A DNA stretch of 62,812 nucleotides, counting the filler, from Vannella sp. (Eukaryota), in the NCBI GenBank assembly GCA_023345925.1. It is 7 parts of 7 records of this genome, joined end to end, with 100 filler letters (N's around TTAATTAATTAA, not from the genome) between each part and the next. Parts side by side here need not be neighbours in the genome. Positions count along the whole stretch, not along the records: positions 58,751 to 62,812 come from JAJQQN010000332.1; 6 more parts are not named here. The stretch is one strand, 5' to 3'. The position numbers and the translations under genes are program-made. Of this stretch, positions 1 through 62,812 are shown piece by piece. Under the pieces are notes generated by a model. That model was not told where the DNA came from, made no database searches, and worked only from the letters and a program-made list of their open reading frames with translations. How positions within the stretch are numbered: position 1 is the first letter of the stretch; every line of letters starts with the position of its first letter.

Positions 1-190
1 CACATGTCTTCCAACATGTTAACATTATATCCCCCCAAAAGTAAACCATTAATATAAATTATACCGTTATTTTAACCTTCCTTCCATCCTTTTGATCAGT
101 ATGTGATTGAAAGTGTCAATGACTATTGATGAATAAATGTTCCACAATATTGTCCACAAAATAGAATTTGGGTCATTTTTGGTTGGGACA

Positions 191-1315
191 ATGACATATG
201 CCACGTTGTATGAAGGTCCCGAGCTCCCCGTGAAGCTCTCTGACACAAAGAATTTGCTCCCACCATCGGTGCCAGAGCCACCGCAACGATGGACTGGGGA
301 GATGCTGCTTTGTGGAGGCGGCATCCTCTTCTTCTTCTTGGGTTATGGACTCCTTCAAGAGCAAATCATGACTAGATCGTGGGTCGAAGATGGTCCAGTG
401 TTCTCTTACTCTGCTTACTTGGTCCTCTCGAACCGTATCGTGGCGATTCTTGTTGCCGCTGCCATCCTCCTCTACACTGGCGGTTCGTTCGCCAACGTTG
501 CGCCGCTTTACAAGTACATGGGCATCTCCCTCTCTAACACGGTAGCCACCTATTGCCAATACGAGGCTCTCAAGTATGTTTCCTTCCCCACACAAACCTT
601 GGGCAAGTGTGGAAAGACCATTCCCGTGCTCATCCTCGGCACTCTCGTCGGAGGAAAGAAATACGACCTTTCTGAGGTTGTCATCTGTCTTGTCATCACG
701 GCAGGTTGCAGCATCTTCGTCCTGACAGGAGTACGTACCATCAAGCGACACTTGAGCTTCACCTTACCTCGAGGGGCAGGATGTGAGCGCGTCTGACAAG
801 GAAGACACGATGTATGGCTTCATCTACATGGCTGGCTATCTCTTCTTCGACGGCTTCACCAGTGTATTCCAAGAGAAGCTCTTCCGCGGCTACAAAATGA
901 CAACGTACAACCAAATGATCTACGTTAACGCTTGCTCCGGTGTCCTCAGCCTTGGTAGTACGTACCTACATGTGCCTGGATCAGAAACAAGTATCTAAGG
1001 AGCGTTGTAGTGCTTCTATTGAGCAGTGATTTAGCTCCCGCGGTCCAGTTCTCCCTGGATTATCCTGTCTTCTTTGCTAGCTCTATCGGGCTGTCTATCT
1101 GCGCAGCAGGTGGACAACTGGTAATCTATCACACGATCAAGAAGTTCGGCGCTCTCTTCTTTGCGATTGTCATGACAACCCGTCAAGTCTTCAGCATCCT
1201 CCTGTCTTGCCTCTACTTCCGCCACCCGCTCTCCTTCGGCCAGTGGACTGGAGCAGGTACAGTGTTTGGGGCTCTGTACTACAAGGGAGCTCGCAAGAAG
1301 CCAGGCAAGAAGTAA
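191..1315 (+). CDS. SLC35B/UAA-family nucleotide-sugar or PAPS transporter, 3 exons
   Basis: Multi-TM protein with YEALKYVSFPTQTLGKCGK, DGFTSVFQEKLF and TIKKFGAL..MTTRQ motifs; ORF pieces are joined in frame by GT-AG introns 731-779 and 958-1010. Confidence 0.9.
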
Positions 1316-1402
1316 GCGGAGACGAACCGTTAACAAACGATGTACGATCGGCCAATCCCCGCTTTAGTGGGAAAACCAGACTGTAAGAGGAGTTGGGAGG
1401 GC

Positions 1403-2782
1403 TTATGAATCAAAGATGGCAGAGATCCTCCCTCGGATACGACTCTTAGCGCGCGTAGCGTTCTGGCTGGGCGCGATCGCCTCCGTTTCAGCTTTGATTC
1501 GTTCCAGAGTGGCCTTGTCCAAGGGTACTTCTACCTCGTCAGACTCCAGCCACTCCTTGACTGTTTCACGTCGCATGGCAGCCTCAAACCCACTGACGGC
1601 CTCCCCTGACTCACCAAGGATGCGGCGTTTGAGGAACTCGACGGTGTAGGGGCCGCAGTCGTAGATGTTGGTCTGTCTGCGATCAATGCGAGTCACAAGA
1701 AGGTCCTTCGCCTTCCATCCAAGCTTATTGAAGACCTTGCAGCGGGCCAGACCTTCAATCGCGCGGTTTACTTCCTGCCAGCGGAACTGGAACCATTCAG
1801 CAGTGTTGAGGATAGGCAAAGAGTCAAGTAGTGTGACTAGTAGAGCTTGGCGATCAGGGGAAGCTGAGATCTCCAGGAGACACCAATGAGTGCCATCCAC
1901 GTGAAGGGGGAGGAAGATGCGCTTGATATAGGACGGGGGAGACTCCACCTCACCAGCATAGAGTAAGGAGATCACCTCTAGAGGAGAATAAACCAAGACA
2001 TCCTCGGTTTGCTCCGCTGTGAGCTCTTCTCGCTTCATGTGAGCAATTGAGCACCTCAGGATCTCGTCGTCCCACCACTCTTTGTCTTGGGCTGTCTTGA
2101 CACTCTCTGGGTCAACCTTCTTTGGTAGCTCTGGCCATGTTGTTGGGGCTTTCAGAGTCACCTCAACTTCAGATGACGAGGAATCATCGTCCGCGTCCGT
2201 CTTTTCAGTTGTTCTCTTGGCCTTGGGTTCTTCAGACTCTGGTTGTGTGACGATAGTAGATTGAGTCTCTTGAACTTCTTTTGGTGGTTCCACTTCACCT
2301 TCAACAGCGGCCTCCTTTGGCTTCTCCTCTTCCTCTGCTCCGTCATCCGATGTTTGCTTGTCTTCTGGCTCGTTGGCAGATTTCTCAATATCAGGTAAGG
2401 AAGTGGAACTCCCTGGACGATCTACAGTTGGTGGAATCTTGTCCTGGACTGTTTCCTCGAACTCGTCATCCTCCGCGGTCTCATGCGAAGTGATTTCGAT
2501 GACAGTGATGACGTTCGTCCGGTTCTGGCGATACCTTGACTCAGCCATGATAGGGAGAAAGTCTATGCTTTGATTGGGGTCGCACGGGTCAAACTTCAGC
2601 ACGGACACGGTCACATTCGTGGGCGAAGGTGTGAACTGGAACGAGGGCATCGGCATCGCGGTAATACTCTTCTTAGACGAGTCCAAAGTGGCTCTAGACT
2701 CTTTCAAGAGCGTCCTCAGCCTCTTTCGGGCTTCCTCCAGACGACAACGAGCAGCAGTTGGCGCAACTTGGGCGGCAGTCAT
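1403..2782 (-). CDS. Ulp1/SENP-like cysteine peptidase (C48) with acidic low-complexity N-terminal region
   Basis: HW (GTHWCLL), LDSL and QTNIYDCG give the His-Asp-Gln-Cys catalytic set; start codon uncertain. Confidence 0.8.
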   Translation of the reverse strand: MTAAQVAPTAARCRLEEARKRLRTLLKESRATLDSSKKSITAMPMPSFQFTPSPTNVTVSVLKFDPCDPNQSIDFLPIMAESRYRQNRTNVITVIEITSHETAEDDEFEETVQDKIPPTVDRPGSSTSLPDIEKSANEPEDKQTSDDGAEEEEKPKEAAVEGEVEPPKEVQETQSTIVTQPESEEPKAKRTTEKTDADDDSSSSEVEVTLKAPTTWPELPKKVDPESVKTAQDKEWWDDEILRCSIAHMKREELTAEQTEDVLVYSPLEVISLLYAGEVESPPSYIKRIFLPLHVDGTHWCLLEISASPDRQALLVTLLDSLPILNTAEWFQFRWQEVNRAIEGLARCKVFNKLGWKAKDLLVTRIDRRQTNIYDCGPYTVEFLKRRILGESGEAVSGFEAAMRRETVKEWLESDEVEVPLDKATLERIKAETEAIAPSQNATRAKSRIRGRISAIFDS

Positions 2783-3564
2783 CCAGTGACTGATCGATGG
2801 ATAAAAGTGATCAAATGTCCCCCAAAAAGGTCGAAACCTCTCCAAACCCACAAAAAGGAGAGGACAGTCTACCCGTTAATATGGTGGCGGTATCTCAAGT
2901 TTGGATTGCTCCTCCCGCCTATTCTGCACCCTCTCACAATGACGGGCTTCGGTAGCAACTAGGGGTGGACCGATTCAAACGTCCTCTCTTTCCATAACGA
3001 GAGAGGCTTCAGCCTTTTCTCCCCCCATGGCTTCATAAGATAAAGTCTGTTTTTCCAAAAAAAAAAAAGAGCTAAACGGCTGTTGCGCGCTCTCCTATTC
3101 ACAGAAAAATTTCCGGCATTGTGATATGATCATAAAAGAAGTCGGGTGTTGAGTTTCCTGCAAGGTATTTCACTGCTCTCCTCTCGCCACTCGTTGAATG
3201 AAAGGAATGCCCTCTTTGCCTGAAACCTTTGGTTGCGGTATTAGCTTGGTTTTGGTCGAATCTCCAGTCCAAACATATCTCTTCCCTTTTGCTTTCTGTT
3301 GAGAACTGACGAACCCTGTTTGGAAAACTCGTATGTTTGGACAGAAGATTAGCCGGTTCTGTTGATACCAACGATAGATAGAGGCCAAGCCATCAGCCAC
3401 GTCACCTTGGAGGGGGTGACGTGGAGGGAAGAGCGGGAGAATGAAACAATCGGAATGGACCAATCAGTTGCAAACATTGACAGAAATCAGAATATTCATG
3501 TAATATCATTCTCGTGGGTTTCTTCACAGTTTTGAATGTGCGTAATGATCCATTGTTTGGGGGA

Positions 3565-4800
3565 ATGACTTGGGAGAAGGCCTGTTCCATTCTGGATGGC
3601 GGGCAAGTATCCCATGAAGATCGACTAAGAGCACTTGGTTTTCTTCAAAGCGCCCTGGTGACTGGAGACCAACGCGCAGTGGCAAGGATTGCGTCGGTTA
3701 TGTTCGAAGTGGACAAAGCAGCTGCTGTCAAGTTTTGCCAAGAGCACATCGATGATCTCAGATGCAAGGTTGTCCTTGCTGTATCCTACCTTGAGGGACT
3801 TGGAGGACTAGAGAAGGATTACGACAAGTCAGAGAGATTGATGAAGGCCGCTGCATCAGAGGGCGACAGTGCAGCAAAGTTCAATCTTTCTGTTCTCTAC
3901 TTCTGCAAAGGTCAATCAGGTGAGTATGCCACAGAAGCACCCAATTCTGATAGAGGTGCAGAGTTGGAGTTCTATTGGGCCAATGAAGCAGCCATTTCTG
4001 GATCTGCCGAAGCGGAATCCAGATTGAAGGAGCTCATCGAGAGTGGGCGGGGAGTACCGCCAGAGAAGTATCATCTTCACATTGAATACCTTAATGCCAG
4101 CACCACCCCGAACTCAAAGTTCCTCCTTGGTACACACATGGAGCAAGGGACATTTGGTATTCTTCCAAATCCTGGCCAGGCCTTAACGAGCTACAAGGAA
4201 GCAGCTCAAAGTAACCACAGCGGTGCATTGTATCGCATCGGGATGCTCTACAGTGAGTCTCGTGAGGGCATTCCTTCAGATTACGGGGAGATGCAGAATT
4301 ATCTTCAGAGGGCTGTGAATGCTGGATGCGTGGATGCGGCAGTAAGCCTTGCTAACTTTAAGGTGGAAGGTTCCAAACTTCCACAGGATGTCGCTGGCGC
4401 TTTTGGATTACTTATGGAGCATGGAAAGGAAGCCTCTGGCGAGCTCACTGCCGATGGCAAGGCTGTTCTCGCTCGAATTTACCTCACAGCCTCTTTCAAT
4501 GAACCTACCAAGGCAAAAGAACTTCGTCTTGAGGCTGCCACAGGAGGGTCTCTATTGGCGATGTTTGACTTCATTGATGAATCCCCAGATGACCTTCACG
4601 CAAATCTCAAATGGCTTCAACATGCATCAGCTACTGGACATGTACCTTCCATGGAGAAGCTGGGTGGGTACTTGTTGGAAACTCGTGACTTTCCTGAAGC
4701 AGCCAAGTGGCTCTTTCAAGCGGCTCAAAAAGGGAGCAAACGAGGAAGCGAACTTCTGGCCACCTTTGGCTATGAAGTGGAGAATGCTCTCTTTGGTTGA
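3565..4800 (+). CDS. Sel1-like repeat protein
   Basis: Repeated 'AA..G...A...LG..Y..G' units, e.g. YKEAAQSNHSGALYRIGMLY and KWLFQAAQKG; 5' end uncertain. Confidence 0.8.
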   Translation: MTWEKACSILDGGQVSHEDRLRALGFLQSALVTGDQRAVARIASVMFEVDKAAAVKFCQEHIDDLRCKVVLAVSYLEGLGGLEKDYDKSERLMKAAASEGDSAAKFNLSVLYFCKGQSGEYATEAPNSDRGAELEFYWANEAAISGSAEAESRLKELIESGRGVPPEKYHLHIEYLNASTTPNSKFLLGTHMEQGTFGILPNPGQALTSYKEAAQSNHSGALYRIGMLYSESREGIPSDYGEMQNYLQRAVNAGCVDAAVSLANFKVEGSKLPQDVAGAFGLLMEHGKEASGELTADGKAVLARIYLTASFNEPTKAKELRLEAATGGSLLAMFDFIDESPDDLHANLKWLQHASATGHVPSMEKLGGYLLETRDFPEAAKWLFQAAQKGSKRGSELLATFGYEVENALFG

Positions 4801-4826
4801 AGTTAAAGTTTACGTTCTTTTGAAGA

Positions 4827-6473
4827 TCACAGCATAAAAGTCTGGCTCACAAACTTGAATGACGGGAGATCTGGATGTTTCGATTTTTGTGAAGCAGCCG
4901 CTGCATCAATATCGAAGCCGGATGGGCCGCATGCAAGGAGCTCGATTGAGTTAGCGTCAGGGAAGTTGCTGGATACACACTGTTGAACCCTCCTGAGCTC
5001 AGAAGAGAGGTTGGGTCGGTCTGGTTCAAATCGGAATTCGCAGGGTTTCTCCAATTCCTCTTCGAGGCTGGACTGAATAGATGGCATATTAGTATACTGT
5101 TCTTGTGTATCGCTGTTATCTCCCCATTGGAATGACTCTGTGGCACCATAAATTCCTTGTTGGGGCTGCGGAATGAATTCTACTAGTTTGGCATTCTTGC
5201 CCCTTCCAGTTACGAAAATCCTCAGTTCGATTATTTTGGACTTGTTCTCTGCACGAACTTGCAGCTCTCTGAGGAAAGAACCGAACCAAAGCAGCTCATC
5301 AGTTGACTTAACAACCCAAATTAAATGGAGTGATTGAGGCTGGTTGATAGGTCCCTCTCTCGAGTCACAAGAAAGTAGCGTCTTCATAATAGATACAACC
5401 GGAGTGATGCCAATACCACCTACTAGGAAGCAAAAGTGTGATTTTTTGGCGCGCTTTGACAGATAAGGGTTTCCGTAAGGGCCATCCAGTCGAACACTGA
5501 CGACGTTATCAAATTTCAAGCTCCTTGAGCTCTGAGAATAGCTTTCAGATTCACCGTCATTGAGATCTCCAACATTCCGCCGAGCTAACTGATTTAATTG
5601 ACCCGACCATGTTCCTGGTCCCATCGACTTGATGATGAACGTCAACTTTGTCTCATTCTCACCTGATGACACAGAATAAGGGTGAGATTGCCATTGAGAC
5701 ACTTGAGGGATGTTCAGGAAGTAGTATTGACCTGCTCGGAATTTGCCCTCAAAACTCACTTGAAGGCAAGTCATTCCATTCTGCACATTATCAAGGACGA
5801 AGATCTCAGCATTGGAGGTCAGAAACCGGTAACTGCGTCGGGATAGATCAACAAGATAGAAGAATACTCCAGGAGCTAAATAGTAAAGGAGGAGGTCCTG
5901 GTTCCACCCATTCTTCCAAGGATTCTGTACCAAGAGGGTATGTAGAACGGCCATAGAGATGATTGCTATGAAGAGGTGGTGGGTCACGTAGAACCACTCA
6001 AAGTAATGGCGCCTGAAGAACTCGAAGGCCATAACTCCACTGAGTATCGCAAGGAGCCACGTGATGGTTCCTGTGAGAGCAGCTGTATAAACAGTTCCGT
6101 CTTCTTCACAAGTTATGCTGCCACAGGTGTCATGAATGGTTCCCAGAGCTGAAAAGAGCACCCAGGAGAGCCCATGGGCTGTCACAAGAAAGATGAGCCA
6201 CCTGGCTAAGCCACGGTGGTATGCAATAGCTTGTTCGAAAGGGATTCCAAAGAGACGTTGAATGATGCCATCTCGAGACACTGGAATGATCAGGAGAGAG
6301 AGGTTGAGCATGTTCAAGTGCCCCAACATCCTACCAAACAGGTTGCCCTCTTGTTCCTGCGAAAGCTGAGCAAAAAAGAACGTGCACCAAGCCACATTCA
6401 ACACCAACCACACCACAGCAGGCCACACCGACAAGTTCGCCCGTTTCAACAAGATCCAGTCCCAAAGGACCAT
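4827..6473 (-). CDS. Ferric reductase / NADPH-oxidase-family flavocytochrome
   Basis: TM domain with heme His pairs (YHR..TAHG, THH..VLH); FAD motif HPYS; NADPH motifs DGPYG, GGIGITP, CGP. Confidence 0.9.
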   Translation of the reverse strand: MVLWDWILLKRANLSVWPAVVWLVLNVAWCTFFFAQLSQEQEGNLFGRMLGHLNMLNLSLLIIPVSRDGIIQRLFGIPFEQAIAYHRGLARWLIFLVTAHGLSWVLFSALGTIHDTCGSITCEEDGTVYTAALTGTITWLLAILSGVMAFEFFRRHYFEWFYVTHHLFIAIISMAVLHTLLVQNPWKNGWNQDLLLYYLAPGVFFYLVDLSRRSYRFLTSNAEIFVLDNVQNGMTCLQVSFEGKFRAGQYYFLNIPQVSQWQSHPYSVSSGENETKLTFIIKSMGPGTWSGQLNQLARRNVGDLNDGESESYSQSSRSLKFDNVVSVRLDGPYGNPYLSKRAKKSHFCFLVGGIGITPVVSIMKTLLSCDSREGPINQPQSLHLIWVVKSTDELLWFGSFLRELQVRAENKSKIIELRIFVTGRGKNAKLVEFIPQPQQGIYGATESFQWGDNSDTQEQYTNMPSIQSSLEEELEKPCEFRFEPDRPNLSSELRRVQQCVSSNFPDANSIELLACGPSGFDIDAAAASQKSKHPDLPSFKFVSQTFML

Positions 6474-6557
6474 TGCCAGCTCCTTCTGCCCACTACCTTA
6501 TGCCTTTGCACGCTATTCCTTATCCATCATTGTTATTTGAGCCTCCTGGACCTCGCT

Positions 6558-7392
6558 ATGGCCTCCCGGATGTGCATGAAGTGCGGAAGGATGATCGGTG
6601 CGGGCGGGTGTCCTGTTTGTTCGCTTCCAGAGGCTGGTTCAATAACCAAGGTGGAGAAGGGGTTGAGTATGATGGAAGGGAGCAGGGGATCTGGCACTCA
6701 TCACTGAGTAGAGAAGAAAAACCTCGGCAGGTACTTTGGCAAAGCTAAGCGGGTCAACCCTTTCGGTTCTGGCGGTTCTTCTGGGGTTCCATACCTTTTA
6801 GAAACTACACCTACGTCACACACTCGCGTAGGTCCAGCTTCCACCGGGAAAAAGGCATTGACAAACTGGTTCTTGCAGTCTCCGCAGCCACTCTTTGATG
6901 AGCAGTCTATTCTTCGTTGGAAGAACTTCTTTCATCTACCCGAAGAGCCACTAATTGCAGGTATGCATCAGAAAGAGAGTTTGAAGAGTGTCTTCCAAGT
7001 ATTGAGATTCTGCAGAGCTTTGGTGTAAGGCACTGAGTGGAGACCAGGTGTTGGAAGGATCTACTTATATCACTCCCAATTACTTTGCATTTACAGCGCC
7101 TTACAACAACCAGCATGTTTCCATTCTGCTCTCTTTTGAAAGTGTCTTAGATATCAGACCCGCGGTGCCCGCTGGTGTCGGTTCAGACTTCTTCATGGTG
7201 GAGGAACCCAATCCGCGCTGTACTGGAGTTCAATTCTATACTTCTGATCTCAAGGTGAGTGCTATGTCACACCTTTCGAAGGTGAAATTAATCAAACTGG
7301 CTCAGTTACATCAATTCTTCGATTGTTGCTTAGTAGAGAGTTACTACGTTTGGTACACTCTTATTACTGAAGCCTGGATGAAATGTAAATAA
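6558..7392 (+). CDS. GRAM-domain protein with N-terminal CxxC..CxxC, spliced
   Basis: After removing intron 6961-7015 it reads FFHLPEEPLIAELWCKALSGDQVLEGSTYITPNYFAF, matching the GRAM pattern; other introns near 6651 and 7254. Confidence 0.65.
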
Positions 7393-7560
7393 ATGCGATT
7401 GGCTGGTCCTACACTGTGGCTTGACTGTCCCTCTTAAAAACATAATAACAAAGACTACAAGGTGACCGAAGCCACCTTCTTACTTAGCCATGTTGGTGTA
7501 TTGTATTTGACACATAAAAACCTCAAAAACTTGATTCGCAATCGTCGTGGTGGATTCTTC

Positions 7561-7686
7561 TCCGAGAGAATTTACCGCCCCACTCAACGTTCAAAAAGTA
7601 CCCCAACCAAAACAGACAAAAAGTTCATTGGTAAAGGTCCGGATCGAATTTAGAGGCACTTTTCAACCGTGGCCAGCGGACGTGGT
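7561..7686. repeat. Dispersed repeat family A, copy at contig end
   Basis: 7590-7660 is the near reverse complement of 20773-20841; 7645-7686 matches 20690-20731 and 20911-20941. Confidence 0.85.
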
Positions 7687-7786
7687 NNNNNNNNNNNNNN
7701 NNNNNNNNNNNNNNNNNNNNNNNNNNNNNNTTAATTAATTAANNNNNNNNNNNNNNNNNNNNNNNNNNNNNNNNNNNNNNNNNNNN
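7687..7786. other. Artificial contig spacer (identical spacers at 20569, 30248, 42194, 49772, 58651)
   Basis: 44 N + TTAATTAATTAA (stops in all six frames) + 44 N, repeated six times. Confidence 0.98.
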
Positions 7787-9502
7787 GGGTCTCGTACTTG
7801 CCCTGCTTGATGAACTTGGACTCGAATTTGTACATAAAGTCCAAGTTGCGGAGTTGCTCTTGTGTGAGAGCTTCCTCACCGATAACCGCCTTCATGGCTT
7901 GCACATCCTTTCCGGAAGCGTAGTTGGCGTACATCTCGTAGGAGACGGCGGGGTGATCCTTACGGGTCATACCCTCACCAATGGCGCTTTTCATGAGACG
8001 AGACAGAGATGGCAGCACGTCAATGGGTGGGTAGAGCTGGCGACTGTGCATGGAGCGGTCCACGTAGATTTGTCCCTCTGTAATGTATCCAGTCAAATCG
8101 GGGATAGGATGGGTGATGTCGTCGTTGGGCATGGTCAAAATGGGAATCTGAGTGATGGAACCGTTGCGACCCTTCACGCGACCAGCGCGCTCGTAGATGG
8201 TGGACAGATCGGTGTACATGTAACCGGGGTAACCACGGCGACCAGGCACCTCCTCACGGGCAGCTGACACCTCTCGAAGGGCATCTGCGTATGAACTCAT
8301 GTCGGTAAGGATGACCAACACGTGCTTCTCGCACTGGTAGGCAAGGTACTCGGCGGTGGTGAGAGCCAAACGAGGAGTGATGATACGCTCGATAGTGGGA
8401 TCGTTGGCCAAGTTGAGGAAGAGAGTCACACGCTCCATGGAGCCGTTCTCCTCGAAGTCCTGCTTGAAGAAGCGAGCAGTCTCCATGTTCACACCCATAG
8501 CGGCGAAAACGATCGCAAAGTTAGAGTCTTCCTTGCTTTCCTCGGCGGTCTTGTTTCCGAGGTTGACCAAGCCAGCTTGGCGACAAATCTGAGCAGCCAA
8601 CTAGAAGCCCAATAGTGAGTGTCTCTTCACGCACTGCACGCTAAGGTTTTCCTTACGTCGTTATGGGGAAGACCAGCAGCAGAGAAGATGGGAATCTTCT
8701 GACCACGAGCAATGGAGCACATAGTGTCGATAGCAGAGATACCTGTTTGGATCATCTCCTCGGGATACACACGAGTGCAGGGGTTAATGGGTTGACCTGC
8801 AAGGAAGAGGCAGGTCAGAGAAGTGTTCGTTGGCGTTCTTGGGACCGCATCAGCTCACCCTGGATATCTAGGAACTTCTCAGCAAGCACGGTGGGACCTC
8901 CATCAATGGGCTTTCCGGATCCGTTGAAGACACGGCCCAGAACGTCCTCAGAGACAGGGATGCGGAGAATATCTCCAGTAAACTCGCAGCGAGTGTTACG
9001 AGCATCAATACCCGATGTTCCCTCAAAGACCTGCGTTCCTCCGTCAGCTCCTTGATTTTACCGATTTTTCGGGATGAGCACCGACCTGTACGATGGCCTT
9101 TTGACCACGAACTTCGAGTACTTGTCCCTTGCGGATGGTTCCATCACCCAGAGTTAACATGACGATCTCAGCATATCGAGGGAGCTGGAAACACCCTTGG
9201 TTAGAAGCCAGGAGCAGACCTGATGAAGGGCGAGTTTCTTACTCGGACGTTGTCAAGGATAACAAGAGGACCGTTTACTGCAGTCACAGTTCTGTAATCT
9301 AAATGAAGAGGTGAGATGCTGCTGATCCGCTTGTTGGTTTCCGATGGCAAACTGAGGAGGCCACCAAGTGGACGGTGTTGGTCGCCAAAAGGGGTGGTAA
9401 CTCACCAAGACGGGGGTCCACGTGGTAGTCCCGAGACGCAACTTCGATGTGCCCCTCAAAGCTACTCTTCTGCAAGCTGATCCCAGAGGCGCTGTGAGCC
9501 AT
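7787..9502 (-). CDS. ATP6V1B: V-type H+-ATPase subunit B, 3'-truncated, about 5 introns
   Basis: [46 protein letters not shown] and [16 protein letters not shown] are diagnostic of V-ATPase B. Confidence 0.97.
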
Positions 9503-10157
9503 CGCGGTTGAGCAAAAGATCGCTTTCGAGTGGCAGAAAATTCTTTACAAAGTGGAGCCAGGGTTTCCTCTACGAATTGATTTTATAGGTTCTGGTCATT
9601 AATGTTGTTGTTGGGATCGCGGAGTTGACTTCCACTTCTTTGGGAGCTTCCATTTGCTTCTGGGGACACTCGTCCTCCACTTCAACTAGGCGCTAAGTTG
9701 AATGAAGAGGGTGGGTTTAGGCAAACGAAGGGAGGACAGAGTGGCGGAAGGAGAGATCTCCGCCAGCCAGTTCCCAAAGTAAATCCGTCAAGAGCGTTCT
9801 CTCTGGTGGACTCTGTCTCCTGCAACTGACTCAGAACTCTGTCTTCTCCTGCATCTGACTCAAAGCGTTTGATCGAAGCCGCTCTTGTCCACGGGTTTTC
9901 GTTTGACAAACTGAAAATAGCCCTGCATTGAACCGAATCTTGATCCCTTGAATTTATTGTCACAACAATGATCAACCTGATCACCCAGCCTCTAGTTTTC
10001 CGCAATAACTCACAATTTCTTGATTTGGAAACCAAAGTGGTCCGATTTGGATTTTGAGGAAATAATTGGGACAAAATGAGGAGCAATGTTGTAGGGGTCG
10101 TAGGAGGATAAATGAAGAACGATTCACGAGGTTTGGCATTAGTTTGTTCATACACTG

Positions 10158-10679
10158 ATGTTCACAACACACGCTCTCACCCCCTCTCAAGCCACGGCCG
10201 TGAAGATGTTCGAAGCGCACTTGAACCTCGAACAAGACCAGGCTTGGGTCATGCACTCATCAGAGATCCCACTTCGGTCAGGCCATTCATCATTCATCAG
10301 TGCTCCAACGTCAGTGCAAGATATCCGACCAACAGGAAACTGGAAATCTCCTCAGCTGCTGTCGGTGGTCCATCTTACGTCAGTAGACGGTTACCTTCTC
10401 TTGAGCGTCTCAGAAGTGTGTCACAGCCACGCGCTTGTGGACTATCACCTTAAAACCTGGCTCCTTCAAGCTTCTGATTGCCTTCTGAACGCGAATTACT
10501 CTTTTCTTTGGTGCGAAAGAGGAACCGATGTGATGGCCCCACGCAGGCCTCTCTTGTCTTCTTCCAGTTGGCCCTCTCTCCCAAGCCAGAAGGAAGGATC
10601 CTTATTCAACTGGGAAGGCGTTCCCCAACTCGACCAAACCTCAGCGATAGTGGACCATTCAAGCTTCAGCATGTTTTAG
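10158..10679 (+). CDS. Orphan family protein, copy 1 (173 aa, intronless)
   Basis: Paralogous to 10939-11442 and 15216-15779, with conserved MF.T..LT.SQA.AV..FE..LNL, SVDG, WCERG and EGS.F.WE. Confidence 0.8.
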   Translation: MFTTHALTPSQATAVKMFEAHLNLEQDQAWVMHSSEIPLRSGHSSFISAPTSVQDIRPTGNWKSPQLLSVVHLTSVDGYLLLSVSEVCHSHALVDYHLKTWLLQASDCLLNANYSFLWCERGTDVMAPRRPLLSSSSWPSLPSQKEGSLFNWEGVPQLDQTSAIVDHSSFSMF

Positions 10680-10938
10680 GTATCAAGTAATTCATATATA
10701 AATATTCTATATCAAACCAGAATGATGTTTTAGCTTCATCAGCAATTCGATTTGTTTTACCTTTTTTAGTAAAGAGCCCAAAAGGGGAACTTATCGGGAC
10801 GCTCTCCCCGAATCGGAACATTTATTTCATCTTCAAGTAATTACCAGTGATTATCTCAAGAGTTGCGACAGGAGTGACTTGGCTGGCTCAACAGGTTCAT
10901 ATCCAACTGATCAGGGCTTTCAAATCCAACCATTTCTT

Positions 10939-11442
10939 ATGTTCAGCACACACACACTCACCTCTTCTCAAGCATTCGCAGTGTCCAAGTTCGAGAACGA
11001 CCTCAACCTCGGGCCTTCGCAGGCTTGGGCAACAGAAACCTCGCAATTTGTGCTTCGATCGAACAACTCGTCATTCATCAGTAAACTGGCCGTCATGCAG
11101 GATCTGAAGACAACTGGCAACTGTTGGAGTTCTCCTCAGCTCCTCTCAGTGGCTCATCTTGTCTCCGTTGACGGCTATCTCCACATAAGCGTATCAGAAG
11201 TCCGTCACACTCATACGTTCGAAGACAGACACCTCAAGACATGGCTTCTTCAAGCCTCTGATCGCCTTCTGAATGCAACCTACTCTTACCTATGGTGTGA
11301 ACGAGGAGTCGATATCCAGGGACCTGCCACACGCCGGGTTTTCGTTTCAACGTGGGAAGGATCTCTTTTCGATTGGGAAGGCGTCCCTCAGTACGCTCAA
11401 ACCACCACTATGGTGGATCACACCAACTTCAATATCTTCTAA
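10939..11442 (+). CDS. Orphan family protein, copy 2 (167 aa, intronless)
   Basis: About 64% identical to copy 1 over the first ~126 aa (hand count). Confidence 0.8.
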   Translation: MFSTHTLTSSQAFAVSKFENDLNLGPSQAWATETSQFVLRSNNSSFISKLAVMQDLKTTGNCWSSPQLLSVAHLVSVDGYLHISVSEVRHTHTFEDRHLKTWLLQASDRLLNATYSYLWCERGVDIQGPATRRVFVSTWEGSLFDWEGVPQYAQTTTMVDHTNFNIF

Positions 11443-11590
11443 ACAACATCCCCTCAACGACCCGCCGGCGCTTGGGAAAGCTGCCCTCTGGGGCTCCAAA
11501 ACTGCGAATGTTCACTCCCAAAACCCTTGGCCAAGCTCAAATCACTAAATATTCATTCTATCAAAGGGAGAGTTGCTGGATGAGGCTTCC

Positions 11591-14500
11591 ATGGGCAGGA
11601 AAAGACATTTCACTTTCATGTCCCCTCTCCTTCAGCAAGCGAGGCAGTGCAGGGTTCTGCTGAAGAAGAACCTTTGGCTTTATGTGTGTATCTGAACAGC
11701 TAGTGGATTCCCCTTCTCATTGGCGCTATCAGACAAAGGATTGGCGAACTACGCTTCTGGCTCTTCTCTCTCCTGTTGCTTTCGTCGTCCTGCTTTGCGT
11801 CCTGCAGCAAGTATATGAGAGGGAGATGAACCGCTTGGGTTCCTTTCCAACAGCTGAGCCAGTGGGGCACATCCCTCGCTGCCAAGTGAGTGGTCATTGG
11901 CTAGGTCTTCTTGTTAGCTGATGTTCAAGCAGCCCTGGGGAAAGAAACCATGCTGGACCCTTCTCTACACATCAGAAGAGGTTAACAACACACTCTCAGG
12001 GCACCTCCTCTCCTTCCCTCATAGATTATCCCCAATCATAACCGACTTCACTAATATGGTGAGTGGGACAGGAGCGAGCCACTCTAGCGGGTATCTGACA
12101 TGATACAGAGGTGCCCCGGGAATCTAAGTCGTGAAGTACCCATCGAGGAATGTCCGGGAGCTCCAGAGGAGTTCCATTCGGGGGGTCCCGAATCATTTGG
12201 CAATCTTACTGCTGCCGCAGAGATCATGCGCACTGTGGGGAGGAGGAATGTCCCTCTACTACTCCCTGGATCCTCTCACTTGGTCAATGATGGAGACTAT
12301 GCTTCGGTACCAAGTGAGTAAGATAGTGAGTTCGGAACGTCTCCCCTCACCTTTCATGGCAGCTCCCGGGATCTTAATGAGCTATTTACTGGATCACGAG
12401 AATCAGACTCAAAATGCTGTAGTGTTCCAAACCTACCAGGGGCAGGTGCTGGGCTATACTGTCCTCTACAATTCATCTCGAACCTCTGAAAGGCTCATTC
12501 CATCCATCATTCGGGCCCTGGACCAGGCTATGCACTCTCTTGATCCAGACACATTTACAGATATGGAAAGCGAGATATCCTCCATGGGATACCCCAAAAG
12601 CAAGCCAAGGTTCCTCTCGAGTAGCAGTAAGTGACTTATCTTTCTGTGAGTTGTATTGTTGACCAGTCGGTTGGACTAGTTATTCAAATGGCTGGCCCAG
12701 TGTTCTTCTTCTGCCCTCCAATGTTGATTTTCATCCTTCTCCTCAATCAGATTGTTAGAGAGAAAGAGTTGCGCCTTCGACAAGGCATGAACATTATGGG
12801 GCTATCCGATTCAATGTTCTGGCTCTCTTGGTTTATCACTGCTGAGATATTGGCTTGCATCTCAACTGCTCTTATTGTTGGCGTCGGGTGGATTGTCCAA
12901 TTGGGTAGCTATTTCCTTTGTCTGGCTTTTGGAGTGTTCAAGCTGACTTTTGGGTACAGACTACTTTACGAATGTCTCTCTTGGATGTAATATTATCGCA
13001 TTTCTTCTCTTTTCTACAGCAATGATACCACTGATCTTCATCTGCTCCACTCTTGTGTCAACAACAAAGCAGGCTAGCCTATTGGGATTCTTTATCTTCC
13101 TGTCTGGGTTATTCATGCAACTTATCTTCACGAATGGTAATACTGTCTCCTTGGAATGTTTCTGTTCTTCTAACAACCCGATTAGTGGCGATTTACTATT
13201 GGTTTAGTCCTGATGCTCCTCCAATCTGGCTTCGATTGTTCAACTTGTACCCGCCCTTTCACTTTGCCAAATGCTGTGCTGATTTCATTCTTCTCGCATA
13301 TCCTACTTATTCCCTGGAATCCAACAAATACTATCCCGGAACTGGCTATCATTGGGCGGATCTGATTGAGCCAGTTTACGTTCCAATGCTGAATATCTCT
13401 GTCCAGCCCACGATATACAGCTTTGCGTACCTAGCAGGAAACACAGTCCTCTTATCTCTGATTGCTTGGTAAGCTGCCGAAGACCTTCTCCATTATCTAA
13501 CAAATCCAAAGGTATCTTGATAATGTGATACCGAGTGCGAATGGAGCTTGCTTGCCCTTCTACTTCTTCCTCTTACCAAGTTATTGGGATATTCAAGTCT
13601 ACGGCAAGGGGATGGATTGGTCCCAATCAGGCGACACCGAGATGGTGGATTTGGGGCCATCTCACAATTCCGAGGGAGAGGCAAGCACAGTTCCTTCTCC
13701 AGAAAAGGGGCCAATTGGCTTAGATGTCAGAAACATTGAGAAGGTATACAGTAGATCCTGGTGGTGGCCCATCTCCAAAGGAGACAAGCGTGCAGTATCC
13801 AATTTGAGCCTTCGACTGAACACAGGGACGATCTTTTGTATCCTTGGACATAACGGAGCTGGGAAAACCACTCTTATTAACATGCTGACTGGCGTGCATC
13901 TGCCTACGTCTGGAACAGCAAAGATTTTTGGCTTAGACCTGCTTAATGACCGAGAGCTGATCCAACCGCTGATGGGTGTATGCCCCCAACATGATATTTT
14001 GTGGGAGGAATTAAGCGCCTGGCAGCACTTGGAGATCTTTGCAGACTTGAAAGGAGTGTCCGATTCGGAGCGGAAAGACACGATAATCCAGAAGCTCCAG
14101 GAAGTCAATTTACTTAAGGTGAGAGCTCCTTTCGTCCTTTGTCGGAAAAATGACGACCCGCAGGTGGCAAGGAACCGTGTGAGTACCTTCAGTGGAGGAA
14201 TGAAGAGGCGCCTTTCTGTAGCAATATGTTCGATATGTGATCCGCACATTCTCTTCTTTGATGAGCCAGTAGGTGATGAAAGAGGCTGGCTTTATACTAA
14301 GACAGCTAGACAACGGGGTTGGATCCTGTTAGCAAGAGGGGGGTTTGGGAACTTATCAAGAAGTTGAGGGAGAACAGAATCGTCATCCTCACCACGCATT
14401 CCATGGATGAAGCAGAATATTTAGCAGATAGCATTGGAGTGATGAGCAGGGGATCTTTACTTGCTTCTGGAACATCAATCGCGCTTCGAAATAGGTTTGG

Positions 14501-14894
14501 GAATGGCTACAAACTCACTCTAATTACGAAGCCGCATTCTTCATCACAAATGAAAGCGCTTGTGGAGTCAAAATTCCCTGAGGCGCTGCTCGTCACTTCC
14601 AATGCTGGAAGTCTTTCCTACACAGTACCTCAATCAAGCTTAGGGAGGATGTCACACTTCTTTCAGCACATCCAAGAATCTCCAAACGCCAGAGGGCTTT
14701 TGCAAGATTGGGGCTTACTGCATTCGAGTAAGCCTGGGGTGATAATTCAGTCCATTTTCAAACTAACTGGGCGGGAAGCTTTGGAAGAGGTCTTCCACAA
14801 CATAACTCAACTAAGTGAGGAAGACTCGTGCCTCCTTCAATCTGGGGAATTGCTTCAGCTGGAGGAAGAGGAAGATGCATTGGAGTTGGATTAA
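11591..14894 (+). CDS. ABCA-subfamily half transporter, multi-exon
   Basis: N-terminal LLKKNL, IVREKELRLRQGMNIMGL, Walker A GHNGAGKTT, signature FSGGMKRRLS, DEP/TTGLDP across an intron, TTHSMDEA. Confidence 0.93.
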
Positions 14895-14992
14895 TAAATA
14901 ACCCCATTTGCTCACCCTTCCAGTTCTTTCTTTGAGAGCAGCTGGTATCCTGATATCACTCAACAAAGGTCGAAGCTGCGCCCGGCCTTCGA

Positions 14993-15087
14993 AAATGTTG
15001 AAATGAATTTTGCTCCAACCAAATGAAAATTCAAGCCCTATTGTATATTTGAATGATCGTTTGCAGCAAATGTTGAAATGAATTTTG
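14993..15087 (+). repeat. 20-bp perfect direct repeat AAATGTTGAAATGAATTTTG (14993-15012, 15068-15087)
   Basis: Seen directly, in the intergenic region upstream of orphan copy 3. Confidence 0.85.
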
Positions 15088-15215
15088 GGTGGCGAAACTC
15101 CCAATTGGGACATTTTGAGCAAAGTTTGAACCACTTTCGGGTCTGATTGCCGATTGGGGATGGTTGGAATCACTTCTACGAAGGAGTAGGCTGTTGGCTC
15201 TCTTCTGGCTCTCAT

Positions 15216-15779
15216 ATGTTCCCGACAAAAGGTCTCACTCCGTCTCAAGCTTCTGCAGTTCGAAAGTTTGAAACTCAGCTGAACCTTTGCTCTGCTCAAC
15301 CGTGGGTAGCGGAACCCTCTCACATTTCGTTCTGTTCAGGGGCCTCTTCTTTCGTACGGCTTATTCAAGTCAATGATCTCCAACCTGGTTGCTGGTGGAG
15401 TTCTCTTCACGTTGCTTCAACACTGAACCTCACCTCCGTAGACGGTCTCTTCGACATCACCTTATCTGAACTGACAAGCATTCACTCATTCGAAGCAGAG
15501 TTGCCGTTAAGAATGTGGATCGTGCAAGCTGCCGACTTGCTCCTCTCAGCGCGCTACTCCTTTGTTTGGTGCGAGAGGGGCCTTGATGGACCGTCAGGGA
15601 CCGTCTCCTCTGAGCATCTCCGGCTGTCTAATGTCCCCTTTGAGCGTCTCCAGTTCTCTAATGTCTCAAGTTGTCCTAACCCACTGCAGAGAAGCTCCCC
15701 AGAAGGATCAATATTCAACTGGGAGGAAACGAGTTCGGCGCATACCCCAGCGGTCTCTTCCCTCTTTAATTCGTTCTAA
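15216..15779 (+). CDS. Orphan family protein, copy 3 (187 aa, more diverged)
   Basis: Same motifs as copies 1 and 2 (LTPSQASAVRKFETQLNL, TSVDG, WCERG, EGSIFNWE). Confidence 0.78.
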   Translation: MFPTKGLTPSQASAVRKFETQLNLCSAQPWVAEPSHISFCSGASSFVRLIQVNDLQPGCWWSSLHVASTLNLTSVDGLFDITLSELTSIHSFEAELPLRMWIVQAADLLLSARYSFVWCERGLDGPSGTVSSEHLRLSNVPFERLQFSNVSSCPNPLQRSSPEGSIFNWEETSSAHTPAVSSLFNSF

Positions 15780-15940
15780 AAAAGAGTGCAAGTGTGTATT
15801 TTATCGGTTCTGTGCAGGCAGGGAGTTGTTGCCTTCAAGGTTGGTAATGATTGGGGAGAACAATCATTGTGGGATAAGATCGTGGGAGAGCAGGGCTTGG
15901 TATCCAATCATTTGGTCAATCCCGTTCCAGGCAGGCGCTC

Positions 15941-17091
15941 ATGTTTCGGTCCTCGAAGAAGAAGAAGAGCGGCAGCAAGGAAAGCCCTGTTGAGGCCCGC
16001 AGCGAGGGACAGAAGCTGCCTGTGGTGACTGTGCTGGTGATTGATTCGTTCGGCCGTGATTGGTGCCAGCCGGATGGTCCCTTTCCTGCTACCGTGGAGC
16101 TCCCTGTGATTGGGGGTGCTTCTGATGAGACTCAAACCTGCGCTGTTCGAGTGATTCAGGGTCAATGGAAGGACATGGTTGTCTCCACGGACTGCTGTTC
16201 CGCCACTTTGACATCCAGTGTGACGATCCACCTTGCTGCGCATCGGGACAGCAATCAGCCTGACCGAGACCCTTCTAAAGCTCGTGCGCAAGTGTCTCCG
16301 GATGTGGTTCTTGTTCGCCAGCTCGTGCGACAGCTCCCTGTGCGTCTCCATTTCCTTTCCTGCGTTTGTAAGGACTAATTTGTGCGCAGCCTGATAAGGA
16401 GGACTTCACTGCTGCGTTGTATGGCTTAGCTATGACAAACATACCTGCAATCAACTCCTTCCACTCATGTGTGAGGACTTTGGAGCGACCTCTTGTCTAC
16501 GCGGAACTTTGGGGGCTCCATCAGCGCATGGGAGCCGATTTCCCGATGTTACCATTGAGCTACCATAGCAACCAAGCAGGAATGATGTTCACACCTGATC
16601 CCCCGCTCGTCATTAAGGTGGGAAGTGCCGAAGCAGGTTATGGCAAGATCAAATGCGACAGCCGGGAGCAGTTACAGGATGTTCGATCCCTTATTGCACT
16701 TCACAGCGACTTTGTTACTGTCGAGCGTTACGTGGAAGGGCGCGAGTACGACATTCGCATTCAAGTGGTCGGAGAAAGACTCCGATCATTCCATCGCCGC
16801 AGTACTGTGGGTAGCTGGAAGGGCAATGTTGGCTCTTGCGCGCTGGAGGAGGTTGACATCTCACTCTACCCACAGTACACGAAATGGGCGGAAGCTGTGC
16901 GTCCTATTTGTGGGGGATTGGACATTTACACCGTCGATGCCATCCACTGCGATAACGGCAAGGAGCTCATTCTTGAGATCAACGACTCTGCTTCTGGGTT
17001 TTCTGCAGACAACATGAAAGAGGATATGGGCCACTGCGCCGAATTGACTTTGGAGAAACTCGCCAACGTCCGAAAGACCAAAACGGGCTAA
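15941..17091 (+). CDS. Synapsin-like ATP-grasp protein, 2 exons
   Basis: IPAINS, VIKVGSAEAGYGKIK, YDIRIQ, RRS..GSWKGNVG, GGLDI..VDAIH..G.E.ILEINDS follow the synapsin C domain; intron ~16340-16389. Confidence 0.85.
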
Positions 17092-17150
17092 ATACTCTGC
17101 CAGAGTGTCTGTGAATGCAGTAATTCATTGTTTATTCTCTTTCTCGCTGA

Positions 17151-19642
17151 TTAGGTGCGTTTGGTGGAACGGCGGACAATCTCTTGAAGGGAGGGAATGT
17201 CAGAGCTTTCCGCCAGAGTAGAGACATCACCAAGGTCTTCTTGAGACATCGCTATTTTCCGGAGCATTCGGCGCACAAGCTTCCCAGAGCGTGTCTTTGG
17301 GAGGTGCGGCACCACATAGAAGATGTCTGGGATAGCGATAGCGCCAATGTCCTTTCGAACCTACCAAGCGGTGAGGTTAGGAGACCCGTTGGGGGTCGAC
17401 TTACTTGGAGCTTCAGTTCTGCAATAGCTTCCTTTTCATTAGAATGTTCACGAAGCACACAAAAGGCAACAATGGCTTCTCTGAACCCAAAAGTGTCAAT
17501 TTGCATTCGATAAGTCCCTTCCTTCCTTCTCACCCTTTCACCTCGTCAGGAATCCCGACAATGGCTACTTCTGCACACAAATGGCTCCTCTAGCAAGAGA
17601 TTAAACCAATTAGAGTTGATAAGAAGGGAGTAGAGGCTTACCGAAAGTGCATTCTCGATCTCTGCGGTTCCAAGACGATGGCCAGCCTTATTAATGACAT
17701 CATCTACCCGTCCAGTAATCCACAAGTGATTGCTGTTGTCATACGCACACCCATCTCCAGTAAAGAAGAAGCCCGGATAGGGCTCAAAGTAAGTGGCCAT
17801 GTACCGAGAATGATCCCCCAAGATGGTACGGGCCATCCCAGGCCAAGGTTGCGAAAGACAAAGCACCCCACTTCCACCGACCAAAGGCTCATTTCCTTCC
17901 TTTTGAAGAGGATTGAATACAGCCGGTTTGATTCCAAAGAAGGGCAGCATTGTTGCCCCGGGCTTCATGTGATGAATACCGGGAAGCGGCGTTGAGAGAA
18001 CTCCTCCGCTTGAAATAGTGAGATTCTCTCTGACTCTCTATCTTACAGGTGCGTACGTTTCTGTTTGCCAGTAGGTGTCTACGACAGAGCATTTTGTACC
18101 TCCCACAACCCGGTGGTACCAATGCCAAGCCTGGGAAAGTGAGAAATTGGATTGGAGAAGAATGGGCTCAGTTACCTCTGCATTGAGAGGCTCTCCAACT
18201 GAGCCTAAGATCCGCAATGAAGACAAGTCATGTTTCTTGACTGGTTCGTCTCCGCTCCTTCAAAGCAAGTAAGTGGGGAGACTCAGAAAACCCGGTTTCT
18301 TACTTCATCAAGGTTCTGATGGCAGTAGGAGCTGTGTAGAAGCTGTTGATCTTGAGCCTCTCTACCATTTCCCTAATGCATTTGAGAGATAGTCGTAACG
18401 CTAACGCACTTTGTGGATGGCTCGTACCAGTATCGAGATGCGTTGGGATACGTTGGCAAACTCTCGAACATGACCGTAGTGGCACCGTTGGCCAATGGAC
18501 CATAAACAATGTAGGTATGCCCCGTAATCCATCCGATATCTGCCATGCACGCGTAGGTCTCTCCCACACGATAATCGAAGATACACTTGAAAGTGAATGT
18601 GGCGTACAGCAAGTAGCCAGCACAGGTATGGACCAGTCCCTTAGGCTTTCCCGTAGAGCCTGACGTGTAAAGAATGAAGAGAGGGTCTTCACTCTCCATG
18701 CGAGCGGGAGGACAGAAAGGTCTCTCCTTTGCCATTGCCTCACCAAGATCTCGGTCCCGGTCAGCATTCCAAGTGATCTTCGACCCCGTATGTCGGTGCA
18801 CAAAAACTCTTTGAACTAGTGCAGCAGAGGGATGTTGCAAGGCTTCATCAACGAGCTGCTTGAGGGGAATGTGCTTGCCCCCGCGCATTCCTTCATCAGA
18901 AGTGATCAGAACTTTCGCTTTAGCGTCAGCTAAGCGCTCATATAAGGCTGTCGAAGAGAAGCCTGCGAAGACAACAGAGTGCACAGCTCCAATTCGCGCG
19001 CAAGCAAGCATAGCGATCGCTGCCTCTGGAACCATGGGCATGTAGATACCAACGGTGTCCCCTTTCTTCACTCCCTCGGCCAGTAGAGAGTTGGAGAGTC
19101 TACAAACCTGTTTCTTGTTGAGTTCTCTTGTTTGAGATGGAGAACAGAAGCTCACCTGCTGCAGGAGTTCAGAATAAGTGAGGGAACGGCTGTTGCCAGG
19201 TTCATCCCCTTCCCAAAGGATGGCCACTCGCTCCGGATGATCTCTAGCGTGTCTGTCAAGACAGCTTTCGGTCACATTGAGCTGTCCCCCACTGAACCAG
19301 CGAACGTCGCCGCCCTGGAACGAGCTGACAATGAAAAGGATGAGGAGAGGGTTCCTTCGCCTAGCCTTTCACCTACCCTGCCAGAACCTCCTCGAACGGA
19401 CGTTGCCAATGGAGGAGTTCTCTGCCCTTCTACTCATGGACCATTAGCGCCTCTTCATCATCAGGGAGAGAACGAACCTGTCCCCAGAAAGTCTCCGGTT
19501 GGTTGACGCTCTCTGCGTACATCTCCTCGTAGTGCTGGTGGGACTGAACAAACGGTAGCTTGTCAAACTGAGGAGGAGCCACACTACACCATCGCGCCAC
19601 TCTGTGGAGCCCTCTAGATGGTCGCAAGAGAGAACGGAACAT
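17151..19642 (-). CDS. acsA: Acetyl-CoA synthetase, multi-exon, probable mitochondrial presequence
   Basis: [62 protein letters not shown]. Confidence 0.96.
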
Positions 19643-19789
19643 CACAAAAATGGTCCTTTTGGCATCCTGAAGGCCTTAGCAGACCAACTGAAGAAAGGGG
19701 AAACCATAAATTATCATTAAACAAGTGCCAGAGCTTGCCTGAAGCATGAGGAGGGAGCAAGAGGACTTTCACATTCTGTGAGAAAGGCT

Positions 19790-20497
19790 TTACGAGTCAG
19801 CAGATGCGGTTAGATCGCACATAGATAAGCTCTGAGTGTACGGAGCGATCCGTTTGTGGAAGAGGTCTTTTGCAGCGTCTAGGGAGGGCGCGAGGAGGAA
19901 GAAACCGTGATTTTTGCGGATGTAAATCTGTGTGGAGGGGTAAGGATGCTTGCAGAACAGAGACTCTAACGATTCCAGGTCCTCTCTAGTTGAGAAGAGC
20001 GTCTCCTCGCTCGAAATGGGAATCCCCAAACGCATGGCGGACTCCTCGTCGGCTAAAGCGTGTCCGTGAAGAGCCACTCGTGGCTGTTCCACCCATCCAT
20101 ATCTCTCAGAGGTCATGTGGAGACTGGACCAAAGCAAGGGGCTATCACTACTCGGGTGGTGTCCGCTGTAACTCGAGAATTCCGCCTTCCAAGCCTTCGC
20201 ATCGAAGTGGTGAAGAAGAACAAAGTCTTCGGGACCGCATCTGGCCCCTTTCTCTTTGCCACTGCGAGAAACAAACACTCCTGAGCGTTGTGAACTTATG
20301 AAGGCGCCATTCCCTGCTACTTTGCCGTCAGGGAGGAGTGGCGCAGCTCCGCAAGCCTCCATTTCCATCAGAAGGTCCCCAAACGCACTCAGTTCTCTGG
20401 TTAAGACTGGATCTTGTTGAGAATCCTTCAAATCCGATCGGAGAACGCTGTTGTACTTCACACGTCCCGCCCCGAAAGACAAAGACGCGGCTTCCAT
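19790..20497 (-). CDS. Class II aldolase/adducin-like domain protein
   Basis: GN..VSRSG.EK, PSSD, LHGH and NHG occur in the order expected for the class II aldolase fold. Confidence 0.65.
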   Translation of the reverse strand: MEAASLSFGAGRVKYNSVLRSDLKDSQQDPVLTRELSAFGDLLMEMEACGAAPLLPDGKVAGNGAFISSQRSGVFVSRSGKEKGARCGPEDFVLLHHFDAKAWKAEFSSYSGHHPSSDSPLLWSSLHMTSERYGWVEQPRVALHGHALADEESAMRLGIPISSEETLFSTREDLESLESLFCKHPYPSTQIYIRKNHGFFLLAPSLDAAKDLFHKRIAPYTQSLSMCDLTASADS

Positions 20498-20534
20498 CAG
20501 CACGGGAAAACTGATTTATGTGAGGAAAAACATG

Positions 20535-20568
20535 TGCATCCGCCGGGAATTGAACCCGGGTCACCCGC
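20535..20568 (-). tRNA. 3' half of a tRNA, probably tRNA-Gly, cut by the contig end
   Basis: Minus strand GCGGGTGACCCGGGTTCAATTCCCGGCGGATGCA gives a T-arm (CCGGG-TTCAATT-CCCGG) and acceptor 3' strand, followed by TTTTT; anticodon missing, so Gly is inferred from similarity to eukaryotic tRNA-Gly(GCC). Confidence 0.85.
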
Positions 20569-20680
20569 NNNNNNNNNNNNNNNNNNNNNNNNNNNNNNNN
20601 NNNNNNNNNNNNTTAATTAATTAANNNNNNNNNNNNNNNNNNNNNNNNNNNNNNNNNNNNNNNNNNNNATCTTTCGCATC

Positions 20681-20955
20681 GGTCCCAGTTGAATTTAGAA
20701 GCACTTTTCAACAGAGGCCAGGGGACGTGGTTGAGTGGAGCCGTGGATTCTCTCAAAGGTCAAGTGAACCAAAGTACCTCTAAATTCGATCGGGACCTTT
20801 ACCAATGAACTTTTTATGTGTTTTGGTCGAGGCACTTTTTGGGGCTCATTTGAACTTGGAAAAGTGGCCCTCTTAAATGCATATAAATCATCATTCGCAT
20901 TGTGCCAGTCGCACTTTTCAACGGAGGCAAGCGGACGTGGTTTAGTGAACTCTGT
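20681..20955. repeat. Dispersed repeat family A, composite copy with internal inverted repeat
   Basis: 20681-20707 and 20771-20797 form a 27-bp imperfect inverted repeat; the GCACTTTTCAAC..GGACGTGGTT.AGTG unit occurs at 20701 and 20911. Confidence 0.85.
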
Positions 20956-21223
20956 AGACCTTCAAAAAGGGCTCCAAAATCGGATTCCGAGTCTACAAAA
21001 GCTAAGATAGAAAAGTTCCACTGTAAGTCACCTGGGATGCATCCATGTCCTTATATCAGAAACAACAAAAGGAAGACAAAGTCAATGATGCAGGAAATAG
21101 GGAAGCACCCGAGTTCACTGATGTAGTAGAAGGTCAAAATAATCATCAAAATGGAGAGTGGAAGGGGAAGGGGTTTAAATGATTCGAAGCTTGGATCAAT
21201 GGGAGGAAAGGAGATTGACTAAA

Positions 21224-23140
21224 TCACTTGCGATCCCATCGTTTGGTGCGGTCCACAGCATCCCAGTCTGCTTGTGACTTTTCGTACTGGTTTGGAATCA
21301 AAAGGAAGTTTTCGTCGTCGTGATAGTCATTATACTTGGACTTGTGCAAGGTAGAGTAGAGCTTATCCACCCGCGAGTTCAAATTCACCCCGATGAGGTC
21401 GTAGGCACTGATGAGCGCCTCCTCCAGAGAGGCTAGCGAAGCTATAACACACGCATGCTTTGACAAGTTCACACAATCACTGAGGCTGTTCACCATGTTA
21501 CTGCCTTGGCACCTCTCAAAGTATGCAGCAATGTGCAAACCTCCGCCGCATCCGTAATATTCCAAGTTGCCTTTCAGCCAACTTGTCAGCTCGATGTAAT
21601 TGACGTTCATCGCAGATGCCATATACTTGTACATTGGTACGCGCATCCCATAAGGGAAGATCTCAATGAGGGTAGCTCGTGGTGTCATAAAAATGGCATT
21701 CGAGATTCCGGCACCGTGGACTATCACATAAACGTCTGCTTCGGATACATCAAGAACCTGCTTCTCAAATGGATCGTATTTTCCATAAGAGGGGACAATC
21801 GTGGGTGTGAGACCGTAATAACGCACCAAAGCGGCAAAGTCCTCATTATTGATCCAATTGCGACTTTTGTGGTACCCACGGATGTCGATTAATACCTTAC
21901 CAGAGTAAACAGGCTCTTTGGCACCTGCTGTGATTCCCTTAGGGGGAGGCAAAGGCAGCCCAAGAGAGTCGAAGATGCGTTCTCGATACCTTTGAGAAGA
22001 ATGCGAGCCACTAAAGAAGCGCGGCTTTTGTGACAAGACCACTGCGTTCCTTGTACAAAGTACGTTCTCGGACGACACAGTGACGTCGGAGTTCTTGCGC
22101 AAAGGTGGCTGGAAGTTCTTCAACATGGCTTCTGTGAAGGGAAAGTTGGTGTACTCTTCATGGATAGCGTAGATGCCACCATCTAGTGATGAGTACTCTA
22201 AGGACTTTGGTTTTAGCCACTTGTAGTTGAGGAACTGCGTGTGTGGCTGGACCATAGAGCGAAGAGTCTGCCGAGCCCAACCAGGGAAGATCATTGTGCG
22301 AGTGCGCATGAGTACGTAGTCCATGGAGGGCAACTTGGAGGCTTCTGGTAGTGTTTCATTAAGCATCTGAGCATCCCAAAGCCCAAAGGCCTCCATGGAA
22401 GCGTGCCAAAGGTTCTCCGTGTTCCGGTCAGACGGGGCAAAGTAGATCGAGCCTTCCATCACCTCGATCGTATTCGTGTTCTCCACAAGCGTCTTGGGGT
22501 TGATACGGCTTGGTTGGTGACCTCCATCGGCGTACATAGACATGAACGGGACGTAAGTAGACTTCGGAGGCGGGTAAGGGGACGGATCCCAGTACACCCA
22601 CTCGAATACAGTCGTTCTCTCACTGCCTTGGAGAGGCTGAGGTCCAAGTCCATCTCTACGTTCAGGATCAAGGAAGAGAATGTCTCGCCCGTCGAAGCAA
22701 ACGTTCTCGTACACGCAGATCTCCGAGAAGTCGTCGCGGATGTAGCAGCGATGAGTTGTCTTCCACTCAGTGATAGGAAGATCATGTTTCTTTGCTGGTG
22801 GCGGTGGGGGAGGATGAAGCAAAGGTCCACGCCGCGAACGCGGGGCTGAAGCGACTGCCAAAGGCAGCTCCTTCGGCTTCTGCTGCTCCAGTTGGCTCAC
22901 TTTAACTGGAATGGGGTTTGATACCTCCATGGCAGGGCTAGGGGCATCAGCAGGATGAGTAGGAACACCAATATTAGCCGGATCTCGACCAGCATCCCGC
23001 AAAGCCTTCTCCATCAGCCGCATCCGCTCCAAAGTACTCTCTAGATCAGGCTGTCTGTGCTTTGAGTACTGCATACCCCCAAACGCCGCCATCAACACAA
23101 GAAGCACCGCCACAAGGACAACTGAGGCCCGCACCGCCAT
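21224..23140 (-). CDS. Glycosyltransferase family 61 type II membrane protein
   Basis: N-terminal TM anchor, Pro-rich stem, NLWH, R.WIN, FEKQV..VS.ADV...VHGAGISNAIFM....LIEIFP. Confidence 0.88.
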   Translation of the reverse strand: MAVRASVVLVAVLLVLMAAFGGMQYSKHRQPDLESTLERMRLMEKALRDAGRDPANIGVPTHPADAPSPAMEVSNPIPVKVSQLEQQKPKELPLAVASAPRSRRGPLLHPPPPPPAKKHDLPITEWKTTHRCYIRDDFSEICVYENVCFDGRDILFLDPERRDGLGPQPLQGSERTTVFEWVYWDPSPYPPPKSTYVPFMSMYADGGHQPSRINPKTLVENTNTIEVMEGSIYFAPSDRNTENLWHASMEAFGLWDAQMLNETLPEASKLPSMDYVLMRTRTMIFPGWARQTLRSMVQPHTQFLNYKWLKPKSLEYSSLDGGIYAIHEEYTNFPFTEAMLKNFQPPLRKNSDVTVSSENVLCTRNAVVLSQKPRFFSGSHSSQRYRERIFDSLGLPLPPPKGITAGAKEPVYSGKVLIDIRGYHKSRNWINNEDFAALVRYYGLTPTIVPSYGKYDPFEKQVLDVSEADVYVIVHGAGISNAIFMTPRATLIEIFPYGMRVPMYKYMASAMNVNYIELTSWLKGNLEYYGCGGGLHIAAYFERCQGSNMVNSLSDCVNLSKHACVIASLASLEEALISAYDLIGVNLNSRVDKLYSTLHKSKYNDYHDDENFLLIPNQYEKSQADWDAVDRTKRWDRK

Positions 23141-23182
23141 CTCCTCGCAACCAAAAGCGTCTGAGCTCCCACCAAGGATGGA

Positions 23183-23231
23183 CAGCCAATCACATCAGCC
23201 GAAAGACATTTCCTGCTCCGCTGATTGGCTG
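23183..23231. promoter_or_regulatory. Inverted pair of CCAAT boxes upstream of the GT61 gene
   Basis: CAGCCAATCA (23183-23192) and TGATTGGCTG (23222-23231) are a perfect 10-bp inverted repeat. Confidence 0.45.
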
Positions 23232-23269
23232 AAAAAGCCGTGAGTGATCTGGTTGTTTGGACTTTTCGT

Positions 23270-24848
23270 TCAATAATTCATTTCTGTTTGAATTGATGGA
23301 CTGGTCCTGGAACGGTCTGACCTTCTTCTTGGCGAAGAGGAGCCGAGAAGACGTGTCGAACGGGAAGTGCTTGATCGTCGGGATCGGGAAGGTGACTTGC
23401 GTGGGGACACTTCAGGTTTAGGTGTTGTCCCAGTCCTTGAGGACGAAGCGGCTTTCTTCTTTGCTGGCTCGTCAGGGTCCTCTATTTTGACTCCGCGGGC
23501 TATCTTTGACAGGTTCACGTCGAAGATGAACTTCAATGGACCAATCTACCCTCCAACTAGTGAGTGGGGCGACAGGAGGGGAGAGGAGAGCGCTTCCGCA
23601 CCTCAAGGAAGCTGAAATGTACGAGAGAGCAGCGGCTACTGGGTGACACAGGCTGTCCATTGACATAGAACGATGTCTTCCCTGTGTTCTCTATCTCAAA
23701 ACGGCCAGAACGCGAGCGCAGAGTGATCCGTGCATGGGAACGGGAGATACCTTTGGCGTAGCCCTCCAAAGAGAGATCTATATCAGGAGAGAAGGACGTA
23801 GTTGCACGTCCTAGTGTGACGCTCTGCTTGTGCAGATAGGAGCGAGAGTGGCTTCCTCGCAACAGCGCAAAAGCGTCACCCCAATGAGCGGATCGGTTCA
23901 TAAGGAGCTCGATACGCTCCATCTCCTCCTTGTCTCGCATCGCCTTGCGAAGGTAAGATACCTTCAGACGTTTCAGGTCCTGGGGAGCTTGGTACTCCAC
24001 GTACTCGACCAGAGGATAAGGCAATCCACTTCCCTGTGCCCCGCGCTCTTCAATCTCTGCAGCCTCTAGTCCTTGAATAGGAAAGTACGGGACTCGAGAG
24101 GTCTGAGGTGTGAACAGGCTTGGCAAAGGACTGGAAGGATGCGGCGCTGTGAGAAAGTCGTCCGTGCCCAACCGTCGAACGCGCTTCAGAATGTCTGCAT
24201 GTGCTTGCAGAGAGCGGGCTGTACGAGTGGAATGAAACTGAGAGCGAAAGGACTCCAAAACCTCCTGAAAGTCGACTTCCACATGACGCAAGATGAAGCC
24301 TCGGAGGATCTCCTCCTCTGCCTCCGTCCAAGGCACCTGATCAGAAGCTTTAGGTAGCTTTGCAAGCCTGGCACCAGCATCCTGTGAGTAGATAGGATGA
24401 AACAGCAAAGCCAGCCAGCGCGCTTCAACTTCTTCGGGGCAGAAGTTATGAGCAAAGCGAACGTTCCTGGACACTACATGGTAGTCTCCCATAGTCTGCA
24501 TCCCTTCTTTGAGTAGCAGATCATCTGTAGGCTGAAGGACAAGATCAGACGCCAGTTGGTTCACTTCCCCGAGGGGAAATGCTCACCGTCCATAGGTAGA
24601 AGGAGCTCTCGTAAGCCTTAACCTTATCCTTGATACCTTGGTCATTCTCGCCTCCAGAAACAGGTCCAGTTCGTTGACGTTTGAGCCGTGGGGCGCCATC
24701 CACGCTCGACCGCCCGTCCTCCTATCCCTCCCTCATCAGCCTCCTCCCACCGCTGAACGAACCAACTCACCTCGGCCACACGCTTCCCTCGCACCTCCAT
24801 CCCCGTTGAGTCCTCCACCCCCAATGCCTCTTCCAACGGCTCGCTCAT
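23270..24848 (-). CDS. MCRS1: Microspherule protein 1-like (MCRS N-terminal domain + FHA)
   Basis: DDLLL..V.F...F..EEVEARWLALL and WTEAEEEIL; FHA LGRAT..DIDLSLEG..ISRSHARI..YVNG; spliced. Confidence 0.85.
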
Positions 24849-24966
24849 CGAAAAAGTGCTGACAAGCGACAGTTGGTCGACCCCTTCGCCCTCTCTCTAA
24901 TCCTCGAGGCAACAAAGAAGCGCTAAAAAATGAGATTTTAGGGCATTTATTGGGACTCCGGGGGCG

Positions 24967-26356
24967 ATGGCGAGGTTGGGGTGGCTTGGTGTGTGGCTGG
25001 TGGTCTGCTTGTTGGGTTATGGACAGTGCCAAGTGGTGTGGGACTCTTATTCTCAGCCGGTGGCGCTGTCTGAGGGGCAGGCGCATGTGATACAGTGTGT
25101 GAATGAGCCGTTGGAGATGGTGACGCACTTGTGGTCCTATCGGCATGTACAAATCGAGACGTATGAGCCTGTATGTGTATCTGTAATGAGGGAGGGCCTT
25201 TGGATCTAACGTTAGAGCAGATGCAGTTCCATGTGTTCCTCTCAAACAGCAAAGGGGAGCTGATGGCGGTCTTACAGGATCCCGTTTCCCTTCCCCAGCA
25301 CCCCAAAGTGCAGGAAGTCACTTGTTCATCGATCTTTCAAAGCGCCTCGTTCTTGACAGAGTGCCACTTTGACATAACCTTCTATGGGGAGTCAGAATAT
25401 GGTTGGATCCCTGGCTTTGACCGCTTCTTCACCTCCCCTGCGGACACCTTCATCGCTCTTCATGTTCCAGCGGATGCTGCGCTTACAGATCGAGCTCTCT
25501 TTACTTTCTCTGTCAAGACAATTGATCGAAGGGAGCGCTCCTTCACTCTACTCCTTCTGGGACTGTTTGCCTACTCCTTCTCCACCGTCCTCAGTCGCTC
25601 TGTGAAGCTCTACTTGCTGTTCTGGACGCTAGCAGGGGCCTTCGTGGGTTTGCTAAGCATCATGGCGTTCATTGTCTACTTTGGATCGCGAACCGTCAGC
25701 AGAGGAGTTGGCATCACCAATCTTCTATTGATGACTACAGCAGGCTGGGCCTCGATGTACTACGTCAATCTCATACCTACAGGATACGACATTCTCCAAA
25801 ACAAGTAGGAAATAGCCCAGGACAGTGCCAGAGCTAATAATCGAACAGATTCTGGATGGCTTGCATGGCAGTGGGGGGAGTTATTGGGCTCTGGTACGGA
25901 TATACAGCGGGATTGTCTCCTTTACAACGAGCCAGAATGGCACTCATGCTGAAGGTACTCTCTCTGATAACCATATTCTGGAGCTTCTATCAAGTGGAGA
26001 CAAGTTTGCTCATTTGCGGGCTCGTTTTGTCTGGTTTGCCTTCTCAGTTGTTGAATAAGCTGCTGGGAGGAGCCTTCAACATCACAGAGGAAAATGTGGA
26101 TATGTTAGAGGGAGAAACCATGCAGCAATGGGCAGAGCGAAAGAAGAAAATGTCACAAGAAGAGGCTTCTCTTCGGCACTATCGGGAGCAGCCTCACCTC
26201 CTGGCTCACCTCTCCTCCTTGGATCGAGAGCGTTATCTTGACCAACTAGATGATAGCCATCTTCGCATAGTCTATGGAGGACTGGAGGAGCTGGAGTCCT
26301 GTGACGAGGAGACTGAAAACTCGGAAGGTCATTCTGACCTCGACCTCGATGATTGA
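24967..26356 (+). CDS. Signal-peptide multi-pass membrane protein, NEMP-like
   Basis: Signal peptide, luminal domain, about 5 TM segments beginning 'STVLSRSVKLY', acidic tail; two introns; family call tentative. Confidence 0.5.
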
Positions 26357-26362
26357 GCCTCT

Positions 26363-27583
26363 TTATTGAGCCCGCTTTGAGTTCGTCTTGATTCCTTTCA
26401 TCCCCGATTGTAACAAAAGGTGTTCCATCACGATATCCAAGTTACTCAGCAAGATTTCCGCCGCTTCGCCCCAACCGTCATATGTGACTGGAGTGGGCGA
26501 CTGGGTGGATTGGGAAGCTGACAGCTCTTTCATTAAGAGTGCGATAGCTTCTAGTGTACTGATTCTCTCTTCAACATCGCTCTTCTGCCGCGCAGTGAAG
26601 CGGGAGCGATAACCAGTTATTGAGGATTGGGCGAGCTGGATCTCGGGTATGTGGGCTAGGATAGGGCTGTGGCGCATTCTACGAGCCTCTCTCCATGTTC
26701 CGTCTAGAACTACTACCGTAATAGGGTTACGAAGTGCGCCAGGAAGTCGTTCCACGGGCAGGTCAGACTCGAGAGTCTTTCTCACACATTGCGAGAGCTC
26801 TGCTGAGTCAAACGCTGTCTCTGAAGGGAAGAGAACAAAGGTTTGTGTTGAGTTCTTCAATAGCTCCTCCAACTCCTCGCTGTGGGCTGCTCTCCTCGTG
26901 ATCAGACACCTGCGCGCCCTTGGTCCGCCTTCTTTACCTACCAGGATGGGCAAAGAGCAAGGTACGGCAGCAGTCTGATGGCAATGAGCGACTCAGTATC
27001 TTCACAGTGTTCGAGGCGCTGCGGAACTCGTTGTAGTGCATGTAAAGGACGAGGTTGATCGGCAAAGGTGTCTTGATCGAGGAGACTGCCGTACAGCTGC
27101 AGTAACGGGGGTACAACCAGCATGCTGGGCACTGCCCCGACTTTCTAAGATCAGGAGACTCCAGTGGTAAGCCCACGGGATGCCTGCGCAGCTTCCCAAA
27201 GCTTTTCCCCCAAACCGACTGGAGCATCCGCCTCTCCAAGCGCTCTTCTTCTGGCAGTGACTGGATCAGCTGCTGGAACTTCTTCAAGTCCCTGCAGTAC
27301 TCCGTGGCCTTGAGTGGATGCTCCTCCAGAGCCATAATCGCTTGGAAGCCGGCGTCCATCTCACTCAGCGCCATCTTCCGAATGCCTCCACAGCTTTCTC
27401 CCGCCCAATTGTCTTCGCTCAACAGTGCTGGAACTTCTGTTCCATCTCCTGTCACTTGCGTTAAAGAATCTCCTTTTCGGGAAAGTCTTAGATGGCGGAG
27501 CGCGTTGTCTTCCAGGGAGACTTCCTTTGTTCATGGTAGATCTCACTCTTATCATGAAGAGTGGCAGGAACTGGAAGGTCCAT
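26363..27583 (-). CDS. DTW-domain tRNA aminocarboxypropyltransferase-like protein
   Basis: CxxC..CxC, HYNE..SNT, LFPS, LDGTWREAR, STLEA; intron 26941-26887 restores frame; start uncertain. Confidence 0.88.
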
Positions 27584-27722
27584 CTGCTGAGTGCTAAGAG
27601 AAAACCAAACTTGAAGTCTGACAGCGGACTCAGAGATGGCGGTGTGAAGTGAATAGCCCGTTTAGTGTCAAAGTGGTTTCAATGAGTGTTGGTGTGAGGA
27701 TGCGTTGGGCGTGATGAAAGGG

Positions 27723-29187
27723 TTATTGGACCTTTAGGGTGAAATTGCGGATCTTCCAGGGACCTTCCCATTGGCCTTTGAGGAAGCTCTTCCAGTACAA
27801 GGTGGGAAGAGCGTAGGCCTTAATCAAGAAGTTAGCTGTAGAGGGTTGACTCTGATCCCAAGGAAGAGTCTCTTGAGGCTGGAGGTCGTAATTGAACTCT
27901 GCGATGATGGCTTTGCCATTTCCCACTGGAAGAGGGCACGAAGTGTATCCATCATAGATTGGTCCTTCTCCAGCCACAAAGTTAGGGAACTGGTTCGAGC
28001 TTTCCAGGTCCCCAGAAACCTCTTTGGTCTTCAGATACTTTCCGGCACGGAAACGGACAACAGGAACCTGAGCAGCCACCGCTGCCATTGTCTTGCTTGT
28101 TGGGAGGTTCGAAGAGTCCCCAAGCCCAAAAACATTGGGATACTTCACATGCTGGAGTGTCTGCTTATGGACATCCACAAAGCCAGCAGCATCAGTAAGT
28201 CCACTCTCCTTCAAGAACGCAGGAGCACTCATCGGTGGGACAGCATGCAAAAAGTCATACTTCAAAGTCACCTGCTCCCCAAGCGCGTAATCAGCTTTGG
28301 CAAAAGCCGGGTTCACTTGGAACACTGCTTCGTTGGACTTAGGCCGGACTTCGACCAAGTTGAATCCGTGATGACGGACGATCTTTTTCTCGTCACAAAG
28401 CTTCTCCTATAAGAGATTGAACATATTAGATCAGTCAAGTGAACTTCCAGAGGAGAGGGAGGGAAGGAGAGGAACTTACGAGGGCAAGTCGATACTTGTC
28501 GACAGCGAAGATCTTCTCAATGGCAGAGGTGAATCGGGTGGTGAAGTTCAGACTCTTCTCCTTCCAAGCGGCGTGTGCCAAGTACATGATCTTCTGGGGA
28601 GCTCCAGCGCACTTGACCGGGCCTGTGGGGAACGAAAAACACGCTTCTCCGCCTTTGAACTCGTCCACAAGTCGCGCTGTCTTCTGGCAGTAGTCGTAGG
28701 AGTAGTTGCTGCACACAGGGGAGTTGGGATCGTCCAGGGCTTCGCGTAATCCCTTGATTTGGTCAAAGTTGACCTCAAGACCGGTTGCTACAACTAGGAG
28801 GTCGTAGCGGATACGCTCTCCACTCTCCAGGATGACCTGGTTAGCGTTGGGATCAACAGAAGTGACCCGGTCCACAATCAGATCGGCTCCATGAGGGATA
28901 AGAGAGCGAGTCTCTTTCCTCGAGCTCTCCGCGGAGCAGCCAGGAGTAGACCCTCCAACAAGAGTCCACAATGGCTGGTAGTAGTGGTACTCAGAAGGTT
29001 CAATGATCCCGAAGGACAGCTTTTCACCAGACTGACGAATCGGAGCAGTCGCGTGGTCCAGCCAGTTGCTGGCCAAGCCAACCCCGGCCGATCCACCACC
29101 AACAATCAGTACATCAAACTGTCTTGCTGCCAAGGCACAGTAACCGCGCGCTCCAAACCCACCAAGCCGAGACACTCGAGCCAACAT
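27723..29187 (-). CDS. SQOR: Sulfide:quinone oxidoreductase, mitochondrial
   Basis: Presequence, IVGGGSAG, HYYQPLWTLVGG, KCAGAPQKIMYL, PTSKTMAA, YDGYTSCP; one intron. Confidence 0.95.
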
Positions 29188-29900
29188 GAGACCCAGAAAG
29201 TGGGGAAATGCGATCCTTCATTTCCCCTTCATTTCCCTCTCGAAGCAAAGCCAATGCACAAATGAGCTTGGGCCCCCTTTTCCCTGCTGTTGGGATGAAG
29301 AGTTTACCGTCCCTACAAAGGGAGATGGAGTTATCTATCTTTTGGAGGGAGCGGCTGGCTGTGCGTGCTGATAGTCGGGTTCGCATTAACGATAGTGACC
29401 GAATATCCGGCACCAACATCACTCCTTTCCCGTGGAAAATGGAAGGAATCCAGTTTCCGCCACCTCCCGGATAAATGAAGGACCCAAACCTTGATTCATG
29501 GCGATTGTGCCATAGAGTCAGGTGGCGTTTAGCTGTTTTAAGAAGATGTGGTTTCCCTTGACTCCAAGTGAATTTCAGAGAGCGGACCCTTACCAATTCA
29601 GTTTTTGTGCTTTGGTTGGTACGAAGAACGAAGAGCTCCCAGTATTCAGCGCTTCGCTTGTGACTCTTTGGCTACTTCATCTAACTTGTGTCGAAGGGTT
29701 TTCACTCAACTTCTTCAACCACTCCAAAGGACTCAACGATCCTTCCAACATCCAATGGGATAGGGGCGTGGGCACGATGAGATGGCCATCCCTCGCCGGG
29801 AAGATGCCGGTTTTAGACCATTCGTAGTGAGGAAGCAGAGTGAATGGAGTAGTTAGTCATGTATTAGTTCGTGTCAAGGGAGATCAAAGGCGTGAGAATC

Positions 29901-30247
29901 TCAGTTCTTTGATTTGTAGTGAGCTTGGCGACAGAGCGCCAATGCCTCTTGGTCCTTTTCCTCCAATTGAAGGTCCTGGATGGAAAGGAACAGCAGCGCC
30001 CCACGCCCAGAAGCACCTGTCTTTCGGATGATGTCGGCAGTCACCTGCTTGAAGCCATTCTCATTCAAGAAGCTCGCCATCTCCTCAGCAGTCTCACAGT
30101 CACAAATAGCACATTCATGTCCCGCATAGGGGAGCTTTCCCTTTTCAAGCCGATCTCTCGTATAGAGAACCACAATCTGCTGGTCCTTTGGCAGCGCCCA
30201 GACCATCGATTCCACTTCACTGTCTCCATATGAAAGCAAGTCCGCGC
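29901..30247 (-). CDS. Hypothetical protein, 5'-truncated
   Basis: Open frame running into the gap with protein-like composition; no family recognised. Confidence 0.5.
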
Positions 30248-30588
30248 NNNNNNNNNNNNNNNNNNNNNNNNNNNNNNNNNNNNNNNNNNNNTTAATTAAT
30301 TAANNNNNNNNNNNNNNNNNNNNNNNNNNNNNNNNNNNNNNNNNNNNGAAACTGATTGTTCAGGCTATCGCGGACCGTGTCGCATAGTTACCCCCAGCCA
30401 CCCTTCACCACCCACTTCAGACGCTGGTCAATGAAATCTAATGTTCCCCGCCAGTCAATGATAACAATAGTAACACTGGGCCATGACGATCTCATTGGCT
30501 AACCGAACCCATAATCAGCAACCACCATGATCAGATCTCGATTATCGCGATGGTTCAGATTTATATTGTGGGACTGATATACCCTTGT

Positions 30589-31644
30589 TCAAAAGAGACT
30601 CCCGACAGGCTTGAGACCTTGCTCCTTGCGCCAGTCGACGTATTCTAACTCCAAATGTTGAAGGTACTTCTTCTGCTCAAGCTCCTCTTCGGAAAGCTTC
30701 ATGAGAACGGGGAATGCGCGCGACAGTACGAAGGCGCTTCGTGTGGCCCAGTGCACGAGAACCTCCCCGGAAGACCTGGGTGTGATTGAGGAGATGGTCT
30801 CGGCCAGAAGGGCGCTGGCTTCCTCGGGAGAGAGAATCTTTTCCTGTTGGAGGGTTTGGACCTTCTGCTCGAGCAAGAAGCGCATTAGCTTGTAGTTTGA
30901 GAGGGATGTGAAGCGTTCATGGATGTAGTAGATGCTGGCACCAAGTATTGTGGCCACTGCCGTGTTCAGGAGGAAGGTACCAGCAGCGGGAAGGACCATC
31001 CAGCCTATTATGCACGTTGCCAGGACCTCGTGGTGGAGTGAGAGAGGCTTTTGGAACTCCCTTCGAGAAGCCCCTTCTCTCAGGCCACAGTTAAGGTCGA
31101 AGGGACTCTCTTTGACGAGTTCTGTCCTGGTGATGATGCCTAACTTTGGATACCAGTGAGTGAGAGCAAGGAAAGGGGACAGAGAGCTAACCTCTCTATG
31201 TAGAATATCGTTAATGATCAGTTGGTAAGCCACAGAGGAGCGTGGGTTGCGATCCTCGCGAGAAGGATCAATGGGCTCCTTGTACAGAGGCGAGTTAAGG
31301 GCCCGTTGCACGACAGAGGGAAGCGAAGGCGTTGTAGGCTGGCTCAGTTTGATAACCTCTCGGTTAAACCCGTAAATAGCCCCCAAAAAGGCCGCCGCAC
31401 CAGTGGAAAAGAGGCTCACCGCTCCTGGAGACACCTGTTGCAGCGCCTTTAAGCGCCCTGTCCTCGTTGCAAAGGCAAACGTCCCCACTGTAGCTATCCC
31501 TACAACACTTGCGGACACAACTGACCCCAGCAGAGAGCTCCTGAGAAGGGTGTTCCCCACCAAAGGCGCGGGGTCGTCTCGCAGCACCAGAACCATGAAA
31601 ATGACCTTCCCTGAGGTCAGATTCGCGGTTGGAGAGGTCATTGG
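30589..31644 (-). CDS. Hypothetical membrane protein
   Basis: Long intronless ORF with two small-residue-rich TM hairpins; start uncertain; divergent from ASH2L. Confidence 0.6.
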   Translation of the reverse strand, partial: PMTSPTANLTSGKVIFMVLVLRDDPAPLVGNTLLRSSLLGSVVSASVVGIATVGTFAFATRTGRLKALQQVSPGAVSLFSTGAAAFLGAIYGFNREVIKLSQPTTPSLPSVVQRALNSPLYKEPIDPSREDRNPRSSVAYQLIINDILHREVSSLSPFLALTHWYPKLGIITRTELVKESPFDLNCGLREGASRREFQKPLSLHHEVLATCIIGWMVLPAAGTFLLNTAVATILGASIYYIHERFTSLSNYKLMRFLLEQKVQTLQQEKILSPEEASALLAETISSITPRSSGEVLVHWATRSAFVLSRAFPVLMKLSEEELEQKKYLQHLELEYVDWRKEQGLKPVGSLF

Positions 31645-31669
31645 GTGAAGGGAAAGCGTTCCAGGCCTG

Positions 31670-33399
31670 ATGGGCGACTTGGAGGTTCGAGTTGGCGGGG
31701 CTTTGGTGGCCAATGAAGGTGTTGTGGAGTCGGTGGAGGATCACAAAGAGAGGCGGTCGAGGAGGGGTGTCTGTCAGTGCCAGGCGGAGGTGGAGATGGA
31801 CTTTGTCGCTCGGTTGATGGCAAATGAGGGTGTCGAGGTGCTCCTCCCCCTTCCTGGCGACTCCCACTATCAGATAAACGTATGTAAAGCTTGTTGTGGG
31901 GGTCTGATGGACCTCCAGCTCCTCCCTCGATCGTGGAAGGATGTGATTGAGATCGTCTTGGTCAGCTTGCGCCACACAGCCCAGCAGCGGGAGGTGGCTT
32001 TCCTGTTTCGAGAGGACATATGCAAGTTCATACTAGAGAACTGGCGGCGGATCTGTCCAGACAAGGTACCAGCCTCGAACAACCCCTCCGCACGTGCCGT
32101 TTGCTCATTCCTCCACAGACACAGGGAGACGGATGGGAATATGAGGCAATGAGGTCTCTCAAAGAGAACCCAGACCAGTTTGGATACGTCACGGGCCCTT
32201 CTGGGGCTGATTGCAAGTGGTACTCCAAACTACCAGAGAGTTTGCGGGTTCTGGAGGACTTGGCTCTGCTCTTCTCACTTCCAAAACAAGATCCTTCAAG
32301 TGCTAGACCTGTAAAGAAGCGAAAGCGTTCCGTATCTCGCGATCGGAAGGAATCTCCAACAAGTCCTTCTCAGTCAGGCACAGAATCAGCTTTGCAGCAG
32401 CCTGGCTCATCCTTGTGGCCCCCTGTTCTCAAGAAGTACTCTCCCTCTTCGAAGATTCCACTTACTCAACGTTTGGAACCGACAAACTCGGCCTCACAAG
32501 TCATTCTGATTCAAAAGGTGACTTAGACTTTTCTTGTGCCGGTTGGGCCTCACACTTTCGGTCCCTAGGGAATGGAGTGCCAATGCAATAGCGGTTATCG
32601 AATGGCTCGAGCAGCTTGGCCAATCAACGAGCCAGGTGCCTTCTACTTTGAGGTCACACTCGCAAGTGACTTTGTGGGGGGAATACGGTAGACTTTGCCC
32701 GGTCTCTAACGAGCGTGTCTTCTTACGTTCAACAGAGTAGGATGGGGTACTGAGCGTGGGGAGCTGCAAGGACCAGTGGGATACGACAGGTTCAGTTTCA
32801 GTTACCAAGCAAAGAATGGACAAGTTTTCCATTCTGCCCGAGGAAGACCTTACGGCGAGCCTTTTGGAGCAGGTGACATTGTGGGGTGTCTATTTTATGG
32901 GACCAATGATCTTGAAGAAAGACAAGTGGAGTATGTGAAGGAGGCTCCTGTCTGGAGCAAGAAGGACCCGCGATGGGCGAAGCCAGTTCCCATTTTCTCG
33001 AAGAAAGAAGAGCGTGACACTAATCATGATATCATGCGGGGGAGCTTCATAAGATTCTACAAGAATGGCCAACCGGTAGCGGACTCTCCTGCATTCGAGG
33101 ACATTCCGGCAGGCAATTACTATGCAGCTGTCAGCCTCTTTATGGGAGGCCGCTGCTCTTTGAACTTTGGACCCAATTTCTCGTCTCTCCCAGTTCTATC
33201 AGACAAAGAAAAGGGTTTGCGACCTATTCGACCGCTCTCTTCTGTTGTTCCCTCTGAACACCCTGTTGACCAATCAGTGGACTCCATAGCGTTAGCACTT
33301 CCTCCAACGGATGCGATGGAAGGTGCCGTCCATGACTCAGATACTAAGGAAGTGGGACCAGAACCTGAAAATTCCAATTCTGTGGCTGTATCGGAATAG
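31670..33399 (+). CDS. ASH2L: ASH2L/Bre2-like COMPASS subunit (winged helix + SPRY), spliced
   Basis: W.DVIEIVL..EDICKFILENW; SPRY GYDRFSFSY..G.VFH..G.PY..F..GDIVG, GS.I.FYKNG, YYAAVSLF..NFGPNF. Confidence 0.85.
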
Positions 33400-33471
33400 G
33401 AGGTCTCCTTCAAGTCGAGATATAAAGTCACGGTTTAGTCCAAGGAGATATATACAAGTAGGCTCTTCTTC

Positions 33472-36400
33472 TTATAAGAACCTAACACCAGACATAGCCG
33501 AAGAGTGGTAAATGGCAACAACGCCGTCCGTGTCACCGGCTGCCAGAATAGGTTGGATGCTGTCAAACGAACAGTGTGAGAAAGAAGTGTGACACTTTGT
33601 CTGACTTACGGATGGAACTGAAGGCAAGATACTGCTCCAATTCGCTGACCCAGATACTTGGAAGAATACTACGAAGGCCAGTAAGACATAGCACAACTAA
33701 CTGGAGACGTAGCTCACCTTGATATCGTTAAGGCGTTGCCCATTGTGATTGGTGACTTTGATAGTTTGATTGAGGGTTCCTCTGTTTTCCGACAAGTCAG
33801 AGGGAGACAAGGGAGGTCTAAAACTTACGTGGCGATAATGGGCACTTGTCGGTGGACAGCCAAAGAAGCCATGTTGGTCTTAGAATGAGCTTGGATCACG
33901 TCAACGCTGTCACTTGTTCGCATATCGAAGAAGCGAACATCTCCTGCTTCTGAGCCAGCAACAATACGGACAGAATCAAACATCATCTCAACCCCAATAA
34001 GTGGTTTCGTGGACTCATTCCATTGTTTCACCAGGGAAGAGCGCGAAGCCAGGCGACAGTCGAAGACTCGGACTCCACCTTCCGCATCACCGGCAACTAC
34101 GAGGGGACCGCTGGGCCTTTCTTGTGCCAGACAAGTGATGGCTTCTGTGGTTCCAGTGGGGATATCTTGGACAGCAATACCGTGGTCGACATCCCACATC
34201 CGCATAATTGGCCACTCGCCAGCAGTGAGGACCACACCATCGACCTGTTTCCAAAGGTGGCGCATCGCGGGTGCTGCACTGCTTGAGGCAGCGTGAGCGC
34301 GCCAGGCAGTTACGAGTGTAGGTGCAGGTAAAGGTTGATAATAAGTGGACCACAGCCGCATAACACCATCCGAGGAAGAGACAAGGAGCATGTCCGTCTC
34401 TTCCATCTCATTCACGACACTCATGGAGCTAATTGTACTCCCTGCTGCGTTCCCATTCGGGAATTTACTTGCTAAAGTCTTGTCTTTCCAGTCCCACACC
34501 CGAATGCAGTCCCCAACACAAGGTGCTGCAGCTACCACTGGGTAGAAGGGGTGCACCATCATCGAGGCAACTTGGAAAGTGTCGTCAGAGAGAGTAGAGA
34601 ATTGAGTTTCAATCTTGGCAGCTGACACTTCCACTTTGGCTTCTTCCATTTGGTCCAGAAGGCGACTCATCTTTCCCTGTTTCCATTTGCGAGCGAGACT
34701 TCGCTCTTCTGAATGGCTGCTGTGGTCAAGGCAAGGCTGATTGAACCCCTCGCAAGCCCGATGAAAGAGAGCCGAGCTTCTACCGCTGCGAATAATCGCA
34801 CGAGGGCTTACCGAGTTGCGGTGATCACCAGCACTGCTTGTTCCGTGGTCTGTTGGAGAAAGACCAGTACTTCGACGAGATGAATTCATGTTGAGTTGAT
34901 GTAGGGGCGGCTGCAGGAACGAGGAAGAGGGAGTTCTAGAATGTCCCGTGCTTGGCTTGCGCCAGCCTTGGGCTATCTGTTGGCGAATTGATTTGTGTTC
35001 TCCTGTGTAAGGTGAACCAGGCGGGAGATTGTTTACAGAAGAAGGGTAAAGGTGACTGATATGGAGAAGATGAGAATGAAGAGCCTCGACCTGGTCTGGA
35101 GTAGCACCGCTTCCTTCTCGAAGCAGGTCAGAAGTGGCTCGTGAATAAACGCGTACAATAACCTTGTTGGCGGCCGAAGCGAGGATTGGCATCGGGTCAA
35201 ACTGAAGAGAATAAAGAACTCTCCATAATCGGCCAAAGTCCGAAGCAGAGACTTCTCTCAAAGTCGCTTTCTCAGCCTCAGATACTTGCCAAACCTCCAG
35301 CTTGGCAGTAGCAACGGCAACCAAGTCAAAGTTGGGCTGGTACAAAGCCACTAAATGGGTCAAAGCGGTAACTAGTTCAGTTCGAACACTTGGGCAAATG
35401 TCTGCTGCCATTGGCTTCATGCTCATGGCAAGATCCAACTCGGAGTCATCAATGGAAGGGCCCGCGGCGATAAAGGCTCCAATTGAAAACAACGCAGCGC
35501 CTCGGTTCTTCGCTTCGGTATCGTGCATGCGCTGTAAGAACAGTTGCTGCACATTGGCAGAGGCTGCCAAAGATCTTTTGACACTCTCGTTGTCTTCCAC
35601 CACTTTCCCTAAACAGATTAGAGTCCAAAAGCGAAGCTCTGATTGCGAGTGAGTCAGAAGAGAGGCACAGATGGGTACGATGCTAGCTTTAAGACAGGCC
35701 ACTTGCCCAACAGGGTAATGGTCCATAATCACCGCCAGGATAAAGGCAGAGCGAATGCGGTCTTCCATCTTGTGGTCATTGGAAGAGAGAATCTTCAAAA
35801 AGAAGAGATGCGCGTCTGCTTTCACTAAATCTTCCTGCAAAGAATGGTCAGCTGCAACTAGCTTTGTCCAAATGAAGATAAGCAGTCCAGCAGAAGGACC
35901 CGTCGCACGAGCGAGCAATCGAAGTACATAATGGAAGATGCCAATGGCGAGAGAAAGATTAACAGCCCAAACACCCAAATCTAAAAACTGCTGGAATAGC
36001 TCGAGCGCGCGCAGGCGATGAGCAGGAGAAAGGAGCGCCTGCAAGACGACTGGAAGCTCGCGAGGGTGCTTGGCCCGCTGATCTCCCGGGAAAGCCAACC
36101 AAACCTCAAAGGCAATTAAATGGTCCTCAAAAAAGCTGCTAGACTTCCACGCTCCTGGCTGCCGAACTACCCGAGGGAGCTGCTCCAGACTATGGTCCAG
36201 TACCTGGTCCCATGTGTTCCACATAGGGTGGTGTTGGGTGGATGGAAGAGCCGGGTAGCTTTGTGGTGAGCATTGAGCATCTCTTAGTAGCTTATCTGCC
36301 AATAAGAAGTTGCGGAAGAACCCTGCCACGACGGGATCCTCCCGGAAAAGCTTCTGAAAGAGGGCTGGCTCCACGCACTCCCATGCTATAGCCTCTGTGA

Positions 36401-37650
36401 TTGCAGTGAAGATCCAATGAAGCTCTCCCAGTGGTGTTGTGCGGTCTTCCATGTTGCCTGGAAGCTCTGCAATCATTTTGTAGACCTCCTCACCCTCCAT
36501 GTGAGACATTAGACTGCCTGGAACTGGTTGTTGCAAGAACTGGATCAAAGAACGACTCGTCGACCACCTCAGACTCATGCGAATGGGAGTCGTCAAGCAG
36601 GCTGTGAGCAAATCAGCGGGAAGCTCAGGATTAGAGGGCAAAGTCTCGTTAGCCCCGCATGCAGTCAAAGCAAAGTAGTCATCAAAGCCTGGGGACCCTG
36701 GTCCGCTATCAGATGGCCCCTTCTGCGACGGATAGTCGCGCTGGGACTCCTCTCGGTGCTGTTCTGCAAAGCGATCAAGCCAATCCAGCACGGAACCTCC
36801 TCTTGGACAGTCGAAGATGTACAGGGCAGGACCAGCTACCCATGCTTGTAGATCGAAGAGGGATAGAGGGATGTACTGTGTGAGCTCCCTGTTGAAGACC
36901 CAAAGCTCTCCGTTGTCCGAAGGGCGGGGCACCCCGTGTCCATTGTAGTGCACAACGACCCGCTTCTCTCTTGCGAAGTGACGTAGGGATCCAACCATGG
37001 CCTTGACCTTGTCTACGGAGGGGTCTTGAGCCTGCTTAAAGAGAAAGGATCGATTACTACGGGCGGTCCGAGGGCAGAGGGACAGCAGCTGCTCTTTGAG
37101 GCGTGCAGCGACGAGTTCAATGTCTTTCTCCCCCTTCTTCCTTGACGGGTTCATCCAAGCCTCTTCAGAAGCACGTGGAGAAGGAGGCGCCCCGGGAGGT
37201 AAAACTCGTAGGTTGAGGGCCAGGATCATCCCCATGGCTACTGTACGCGTCTACAGGACAGCAACAACATGTTAGTAATCTTCACCAACGGATGCGCTCA
37301 AGCAGGAAGGAGAGAAAGGGAAAGGGACGTACCCGATGCTCCAGACGCCACTGGTCGATGGCTTCTGAGTCTGTGCGCTCTCCAGAGTAGCTAGACTCTA
37401 TAAAGAAGGACCGAGCATGAGTAATAGCTCGCCGATCTCGCTTGTGATTGGCGTAGTTGCTCAAAGGAGGCGGCGCAGACGCCTCAATGACGCTAAAAGT
37501 ACGCGGCTTCTCAGACCGCTGCCAAGATCCCTCCGCTTTCACCGGCAAACGGCTCTCAGAAGAGGGAGCCATCTGAGAAGTTACTCGCTGTCGACTCAAA
37601 AGCCCCTCGCGGAAGGTTCCACGCTCCACACGAGGTCTGGCTTCAGCCAT
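33472..37650 (-). CDS. RPTOR: Raptor/KOG1 (TORC1 subunit)
   Basis: HYNGHGVPRP, ELWVFN..TQYIPLS, LPADLLTACLTTPI, LFRED..VA..FRNFLLA, then HEAT repeats and C-terminal WD40. Confidence 0.96.
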
Positions 37651-37838
37651 CAATAAAAATGTCCTCAGAATATCCCCTTCTCTTGATAAGCACCCAGAAT
37701 CGATTAAAGTGATATCCGTCAATGGCCTTGTGATTGGCCAGCCAGTTGATTGGGTCTTCCTTGAAGTGCCTTATTCGGGTGCATTTGGGAAGTGAAGAAG
37801 GGAAGCAACCGGAGGAAAGGCATTTTATCTTCTCGCTC

Positions 37839-38360
37839 ATGAGAGAACAACAAGGCTCGCGCAGCGAAGCAACCTGGGGCCAGGGACAGGCTTGTGGAAG
37901 AGAACCGGCAAAGATTCCTGATTACATGGACTTCTACCAATCAAGAGCACATCTGGCAACAGCAGAGGTTCCAGAGGGAGTCACAGAAGGAGTTACCGTG
38001 GGAGAGGCAGTCACAGAAGCAGTCACCGAGGAAGAAGGAGTCACAGAGGAAGAGGCAGTCGAAGAAGGAGTCACCGAGGCAGTCACAGAAGAAGAGGGAG
38101 TCGCAGAAGGAGTTACCGTGCCATTCGAAGCTGCAGAACATCACAATGACATCGAGCCGGGCCCCATCGAATTTGATTGCGCTGTGCGGGCCAACAATCA
38201 TTACATCAGAGATTATCTCCCTGTCCCCGCCCCAGCTCAGCCAGGCCCCATTGTCAACCACCTGACTGAAGAACCTCAAGTCTTTAATACTGAGATTAAT
38301 TCCGAAACGACTCGGGAAGGGCAGCCAGAAACAAGTTTTAGCGGCTTCCTCCCCCATTGA
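37839..38360 (+). CDS. Hypothetical acidic protein with (G/A)VTE repeats
   Basis: ORF with degenerate GGAGTCACAGAA / GCAGTCACAGAA units at ~37975-38120. Confidence 0.45.
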   Translation: MREQQGSRSEATWGQGQACGREPAKIPDYMDFYQSRAHLATAEVPEGVTEGVTVGEAVTEAVTEEEGVTEEEAVEEGVTEAVTEEEGVAEGVTVPFEAAEHHNDIEPGPIEFDCAVRANNHYIRDYLPVPAPAQPGPIVNHLTEEPQVFNTEINSETTREGQPETSFSGFLPH

Positions 38361-38892
38361 GACAAACACTACTTTCTCGCTCAACACATGTGTTCTCTCG
38401 CTCAAGGGCTCTAATGACGCTGCTTTCTTCCAACTCTTCCATAAAAGGCCTTGATTCCATTTCTTTGTCGGAGCTGTAGGGAACCAAAAAGCGTTACCTG
38501 GGATGGACCAACTTGGCGCTTTTGCGCTTGAGCCAGCTAAAATCTCTCTCAGTGGAGCTTAGAACAGCTTTAATGGAGCTTTTGGGAATGGGAGCGATGC
38601 CGCTATCTCTGGAAGCAAAAGGGATCATGACTTGACCCCTTTTCTTGTCGATGACTCCCCCTTATCTTATCGATGCCTTCCCCTTGTTTGGAGCCATCAT
38701 TGATCGAGCCTTCTTCGGAGGAGCCGCCATTACCAGCAGTAGGGGCTCCAACATTCATGATAGTGTCAAAGGACTTTCCATCATTGGGAGTATTCTTGGA
38801 GAGGAATCTCTGCTCGAGGATATTTCCCCCTTTGTCATCCCCCACGGGCGTCCGCTTTGCCATCAACATGAACTGGGAGATCTGATTGATAT

Positions 38893-40980
38893 TTAATCGA
38901 GCTCGTATGTGTCAGCTCCAGGGTGTGGAGTTGGGGATGGAACAGGATCGTCTGGAATCTCTTTGCCGTTCTCGTCAACGCGAACATAATACTCTTCCAC
39001 CGTGAACAAGGGACCAGATATGCCGCTATCCTTGAGAATGGTTGCTCCATCAGCCTTGAGGAGATTGCGGAATCCTTCGATGTCCTTCTGCTGATCATCT
39101 GAAATATCGAGAGAGTTTCCAAGGTCCATTTGCTCCAAATTCGGGTCAGTTTGGTCTTTCATGTTCTTCATAAAGCGATTTACAGTTGCACGAACCACCT
39201 TACTCTTCATCTTTCCAGTCAGCCCCTTCTCCTTGAACTCTGGCTCTCCAGCAGCATCCGGATCCACACCCATTACCACCCTCAAGAGAGGTAAGAGATG
39301 TGGTTTCTCATTGCGGACCTTATCAACTACCAAGAAAAGTAGGCGAGGGTTGCTCCGCAGCTCCTTGATGAGGAATAGTTCTGGATCCTTCTGGAACTCC
39401 TCCTTGAGGACCATCATAGGATTCTCCTCCAGTTGTCGGACTAGTTTCAGGAGCTTTGCTGGGGTGTTAGCTTTCTTAAAGAGAGAGAAGGGATTCTGCA
39501 TGGTGCTGAGGAGCTGCTCGGGATGATCTTCTATCACCTGAATAAGAACCTCTTTCCCCATCTCAACAACTTCTTGAAGGATTTCAGGATTCTTCTCGAC
39601 ATCCTTGATCAAGAGTTCTTGCATATCTCGTGGTAAGTACTTAAGGAAGACAGCAGGATCTTCCTTCATCTGTCGCAGTAACTCTGGATTCTGACTGATA
39701 GCATCGATCATACTTTCACCCTCTTTCCCTTCATATTCAGGGAGCTGATACATATCCAGGAGGCTCATATTAGCCGTCTCATCGATAGTGATCATTTCCT
39801 TCTTCCCTTCTTCGACATTGATTTGGCTCTTCTTCTTCTTACTGAAGGAAGACCTTCGCTTCAGAAGACTTCGAGAAGAAGAGGACTTGGCTTTCTTCGT
39901 GTCTAACATTTCATAAAGATGCTCGTGGGACTTGAGTTCAGCCACAACGCATGGCCGTTCGTCCATGTCGTTCTTTAGGAGAACCATGTTCGGATCGATG
40001 GCGAGAAGGAGCTGACATGTTTCAGCACTCCCTATGTGAGCAGCAAAGTGGAGGCAACTCCAGCGGCGGGCAGTGATTGATAGAGGATCTGCGTTGCGTT
40101 CCAGGAGGAGTTGGATCATCTTAGACTCATTTTCTACGATAGCCAGGTGGAGCGGCGTGTATCCCTTCAGTGTGGTGGCGTTAACGTGAAGCAAAGATTC
40201 TCCGCGGCTCTTCTTCTCAGCCTTTTCAGCCTTTTTGCGATCCCTCGCCTTCTTTTTTGAGCTGGTCGTTGATTCCTCTTCTCCTTCGCCTTCTGCCTCT
40301 TCAACAATGGCTTCGTTGTTAGCGACAGTCTGCGCAGGTGCGGGAAGCAGAGAGGCGATGTGATCGAGGAGAATCTCTGTGCATTTCAGTTGCTGATGCA
40401 TTACTGCCATGTGGAGAGCAGTGTATCCGTCTTTGGTGGTTTGGATAGTCAAGTCTGGGTTATAGGAAAGGAGAAGAGGGACGATCTCGGCCTGCCCTTG
40501 TGCTACACAGAGCATGAGAGGGGTTATGCCGTTCTCCATCTGCACGTTGATGTCTACGCTCCTTTCGAGTAGACCAGTGACGATCTTCTTATGCCCGAGA
40601 GAGGAGGCTACGTGTAAGATCGTACGTCCATCTTGAGAGCGACAGTCAATCGAAGAGGGATTCTGGTCAAGGAGCTCTTCCACGACCTCCCAGTTGCCAG
40701 TGGAGCTGTGGTAATGAAGCTGAGATCCTGCTTCTTGGTATTGAACCTTGTTCCCTGCTTCTTTCGTCTGTGGAAGGGAGAGGTCCCCCTTCTGCTTCTC
40801 CACAGCCTGTTCTTTCATCTTCTTCGCAGCCTTCTTGGCTTTCGACTTCTTCTTGCTCATCAGTGCTTCTGGAAACTCTTCCTCCTGTGGTGTTGCTAAT
40901 TGGGGCGTCGCTGGACCGGCAGCGCGCGCTGCCAATAAGTTCGCCAGGTTCTTGCGGATGTCCTCCCCACCGTCCGCCAT
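38893..40980 (-). CDS. Ankyrin-repeat protein with helical NP/DP-rich C-terminal region
   Basis: GRTILHVAS, GITPLMLC, GYTALHMA, GYTPLHLA, WSCLHFAA. Confidence 0.9.
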   Translation of the reverse strand: MADGGEDIRKNLANLLAARAAGPATPQLATPQEEEFPEALMSKKKSKAKKAAKKMKEQAVEKQKGDLSLPQTKEAGNKVQYQEAGSQLHYHSSTGNWEVVEELLDQNPSSIDCRSQDGRTILHVASSLGHKKIVTGLLERSVDINVQMENGITPLMLCVAQGQAEIVPLLLSYNPDLTIQTTKDGYTALHMAVMHQQLKCTEILLDHIASLLPAPAQTVANNEAIVEEAEGEGEEESTTSSKKKARDRKKAEKAEKKSRGESLLHVNATTLKGYTPLHLAIVENESKMIQLLLERNADPLSITARRWSCLHFAAHIGSAETCQLLLAIDPNMVLLKNDMDERPCVVAELKSHEHLYEMLDTKKAKSSSSRSLLKRRSSFSKKKKSQINVEEGKKEMITIDETANMSLLDMYQLPEYEGKEGESMIDAISQNPELLRQMKEDPAVFLKYLPRDMQELLIKDVEKNPEILQEVVEMGKEVLIQVIEDHPEQLLSTMQNPFSLFKKANTPAKLLKLVRQLEENPMMVLKEEFQKDPELFLIKELRSNPRLLFLVVDKVRNEKPHLLPLLRVVMGVDPDAAGEPEFKEKGLTGKMKSKVVRATVNRFMKNMKDQTDPNLEQMDLGNSLDISDDQQKDIEGFRNLLKADGATILKDSGISGPLFTVEEYYVRVDENGKEIPDDPVPSPTPHPGADTYELD

Positions 40981-41911
40981 CCCCAAGCAAGTTATGATCT
41001 GAAAATATATAAATATTCTGATGTAGGCAAAGGCATTTGATTTGCAGCTATATTTTGGGCTTGGCCATGAGAAGGGCATTTCCCCTTGGTGGGTCCTGCA
41101 GCTTTGGTCAGATGGTCGAGTGGGCTTCGGAGCACGTATTTGATCATTGGTGGCAAACGATGGACTTTAGTAGTATTGCTGACTCGGTCTGGTGGCTGGT
41201 ATGTGTTGCGGCCTAATGTTGTCCACTGCGAAAGGGTCGAACAACAGAACTTCCGAGGAGTTGAACCGCCCTAATGGAAACCGTTCCCACCACAAACACG
41301 ATTAGCAGCGGAATCTCAAGAAGGGAGAAGTCACCCCCCAAGCCGTGCGCCATGAACAAAATGCTCATGAGCAGACTCACCATTGGTTGGACTGGGGGGG
41401 AGACTTTTTCTGCCAATCATAGGCGGCCAAGTCAGGAGGAATTGGAGACAGCGGGCATGTATTCTATTGCATTTTTGCTAACACCCTCACCCCTTGGAGC
41501 ACGTGGTGCGTGTGTAGTAATTTAATCTCTAGCTTCAAGATCTTGACTGATGTGTGTTCAGGCGCGTGAGACCTGGAAAGTACTCCAGAAAGCTGATGAT
41601 GACAGTCCTGCAAGTCCATGATGCTGGCTCAGCATACTCATCATGTGAACCTTTTGTGCGCCAGGAGCAAGCTTCCGATTTTTGTTGACTTGTCTGTGTA
41701 AGAACCACGAGAACCCCCCTGAAGTACTGGTTCTCTCACAATCAAAAAGTCAATGAAATCAGTCCAAAAGCTTATCCTGAAGAAATGGAGGTCATCAGGA
41801 CACTCCATTCTTCATTTAGAAGTGCGACCACTGTAAACCATTGAAAAAAAGTAGGTATTTTGGATAAATTCTCTAAGCCTTAATACTAGCTTTTACCACC
41901 CCTGATACCAG

Positions 41912-41965
41912 CCGAATTTGAAGCACTTTTTAGCGGAGGCTAGTGGACGGTTTAGTGGGGCAGTG
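41912..41965. repeat. Dispersed repeat family A, diverged copy
   Basis: GAATTTGAAGCACTTTTTAGCGGAGGCTAGTGGACGGTTTAGTGGGGC aligns to 20691-20742. Confidence 0.7.
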
Positions 41966-42402
41966 AGGAGAGTCTCGTGGACTCGCTCATCGATATCATG
42001 TTCATGAGTAAGCTCTTGAAGGAGTCCGCAAAGATAACCGCCGGTTAATTCCCCCCCTTTGGAGAGGGGAAGTGAGAGGGGAAGGAAGAGGGGAACAAAA
42101 GGGCCGCCCATGATGCTATGGAATCATAACTTACCGCTTTGAGCAAACAACAACAATGCCTACTAGCACCTGCATTCAAGCATACGTCCAGAANNNNNNN
42201 NNNNNNNNNNNNNNNNNNNNNNNNNNNNNNNNNNNNNTTAATTAATTAANNNNNNNNNNNNNNNNNNNNNNNNNNNNNNNNNNNNNNNNNNNNTCATTTC
42301 CCCTTCATTTCCCCTCTGCAGGACAGGCTCGCCATCCCCCGAAGGGAACGCCCGATAACGAGGCGACACGGCGAAGAGGAGTTCAAATGGAGGAACCAGT
42401 GT

Positions 42403-43455
42403 TTACGAGCGAGCGCTCTTCTGCCTGCTGCGGACTGGATGAGGGAGGGCGGGTTGAATGGGGCAAAGAGTGGGAGTGGCCTTGTCTTGGATGTCGATAC
42501 CGAGTTGTCCGTGACTGTTATCACCAAAGACTAGAAGGACTCCCTCTGAAGCTGATGAAACAGCCAGAGAATGGATCCCTGAGCAGACCACCGCTCCAAT
42601 TCCTTCCAGAGAGGTCACTAGAGCAGGCTTCGGTTGGTTGTTCAAGTTTCCCGTCCCCAATTGACCGTATTGACCATCTCCCCACGCCCACACGCAGCCA
42701 GCCTCATCCAGAGCAAGAGTATGACTGAATCCACACGCGGCAATCAGCACAGGAGGGACGTGAGTCACTAGAGAGAAGACAGATCCTTCTCCTAGACGTC
42801 CCAGTTCACCATCAGAGTTGTTTCCAGCAGAGTACATCGATCCCTGACAGTCAACGAGAAGACAGCTCTTTGACAGAGCTGACAGGCATCTCAGAGGCCC
42901 TTCAGAGAGCTCTTTCACACTCACCAGTGTAGGAATGAGGACCTTATCGGTGTGGCCGAGGCCCAGCTGCCCTGAAGTGTTGTCTCCCAAGGCCCAGAGG
43001 CCTTCTGCGGCCTCTCCCATGAGGAAGTCGTGTCCACAAGCTATCTTGATGAGAGGAGGAAGATCTTCTACCCTTTGTGGAGCAGAGGAAGCCCAGGAGA
43101 GGCTCTGCTTGGAGGTCCAAACCCAAAGCGCGCCAGTTCGGTCCAAAGCAGCGCTGTGGAAGCAACCAGCAGCCACACAAGCAATAGGAGGAAGCTCCAC
43201 CACTCTTCTAAAGTACGTAAAGGAAGCATTGAAGCGGGATTGACCAGCTTCCCACACCGCCCCTTCTTCATCCAGCACGAGGGAGTGATGCCATCCCCAG
43301 TCCACCTGAACCGGGCAAGAGCCCTTCCATGGCACTTTAGAGGGTACGGATTGTTGCTTCTTATGACCAAGACCGAGTTGGCCACGATAATTCATCCCAA
43401 AAGCCAAAAGGCCGCCATCTCGGGAGAGGACGAGCGTGTGATGGCCTTTTGGCAT
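42403..43455 (-). CDS. RCC1-repeat beta-propeller protein
   Basis: Repeated 'G..H(S/T)L.L...G....G.N..GQLG.G' units; N-terminus uncertain. Confidence 0.9.
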   Translation of the reverse strand: MPKGHHTLVLSRDGGLLAFGMNYRGQLGLGHKKQQSVPSKVPWKGSCPVQVDWGWHHSLVLDEEGAVWEAGQSRFNASFTYFRRVVELPPIACVAAGCFHSAALDRTGALWVWTSKQSLSWASSAPQRVEDLPPLIKIACGHDFLMGEAAEGLWALGDNTSGQLGLGHTDKVLIPTLVSVKELSEGPLRCLSALSKSCLLVDCQGSMYSAGNNSDGELGRLGEGSVFSLVTHVPPVLIAACGFSHTLALDEAGCVWAWGDGQYGQLGTGNLNNQPKPALVTSLEGIGAVVCSGIHSLAVSSASEGVLLVFGDNSHGQLGIDIQDKATPTLCPIQPALPHPVRSRQKSARS

Positions 43456-43589
43456 CCACTGAATGAAGTGCCAGTCTCACTGTCCAATGCCTTCGTTATC
43501 GTTGATTAGATGCTGCAGGAGGTGTGAAATGGGCCAAGTCACTCTCCGCTTCCCATTTTAATGAAAAGTGAATTCACTTTCTGAAGGAC

Positions 43590-44783
43590 TTAGCAGTCGT
43601 TCAGCGCTCTAAGGGTATTGGGAAGAAGGGAATGGGCAGCAAACATGACTTGGAAGTCATGTAAGGTGGAGGGAAGGGAGGCTGAGTCAGTTACAATGGA
43701 AAAGGTCCAAGGAAGACACTTTTCCTCATCAACCAAGTGAATCCAAGAGAGAAGCCGAGGTATGGAGTAGTAACAGTACTCCTCAGAGTAGTGACTGAAA
43801 GGTTCAATCATCAGACGAGACTGGAACGCCTCCACGTCGGAAGAAGTCCATCCTTTTGCCAACTGAGTTTCACAGTAACTTTTCATTATCTCCGAGAAGA
43901 CGGGATATTCGTTAGCTGTGCACAAGTAGAGCAAAACTTGAGCACCAGATAGGGATTTGAGACTCTGGAATCCTCGGAGAATGCGTTCTTGGCACTCTCC
44001 CATTTCTGGACATCCAATAACGCAGATGATTTCCAGGGGATTGGCTGCTTGGATGTCAGGCAGCATAGATTGAATGACTTCCCGACGTTGGGAAGTTTCC
44101 ATTGAGACAGGCCAATCCTTCAAGGTCGAAGGCGAAGTCACTTTCTGGAGAATACACTTTACAGGAACACAGTTTTCGAGCACTTTCTCCCCAGATAGGA
44201 TGCGAAACACATTCTCATGGCATACCAAGACAACATCTCGAGGTTTTGGCTTTGTTTGCTCATGTTCGATGCGCTTCCAAAGCCTCTCTGCTGCAAAAGA
44301 CTGAATTCGGTCAATGCACTCTCTGAAAGAGCCATGAGGCTCCCACCATTGGTCCTCTGTTAGTTCTGGCCAGACTATGTTTGGGTATTCCTCGAACTTT
44401 CGCTGTAGAATAGGCCAGCACGAGCCAGCATGACGAGGAAAGAGCGTTTGATCTGCCTTTTGGTACTCATTAAACTCTCTCAGAGCTGGTTCCAACTCAA
44501 TCGCCGTACAAGGCGCATTACCATAGATGATGCACGCTGTTTCTAGTGCTCTTGAGAGCGGGGAAGTGATCACCAAAGTGTCTCGAACGGGATCAAGTTG
44601 ACTCTCAACCATCCTCCTTCGAACTCTTCGCGCTTGCTCGATCCCCTCCTCTGAAAGAGGATCATCCCATATCACCTCTCTTGGGAGCGCTCTTCCACTC
44701 ACTGGATCAACGCGCTGTTGCCCCTGCGAAGCACCATGACGGATAAAGGTGAAAGTCCTGCTCACGGAGGTCGAGGGGGGCAT
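43590..44783 (-). CDS. Histidine phosphatase (PGAM-like) with an extra C-terminal domain
   Basis: FIRHG, PLSEEGIEQA, TSPLSRALET, LRE, VLVCH. Confidence 0.85.
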   Translation of the reverse strand: MPPSTSVSRTFTFIRHGASQGQQRVDPVSGRALPREVIWDDPLSEEGIEQARRVRRRMVESQLDPVRDTLVITSPLSRALETACIIYGNAPCTAIELEPALREFNEYQKADQTLFPRHAGSCWPILQRKFEEYPNIVWPELTEDQWWEPHGSFRECIDRIQSFAAERLWKRIEHEQTKPKPRDVVLVCHENVFRILSGEKVLENCVPVKCILQKVTSPSTLKDWPVSMETSQRREVIQSMLPDIQAANPLEIICVIGCPEMGECQERILRGFQSLKSLSGAQVLLYLCTANEYPVFSEIMKSYCETQLAKGWTSSDVEAFQSRLMIEPFSHYSEEYCYYSIPRLLSWIHLVDEEKCLPWTFSIVTDSASLPSTLHDFQVMFAAHSLLPNTLRALNDC

Positions 44784-44950
44784 CAGGAAATGCTCTCAAT
44801 CGCTCTGTTGGGGACTTGTTGATGCTGATCTAAAGTGGATCGCTCAATGCACGGTCATTTGAGGCACTTTTTAGGGTTCCTTCTCCCTTCGGTTGGGTTT
44901 GCTTGCTCGTCTTGGGCTTGGTACGCATCAGAAGAAGAGGAGAGAAGCTT

Positions 44951-47900
44951 ATGGAGTCTATGAAGCCAGTGCAAGTGGTGCCTGGAGAGGCAGTCGCTTC
45001 AGCGAGGTGCTTTGCGTCAACTTTTTACCGCGGGCGAGCGTACTTGGTTCGTTTTGCCCCCCCTATCGGTCATTCATGTATAGATGCAAGCGAAACTAAC
45101 ATAACGACTCTGTCCTCGCTAGGCACATGCAACAAGTACAGGGGTCGTCATCACGAACCAGTTCACTGCGACGGAGCAAGTTATCTCCTTCCCTCCAGAT
45201 GATGGAGAGCCTAGTGTACGCTCCATTGCGTGGAATACTATCACTGGTACACTTACGATCGCTTTTGCTGATGCGATAGCCCAGTACGTGCCCAAACTCT
45301 TGAAGGAGACAGAAACTCGCGCTGTCCACCGCTGGAAGGAGCTCCATCGGCTCGAGTTGCCTGAAGCAGACATCCAACAAGTCGCCTGGGTCTCTCGTCA
45401 TGGCCAACTGCTCGTCTGTGGCCGCCAGATAGCTCTCTTCCAGTTCCCCTTCGAGTTACTCTCTTGCGGGCCTTTCAATGGCTTCCCTCGCGGTCCCGTT
45501 CAACCCAAGGACGAGGAACTACCTTCTCCTGAGCTTCTGTGGAGCGCAGAGACGCCATCTCTCACGTACTTCTGCAGTGTATCACCCGATGGCCGCTACT
45601 TTGTCACAGCGGGCCAGTATGACCGTCTGCCGAAGCTTTGGTACGCTTTCTACGATGAAGTCATCCCAGACGAGCCTTTGGATCAAGAGGAGTACCGGGA
45701 GCCTGCGTATGAGCTCTGCTACCGCTTCAGTTACCTTCCCCACCCTCGTTCCGTGCTCTCGGTGCAGTGGAGGCCAGGTAGAAGGGCACTACAGTCTATA
45801 CAGAACATCCTGCTCACTACCTGCATGGACGGCATCGCTCGCTGTTGGCTTGAGGACCAGCCCTACTCCTTCAGCACCTGCGCTGTCATCCCAGGAGGTC
45901 CAGACAACGTGTTTGCATGGCTGCACTATCACCCTTTTGTCAGAGAGCCATTCCCTTCCGAAGAAGATGACTGTGAGTCCGAGGAGAAGCTCCGCTGCTC
46001 CCTTCTTCGTCCTCGAGACCCCAAACGAGAGGCAATCGAGCAGAATGAGCGTCTTTACCAGCTCCATCGTGAGCAAGGAGAACGATTCAACTCTCAGCTT
46101 GCCTTGGAGGAGCTTCTGGACAGCGATTGGGTGGTACAGGTGGAGAAGGAGCATCTTGTCTCCTTCTGGCAACTGAGTGGGATCACTCCTCGTCTTGGAG
46201 CTCACGATGCTCCTTCCAGAGCGATGCCTGTCCTGTCCCTTTGGTTGAAGACCAAAGTATCTCGAAGCTATGGCTTCCCCAACCCTTTAGTGATGATTCC
46301 GCTCTGCCAGGAGGTTGGGGTAACGCGGGAGCCATCTCGTGTGGTCTTCCAGTTGCTTAATGGGAAGGGGCAGCTCTGTTTCTGGGACTTGTCTATGTCA
46401 GAGAGCGCTGAACATCGATCCTCCACGTCTCGTTGGTGCTCCCGAATGATTGGGCACCGGACTCCAGTGACAAGTCTTGCTCAACACACCTCTGGTCCTC
46501 TGATAGCTTCTATTGCTGAGACAGGTGGGGAGGGAATCATTTGGAGTGTGTCAGACACATCATTGATAGAGTGCTCCCAAGTAATTCAGCCTCAGATGTT
46601 CCTGGAGTCTGCCAAGGGGGTAGTTTGGCTTTCAGAAGGAATTTACCTTACTTATGATGACGCAGGCTTCTGCAAGGTGTCTACAATCCCTCCTGAGCGG
46701 AAACAAGGGTTGGAAACACAACTGATTGCTTCATTTGCCTGCAAAGAGGACTTTGGGGGCAACGTTGTGATGGAAAAGATTTATCTTCTTCCAGCCACGG
46801 AGAAGAGCAACTCCGTCTTTCAGCTTCTCTCTCTGAGCAAAGGAGGTTCGGCAATCCATTTTTGGTCTTTAGATATCACTGGGGCGACGGTGCTGAAGCC
46901 CAAGACCGCAAAAGCCCTCAAGTGCCTTCAAAAAGTGTCACTTTCATCCTCTGAGGCTATTTTGTGCGTCTCATTCCCTCCGGAAAGCTCCAATTCCAAA
47001 CTCTATCGCATTTCAAACGACAGTCCTCACTCATTCACCTTTGCTTCTGGAAGTATGGACGGATCTGTTCGTCTTTGGCGGTTCAATGACGAGACCAAAG
47101 AGTGGAGCAGCGCTGCTCAGTTTACAGCCCATTCGGGTGAAATCCTTGAACTGTTTTGCTCTGATTCTTTTGAGGTAACGACTTTGGGAGCTCGTGGAGA
47201 GGCAGACTCCAATGGTGAGCCTTCAACAGGAAAGAAAGGACTTCCTTATGATATTCGGTCGTGGGAAAGAATCTCTCAGTTCCCACGTTTTGCGATGAAG
47301 CAAGTTGTGACTCTCCCTGATGCTGCTCTACAAAAAGGAGCGCAGGGTTCTGGGGGAGCGCTAGCGGCTGTTTCAATGACTAGGAACCGTGGGCGACGTG
47401 CTGGGGACTTCCGAACAGGAAGCATCGTACAGGAAGAGCAAAGGGAGAAGGAGGAGGTTATTTCTCCTCACTTTGCTCTGCAAAGACTCTCTAATGGACT
47501 GTCAATGATGGCAGTGAGTGTCAGTTGCACCATTTACATTTATCTCATGAAGATTCCCGACGAAACTCATTCCTTTGAGCTCCAGTGGACACGCACTCCC
47601 ATTGAGTACTCCACTGCTCATCCCTGTGGAGCTATTACGTGGGATCTTAAAGGCAATCTGATTGTCTCTGGTGGATCACAGCTCATCATCTTCTCCCCGT
47701 GGTTGGACGTTGCTCCACAGATGAAGATGCAAGAGAAAATGGGTCTTATTAGCCAGCAAGCAACTCTCTTTGGCCTGCCCCCTCCCCCTTTCCATCCCAA
47801 AGTGCTCTTCCAGTACTTGTTAGCCGGAAAGTTCGAAAGAGCGGATAAGATCCTGCGGGTCCTTCTGGCATGCCTGAGGCTCTGGAGTGAGACTAATCCT

Positions 47901-49771
47901 GATAAGAATCGTGTTGCTGCGGATCAGCTGGCTCAGCCCCTTCTTTCTGAGTTGATTGAATTGACTGATTATGAGGCTACGGCTGCTTGCTCCTTTAATT
48001 CGAGTTCTACTGGCAGCGGTGATACTTCTACTAGCTTTGGGCAGGACACAGCGGCTAGTTTATTTGGTGCTCCCTCCCAAGCCAGCTCTTTATTTGCTCC
48101 GAGTGCGGCTTCTTCCCTCTTTGGAGGGTCATCCAGCTCTTCTTTCTTCTCCCCAACAACAAGCTTTGTCATGGCTGAAGAGGAAGAGACTCCAGAGGAA
48201 GACAAACAAGAGGAACAACCGGCCTCTTCACCTGAGGAGCTGCCAAAAGAAAAAGAGCCTTCTATGACCACTGCAGAGGCTGAGGAGTTATGCGAGCTTC
48301 TCAGTCGTATTCAAATAGTAGGGTTCTTGCGGAGTGACCAAATGTATCTTATCGCAGTAATCGGGACTTTCATGCAAATGGAGAGCTTAAAGAGTGGGTT
48401 GGACGAATGCGGAGTTCGTTTCCTTCTTTCTGTGAAGCTTGCAGAGATCCTACGGAAGACCACAGACCGTTCTGCCGCTCTCTCTTCAAGAGATTACTGC
48501 TGGGCTTTACATTGTGAAGCATCTGAAGCACTCACTCAGCAGACTCTTCCACCTGACGCCACTTGGAGTGTTGCCCAAGCCCTCGGGATAGGCTACTGGA
48601 TGACAAACGTCAACGCATTGCGGGAAACAGTCAAACGGATAGCTCAAGTTGAATTCTCATTGAAAAAGTCAGCAGAGGACTGCGCCATCTTCTATGTGGC
48701 TTTAGGGCAAAAGTCCTCACTAATGGCGCTCTTTAAGGCGGTGGGCAACAAGAAAGTGGCTGATTTCCTTATGAATGACTTCAAAGAGCCCCGCTGGGCC
48801 TCTGCCGCCTCTAAGAATGCTTATGCTTTGTTAGGAAGGCAGCAATATCGATACGCTGCCGCTTTCTTCTTGTTGGCAGGTCAGACAAAGAGTGCCGTTG
48901 GATTGTGCTTAAAGCACCTCAAAGACGTCAACCTTCCTCTTGTTTTTTGCCGCCTCTTGGAAGGAGATGGGAGCAACGCCACAAACTATCAAGCGCTCTT
49001 ATCTGGCACTATTTTACCGCAGGCAGAAGAGTCTCAGGACGTTTGGATGCAGAGCATTGCTCATTGGCTGATGAAGGATTATCGCAAAGCAATGAGCTGT
49101 CTTATTCCTGCTCAAGAAGAGCCAATGGAAGAGGAACAGGAACCCGAGGCAACGGAGACCTTCAATTCATGGGGATCTTCAAGCAGCAGCTTTGCCAGCA
49201 GCTCTTCCACGTCAAATTTATGGGGACCTGGTGGCACCAACACATCCACAACATCTAATCTCTGGGGACCTGGTGCCACCCCGAGCACTGGGGCTAGCTC
49301 CAATCTCTGGGGACCAGGAGGAGGCTCCAGCACTCCTTCGTCGAACATTTGGGGACCTGGAGGGGATGTTTCAGCCAGTTCAAGCTTTTCCACAAGCACA
49401 GGCGTGTCCACTCCAGTTTCTCTTCAAAACAGTTCTGACAGCATCCAATCCAGTGTCAGCACAAGATCAGTAGACTCCCAAGCATACCTGATTTCCAGTC
49501 AAACCTTCGTTTCATTCGATCCCTCAGTAATCCACTTATTCAGGCAGCTTAGAAAGAAGCCTTTCATCCCTTCCCAGCCGGACTTGGCCTCCCAAATCTC
49601 TCTCTTACGGCGTTGTGTCCAAAAGTATCTTCTAGTAGGCTGCCCTGTTCTGGCTATGGAGGAATTGCACTTCTTGAACCATTTAGAAGGCAAACGGAAG
49701 GTGGACGAGAAAGCCAAGAAGAAGGAGGAGAAAGCAGAATCCAGTGGCTATGGAGGGTTTGGGGGATTCGG
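44951..49771 (+). CDS. DMXL/Rabconnectin-3alpha/Rav1-like WD40 protein, 3'-truncated
   Basis: WD40 repeats (YLPHPRSV..WR) and Rav1p_C motifs LDECGVRFLL, WALHCE, F.EPRW..AA.KNAYALLGRQ.Y.YAAAFFLL. Confidence 0.92.
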
Positions 49772-49871
49772 NNNNNNNNNNNNNNNNNNNNNNNNNNNNN
49801 NNNNNNNNNNNNNNNTTAATTAATTAANNNNNNNNNNNNNNNNNNNNNNNNNNNNNNNNNNNNNNNNNNNN

Positions 49872-52800
49872 TCCCGCTCATCCCACCAAAAGACTTGATT
49901 CTCCTCAAGCACATGATTCTTCCCCTTTCTCAGTGCCGGGAGCACATTCAAGCGTCCCTTTTAGTCGAATTAGCAGGTTCTATCAAAGAGGCTACCTTTG
50001 CCAAACTGCAGGAAGCGAATACGGGTCCTCTTCTTGCCAACGAGAAGAGTCTTTCACATGATATGGTCCTCTTACTGCGGAAGACCCTCTGCACTCTGGC
50101 TCCTGAAGATGAGGTAGAGAAGGACATTGACCAATTCAAGTTGGAATTGGCTCTCAAAGGGTTTGAGAGCAACAATTTGGGTCGCCGGTTGCGCAGTTTA
50201 GGGATTATCTCCGGTGCTATCAGCCGTGCCATGCCTGCAAAGAGCGAAAAGGATAAGATTCTCACTCAATTCATCCGCAAAGCTGGTCTGACAGCCCAAC
50301 GCCAAACCGTCCAAGAAGAGAACAAACCAGAAGCCCCAAAACCAATCGAGCCAAAGTTTATTTTGGATTGGCTTCGTGAAACTGACTTTGTACGGAAGCT
50401 GCTTGACAGCAAAAGCGCTCATCCTGAAGAAATCAAACAGGGCATTTCGCTCTTCCGCTTCCTCGCTGTCCATAATCTTCTCCCTGACGATGTGATCGAG
50501 CAAATTTGGTCCATGCAGTCTGGGAAGCACGAGTCGGTCAAAGCAACCATCTTTGATTCTCTGCTCCTTCTTGCTGAGGACTTGACCCTTCCACAACTTC
50601 TCCTTTTGAAGAGTTTGGCAGAGGCAATTAAGCCTGCTGATCAAGACTTTGAGAGTCTTCGGTATCTTGCCTCGTTGACTGCAATAGGATCAGAGAAGGA
50701 TTCCACCAAGCAAGAATGGTTTGGACTAGAGACCTTGTTCACTCTGGCTATTGAAACTTGTGTTGATGCCTCCGACTTGGTCGTGACAGCAGCGTATGAT
50801 CAACTCATCCGTTTGATCAAATTAGACATTCTTGCACCTCGAAGACACTATTTGCTAGAGAAGTCTGCCGCTGCATTACAAAGTGGCTGTTCCGCACCTC
50901 CATGCCTTCAATTGATCAAGGAAACACTTCAATCTCTCCCTAAGAAGCGGAAGAATAACTTACTTCCAGGGAAGAAACCTCTTGGCTTGAAGAGTACTAT
51001 TGAGGCTCTCAATCAGCAGTTCCAAGTGATTCCGTCAATTCTGAAGGGACTCCTTCTCTACAAAGATGTTGCAAGAGAAGTCCCTATCGAGAAACTCGGC
51101 GAGGGAAAGAAGATTGAAAGATTCTCTCATTTGGACCATATTCGGATACGATTGGACTTTCTCCAATTCTTTACCAGTAATTCTGGACTTCAGCTGCAAA
51201 CTGACCAGACAGAGCAACTTTGGAACAGCTTAGTAGTGGACAGCTTACTAGCTGGAGAGCGCTTTCAATGTTACAAGTGGTTAGAAGAGGCTACAGACAC
51301 TTGGATCAGCCTTTCTGCTGCCCAGTCACTATTTGAAAGCTCTTTGTGTACGATTCCAGCTGAAGAAGTAGACCAAGAAGTCTTCTTGTTATTCCAGAGC
51401 CACTTTCTAGTGCTGAACACGAAAAGCGGCAAACTTAAGCCTTTCCAGTCCCGAATGGCTGGCACTTTGGTTGTCAAGCACGTTGTTAATCACGAACAGC
51501 AATCGGAGAAGCCCCTTTTGGGCTATGACAGCCTTTGGAATGTCGCTCTCTATTGCCCTTGCGATTCCATCAGTAGACAAGCTATCGAGCGCCTTTGCCT
51601 TCTACACCAAATACTGCCTTCAGAATCTCTGAAGCCACGCTATCGATCATTAAGAGAGGAATTTGTTTCACGTTGCTTGGACTACCTTGAGAGTGCTATC
51701 AGTGTGGAGCCTCCTCAGCTGACCATCGTTGAGCGCTGCATTTCTGTGATGAAAGTAAGCTCTCTATTGGCTTAGGCTTTCGTAGTTTGACTTATTCGCT
51801 TCCCTTAGATAATGGTGAGCGAATATGAGGCGAAGATCATCCAGCAAAAGGGGGCCGGAGACATTTCTGTGGCTGTTCGGACCGATCACTCTGAATTTAA
51901 CCTGACACTTCGAGGGTCCGACACCGTCCGCACTCTGAAAGCAAAAATAGCTGAAAAATGCAGTCGCTCTCCTCAAGCCCTCCGTGTTCTTATGAGTGGC
52001 CAGGAACTGAAAGGGGACAAGACATTACGAGAAGCTAAGGTGAATAACAATGCACAAATCATTGTCCGCTTCAAAGATATGGACCCAAACAAAGCTCCAA
52101 GTGAAGCTGAACGCTTCCGTGAATATGCATCAGAAGTTACCATCCGCTCGTGGCTCACTCAAATCATTGAAATGCAACTGCAGGGATTGGGACTCAGGGG
52201 TTCACCTGTCCAAAATCTAATTCATACAACGAATACTGAAGATCACTCTATCCAGGAAAGCCAGAACCTTGCTGTAGCTATTCTAGCGCAGCAAAATAAC
52301 TTCCAACGACTATTCAAACTTCTGAATCTTCAAGGTGCCATCGCTGGTCGTGCATGGGATTTGCTCAACACTTTGCCTCCCAACTCTTCACTTATTGACG
52401 ACTTTGCCAAAGTTGAAGAGTTAGACCAAAAGCTCTCAACCTACTTGGATCCTCAGGTCATTTTGAAGCTTGCCTATTCCCTCAATATGATATCCATTCT
52501 TGTTGGGCGCCAGAACCAAACAAAATCGGCGCAAAATGCGTGGTGCGATCAATTCCTTCAACTGGAGGGAGTTAAGCGACTCCTAGACACCTTCCTTCAA
52601 CTCGATTTGGAGCAATCCAGCGCTCATATTACTTGTTACAGCAAGTTGCTCGAATTGGTCAACTTTTTTGTGGAGTACGAAAACAGTGCTGGACTGGATT
52701 CGCCTTCTTTAAAGAAGTATGATAGCTTGCTTTCTGTTGGGCAAAGAATTCTTGATCTTCTCGGAGTCACCGCAAAAGCCAACATTCATGTTTCTGCCTC

Positions 52801-55800
52801 TAACCAATCTCTTGTGAGGTGCACATTGAGCTTCTTGGCAAAGGCACTCCCGGCACATAATCAGGTAGGAGATTCCTTGATCAATTGGCCTTCTTTAGAT
52901 ACATGGTTGAGGTGTGTCTTGCTTGAATCAAACTCAAGACAGGAGCGGGAGGATGCTGAAGAGACCCTAAGTGCAATCGCCGAGGCATATGCGCCATTCC
53001 GGGATCGTCTTTTCTCATTGTTGCTTTCTCTCTTACCTGAAATCGCCTCCTTCTCCAAGTCCTCTCAATTCTTCTTTATTCTTCTTGAAAGATTGTACGC
53101 AAACGGAGCACAAACAGGAGAGATTGGCTGGCAAACATCCTTGGGCTGTCAATTATTCCGTTTCATCAAAGACCATCCAGTTTTAGAAGTCACAGAAGCG
53201 CAGCGTTACAAGGATACATCATTAGTCGGCCTTCTTGATTTGACAAGAATCGTTATCAACAACTCTCCAGAGCTGAAGCGGTTTGCTTATGAAGAAGGAT
53301 TGCTCCTGACTCTCTTTTCTGAATGCCTTTTTGATATTCCGACAGCAGAGCTCCACGGAGCTGATGCTCCCCCCAAATGCAAGTCAAAAGACTCCCGTTA
53401 TGCTGCTTATAGGCTGCTTGTGGAGCTTTGCCGAGAAGACGATCGGAACTTTGAACTTCTTTTCACGGCCATGATGAAGCACATTCGGCGAGTGAGGCCA
53501 AAAGCAAACTGGCAAGTCACTCCAGATGCCAAGAAGAAGGCTGTCCATGGCTATGTGGGACTAGAGAATATGGGAGCTACCTGTTACATGAACTCTCTCT
53601 TGCAACAACTCTACTTGATGCCTCAATTCCGTCGTGAGATCCTGTCAGTGCGAGACCAATCTGAAGATCTTGAGGATTCCCCTCTCTATCAGCTTCAGTA
53701 CACCTTTGCTTATCTTCAGGAGACTCTCAAAGGATCTTATAAGCCCGTGGCTTTCACTGCAAGTTACAAGGACTGGGAGGGCAATCCGATGAACACCCGA
53801 ATTCAAATGGACGCTAACGAATTCTTCAACACTCTTTTTGATAAGTTAGAAGGCCTTCTGGCTCCGACTCCCCGTCCTCACTTGTTGAAAGAGTTGTATG
53901 GAGGAGTTATAGCCAACCAAATCATTTCTCAACACTGTGACCACGTTTCCGAGAATATCGAAGGATTCTACACTGTGGGTGTCGAGATCAAGAACAAGAA
54001 AGATATCATCTCTTCTTTGGATGCCTATATTGAAGGAGAAATGCTACAAGGCGATGCCCAATACTATTGCGAGCAATGTGATAAGAAAGTAGATGCGCTC
54101 AAACGAAGCTGTCTCAAGTCTCTACCTCCCACCCTCCTTATTCAATTGAAGCGCTTTGAATTTGACTTAATGGAAATGCGCAATAAGAAGCTTAACGGAG
54201 AGTAAGTTCTCGTAGGGGGTTGCCCGAACATAACTCTTAACATAATCAGGTGTGCCTTTCCAATGGAGCTTGACCTGGAACCCTACACTGTAGAAGGAAT
54301 TGCGAAGCGTGAAGCGGAAAGTGATTTGCGGAAAAGTGAGGCCTTGCGCTTTAGCAGCTCTCAACATCCGCCGGAGTACTATCAATACCGTTTATCTGGA
54401 ATTGTAGTTCACACAGGCACTGCTGATGGCGGTCATTATTACTCCTTTATCAAAGAGAGAGTCCCCCTTCATGGAGATACTTGCCTTTGGTTCGAATTCA
54501 ATGATAGCAGCGTGACTCCATTTGATATCAAAGTAGGTTCCAAGTCTCATTACTGCAAAAGCTCACCAAAAATCGCTTTCAGGATATTCCTAAAGAATGC
54601 TTTGGAGGAAAGTATGCTTACAATCAGTACAATCGAGAGACAGGAACGACAACTGAGGTTGAGAGAGACATCTTGAATAATGCTTACATTCTCGTTTACG
54701 AGAGAGTTCCTCTCCCACAAGAGGAGGCCCCTCTTTCGCACTCAACTTCAAACACTTCTGACGATGGAGTTGATCCTGTGGCATCCTCTCCTGATGAAAG
54801 CAGAGAGTGTAACCGGAATATCGAACAGAATGCTATTGTCCCAGTCCCAGAGGACATAATGGCCAAGATTTGGAAGGAGAATCGAGAGTACATCGTCGAG
54901 AAGCACGTTTTTGATCAAAACTATTTCAATTTTGTGTGGCGCCTGGTCTGTCTCAATACAACGAAAGGGGACCTGGAACTCAATGATGCTGAAGAGAAGA
55001 AGAGTGTGATGCAAGCAATAGAGCTGGCCACAAGCTTTGTCGTTGATATCTTTGCCCATGCTCGCTTCAATCAGCTCCTGCCAATGTGGAGAAAGCAGCT
55101 TTGCTACATTTTCCAGAATAGTAGAGTTGCCTCAATCTGGCTCATGCGGAATCTCAGTTCTAAGCCAGCTACTTTAAGGACTGTTCTGCTCTACTGCCCT
55201 ACGGACCGTGTCCGCTTTGCCTTTGCTCATATAATTGAGCAATCGATGAAGACACTTGCACCTTCGGAACGGCAATTCTACCAAGATCAGGCCGCTCTTA
55301 TTGACAAACTCCCCCCGAATTTGCGAGGATTCAACGACTACAAGTACGATTCTACCATCTCATGGAATGTGGTTATGCTTGAAACGCTTTTCCGAATGGT
55401 ATGTTGATCTCCCGTAGTTTCCTTGTCAAGAAACTGACCTTTTCAAGCTCCGAGATGCCAGAGTGTCGAGATACTCTCCTTCCCAGATGTTTCTTATCTT
55501 CCTTATGTTCGCAGAGCTTGGCCACGAGGAGAGATCATTCCTCCACCAGCGTGGCATTATCCAAATAGTATCTGACTTCATTAAGGGCACCGGTTCCTTT
55601 GCCGAGGAAGAGCCCAAGTCGAAGGCACCAGCAAGCCAATCGGTAGGTATTTCCGAAACACCATTGGACCTTCGCCATAACAAAACCTAGGGTGGCCCGC
55701 AAGTTGCCAAGATGTACACTCCACCGGTCAATGTGGATGGAGCAATCCACCTCCTGCAAGGATTGGTGATAGGAATGCAACTTCCCGAGTGCGCTTCAGA

Positions 55801-56365
55801 GTGGGCAAAAGTACCGCCTCCAACAGCTAAAGGAGCGTCCCTCCTTTCCACCACGGAAAAAGAGCACGAGCTGATCTTTGAAGAGGTGACTTAGCACCTT
55901 CAAATCTTGATGCGCCTTTCTCACTCTTTGCTTCAGGAACTCTTTACAAAGATCCTGAAGGAATCACATGATGAGCGTTCTATCTTGACTTTTGTCAAGC
56001 ATTTGTCATGGAACAACCGAGAGGGAATGAACTTTTTCATTGGCGTGGTTCGAACAGCTTTAGAGAAAGCTACGATGCCGTCCCATGCTCGACAATACCT
56101 GAGAGTTGCTCAAAGCTTCTATCTCATCCAAGATGACTTGATTCTTGAACGGGAAATTCTACCCATTGAAATGCTCCTGGAAGTAATGCCGCTTGCTGCT
56201 GAGCGAAAAGAAAAGGAATTACTTCGCCTCTATGGCAAATGGATCAACGAGAAGAGAAACAACCCAAGAGTGAAGAAATGGTGCGGCAAACACTCCAAGA
56301 GAGTCCATGCCGCCCTTGTATTGGTCCCTCCAGCATCTCCTCCTATGCGCCGAGTCAAGAGATAA
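49872..56365 (+). CDS. Large ubiquitin-specific protease (USP9/24/34-like) with internal UBL domain, 5'-truncated, multi-exon
   Basis: Cys box GLENMGATCYMNSLLQQ, QMDANEF, LKRFEFD, His box VHTGTADGGHYYSFI, FND. Confidence 0.93.
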
Positions 56366-56454
56366 ACCCAAAAGTCTGAAAGAGAGCTGCTCCAAGCTAG
56401 ATTCTCAATAAACTAACTCCACTCCGATTTATCTCAACCACAGGGAAACGTTCA

Positions 56455-58007
56455 TCATTCGAAGTCCAATTTGCCATCCATCTCTCCCTCTAGTATGAGT
56501 TCAGGTGGCTGATAGTCTCCTCCTTCAATCTCTTCCATCAGCGTTTCGCCAAAGTCTGCAGTTCCATTATTGGATACGCGCTTTCCATACGGATAGAGAA
56601 TCATGGGAAGAAGACTGGCAAGGAATAGAACTGCAGGAAGGACTCCCATTAAAACACGTAAAACAAACTTGACTCCAAATGAAGCCTCATCCTCGGGTTC
56701 GAGAGAAGCAAGTCCAGCTATCCCCAGCAAGATGCTTCCAACAGCGAGGCCAATTGAGGTTGCCATCTTCTGAAGGAAGACAAAGAGGCCATAGTAGACT
56801 CCTTCTCTTCGGCAATGAACTTTTCGCTCATCTCGATCAATGATTTCAGGGACCATTGAAAAGGGAATTAAGAATATAGCAGCTATACCAACTCCTAGAA
56901 TCATACAGCCAGGGTACAACCAGATAACATGACGAACAAAAATCAATCCCAAAGCGCAGAAGATACAAAGACCCGTTCCTATGAAGAAGATAACCTTCTT
57001 TGGGAGAAGGGTTCGCGATAACTGTTGCCAAACAATAACAGAAACTGCGATTACCACTTGAAGGATGAAAATGAGGACAATAATATGCTTTTCCGCCTGA
57101 AGGACATATTGCACATATAAGTAGAAGTGAGCCACCATGAACTGGGTTCCCATGTAAGTCCCCATGAAAGACCCACAAAGTAAGATAAATGGACGATTCT
57201 TCAGAGCCACTTTCAACCCCTGAATGAAACTGGGCTGTTCTGGGATTCCATGCGCCTTGCGACGTGCTTGGCCAGCCTCTTCTCGGCATACAACAGCTGT
57301 TAGAATAGGAGGGAAGACAAAGAAAACCGCAAAAATTCCAGCCGAAGTAGCATAGGCAACACGGGGACTAGGAATAATGGCCAGAATGATTCCATGAAGT
57401 GTGGTAGCCACCAAAGCAGCAAGCACAAGCGTCACAATCTTGTACGAAGTTAACTCCGTCCTCTCTTTTTCAGAGTCTGTCATCTCTGGGATCAACGCAA
57501 GATGAGGCACAGAAATGCAGGTGTAAAACGTGTTGAACAAAAGCAGCCAGAACAAGTAATACACGCACTCTACCAGCTGATTGGCTCCTGGGATAACTTG
57601 CCACATAAAGAAGTATGATACGGCTAATGGTACGGCTCCTACTACGAGCCAAGGACGTCGTCTCCCCCACCGAGTGTCGGTCAAGTCACTCAAGCGGCCC
57701 ACAATCGGGTCCGTTATGCCATCCCACGCCCTTGAACAAAGTAGGAGAATACCAACGTTAAATGGGTGAATACCAGCAACCTCATACAGAAAAGGAAGCA
57801 AAAAGAACGCCATAACAGCCGAAGAAGCGGAACCTTTTCCCTTAAATCAGTGCTGCAAGGACACTTCGCGCTTCTCTCACATGAAAAGTCTCCTGTCCCG
57901 TAAATCAGCTTCTTCCACGGCTGGAGGCGCTTGCTGACAGCAAACCCACGAGCCTCCACCGACTCCAAAAAGCCGGGCGGAAGGTTCTCCTGAGACCCTT
58001 CCTCCAT
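56455..58007 (-). CDS. MFS transporter of the MelB/MFSD2 (GPH) family
   Basis: YGTGDF, RAWDGITDPIVG.LSD.T.TRWGRRRPW, RREGVYYG..F.QK; one 5' intron. Confidence 0.92.
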
Positions 58008-58096
58008 CACCCGCTCCCCAAATAATAATCCTAAACGTATGGAATGAAGAGAAACATAAATCCAGCACAATGACCATCATTCCCAAGAGAACCATT

Positions 58097-58137
58097 TCAT
58101 TTCACCTCATTTCACCTCATTTCACCTCATTTCACTT
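58097..58137. repeat. Tandem 10-mer (TCATTTCACC) x4
   Basis: Seen directly, upstream of the MFS gene. Confidence 0.9.
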
Positions 58138-58750
58138 CTGAGAGAAGTCACGAGCGGCGAGGGCATTTCCCCTTGTTTGGGTGGGTCCTCAAACATCCAA
58201 AAAGTGAAAAAATGAAATCACTCCAAAAACTTATCCTGAACGAGTTCTGCCCCTCTCTTCCCCTTCACTCGTGGATTTTCTCTCATTTCACCTTCGATGC
58301 TGGCAAGCACATTAGGCCTTTGCTTGGACAAAAAGAAGGGCAAAGCGTTCAGTCTCGGTCGCGAATGACATGGGAAACATCGGAAGAGTGGGTGGATTTG
58401 GTTCTCCACTGACAAGTGGACAAACCTACTTTATGATCTTGCAAGCACCTGCAGAGCTTTCGAATGTCACCTAAAGCGTTTCAATCGCTTCCAGCATAAA
58501 CACTCTTCCCTTTGGTCCTCTTGTCCTCTCGCAAGACACAGGTCCTGTGAGGGGTCGTAGAGGACCGATTTCAAGATCGTAATCTTGGTCTGCTGTTAAC
58601 GTGTGGATCTCCCTTATCCTACAAAGGATGAGTCGAACTCCCAACTTTGTNNNNNNNNNNNNNNNNNNNNNNNNNNNNNNNNNNNNNNNNNNNNTTAATT
58701 AATTAANNNNNNNNNNNNNNNNNNNNNNNNNNNNNNNNNNNNNNNNNNNN

Positions 58751-59893
58751 CTGCAGCTTGCGTTGACCAGCAGCTCTCTGATCATAAGTTGGCCCTTGCT
58801 CACGCCCCTAGGGTGTCTGGCATCCTTCAGTATTCTTTGATTAGAAAGGTGAAGAGAGGAGGGCTTACTCTCTAAAGTTCGTTGATTAGAATGATCAATA
58901 TTCCCCTCATCTGAAGCCGTTTTCTTCTTACTCTCTGAAGAGAAAAGTGAGGACAAAAACAACAACAGCTCGAGACATCTTACGGTCTTCATGTGTTCGC
59001 CTGATGAGTGGGGTGTTCGTGAAGCGACCTAATGAGATAACTTACAATCTGAACAGTGCGATGCTTCTCAGTCATGGGAACTTACAATCTTCATCATAAT
59101 CAGCCCAGTATTATTGGGGAATAAGCTTACTTCCTATGCGGTTGGATGTTGTTAAGAACCAGTTGTGGACACATTCTTGGCTTTGTTCCTTCTTGATGAA
59201 CAGGTTCTCACTCTCGTTCAATCAAGAAGGCCATCGCGAAAGAAGAAACTGGACCCACTTACGTTCTAAAGTAGTTTTGGGGGTGAGAGTTTGTCAATAC
59301 ATTCCACTTCACCCGTTCATGGGCGGTCACTCACTCTCTGCAAAAGCAATTGTGATGCGCCAGATGGCAACATCGCCTTCAAGTGCATTCTTACTGGATT
59401 GGAGGATTCTCATGAGAATACTGCAAAGAGCCAAACTTATCCTTCTCCCAATGTACTTGACCATTTCACTGTTTCCTCGCTTAGCAGCAAGTCCCAGAAA
59501 GGTCTAAGCACGAAGACACTGTCGTCAGCTCTCTAAATTAAAGGTTGGAGAACAACTGACCCTCTGTGGAAGCATAAATGAGTCTCCACGTTCCCTAAAG
59601 GGGATGGCTTACTCCCCACTCCTTTGAGTCCCTTTCGTGAGTGCGACATGGATAAACAGGCTCTCTTCCTGTCCTTTAGAATTGCTCTATAAGAGCGCCT
59701 TACTTGCTACGCAAGAGTTACCTCAACGCGCCATCGCATTGAACCGAGTACTCACTGCCTAGAGAAGTTACTGTGATTGTTCTACGCCCTTCCGTTCGAA
59801 CAACATGTCACATACACTGTTGAGTTGCTCTGGATGCGCTTGTAAGTGTCCTTGCAGAGAAGACCACCTCCCATCCCAAACCCTGTCCGACAT
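58751..59893 (-). other. Candidate micro-exon gene: chain of short introns separated mostly by 3-nt exons, 3'-truncated
   Basis: 16 GT(A/G)AG-type donors in ~1 kb on one strand; 11 have an AG ending exactly 3 nt upstream; most implied introns are 37-69 nt. Confidence 0.8.
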
Positions 59894-59901
59894 CAAAATG
59901 G

Positions 59902-59924
59902 TAAACCCTAAACCCTAAACCCTA
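59902..59924. repeat. Interstitial telomere-like tract (TAAACCC)3 / telo-box
   Basis: TAAACCCTAAACCCTAAACCCTA between two divergent genes. Confidence 0.8.
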
Positions 59925-60033
59925 GAGAATGTGCTCTGATCTCGTCGAAGAATCTTCGGAACTAACCGGGGTTTTTTAGAATAGGAATTCATCAATCAAT
60001 AAAGAAAAGTCCCATTTGTTGGTTGCCACAGGG

Positions 60034-61434
60034 ATGGAGAAGGCCAAAGCGCCTGTGTCGAGGGACGACCTGTTTCGCCAGCTGAGTGAGGGTTGTTTGT
60101 ACGACGGCACCGTGCGATTGCCATCGTCGATAGACATTCAGAGTGTGATAGCGGATCTGGCAGCTGCGGAGCAGTTGACAGACGCTCCCCCCTCCTTTGT
60201 GGAAGCGGAGAAGTTCATGACTCTGGCGGGCATCAACATGAACGACTTCAACGCGCAGTTTGGGAATTCTCCAAGTCCTGTTCCGTATCCTAAGAAGGAG
60301 GCAAGAGCCAGGAAGACTCGCAGCCGACGTTCTAAGAAAGAGACTGCCAGCGCACCAACAGAAGAGGAAGAAGAGCCGTGCTCTTCGTTACGGCGAATGA
60401 GCCTGCAGGAGAATGATGCTGGGTGTGTTCCACTTCAACCAAGCCGTACGTCTCTTGCAGAGAGTCGGAGAAGCTCCGTTGTTGATGAGGAGGCTCCCAC
60501 CATTCGCCTGCCTCGAGCACGAAGCCGAACAACAGTGGCTGAAGGTTCTTCTGCTCCGCAACCCCCTCCCAAACCTACCAGGCTGCCATCATACGCGTTA
60601 CCGCCCAATCCAACGCCCCAGCACCCCTCTCCTTCCTCTCTTCCTGCCTCTTCAATAACGAACCATTCAACGCACCAGGCTTCCTCTGTACCTTCTCCTT
60701 CTGGTCCGAAATGGGCTCCAAAAACGCCGCAACCACTCCAGACGAGTCATCAGCCCTCCTTTGCTCGTTCTCCTTCTGTTCCCCAATCAGTCCAAATGAT
60801 GTATCACCCGTCCCAACCGATGAGTCACCAGCCGATGCCACAACAGACTTATCAGCCTCCTCAACCCATCCCTCAGCCTCATCCGCGCCCAATCTCTCCA
60901 CAGAACCAGCCAATACCTCAACAGAGCTATCAACCTTCTTATATAGTTTCAGCACCACGCGTGGCATCTGCTGGCCAACTCACTCGAAGTTCCCCCACTC
61001 CCAATGGTCAAACTCATCCTTCCCAAGGCCAGCCCTTCATTAGGCAGCCCTCTTTTCCTCATCAACTCCAAGCTCAACCCCAATCCCAACCAACAAATAG
61101 TGCTGTGGTGAGTCCCACTGCCCTGGGTCCCCTTTCTCCTCGAAATGAATGGGATGTTCCTGTGGATTGGTTCCCAATGCACACTCCCGACGGGCGCCTT
61201 TACTTTATGGACCACTCTGATAGGAAGACGTATTGGGCCCCGCCACCAGGGTTTAGCGCCCGGAAGAACTCTGAAGGAAGGTTATATTATCTTCATCATC
61301 CCACCAGGTCATCGCATTGGAGTTTGCCACCAAAGAACTGGAGCGTTTGCCGCGCGCCAGATGGAAGAATCTATTTTGCGGATAATGTGAATAAGAAGAC
61401 CTCTTGGACCCTTCCCGAACCGGAAGCGCGATAA
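60034..61434 (+). CDS. Pro/Gln-rich protein with three C-terminal WW domains
   Basis: W...TPDGRLYFMDH...TYW.PP, GRLYYLHH...SHW..P, W.....DGRIYF......TSW..P. Confidence 0.88.
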   Translation: MEKAKAPVSRDDLFRQLSEGCLYDGTVRLPSSIDIQSVIADLAAAEQLTDAPPSFVEAEKFMTLAGINMNDFNAQFGNSPSPVPYPKKEARARKTRSRRSKKETASAPTEEEEEPCSSLRRMSLQENDAGCVPLQPSRTSLAESRRSSVVDEEAPTIRLPRARSRTTVAEGSSAPQPPPKPTRLPSYALPPNPTPQHPSPSSLPASSITNHSTHQASSVPSPSGPKWAPKTPQPLQTSHQPSFARSPSVPQSVQMMYHPSQPMSHQPMPQQTYQPPQPIPQPHPRPISPQNQPIPQQSYQPSYIVSAPRVASAGQLTRSSPTPNGQTHPSQGQPFIRQPSFPHQLQAQPQSQPTNSAVVSPTALGPLSPRNEWDVPVDWFPMHTPDGRLYFMDHSDRKTYWAPPPGFSARKNSEGRLYYLHHPTRSSHWSLPPKNWSVCRAPDGRIYFADNVNKKTSWTLPEPEAR

Positions 61435-61453
61435 AACAACTTGTTGAAGTAAG

Positions 61454-62812
61454 CTACATTGAAGAACCCATCAGGTCTGGGGAGTACGTTTCCCAGGGTC
61501 TGGAAGGAGTGGTCGGACTGCTTTGAGCCAGAGAAGGATAAGAAGATGTGATGCGTCGTCGCATGAGCGGGGTCAAGGGTGAAGCTTGGACGGCTTCCCT
61601 CAGGATACTGTCTTCGATGTCAGAGATGTCGTCAGTTAGTTCTCCTGACTTGTTTTCGATGTATTTGGACAGTTTGTAAGCTTGGTCTTCATGGTTGCCA
61701 GAGAATCCAGAGATTTCCAAGAGAGCATCAATGCATTCAGGAATAGCAACGAATCGATACGGATGAACTTGAAGACTAATAATGACTCCAATAATAGTGG
61801 CAAGCTTCTGCCGTTTGTCAAAGTTAATGATTCCGGCAGCTTCATCCAAAAAGTCCATATTTCCATCTTCAATGAAAGTGAGATCTTGGAGATACTTGCC
61901 AAGGAATGGAATCTTTGGTGGTGGTGTGGTATCAAACAACTCTCGATAAGAGATCATATTCTTCTCGACAGAGAGTGCGTTTTGGAGATTCTTCAGCTTC
62001 CTTTTACTCGTATTGCTTATTCCTCCGCACTTAGAGTCCCAGATACTTCTCAGTCTATGGAGTGAGGAGGAGTTGAAGGCAGAAAGAATGCTCATCACAC
62101 AGTTGTAAGAATTCAGGCGGAAGAGCTCGTGTGCGATATCAATGAAACGCTCTGTGATAAAGTTACGCGCGGATTGAGTCTTCCCGGTAAGAATAAGTTT
62201 GACGGCCCATTCACTGACAGAATTGAAGCGGTGAGCCATGTGAAGGACGTTGGGAGCAAGCTCTTCCTTGCGGCTTTTACTCCACGCCTGGCCTATCAAT
62301 TCACCTGCTCGTATCCGTCGAAAGAACAAGAAGTAGTCTATAAGGGTCATCTGTCGGGCCAACTCTTCCGCTGGGTATTTGAAAAGGTCAAAGGCGTCAT
62401 CATGAGAAGCTGCCAAAGGTGGAGGGCATTCAGACGGATCAGCCTCTTCGATCTCAAACTCGGGCTCATTGTTTTTTTCAATGATTTGAATGACTGTACT
62501 AAGAATTGCTTCAAACTCAGGTCGGTAGGATCCTCTCAGCCCAACAGCTGCTTCAGACTCCATAAATGCTTTGATCTTGTACGCAAGCTCTATAGAACGA
62601 GATCCTGCGTAGTGTCGGAAGTGAGAAACCAACCAGTCTTGGAGCAGTTTGAGTGCGCGCTTGCTAATAATGAGTTTCCTTTCCACCACAGGTGTGATGG
62701 CCAGGGAAGGGAGATTCAGGGTTTCAACAGGAAGGAGTGAGACCTCCGGATTGGAGTATCTTTCAATAAACAAGTGGAAGAGAGTCTCTGCCTCCACAAA
62801 GGTTTGATGCAT
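61454..62812 (-). CDS. RasGEF (REM + CDC25 domains), 5'-truncated
   Basis: ELARQMTLID, APNV..RFN..SEW, LNSYN, IPFLGKYLQDLTFIEDGN, INFDKR. Confidence 0.95.
   Translation of the reverse strand: MHQTFVEAETLFHLFIERYSNPEVSLLPVETLNLPSLAITPVVERKLIISKRALKLLQDWLVSHFRHYAGSRSIELAYKIKAFMESEAAVGLRGSYRPEFEAILSTVIQIIEKNNEPEFEIEEADPSECPPPLAASHDDAFDLFKYPAEELARQMTLIDYFLFFRRIRAGELIGQAWSKSRKEELAPNVLHMAHRFNSVSEWAVKLILTGKTQSARNFITERFIDIAHELFRLNSYNCVMSILSAFNSSSLHRLRSIWDSKCGGISNTSKRKLKNLQNALSVEKNMISYRELFDTTPPPKIPFLGKYLQDLTFIEDGNMDFLDEAAGIINFDKRQKLATIIGVIISLQVHPYRFVAIPECIDALLEISGFSGNHEDQAYKLSKYIENKSGELTDDISDIEDSILREAVQASPLTPLMRRRITSSYPSLAQSSPTTPSRPWETYSPDLMGSSM

Follow-up and report, generated by a model that had tools for sequence, protein, structure and literature searches.

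Probable one-codon exons at the predicted binding loop of an ankyrin-repeat gene from Vannella sp.

A minus-strand gene that very probably encodes an ankyrin-repeat protein occupies one end of the last contig of the window (58751 onward, beside an N-linker), the window being the whole stretch of 62,812 nucleotides, filler included, that was analysed from a Vannella sp. assembly (GCA_023345925.1). Eleven probable exons of 3 nt are found on this contig, all on the minus strand and in two clusters of three and eight. We consider it probable that these one-codon exons diversify the ankyrin binding loop. Among the roles proposed for the array in an initial sequence-only reading, protein diversification is the best one, and a splicing timer, a splicing sensor, and a recursive-splicing substrate found no support.

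The window consists of contigs joined by N-linkers, and a single source organism is assumed from GC content and intron style. Its gene content is that of a compact eukaryote whose introns are short. For a V-ATPase B fragment from a different contig, the top-ranked named protist matches are the amoebozoans Vexillifera, Cochliopodium, and Gocevia (84-86%), and the V-ATPase B tree gave no support for any named group, with the window sequence standing apart from the single fungal row. A full-length V-ATPase B that is 98% identical (P0006) occurs on a 1.7-kb contig, which suggests transcript assemblies of a close relative, in which the gene might appear in spliced form. Three ORFs, judged similar by eye, lie on the plus strand at 10143-10679, 10726-11442, and 15147-15779, two of them in tandem, and adjoin an ABC transporter gene; we know of no family for them. 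On the contig neighbouring that of the array, a 10-base unit forms a short tandem run at about 58095-58135 on the minus strand, upstream of an MFS sugar transporter gene.

Splice signals and gene model

The splice signals of the array are far from random. Eleven of the 16 strong minus-strand donors in 58751-59893 have an AG exactly 3 bases upstream, as first counted by the sequence-only reading, versus 23 of 257 donors elsewhere in the window (11/119 on the minus strand and 12/138 on the plus strand; binomial p 8e-9). AG-NNN-GT[AGC]AG sites number 11 in the array region, a count reached in none of 2000 dinucleotide shuffles (mean 0.44, maximum 4). All of the motifs listed by the earlier reading were found where it had placed them, and its description of the introns also stood: the 15 implied introns measure 37-129 nt, 13 of them 37-69 nt, and they are mutually unlike, with a best local score of 23 that equals the 95th percentile of shuffles and a mean pairwise identity of 0.49. 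Several conserved genes of the window, read by eye, have introns that measure about 45-56 nt and use the same types of donor.

Exon 1 (59816..59893, 78 nt, phase 0) begins at the ATG at 59893, which had rightly been named as a candidate start, and is probably a divergent N-terminal capping ankyrin repeat. What had been taken for a 1-nt T exon at 59816 is its final base. It is followed by a 3-nt exon GCA (Ala, 59756..59758, between TAG and GTGAGT) at ankyrin position 33 and a 3-nt exon CAA (Gln, 59704..59706, TAG/GTAAGG) at position 1, both placed by register, then by a 9-nt exon for Glu-Trp-Gly (59613..59621, AAG/GTAAGC) that covers positions 2-4 with the conserved beta-turn Gly, and by a 3-nt exon AGG (Arg, 59561..59563, CAG/GTCAGT) at position 5. 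The earlier exon list had the 3-nt sites right and overlooked the 9-nt exon. A long coding stretch comes next (59395..59503), and since 59503-59395 is ordinary coding sequence, the 3-nt exons form two clusters rather than the one continuous run that had been proposed.

The four small exons before 59503 supply the beta-turn and restore the ankyrin register without gaps. Inclusion of all four scored best among 40 splice forms in a pairwise test (score 58), aligning 40 residues gap-free with the intronless ankyrin protein of the window at a score that 0 of 5000 shuffles reached, although this comparison protein had been picked after the likeness was seen. The alignment places exon 1 and the small exons on the first repeat of that gene (38893-41166). 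Profiles were less decisive: with a 19-repeat HMM, full inclusion (8.7 bits) came behind seven other forms, the best of which reached 9.9, while an independent 92-window profile placed full inclusion first of 24 forms with a lead of 1 bit, all of its scores being negative owing to the divergence of the cap in exon 1. At the first junction only, an N-x-x-D-x-x-G-x-T loop is recognizable, in which Asn lies at -8 and Gly at -2 relative to Thr and Gln takes the place of Asp. Judged from these sequence criteria, the exons of the first cluster are in all likelihood spliced as drawn here.

Other gene models were tried. A start at the ATG at 59874, which would put every intron in phase 2, was rejected at a score of 15 versus 58, and Gly exons of 56, 19, or 6 nt fell below the 9-nt version in the pairwise test. 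Exon 1 alone had no Pfam match. The intronless ORF that served as register control (minus strand, 757 residues) has 5 Ank stretches and a weak XPC-binding match.

The ankyrin identity of the gene is most evident in the long coding stretch, of which 59503-59450 encodes ankyrin helix 1 and the start of helix 2 and carries the T-x-L-x-x-A-x-x-x-G-x-x-E-x-V helix-turn-helix motif. Its translation found 27 matches at E<=0.001 among 1.84 billion proteins; the matches with a listed stretch fall on residues 1-26, and all 8 that were tested are ankyrin proteins. Pfam gave a weak match to Ank_3 positions 4-21 (E 0.21), with the Thr at position 4, and the Atlas assigned ankyrin at 0.95 but with a low recognition score. 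The exon start at 59503 in phase 0 is indicated by a diverged copy in which the AG is kept, the intron has diverged, and the coding part shows one synonymous change. Downstream, the ankyrin likeness of the window copy ends after 59453, while that of the diverged copy continues, and the 3' part of 59395..59503 has two routes, either read-through or a 36-nt intron (59456-59421) with a 26-nt exon. The contig thus holds one cap and one partial ankyrin repeat, and the gene continues past the contig end. The earlier statement that the product cannot be fixed fails for the 5' half, which is that of an ankyrin-repeat protein in phase 0; the second cluster is open in all three frames.

Upstream of the ATG at 59893, a divergent gene begins after 140 nt (60034-61434, plus strand, ATG at 60034), with three C-terminal WW domains (PF00397). 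Within this gap, common to the two genes, three TAGGGTT units lie in tandem on the minus strand (59903..59924) just upstream of the ankyrin ATG; we take them to be telo-box-like. One DNA run (X2, below) has a 2-base insertion at 59894, directly before the ATG.

The second cluster and other copies

The second cluster contains eight 3-nt exons with their flanking signals: AGA (59335..59337, CAG/GTGAGT), AAC (59263..59265, TAG/GTAAGT), GAA (59131..59133, TAG/GTAAGC), ATT (59086..59088, AAG/GTAAGT), ATT (59046..59048, CAG/GTAAGT), ACC (58984..58986, AAG/GTAAGA), AGA (58932..58934, CAG/GTAAGA), and AGA (58869..58871, TAG/GTAAGC). A standard repeat would require 3-4 if the 26-nt exon is used. In the 129-nt gap between AAC and GAA, a GTGAGA donor at 59211 has an AG at offset 1 only, which would mark a possible 1-nt exon or a decayed 3-nt exon at 59212 (59212..59212). 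The cluster closes with an exon bearing a terminal Gly codon (58804..58816), 13 nt from its CAG acceptor with alternatives of 21 and 4 nt; the 4-nt GGGC exon proposed earlier is more likely the tail of this longer exon. The last intron (58751..58803, GTGAGC...CAG) is cut by the contig edge, and the sequence confirms that its CAG stands exactly there. By analogy with the first cluster, the next exon past 58751 is predicted to be a further 3-nt exon, for position 5.

If the strongest splice sites are used, translation arrives at the second cluster in phase 1, and the frame is never regained. In-frame open routes exist (22 of 72), each of which uses a weak donor or acceptor, the 1-nt exon at 59212, or a skip of the 26-nt exon.

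Near-identical DNA, which may include the source of the window, is present in three biofilm runs of one study (X1-X3); a leaf-litter run (X4) covers neighbouring genes only. A contig from X3 shows 0 differences over 58751-59237 and one from X1 shows 0 over 59216-59690, and since these overlapping contigs are identical to the window across 58751-59690, the array is not an assembly artefact of the window alone. The runs hold three versions of 58782-58830 and one diverged copy of 59453-59596, and these copies could be paralogs, later repeats, or alleles. In X2 and X3, the acceptor of exon 59263..59265 reads AAG for TAG, leaving the AG unchanged, and another copy has a 7-nt deletion near exon 58932..58934 with the acceptor intact. 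None of the few listed variants in X1-X3 falls on a 3-nt exon or on the GT or AG beside it.

The diverged copy, from X1 and X3, departs from the window sequence by 16 substitutions and 2 indels over the intron stretch 59506-59545, keeps the AG at 59505-04, and differs by its one synonymous change in the 51 coding bases 59503-59453. Two 30-letter loose ends, read by hand, extend it past 59453 into an in-frame canonical ankyrin end and upstream into Trp-Gly codons followed by a GTAAGT donor. Around the Arg exon, 59546-59596 has no listed difference while the adjoining 40 bases are about 40% different, which may represent a conversion tract, though differences at the alignment end may have gone unlisted. 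In two other copies the last Gly exon, read by hand from insertions at 58808 and 58810 and a loose end at 58812, measures 15 nt in one and 12 nt in the other, the latter provided that the end of the alignment conceals no difference. Both lengths are multiples of three and both exons end in Gly. Because the window exon has 13 nt against 15 and apparently 12, phase 0 is favoured for the family and the window allele is possibly frameshifted.

This observation bears on the strongest alternative to a working second cluster, namely that the window copy was recently broken, with an intact 5' cluster, a frameshift or recombination after 59453, and a second cluster without a working protein. We give this somewhat less than an even chance. 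The second cluster of the window copy may be frameshifted: either coding stretch, 109 nt or 47+26 nt, leaves phase 1, the last exon has the deviant length, and the donor at 59211 lacks a 3-nt acceptor. Against decay stand the strong donors and the AG retained in all eight exons of the cluster, the few variants of X1-X3 that spare GT, AG, and 3-nt exons alike, and the 22 open routes, one of which runs to exactly 32 residues up to Gly. A broken window copy would be compatible with loop diversification as the best explanation of the family.

Loci with the same layout

A search pattern of donor, intron, 3 nt, intron, and ankyrin exon retrieved 22 stretches from 21 loci, and the same design is genuine in five of these (L001, L003, L012, L007, and L016), which were compared with the window gene by layout and ankyrin fold only. 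Four loci were dropped as intronless ankyrin genes with chance pattern matches (L004, L005, L010, L013), and the remainder because their translation, the only basis of this judgement, was not ankyrin-like (L002, L006, L008, L009, L011, L014, L015, L017-L021). L001, L003, and L012 have a GC content of 17-24% and represent approximately one lineage, since L001 and L012 come from one data set and the intron style is common to all three. L007 and L016, at 45-53% GC, appear fungus-like from the form of their introns and their type of ankyrin. A pattern anchored on the Met-Val of the window gene retrieved 0 stretches from metagenome contigs, a looser one 0 from viral contigs, and protein searches for spliced relatives with exon 1 of the window gene and of L003 gave no match, these last being weak negatives.

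L012 shows the design most fully. Its long exons measure 87 nt, the two tested match Pfam Ank positions 4-32 of 33, and six of seven junctions contain exactly four 3-nt exons (the other has five), in the only frame that is open, so that one 87-nt exon and four 3-nt exons make a 33-residue repeat. A single internal junction was parsed in each of L001 and L003, again with four 3-nt exons, and their cap junctions apparently have one. No stop codon occurs among the 44 parsed 3-nt exons of L012, L001, L003, and L016, of which the 38 AT-rich ones would be expected to include 4.6 (P 0.007), and GC content is 0.29 in the parsed 3-nt exons versus 0.08 in the introns. Across six L012 junctions, nucleotide identity is 0.36-0.56 for the 3-nt exons, 0.78-0.85 for the introns (values inflated by 92% AT), and 0.82 for the long exons. 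Aromatic residues account for 9 of 38 small exons versus 11 of 174 long-exon residues in the L012 comparison, and L012 introns that are 97-100% alike are found at different positions.

L016 has one 37-residue repeat with six 3-nt exons separated by introns that are mostly 0.68-0.91 alike, and its lengthened loop offers an analogy for the second cluster of the window gene. Two smaller features of these loci were seen. At 827-853 in L012, a 27-nt intron with a GTAAC donor is needed for the 33-residue register. In L007 (1-215), whose contig begins within the array, three 3-nt exons (Arg, Arg, Thr) directly precede an ankyrin exon, two of them within an intron-exon unit, about 67 bases long, that is duplicated.

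These loci also bear on whether the micro-exons have a diversifying role at all. Introns might have accumulated in a tolerant loop of an ankyrin protein that is otherwise ordinary, with all exons always included, and several observations would fit: the window introns are old and unrelated, the residues of the first cluster are exactly those that a standard repeat needs, the count per repeat in L012 is fixed, and in every ankyrin the loop is where residues vary most. We regard this as unlikely, since the low identity of the L012 3-nt exons beside that of their introns would be unexpected under relaxed constraint alone (with the same caveat of AT content), AT-rich loci, mid-GC loci, and the window locus all have the same loop split, and the length of the last exon differs among three copies. 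Slightly less likely again is that the second cluster encodes a variable peptide distinct from ankyrin, read in phase 1 or 2 and inserted after one and a half repeats. The sequence past 59453 is indeed not ankyrin-like and all three frames are open, but the second cluster ends in a Gly-codon exon as the first does, is in phase 0 in two other copies, and resembles the lengthened ankyrin loops of L016, which are built alike. Lastly, a non-coding host transcript (for snoRNAs or mirtrons), a splicing timer, chance, or an assembly artefact is most improbable, for although tiny exons between short introns look like host genes and three Rfam matches were obtained (E 0.57-2.6), none of the three inside the array introns is near threshold (15-20 bits against gathering thresholds of 36-50), two are on the other strand, the diverged copy shows coding conservation, and the independent X1 and X3 contigs match the array.

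Known systems and a possible mechanism

The nearest precedent is found in fungi. The passages cited describe NACHT-ankyrin genes of Tuber melanosporum in which 3-bp exons number in the tens and undergo alternative splicing (PMC4986451, PMC13449251, PMC10197012, PMC9815663), a system counted among lineage-specific strategies (PMC13449251). As described there, it shares with the window gene an ankyrin region that contains series of 3-bp exons (11 here) and a proposed diversification of a recognition domain, so that the one-codon-exon design is not unprecedented. The window gene differs in belonging to a protist, in having an ankyrin cap at its start, and in its short, unrelated introns, its splicing being read from DNA. 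No NACHT domain lies upstream of its ankyrin repeats, the ATG at 59893 opening directly into the cap, which places the gene outside the Tuber nank NLR family. Relative to Tuber, then, the protist host, the lack of NACHT, and the mapping onto the binding loop are new, the passages cited giving no place of the Tuber exons within the repeat. The literature searched, comprising main texts of papers open without subscription, yielded no 3-nt exon array from a protist.

In the mechanism that we propose for loop diversification, each codon of the inter-repeat loops likely has an exon to itself, such that single residues of the predicted binding surface could be changed, lost, or exchanged while the helices are left untouched. 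Codons would come to differ between copies through mutation and through exchange via the flanking introns, and surplus exons would permit alternative inclusion of the kind reported for Tuber. L012 favours codon change at the DNA level over skipping, with its fixed count of four exons per repeat, fast codons, and shuffled introns. Alternative inclusion would be open to L016 and the window gene through their surplus exons; the window copy itself gives no sign of recent shuffling mediated by introns, since its introns are mutually unrelated. The product may be a variable cytoplasmic sensor of non-self or pathogens, and this immune or sensor role is suggested only by analogy with the fungal precedent. 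The array is also a test of how faithfully the spliceosome joins 3-nt exons between introns of 35-60 nt and of whether diversity arises in RNA or in DNA. Ordinary gene callers cannot see such genes, so they are likely misannotated in many protist and fungal genomes.

Schistosoma micro-exon genes encode secreted proteins from short symmetric exons of several codons, with no repeat fold. They resemble the window gene in having runs of short symmetric exons thought to vary the protein, and they differ from it in that its exons are of one codon and its fold is ankyrin. They had been named at first as a known case, and the codon-sized exons of Tuber, as far as the passages on them go, are closer. 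In brown algae, LRR-ROCO and NB-ARC-TPR genes are described, in the passage cited, as shuffling their exons both through splicing and through exchange among paralogs (Zambounis et al. 2012; PMC13449251). There, as in the window gene, exon structure is tied to the repeat units of candidate immune receptors, but each exon holds one whole repeat rather than one residue.

Designed ankyrin libraries provide a comparison for the positions involved. According to the passages cited, their consensus is DxxGxTPLHxAAxNG..., with positions 2, 3, 5, 10, 13, and 33 randomised, and on the beta-turn and helix 1 the randomised positions make up one uninterrupted surface for binding (PMC4308713). The small exons cover positions 2-5 in L012 and 33, 1, 2-4, and 5 in the window gene. 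Positions 2, 3, 5, and 33 of the DARPin and ANK-N5C designs are thus sites on small exons (PMC4308713, PMC8229355), and three of the four small-exon positions of L012 are among those randomised (PMC4308713).

A tentative extension, which we hold to be possible but not probable, is that a natural DARPin library was built independently in several unrelated lineages, comprising the window protist, the AT-rich protist, and fungi. In each, the beta-turn would have been cut into one-codon exons, and binding residues could be singly mutated, recombined, or skipped. If so, single cells would own a combinatorial repertoire of intracellular receptors. In the literature searched, so far as its passages go, codon-sized exon arrays trace to one truffle study of 2012 and are cited as lineage-specific; stand-alone protist ankyrin genes with arrays on the engineered loop suggest recurrent diversification of binders by single residues. 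The designed libraries differ in being synthetic, in keeping Gly4 fixed, and in also randomising positions 10 and 13, as the cited passages give them. These two positions lie here in the long exon, and they are variable in L012.
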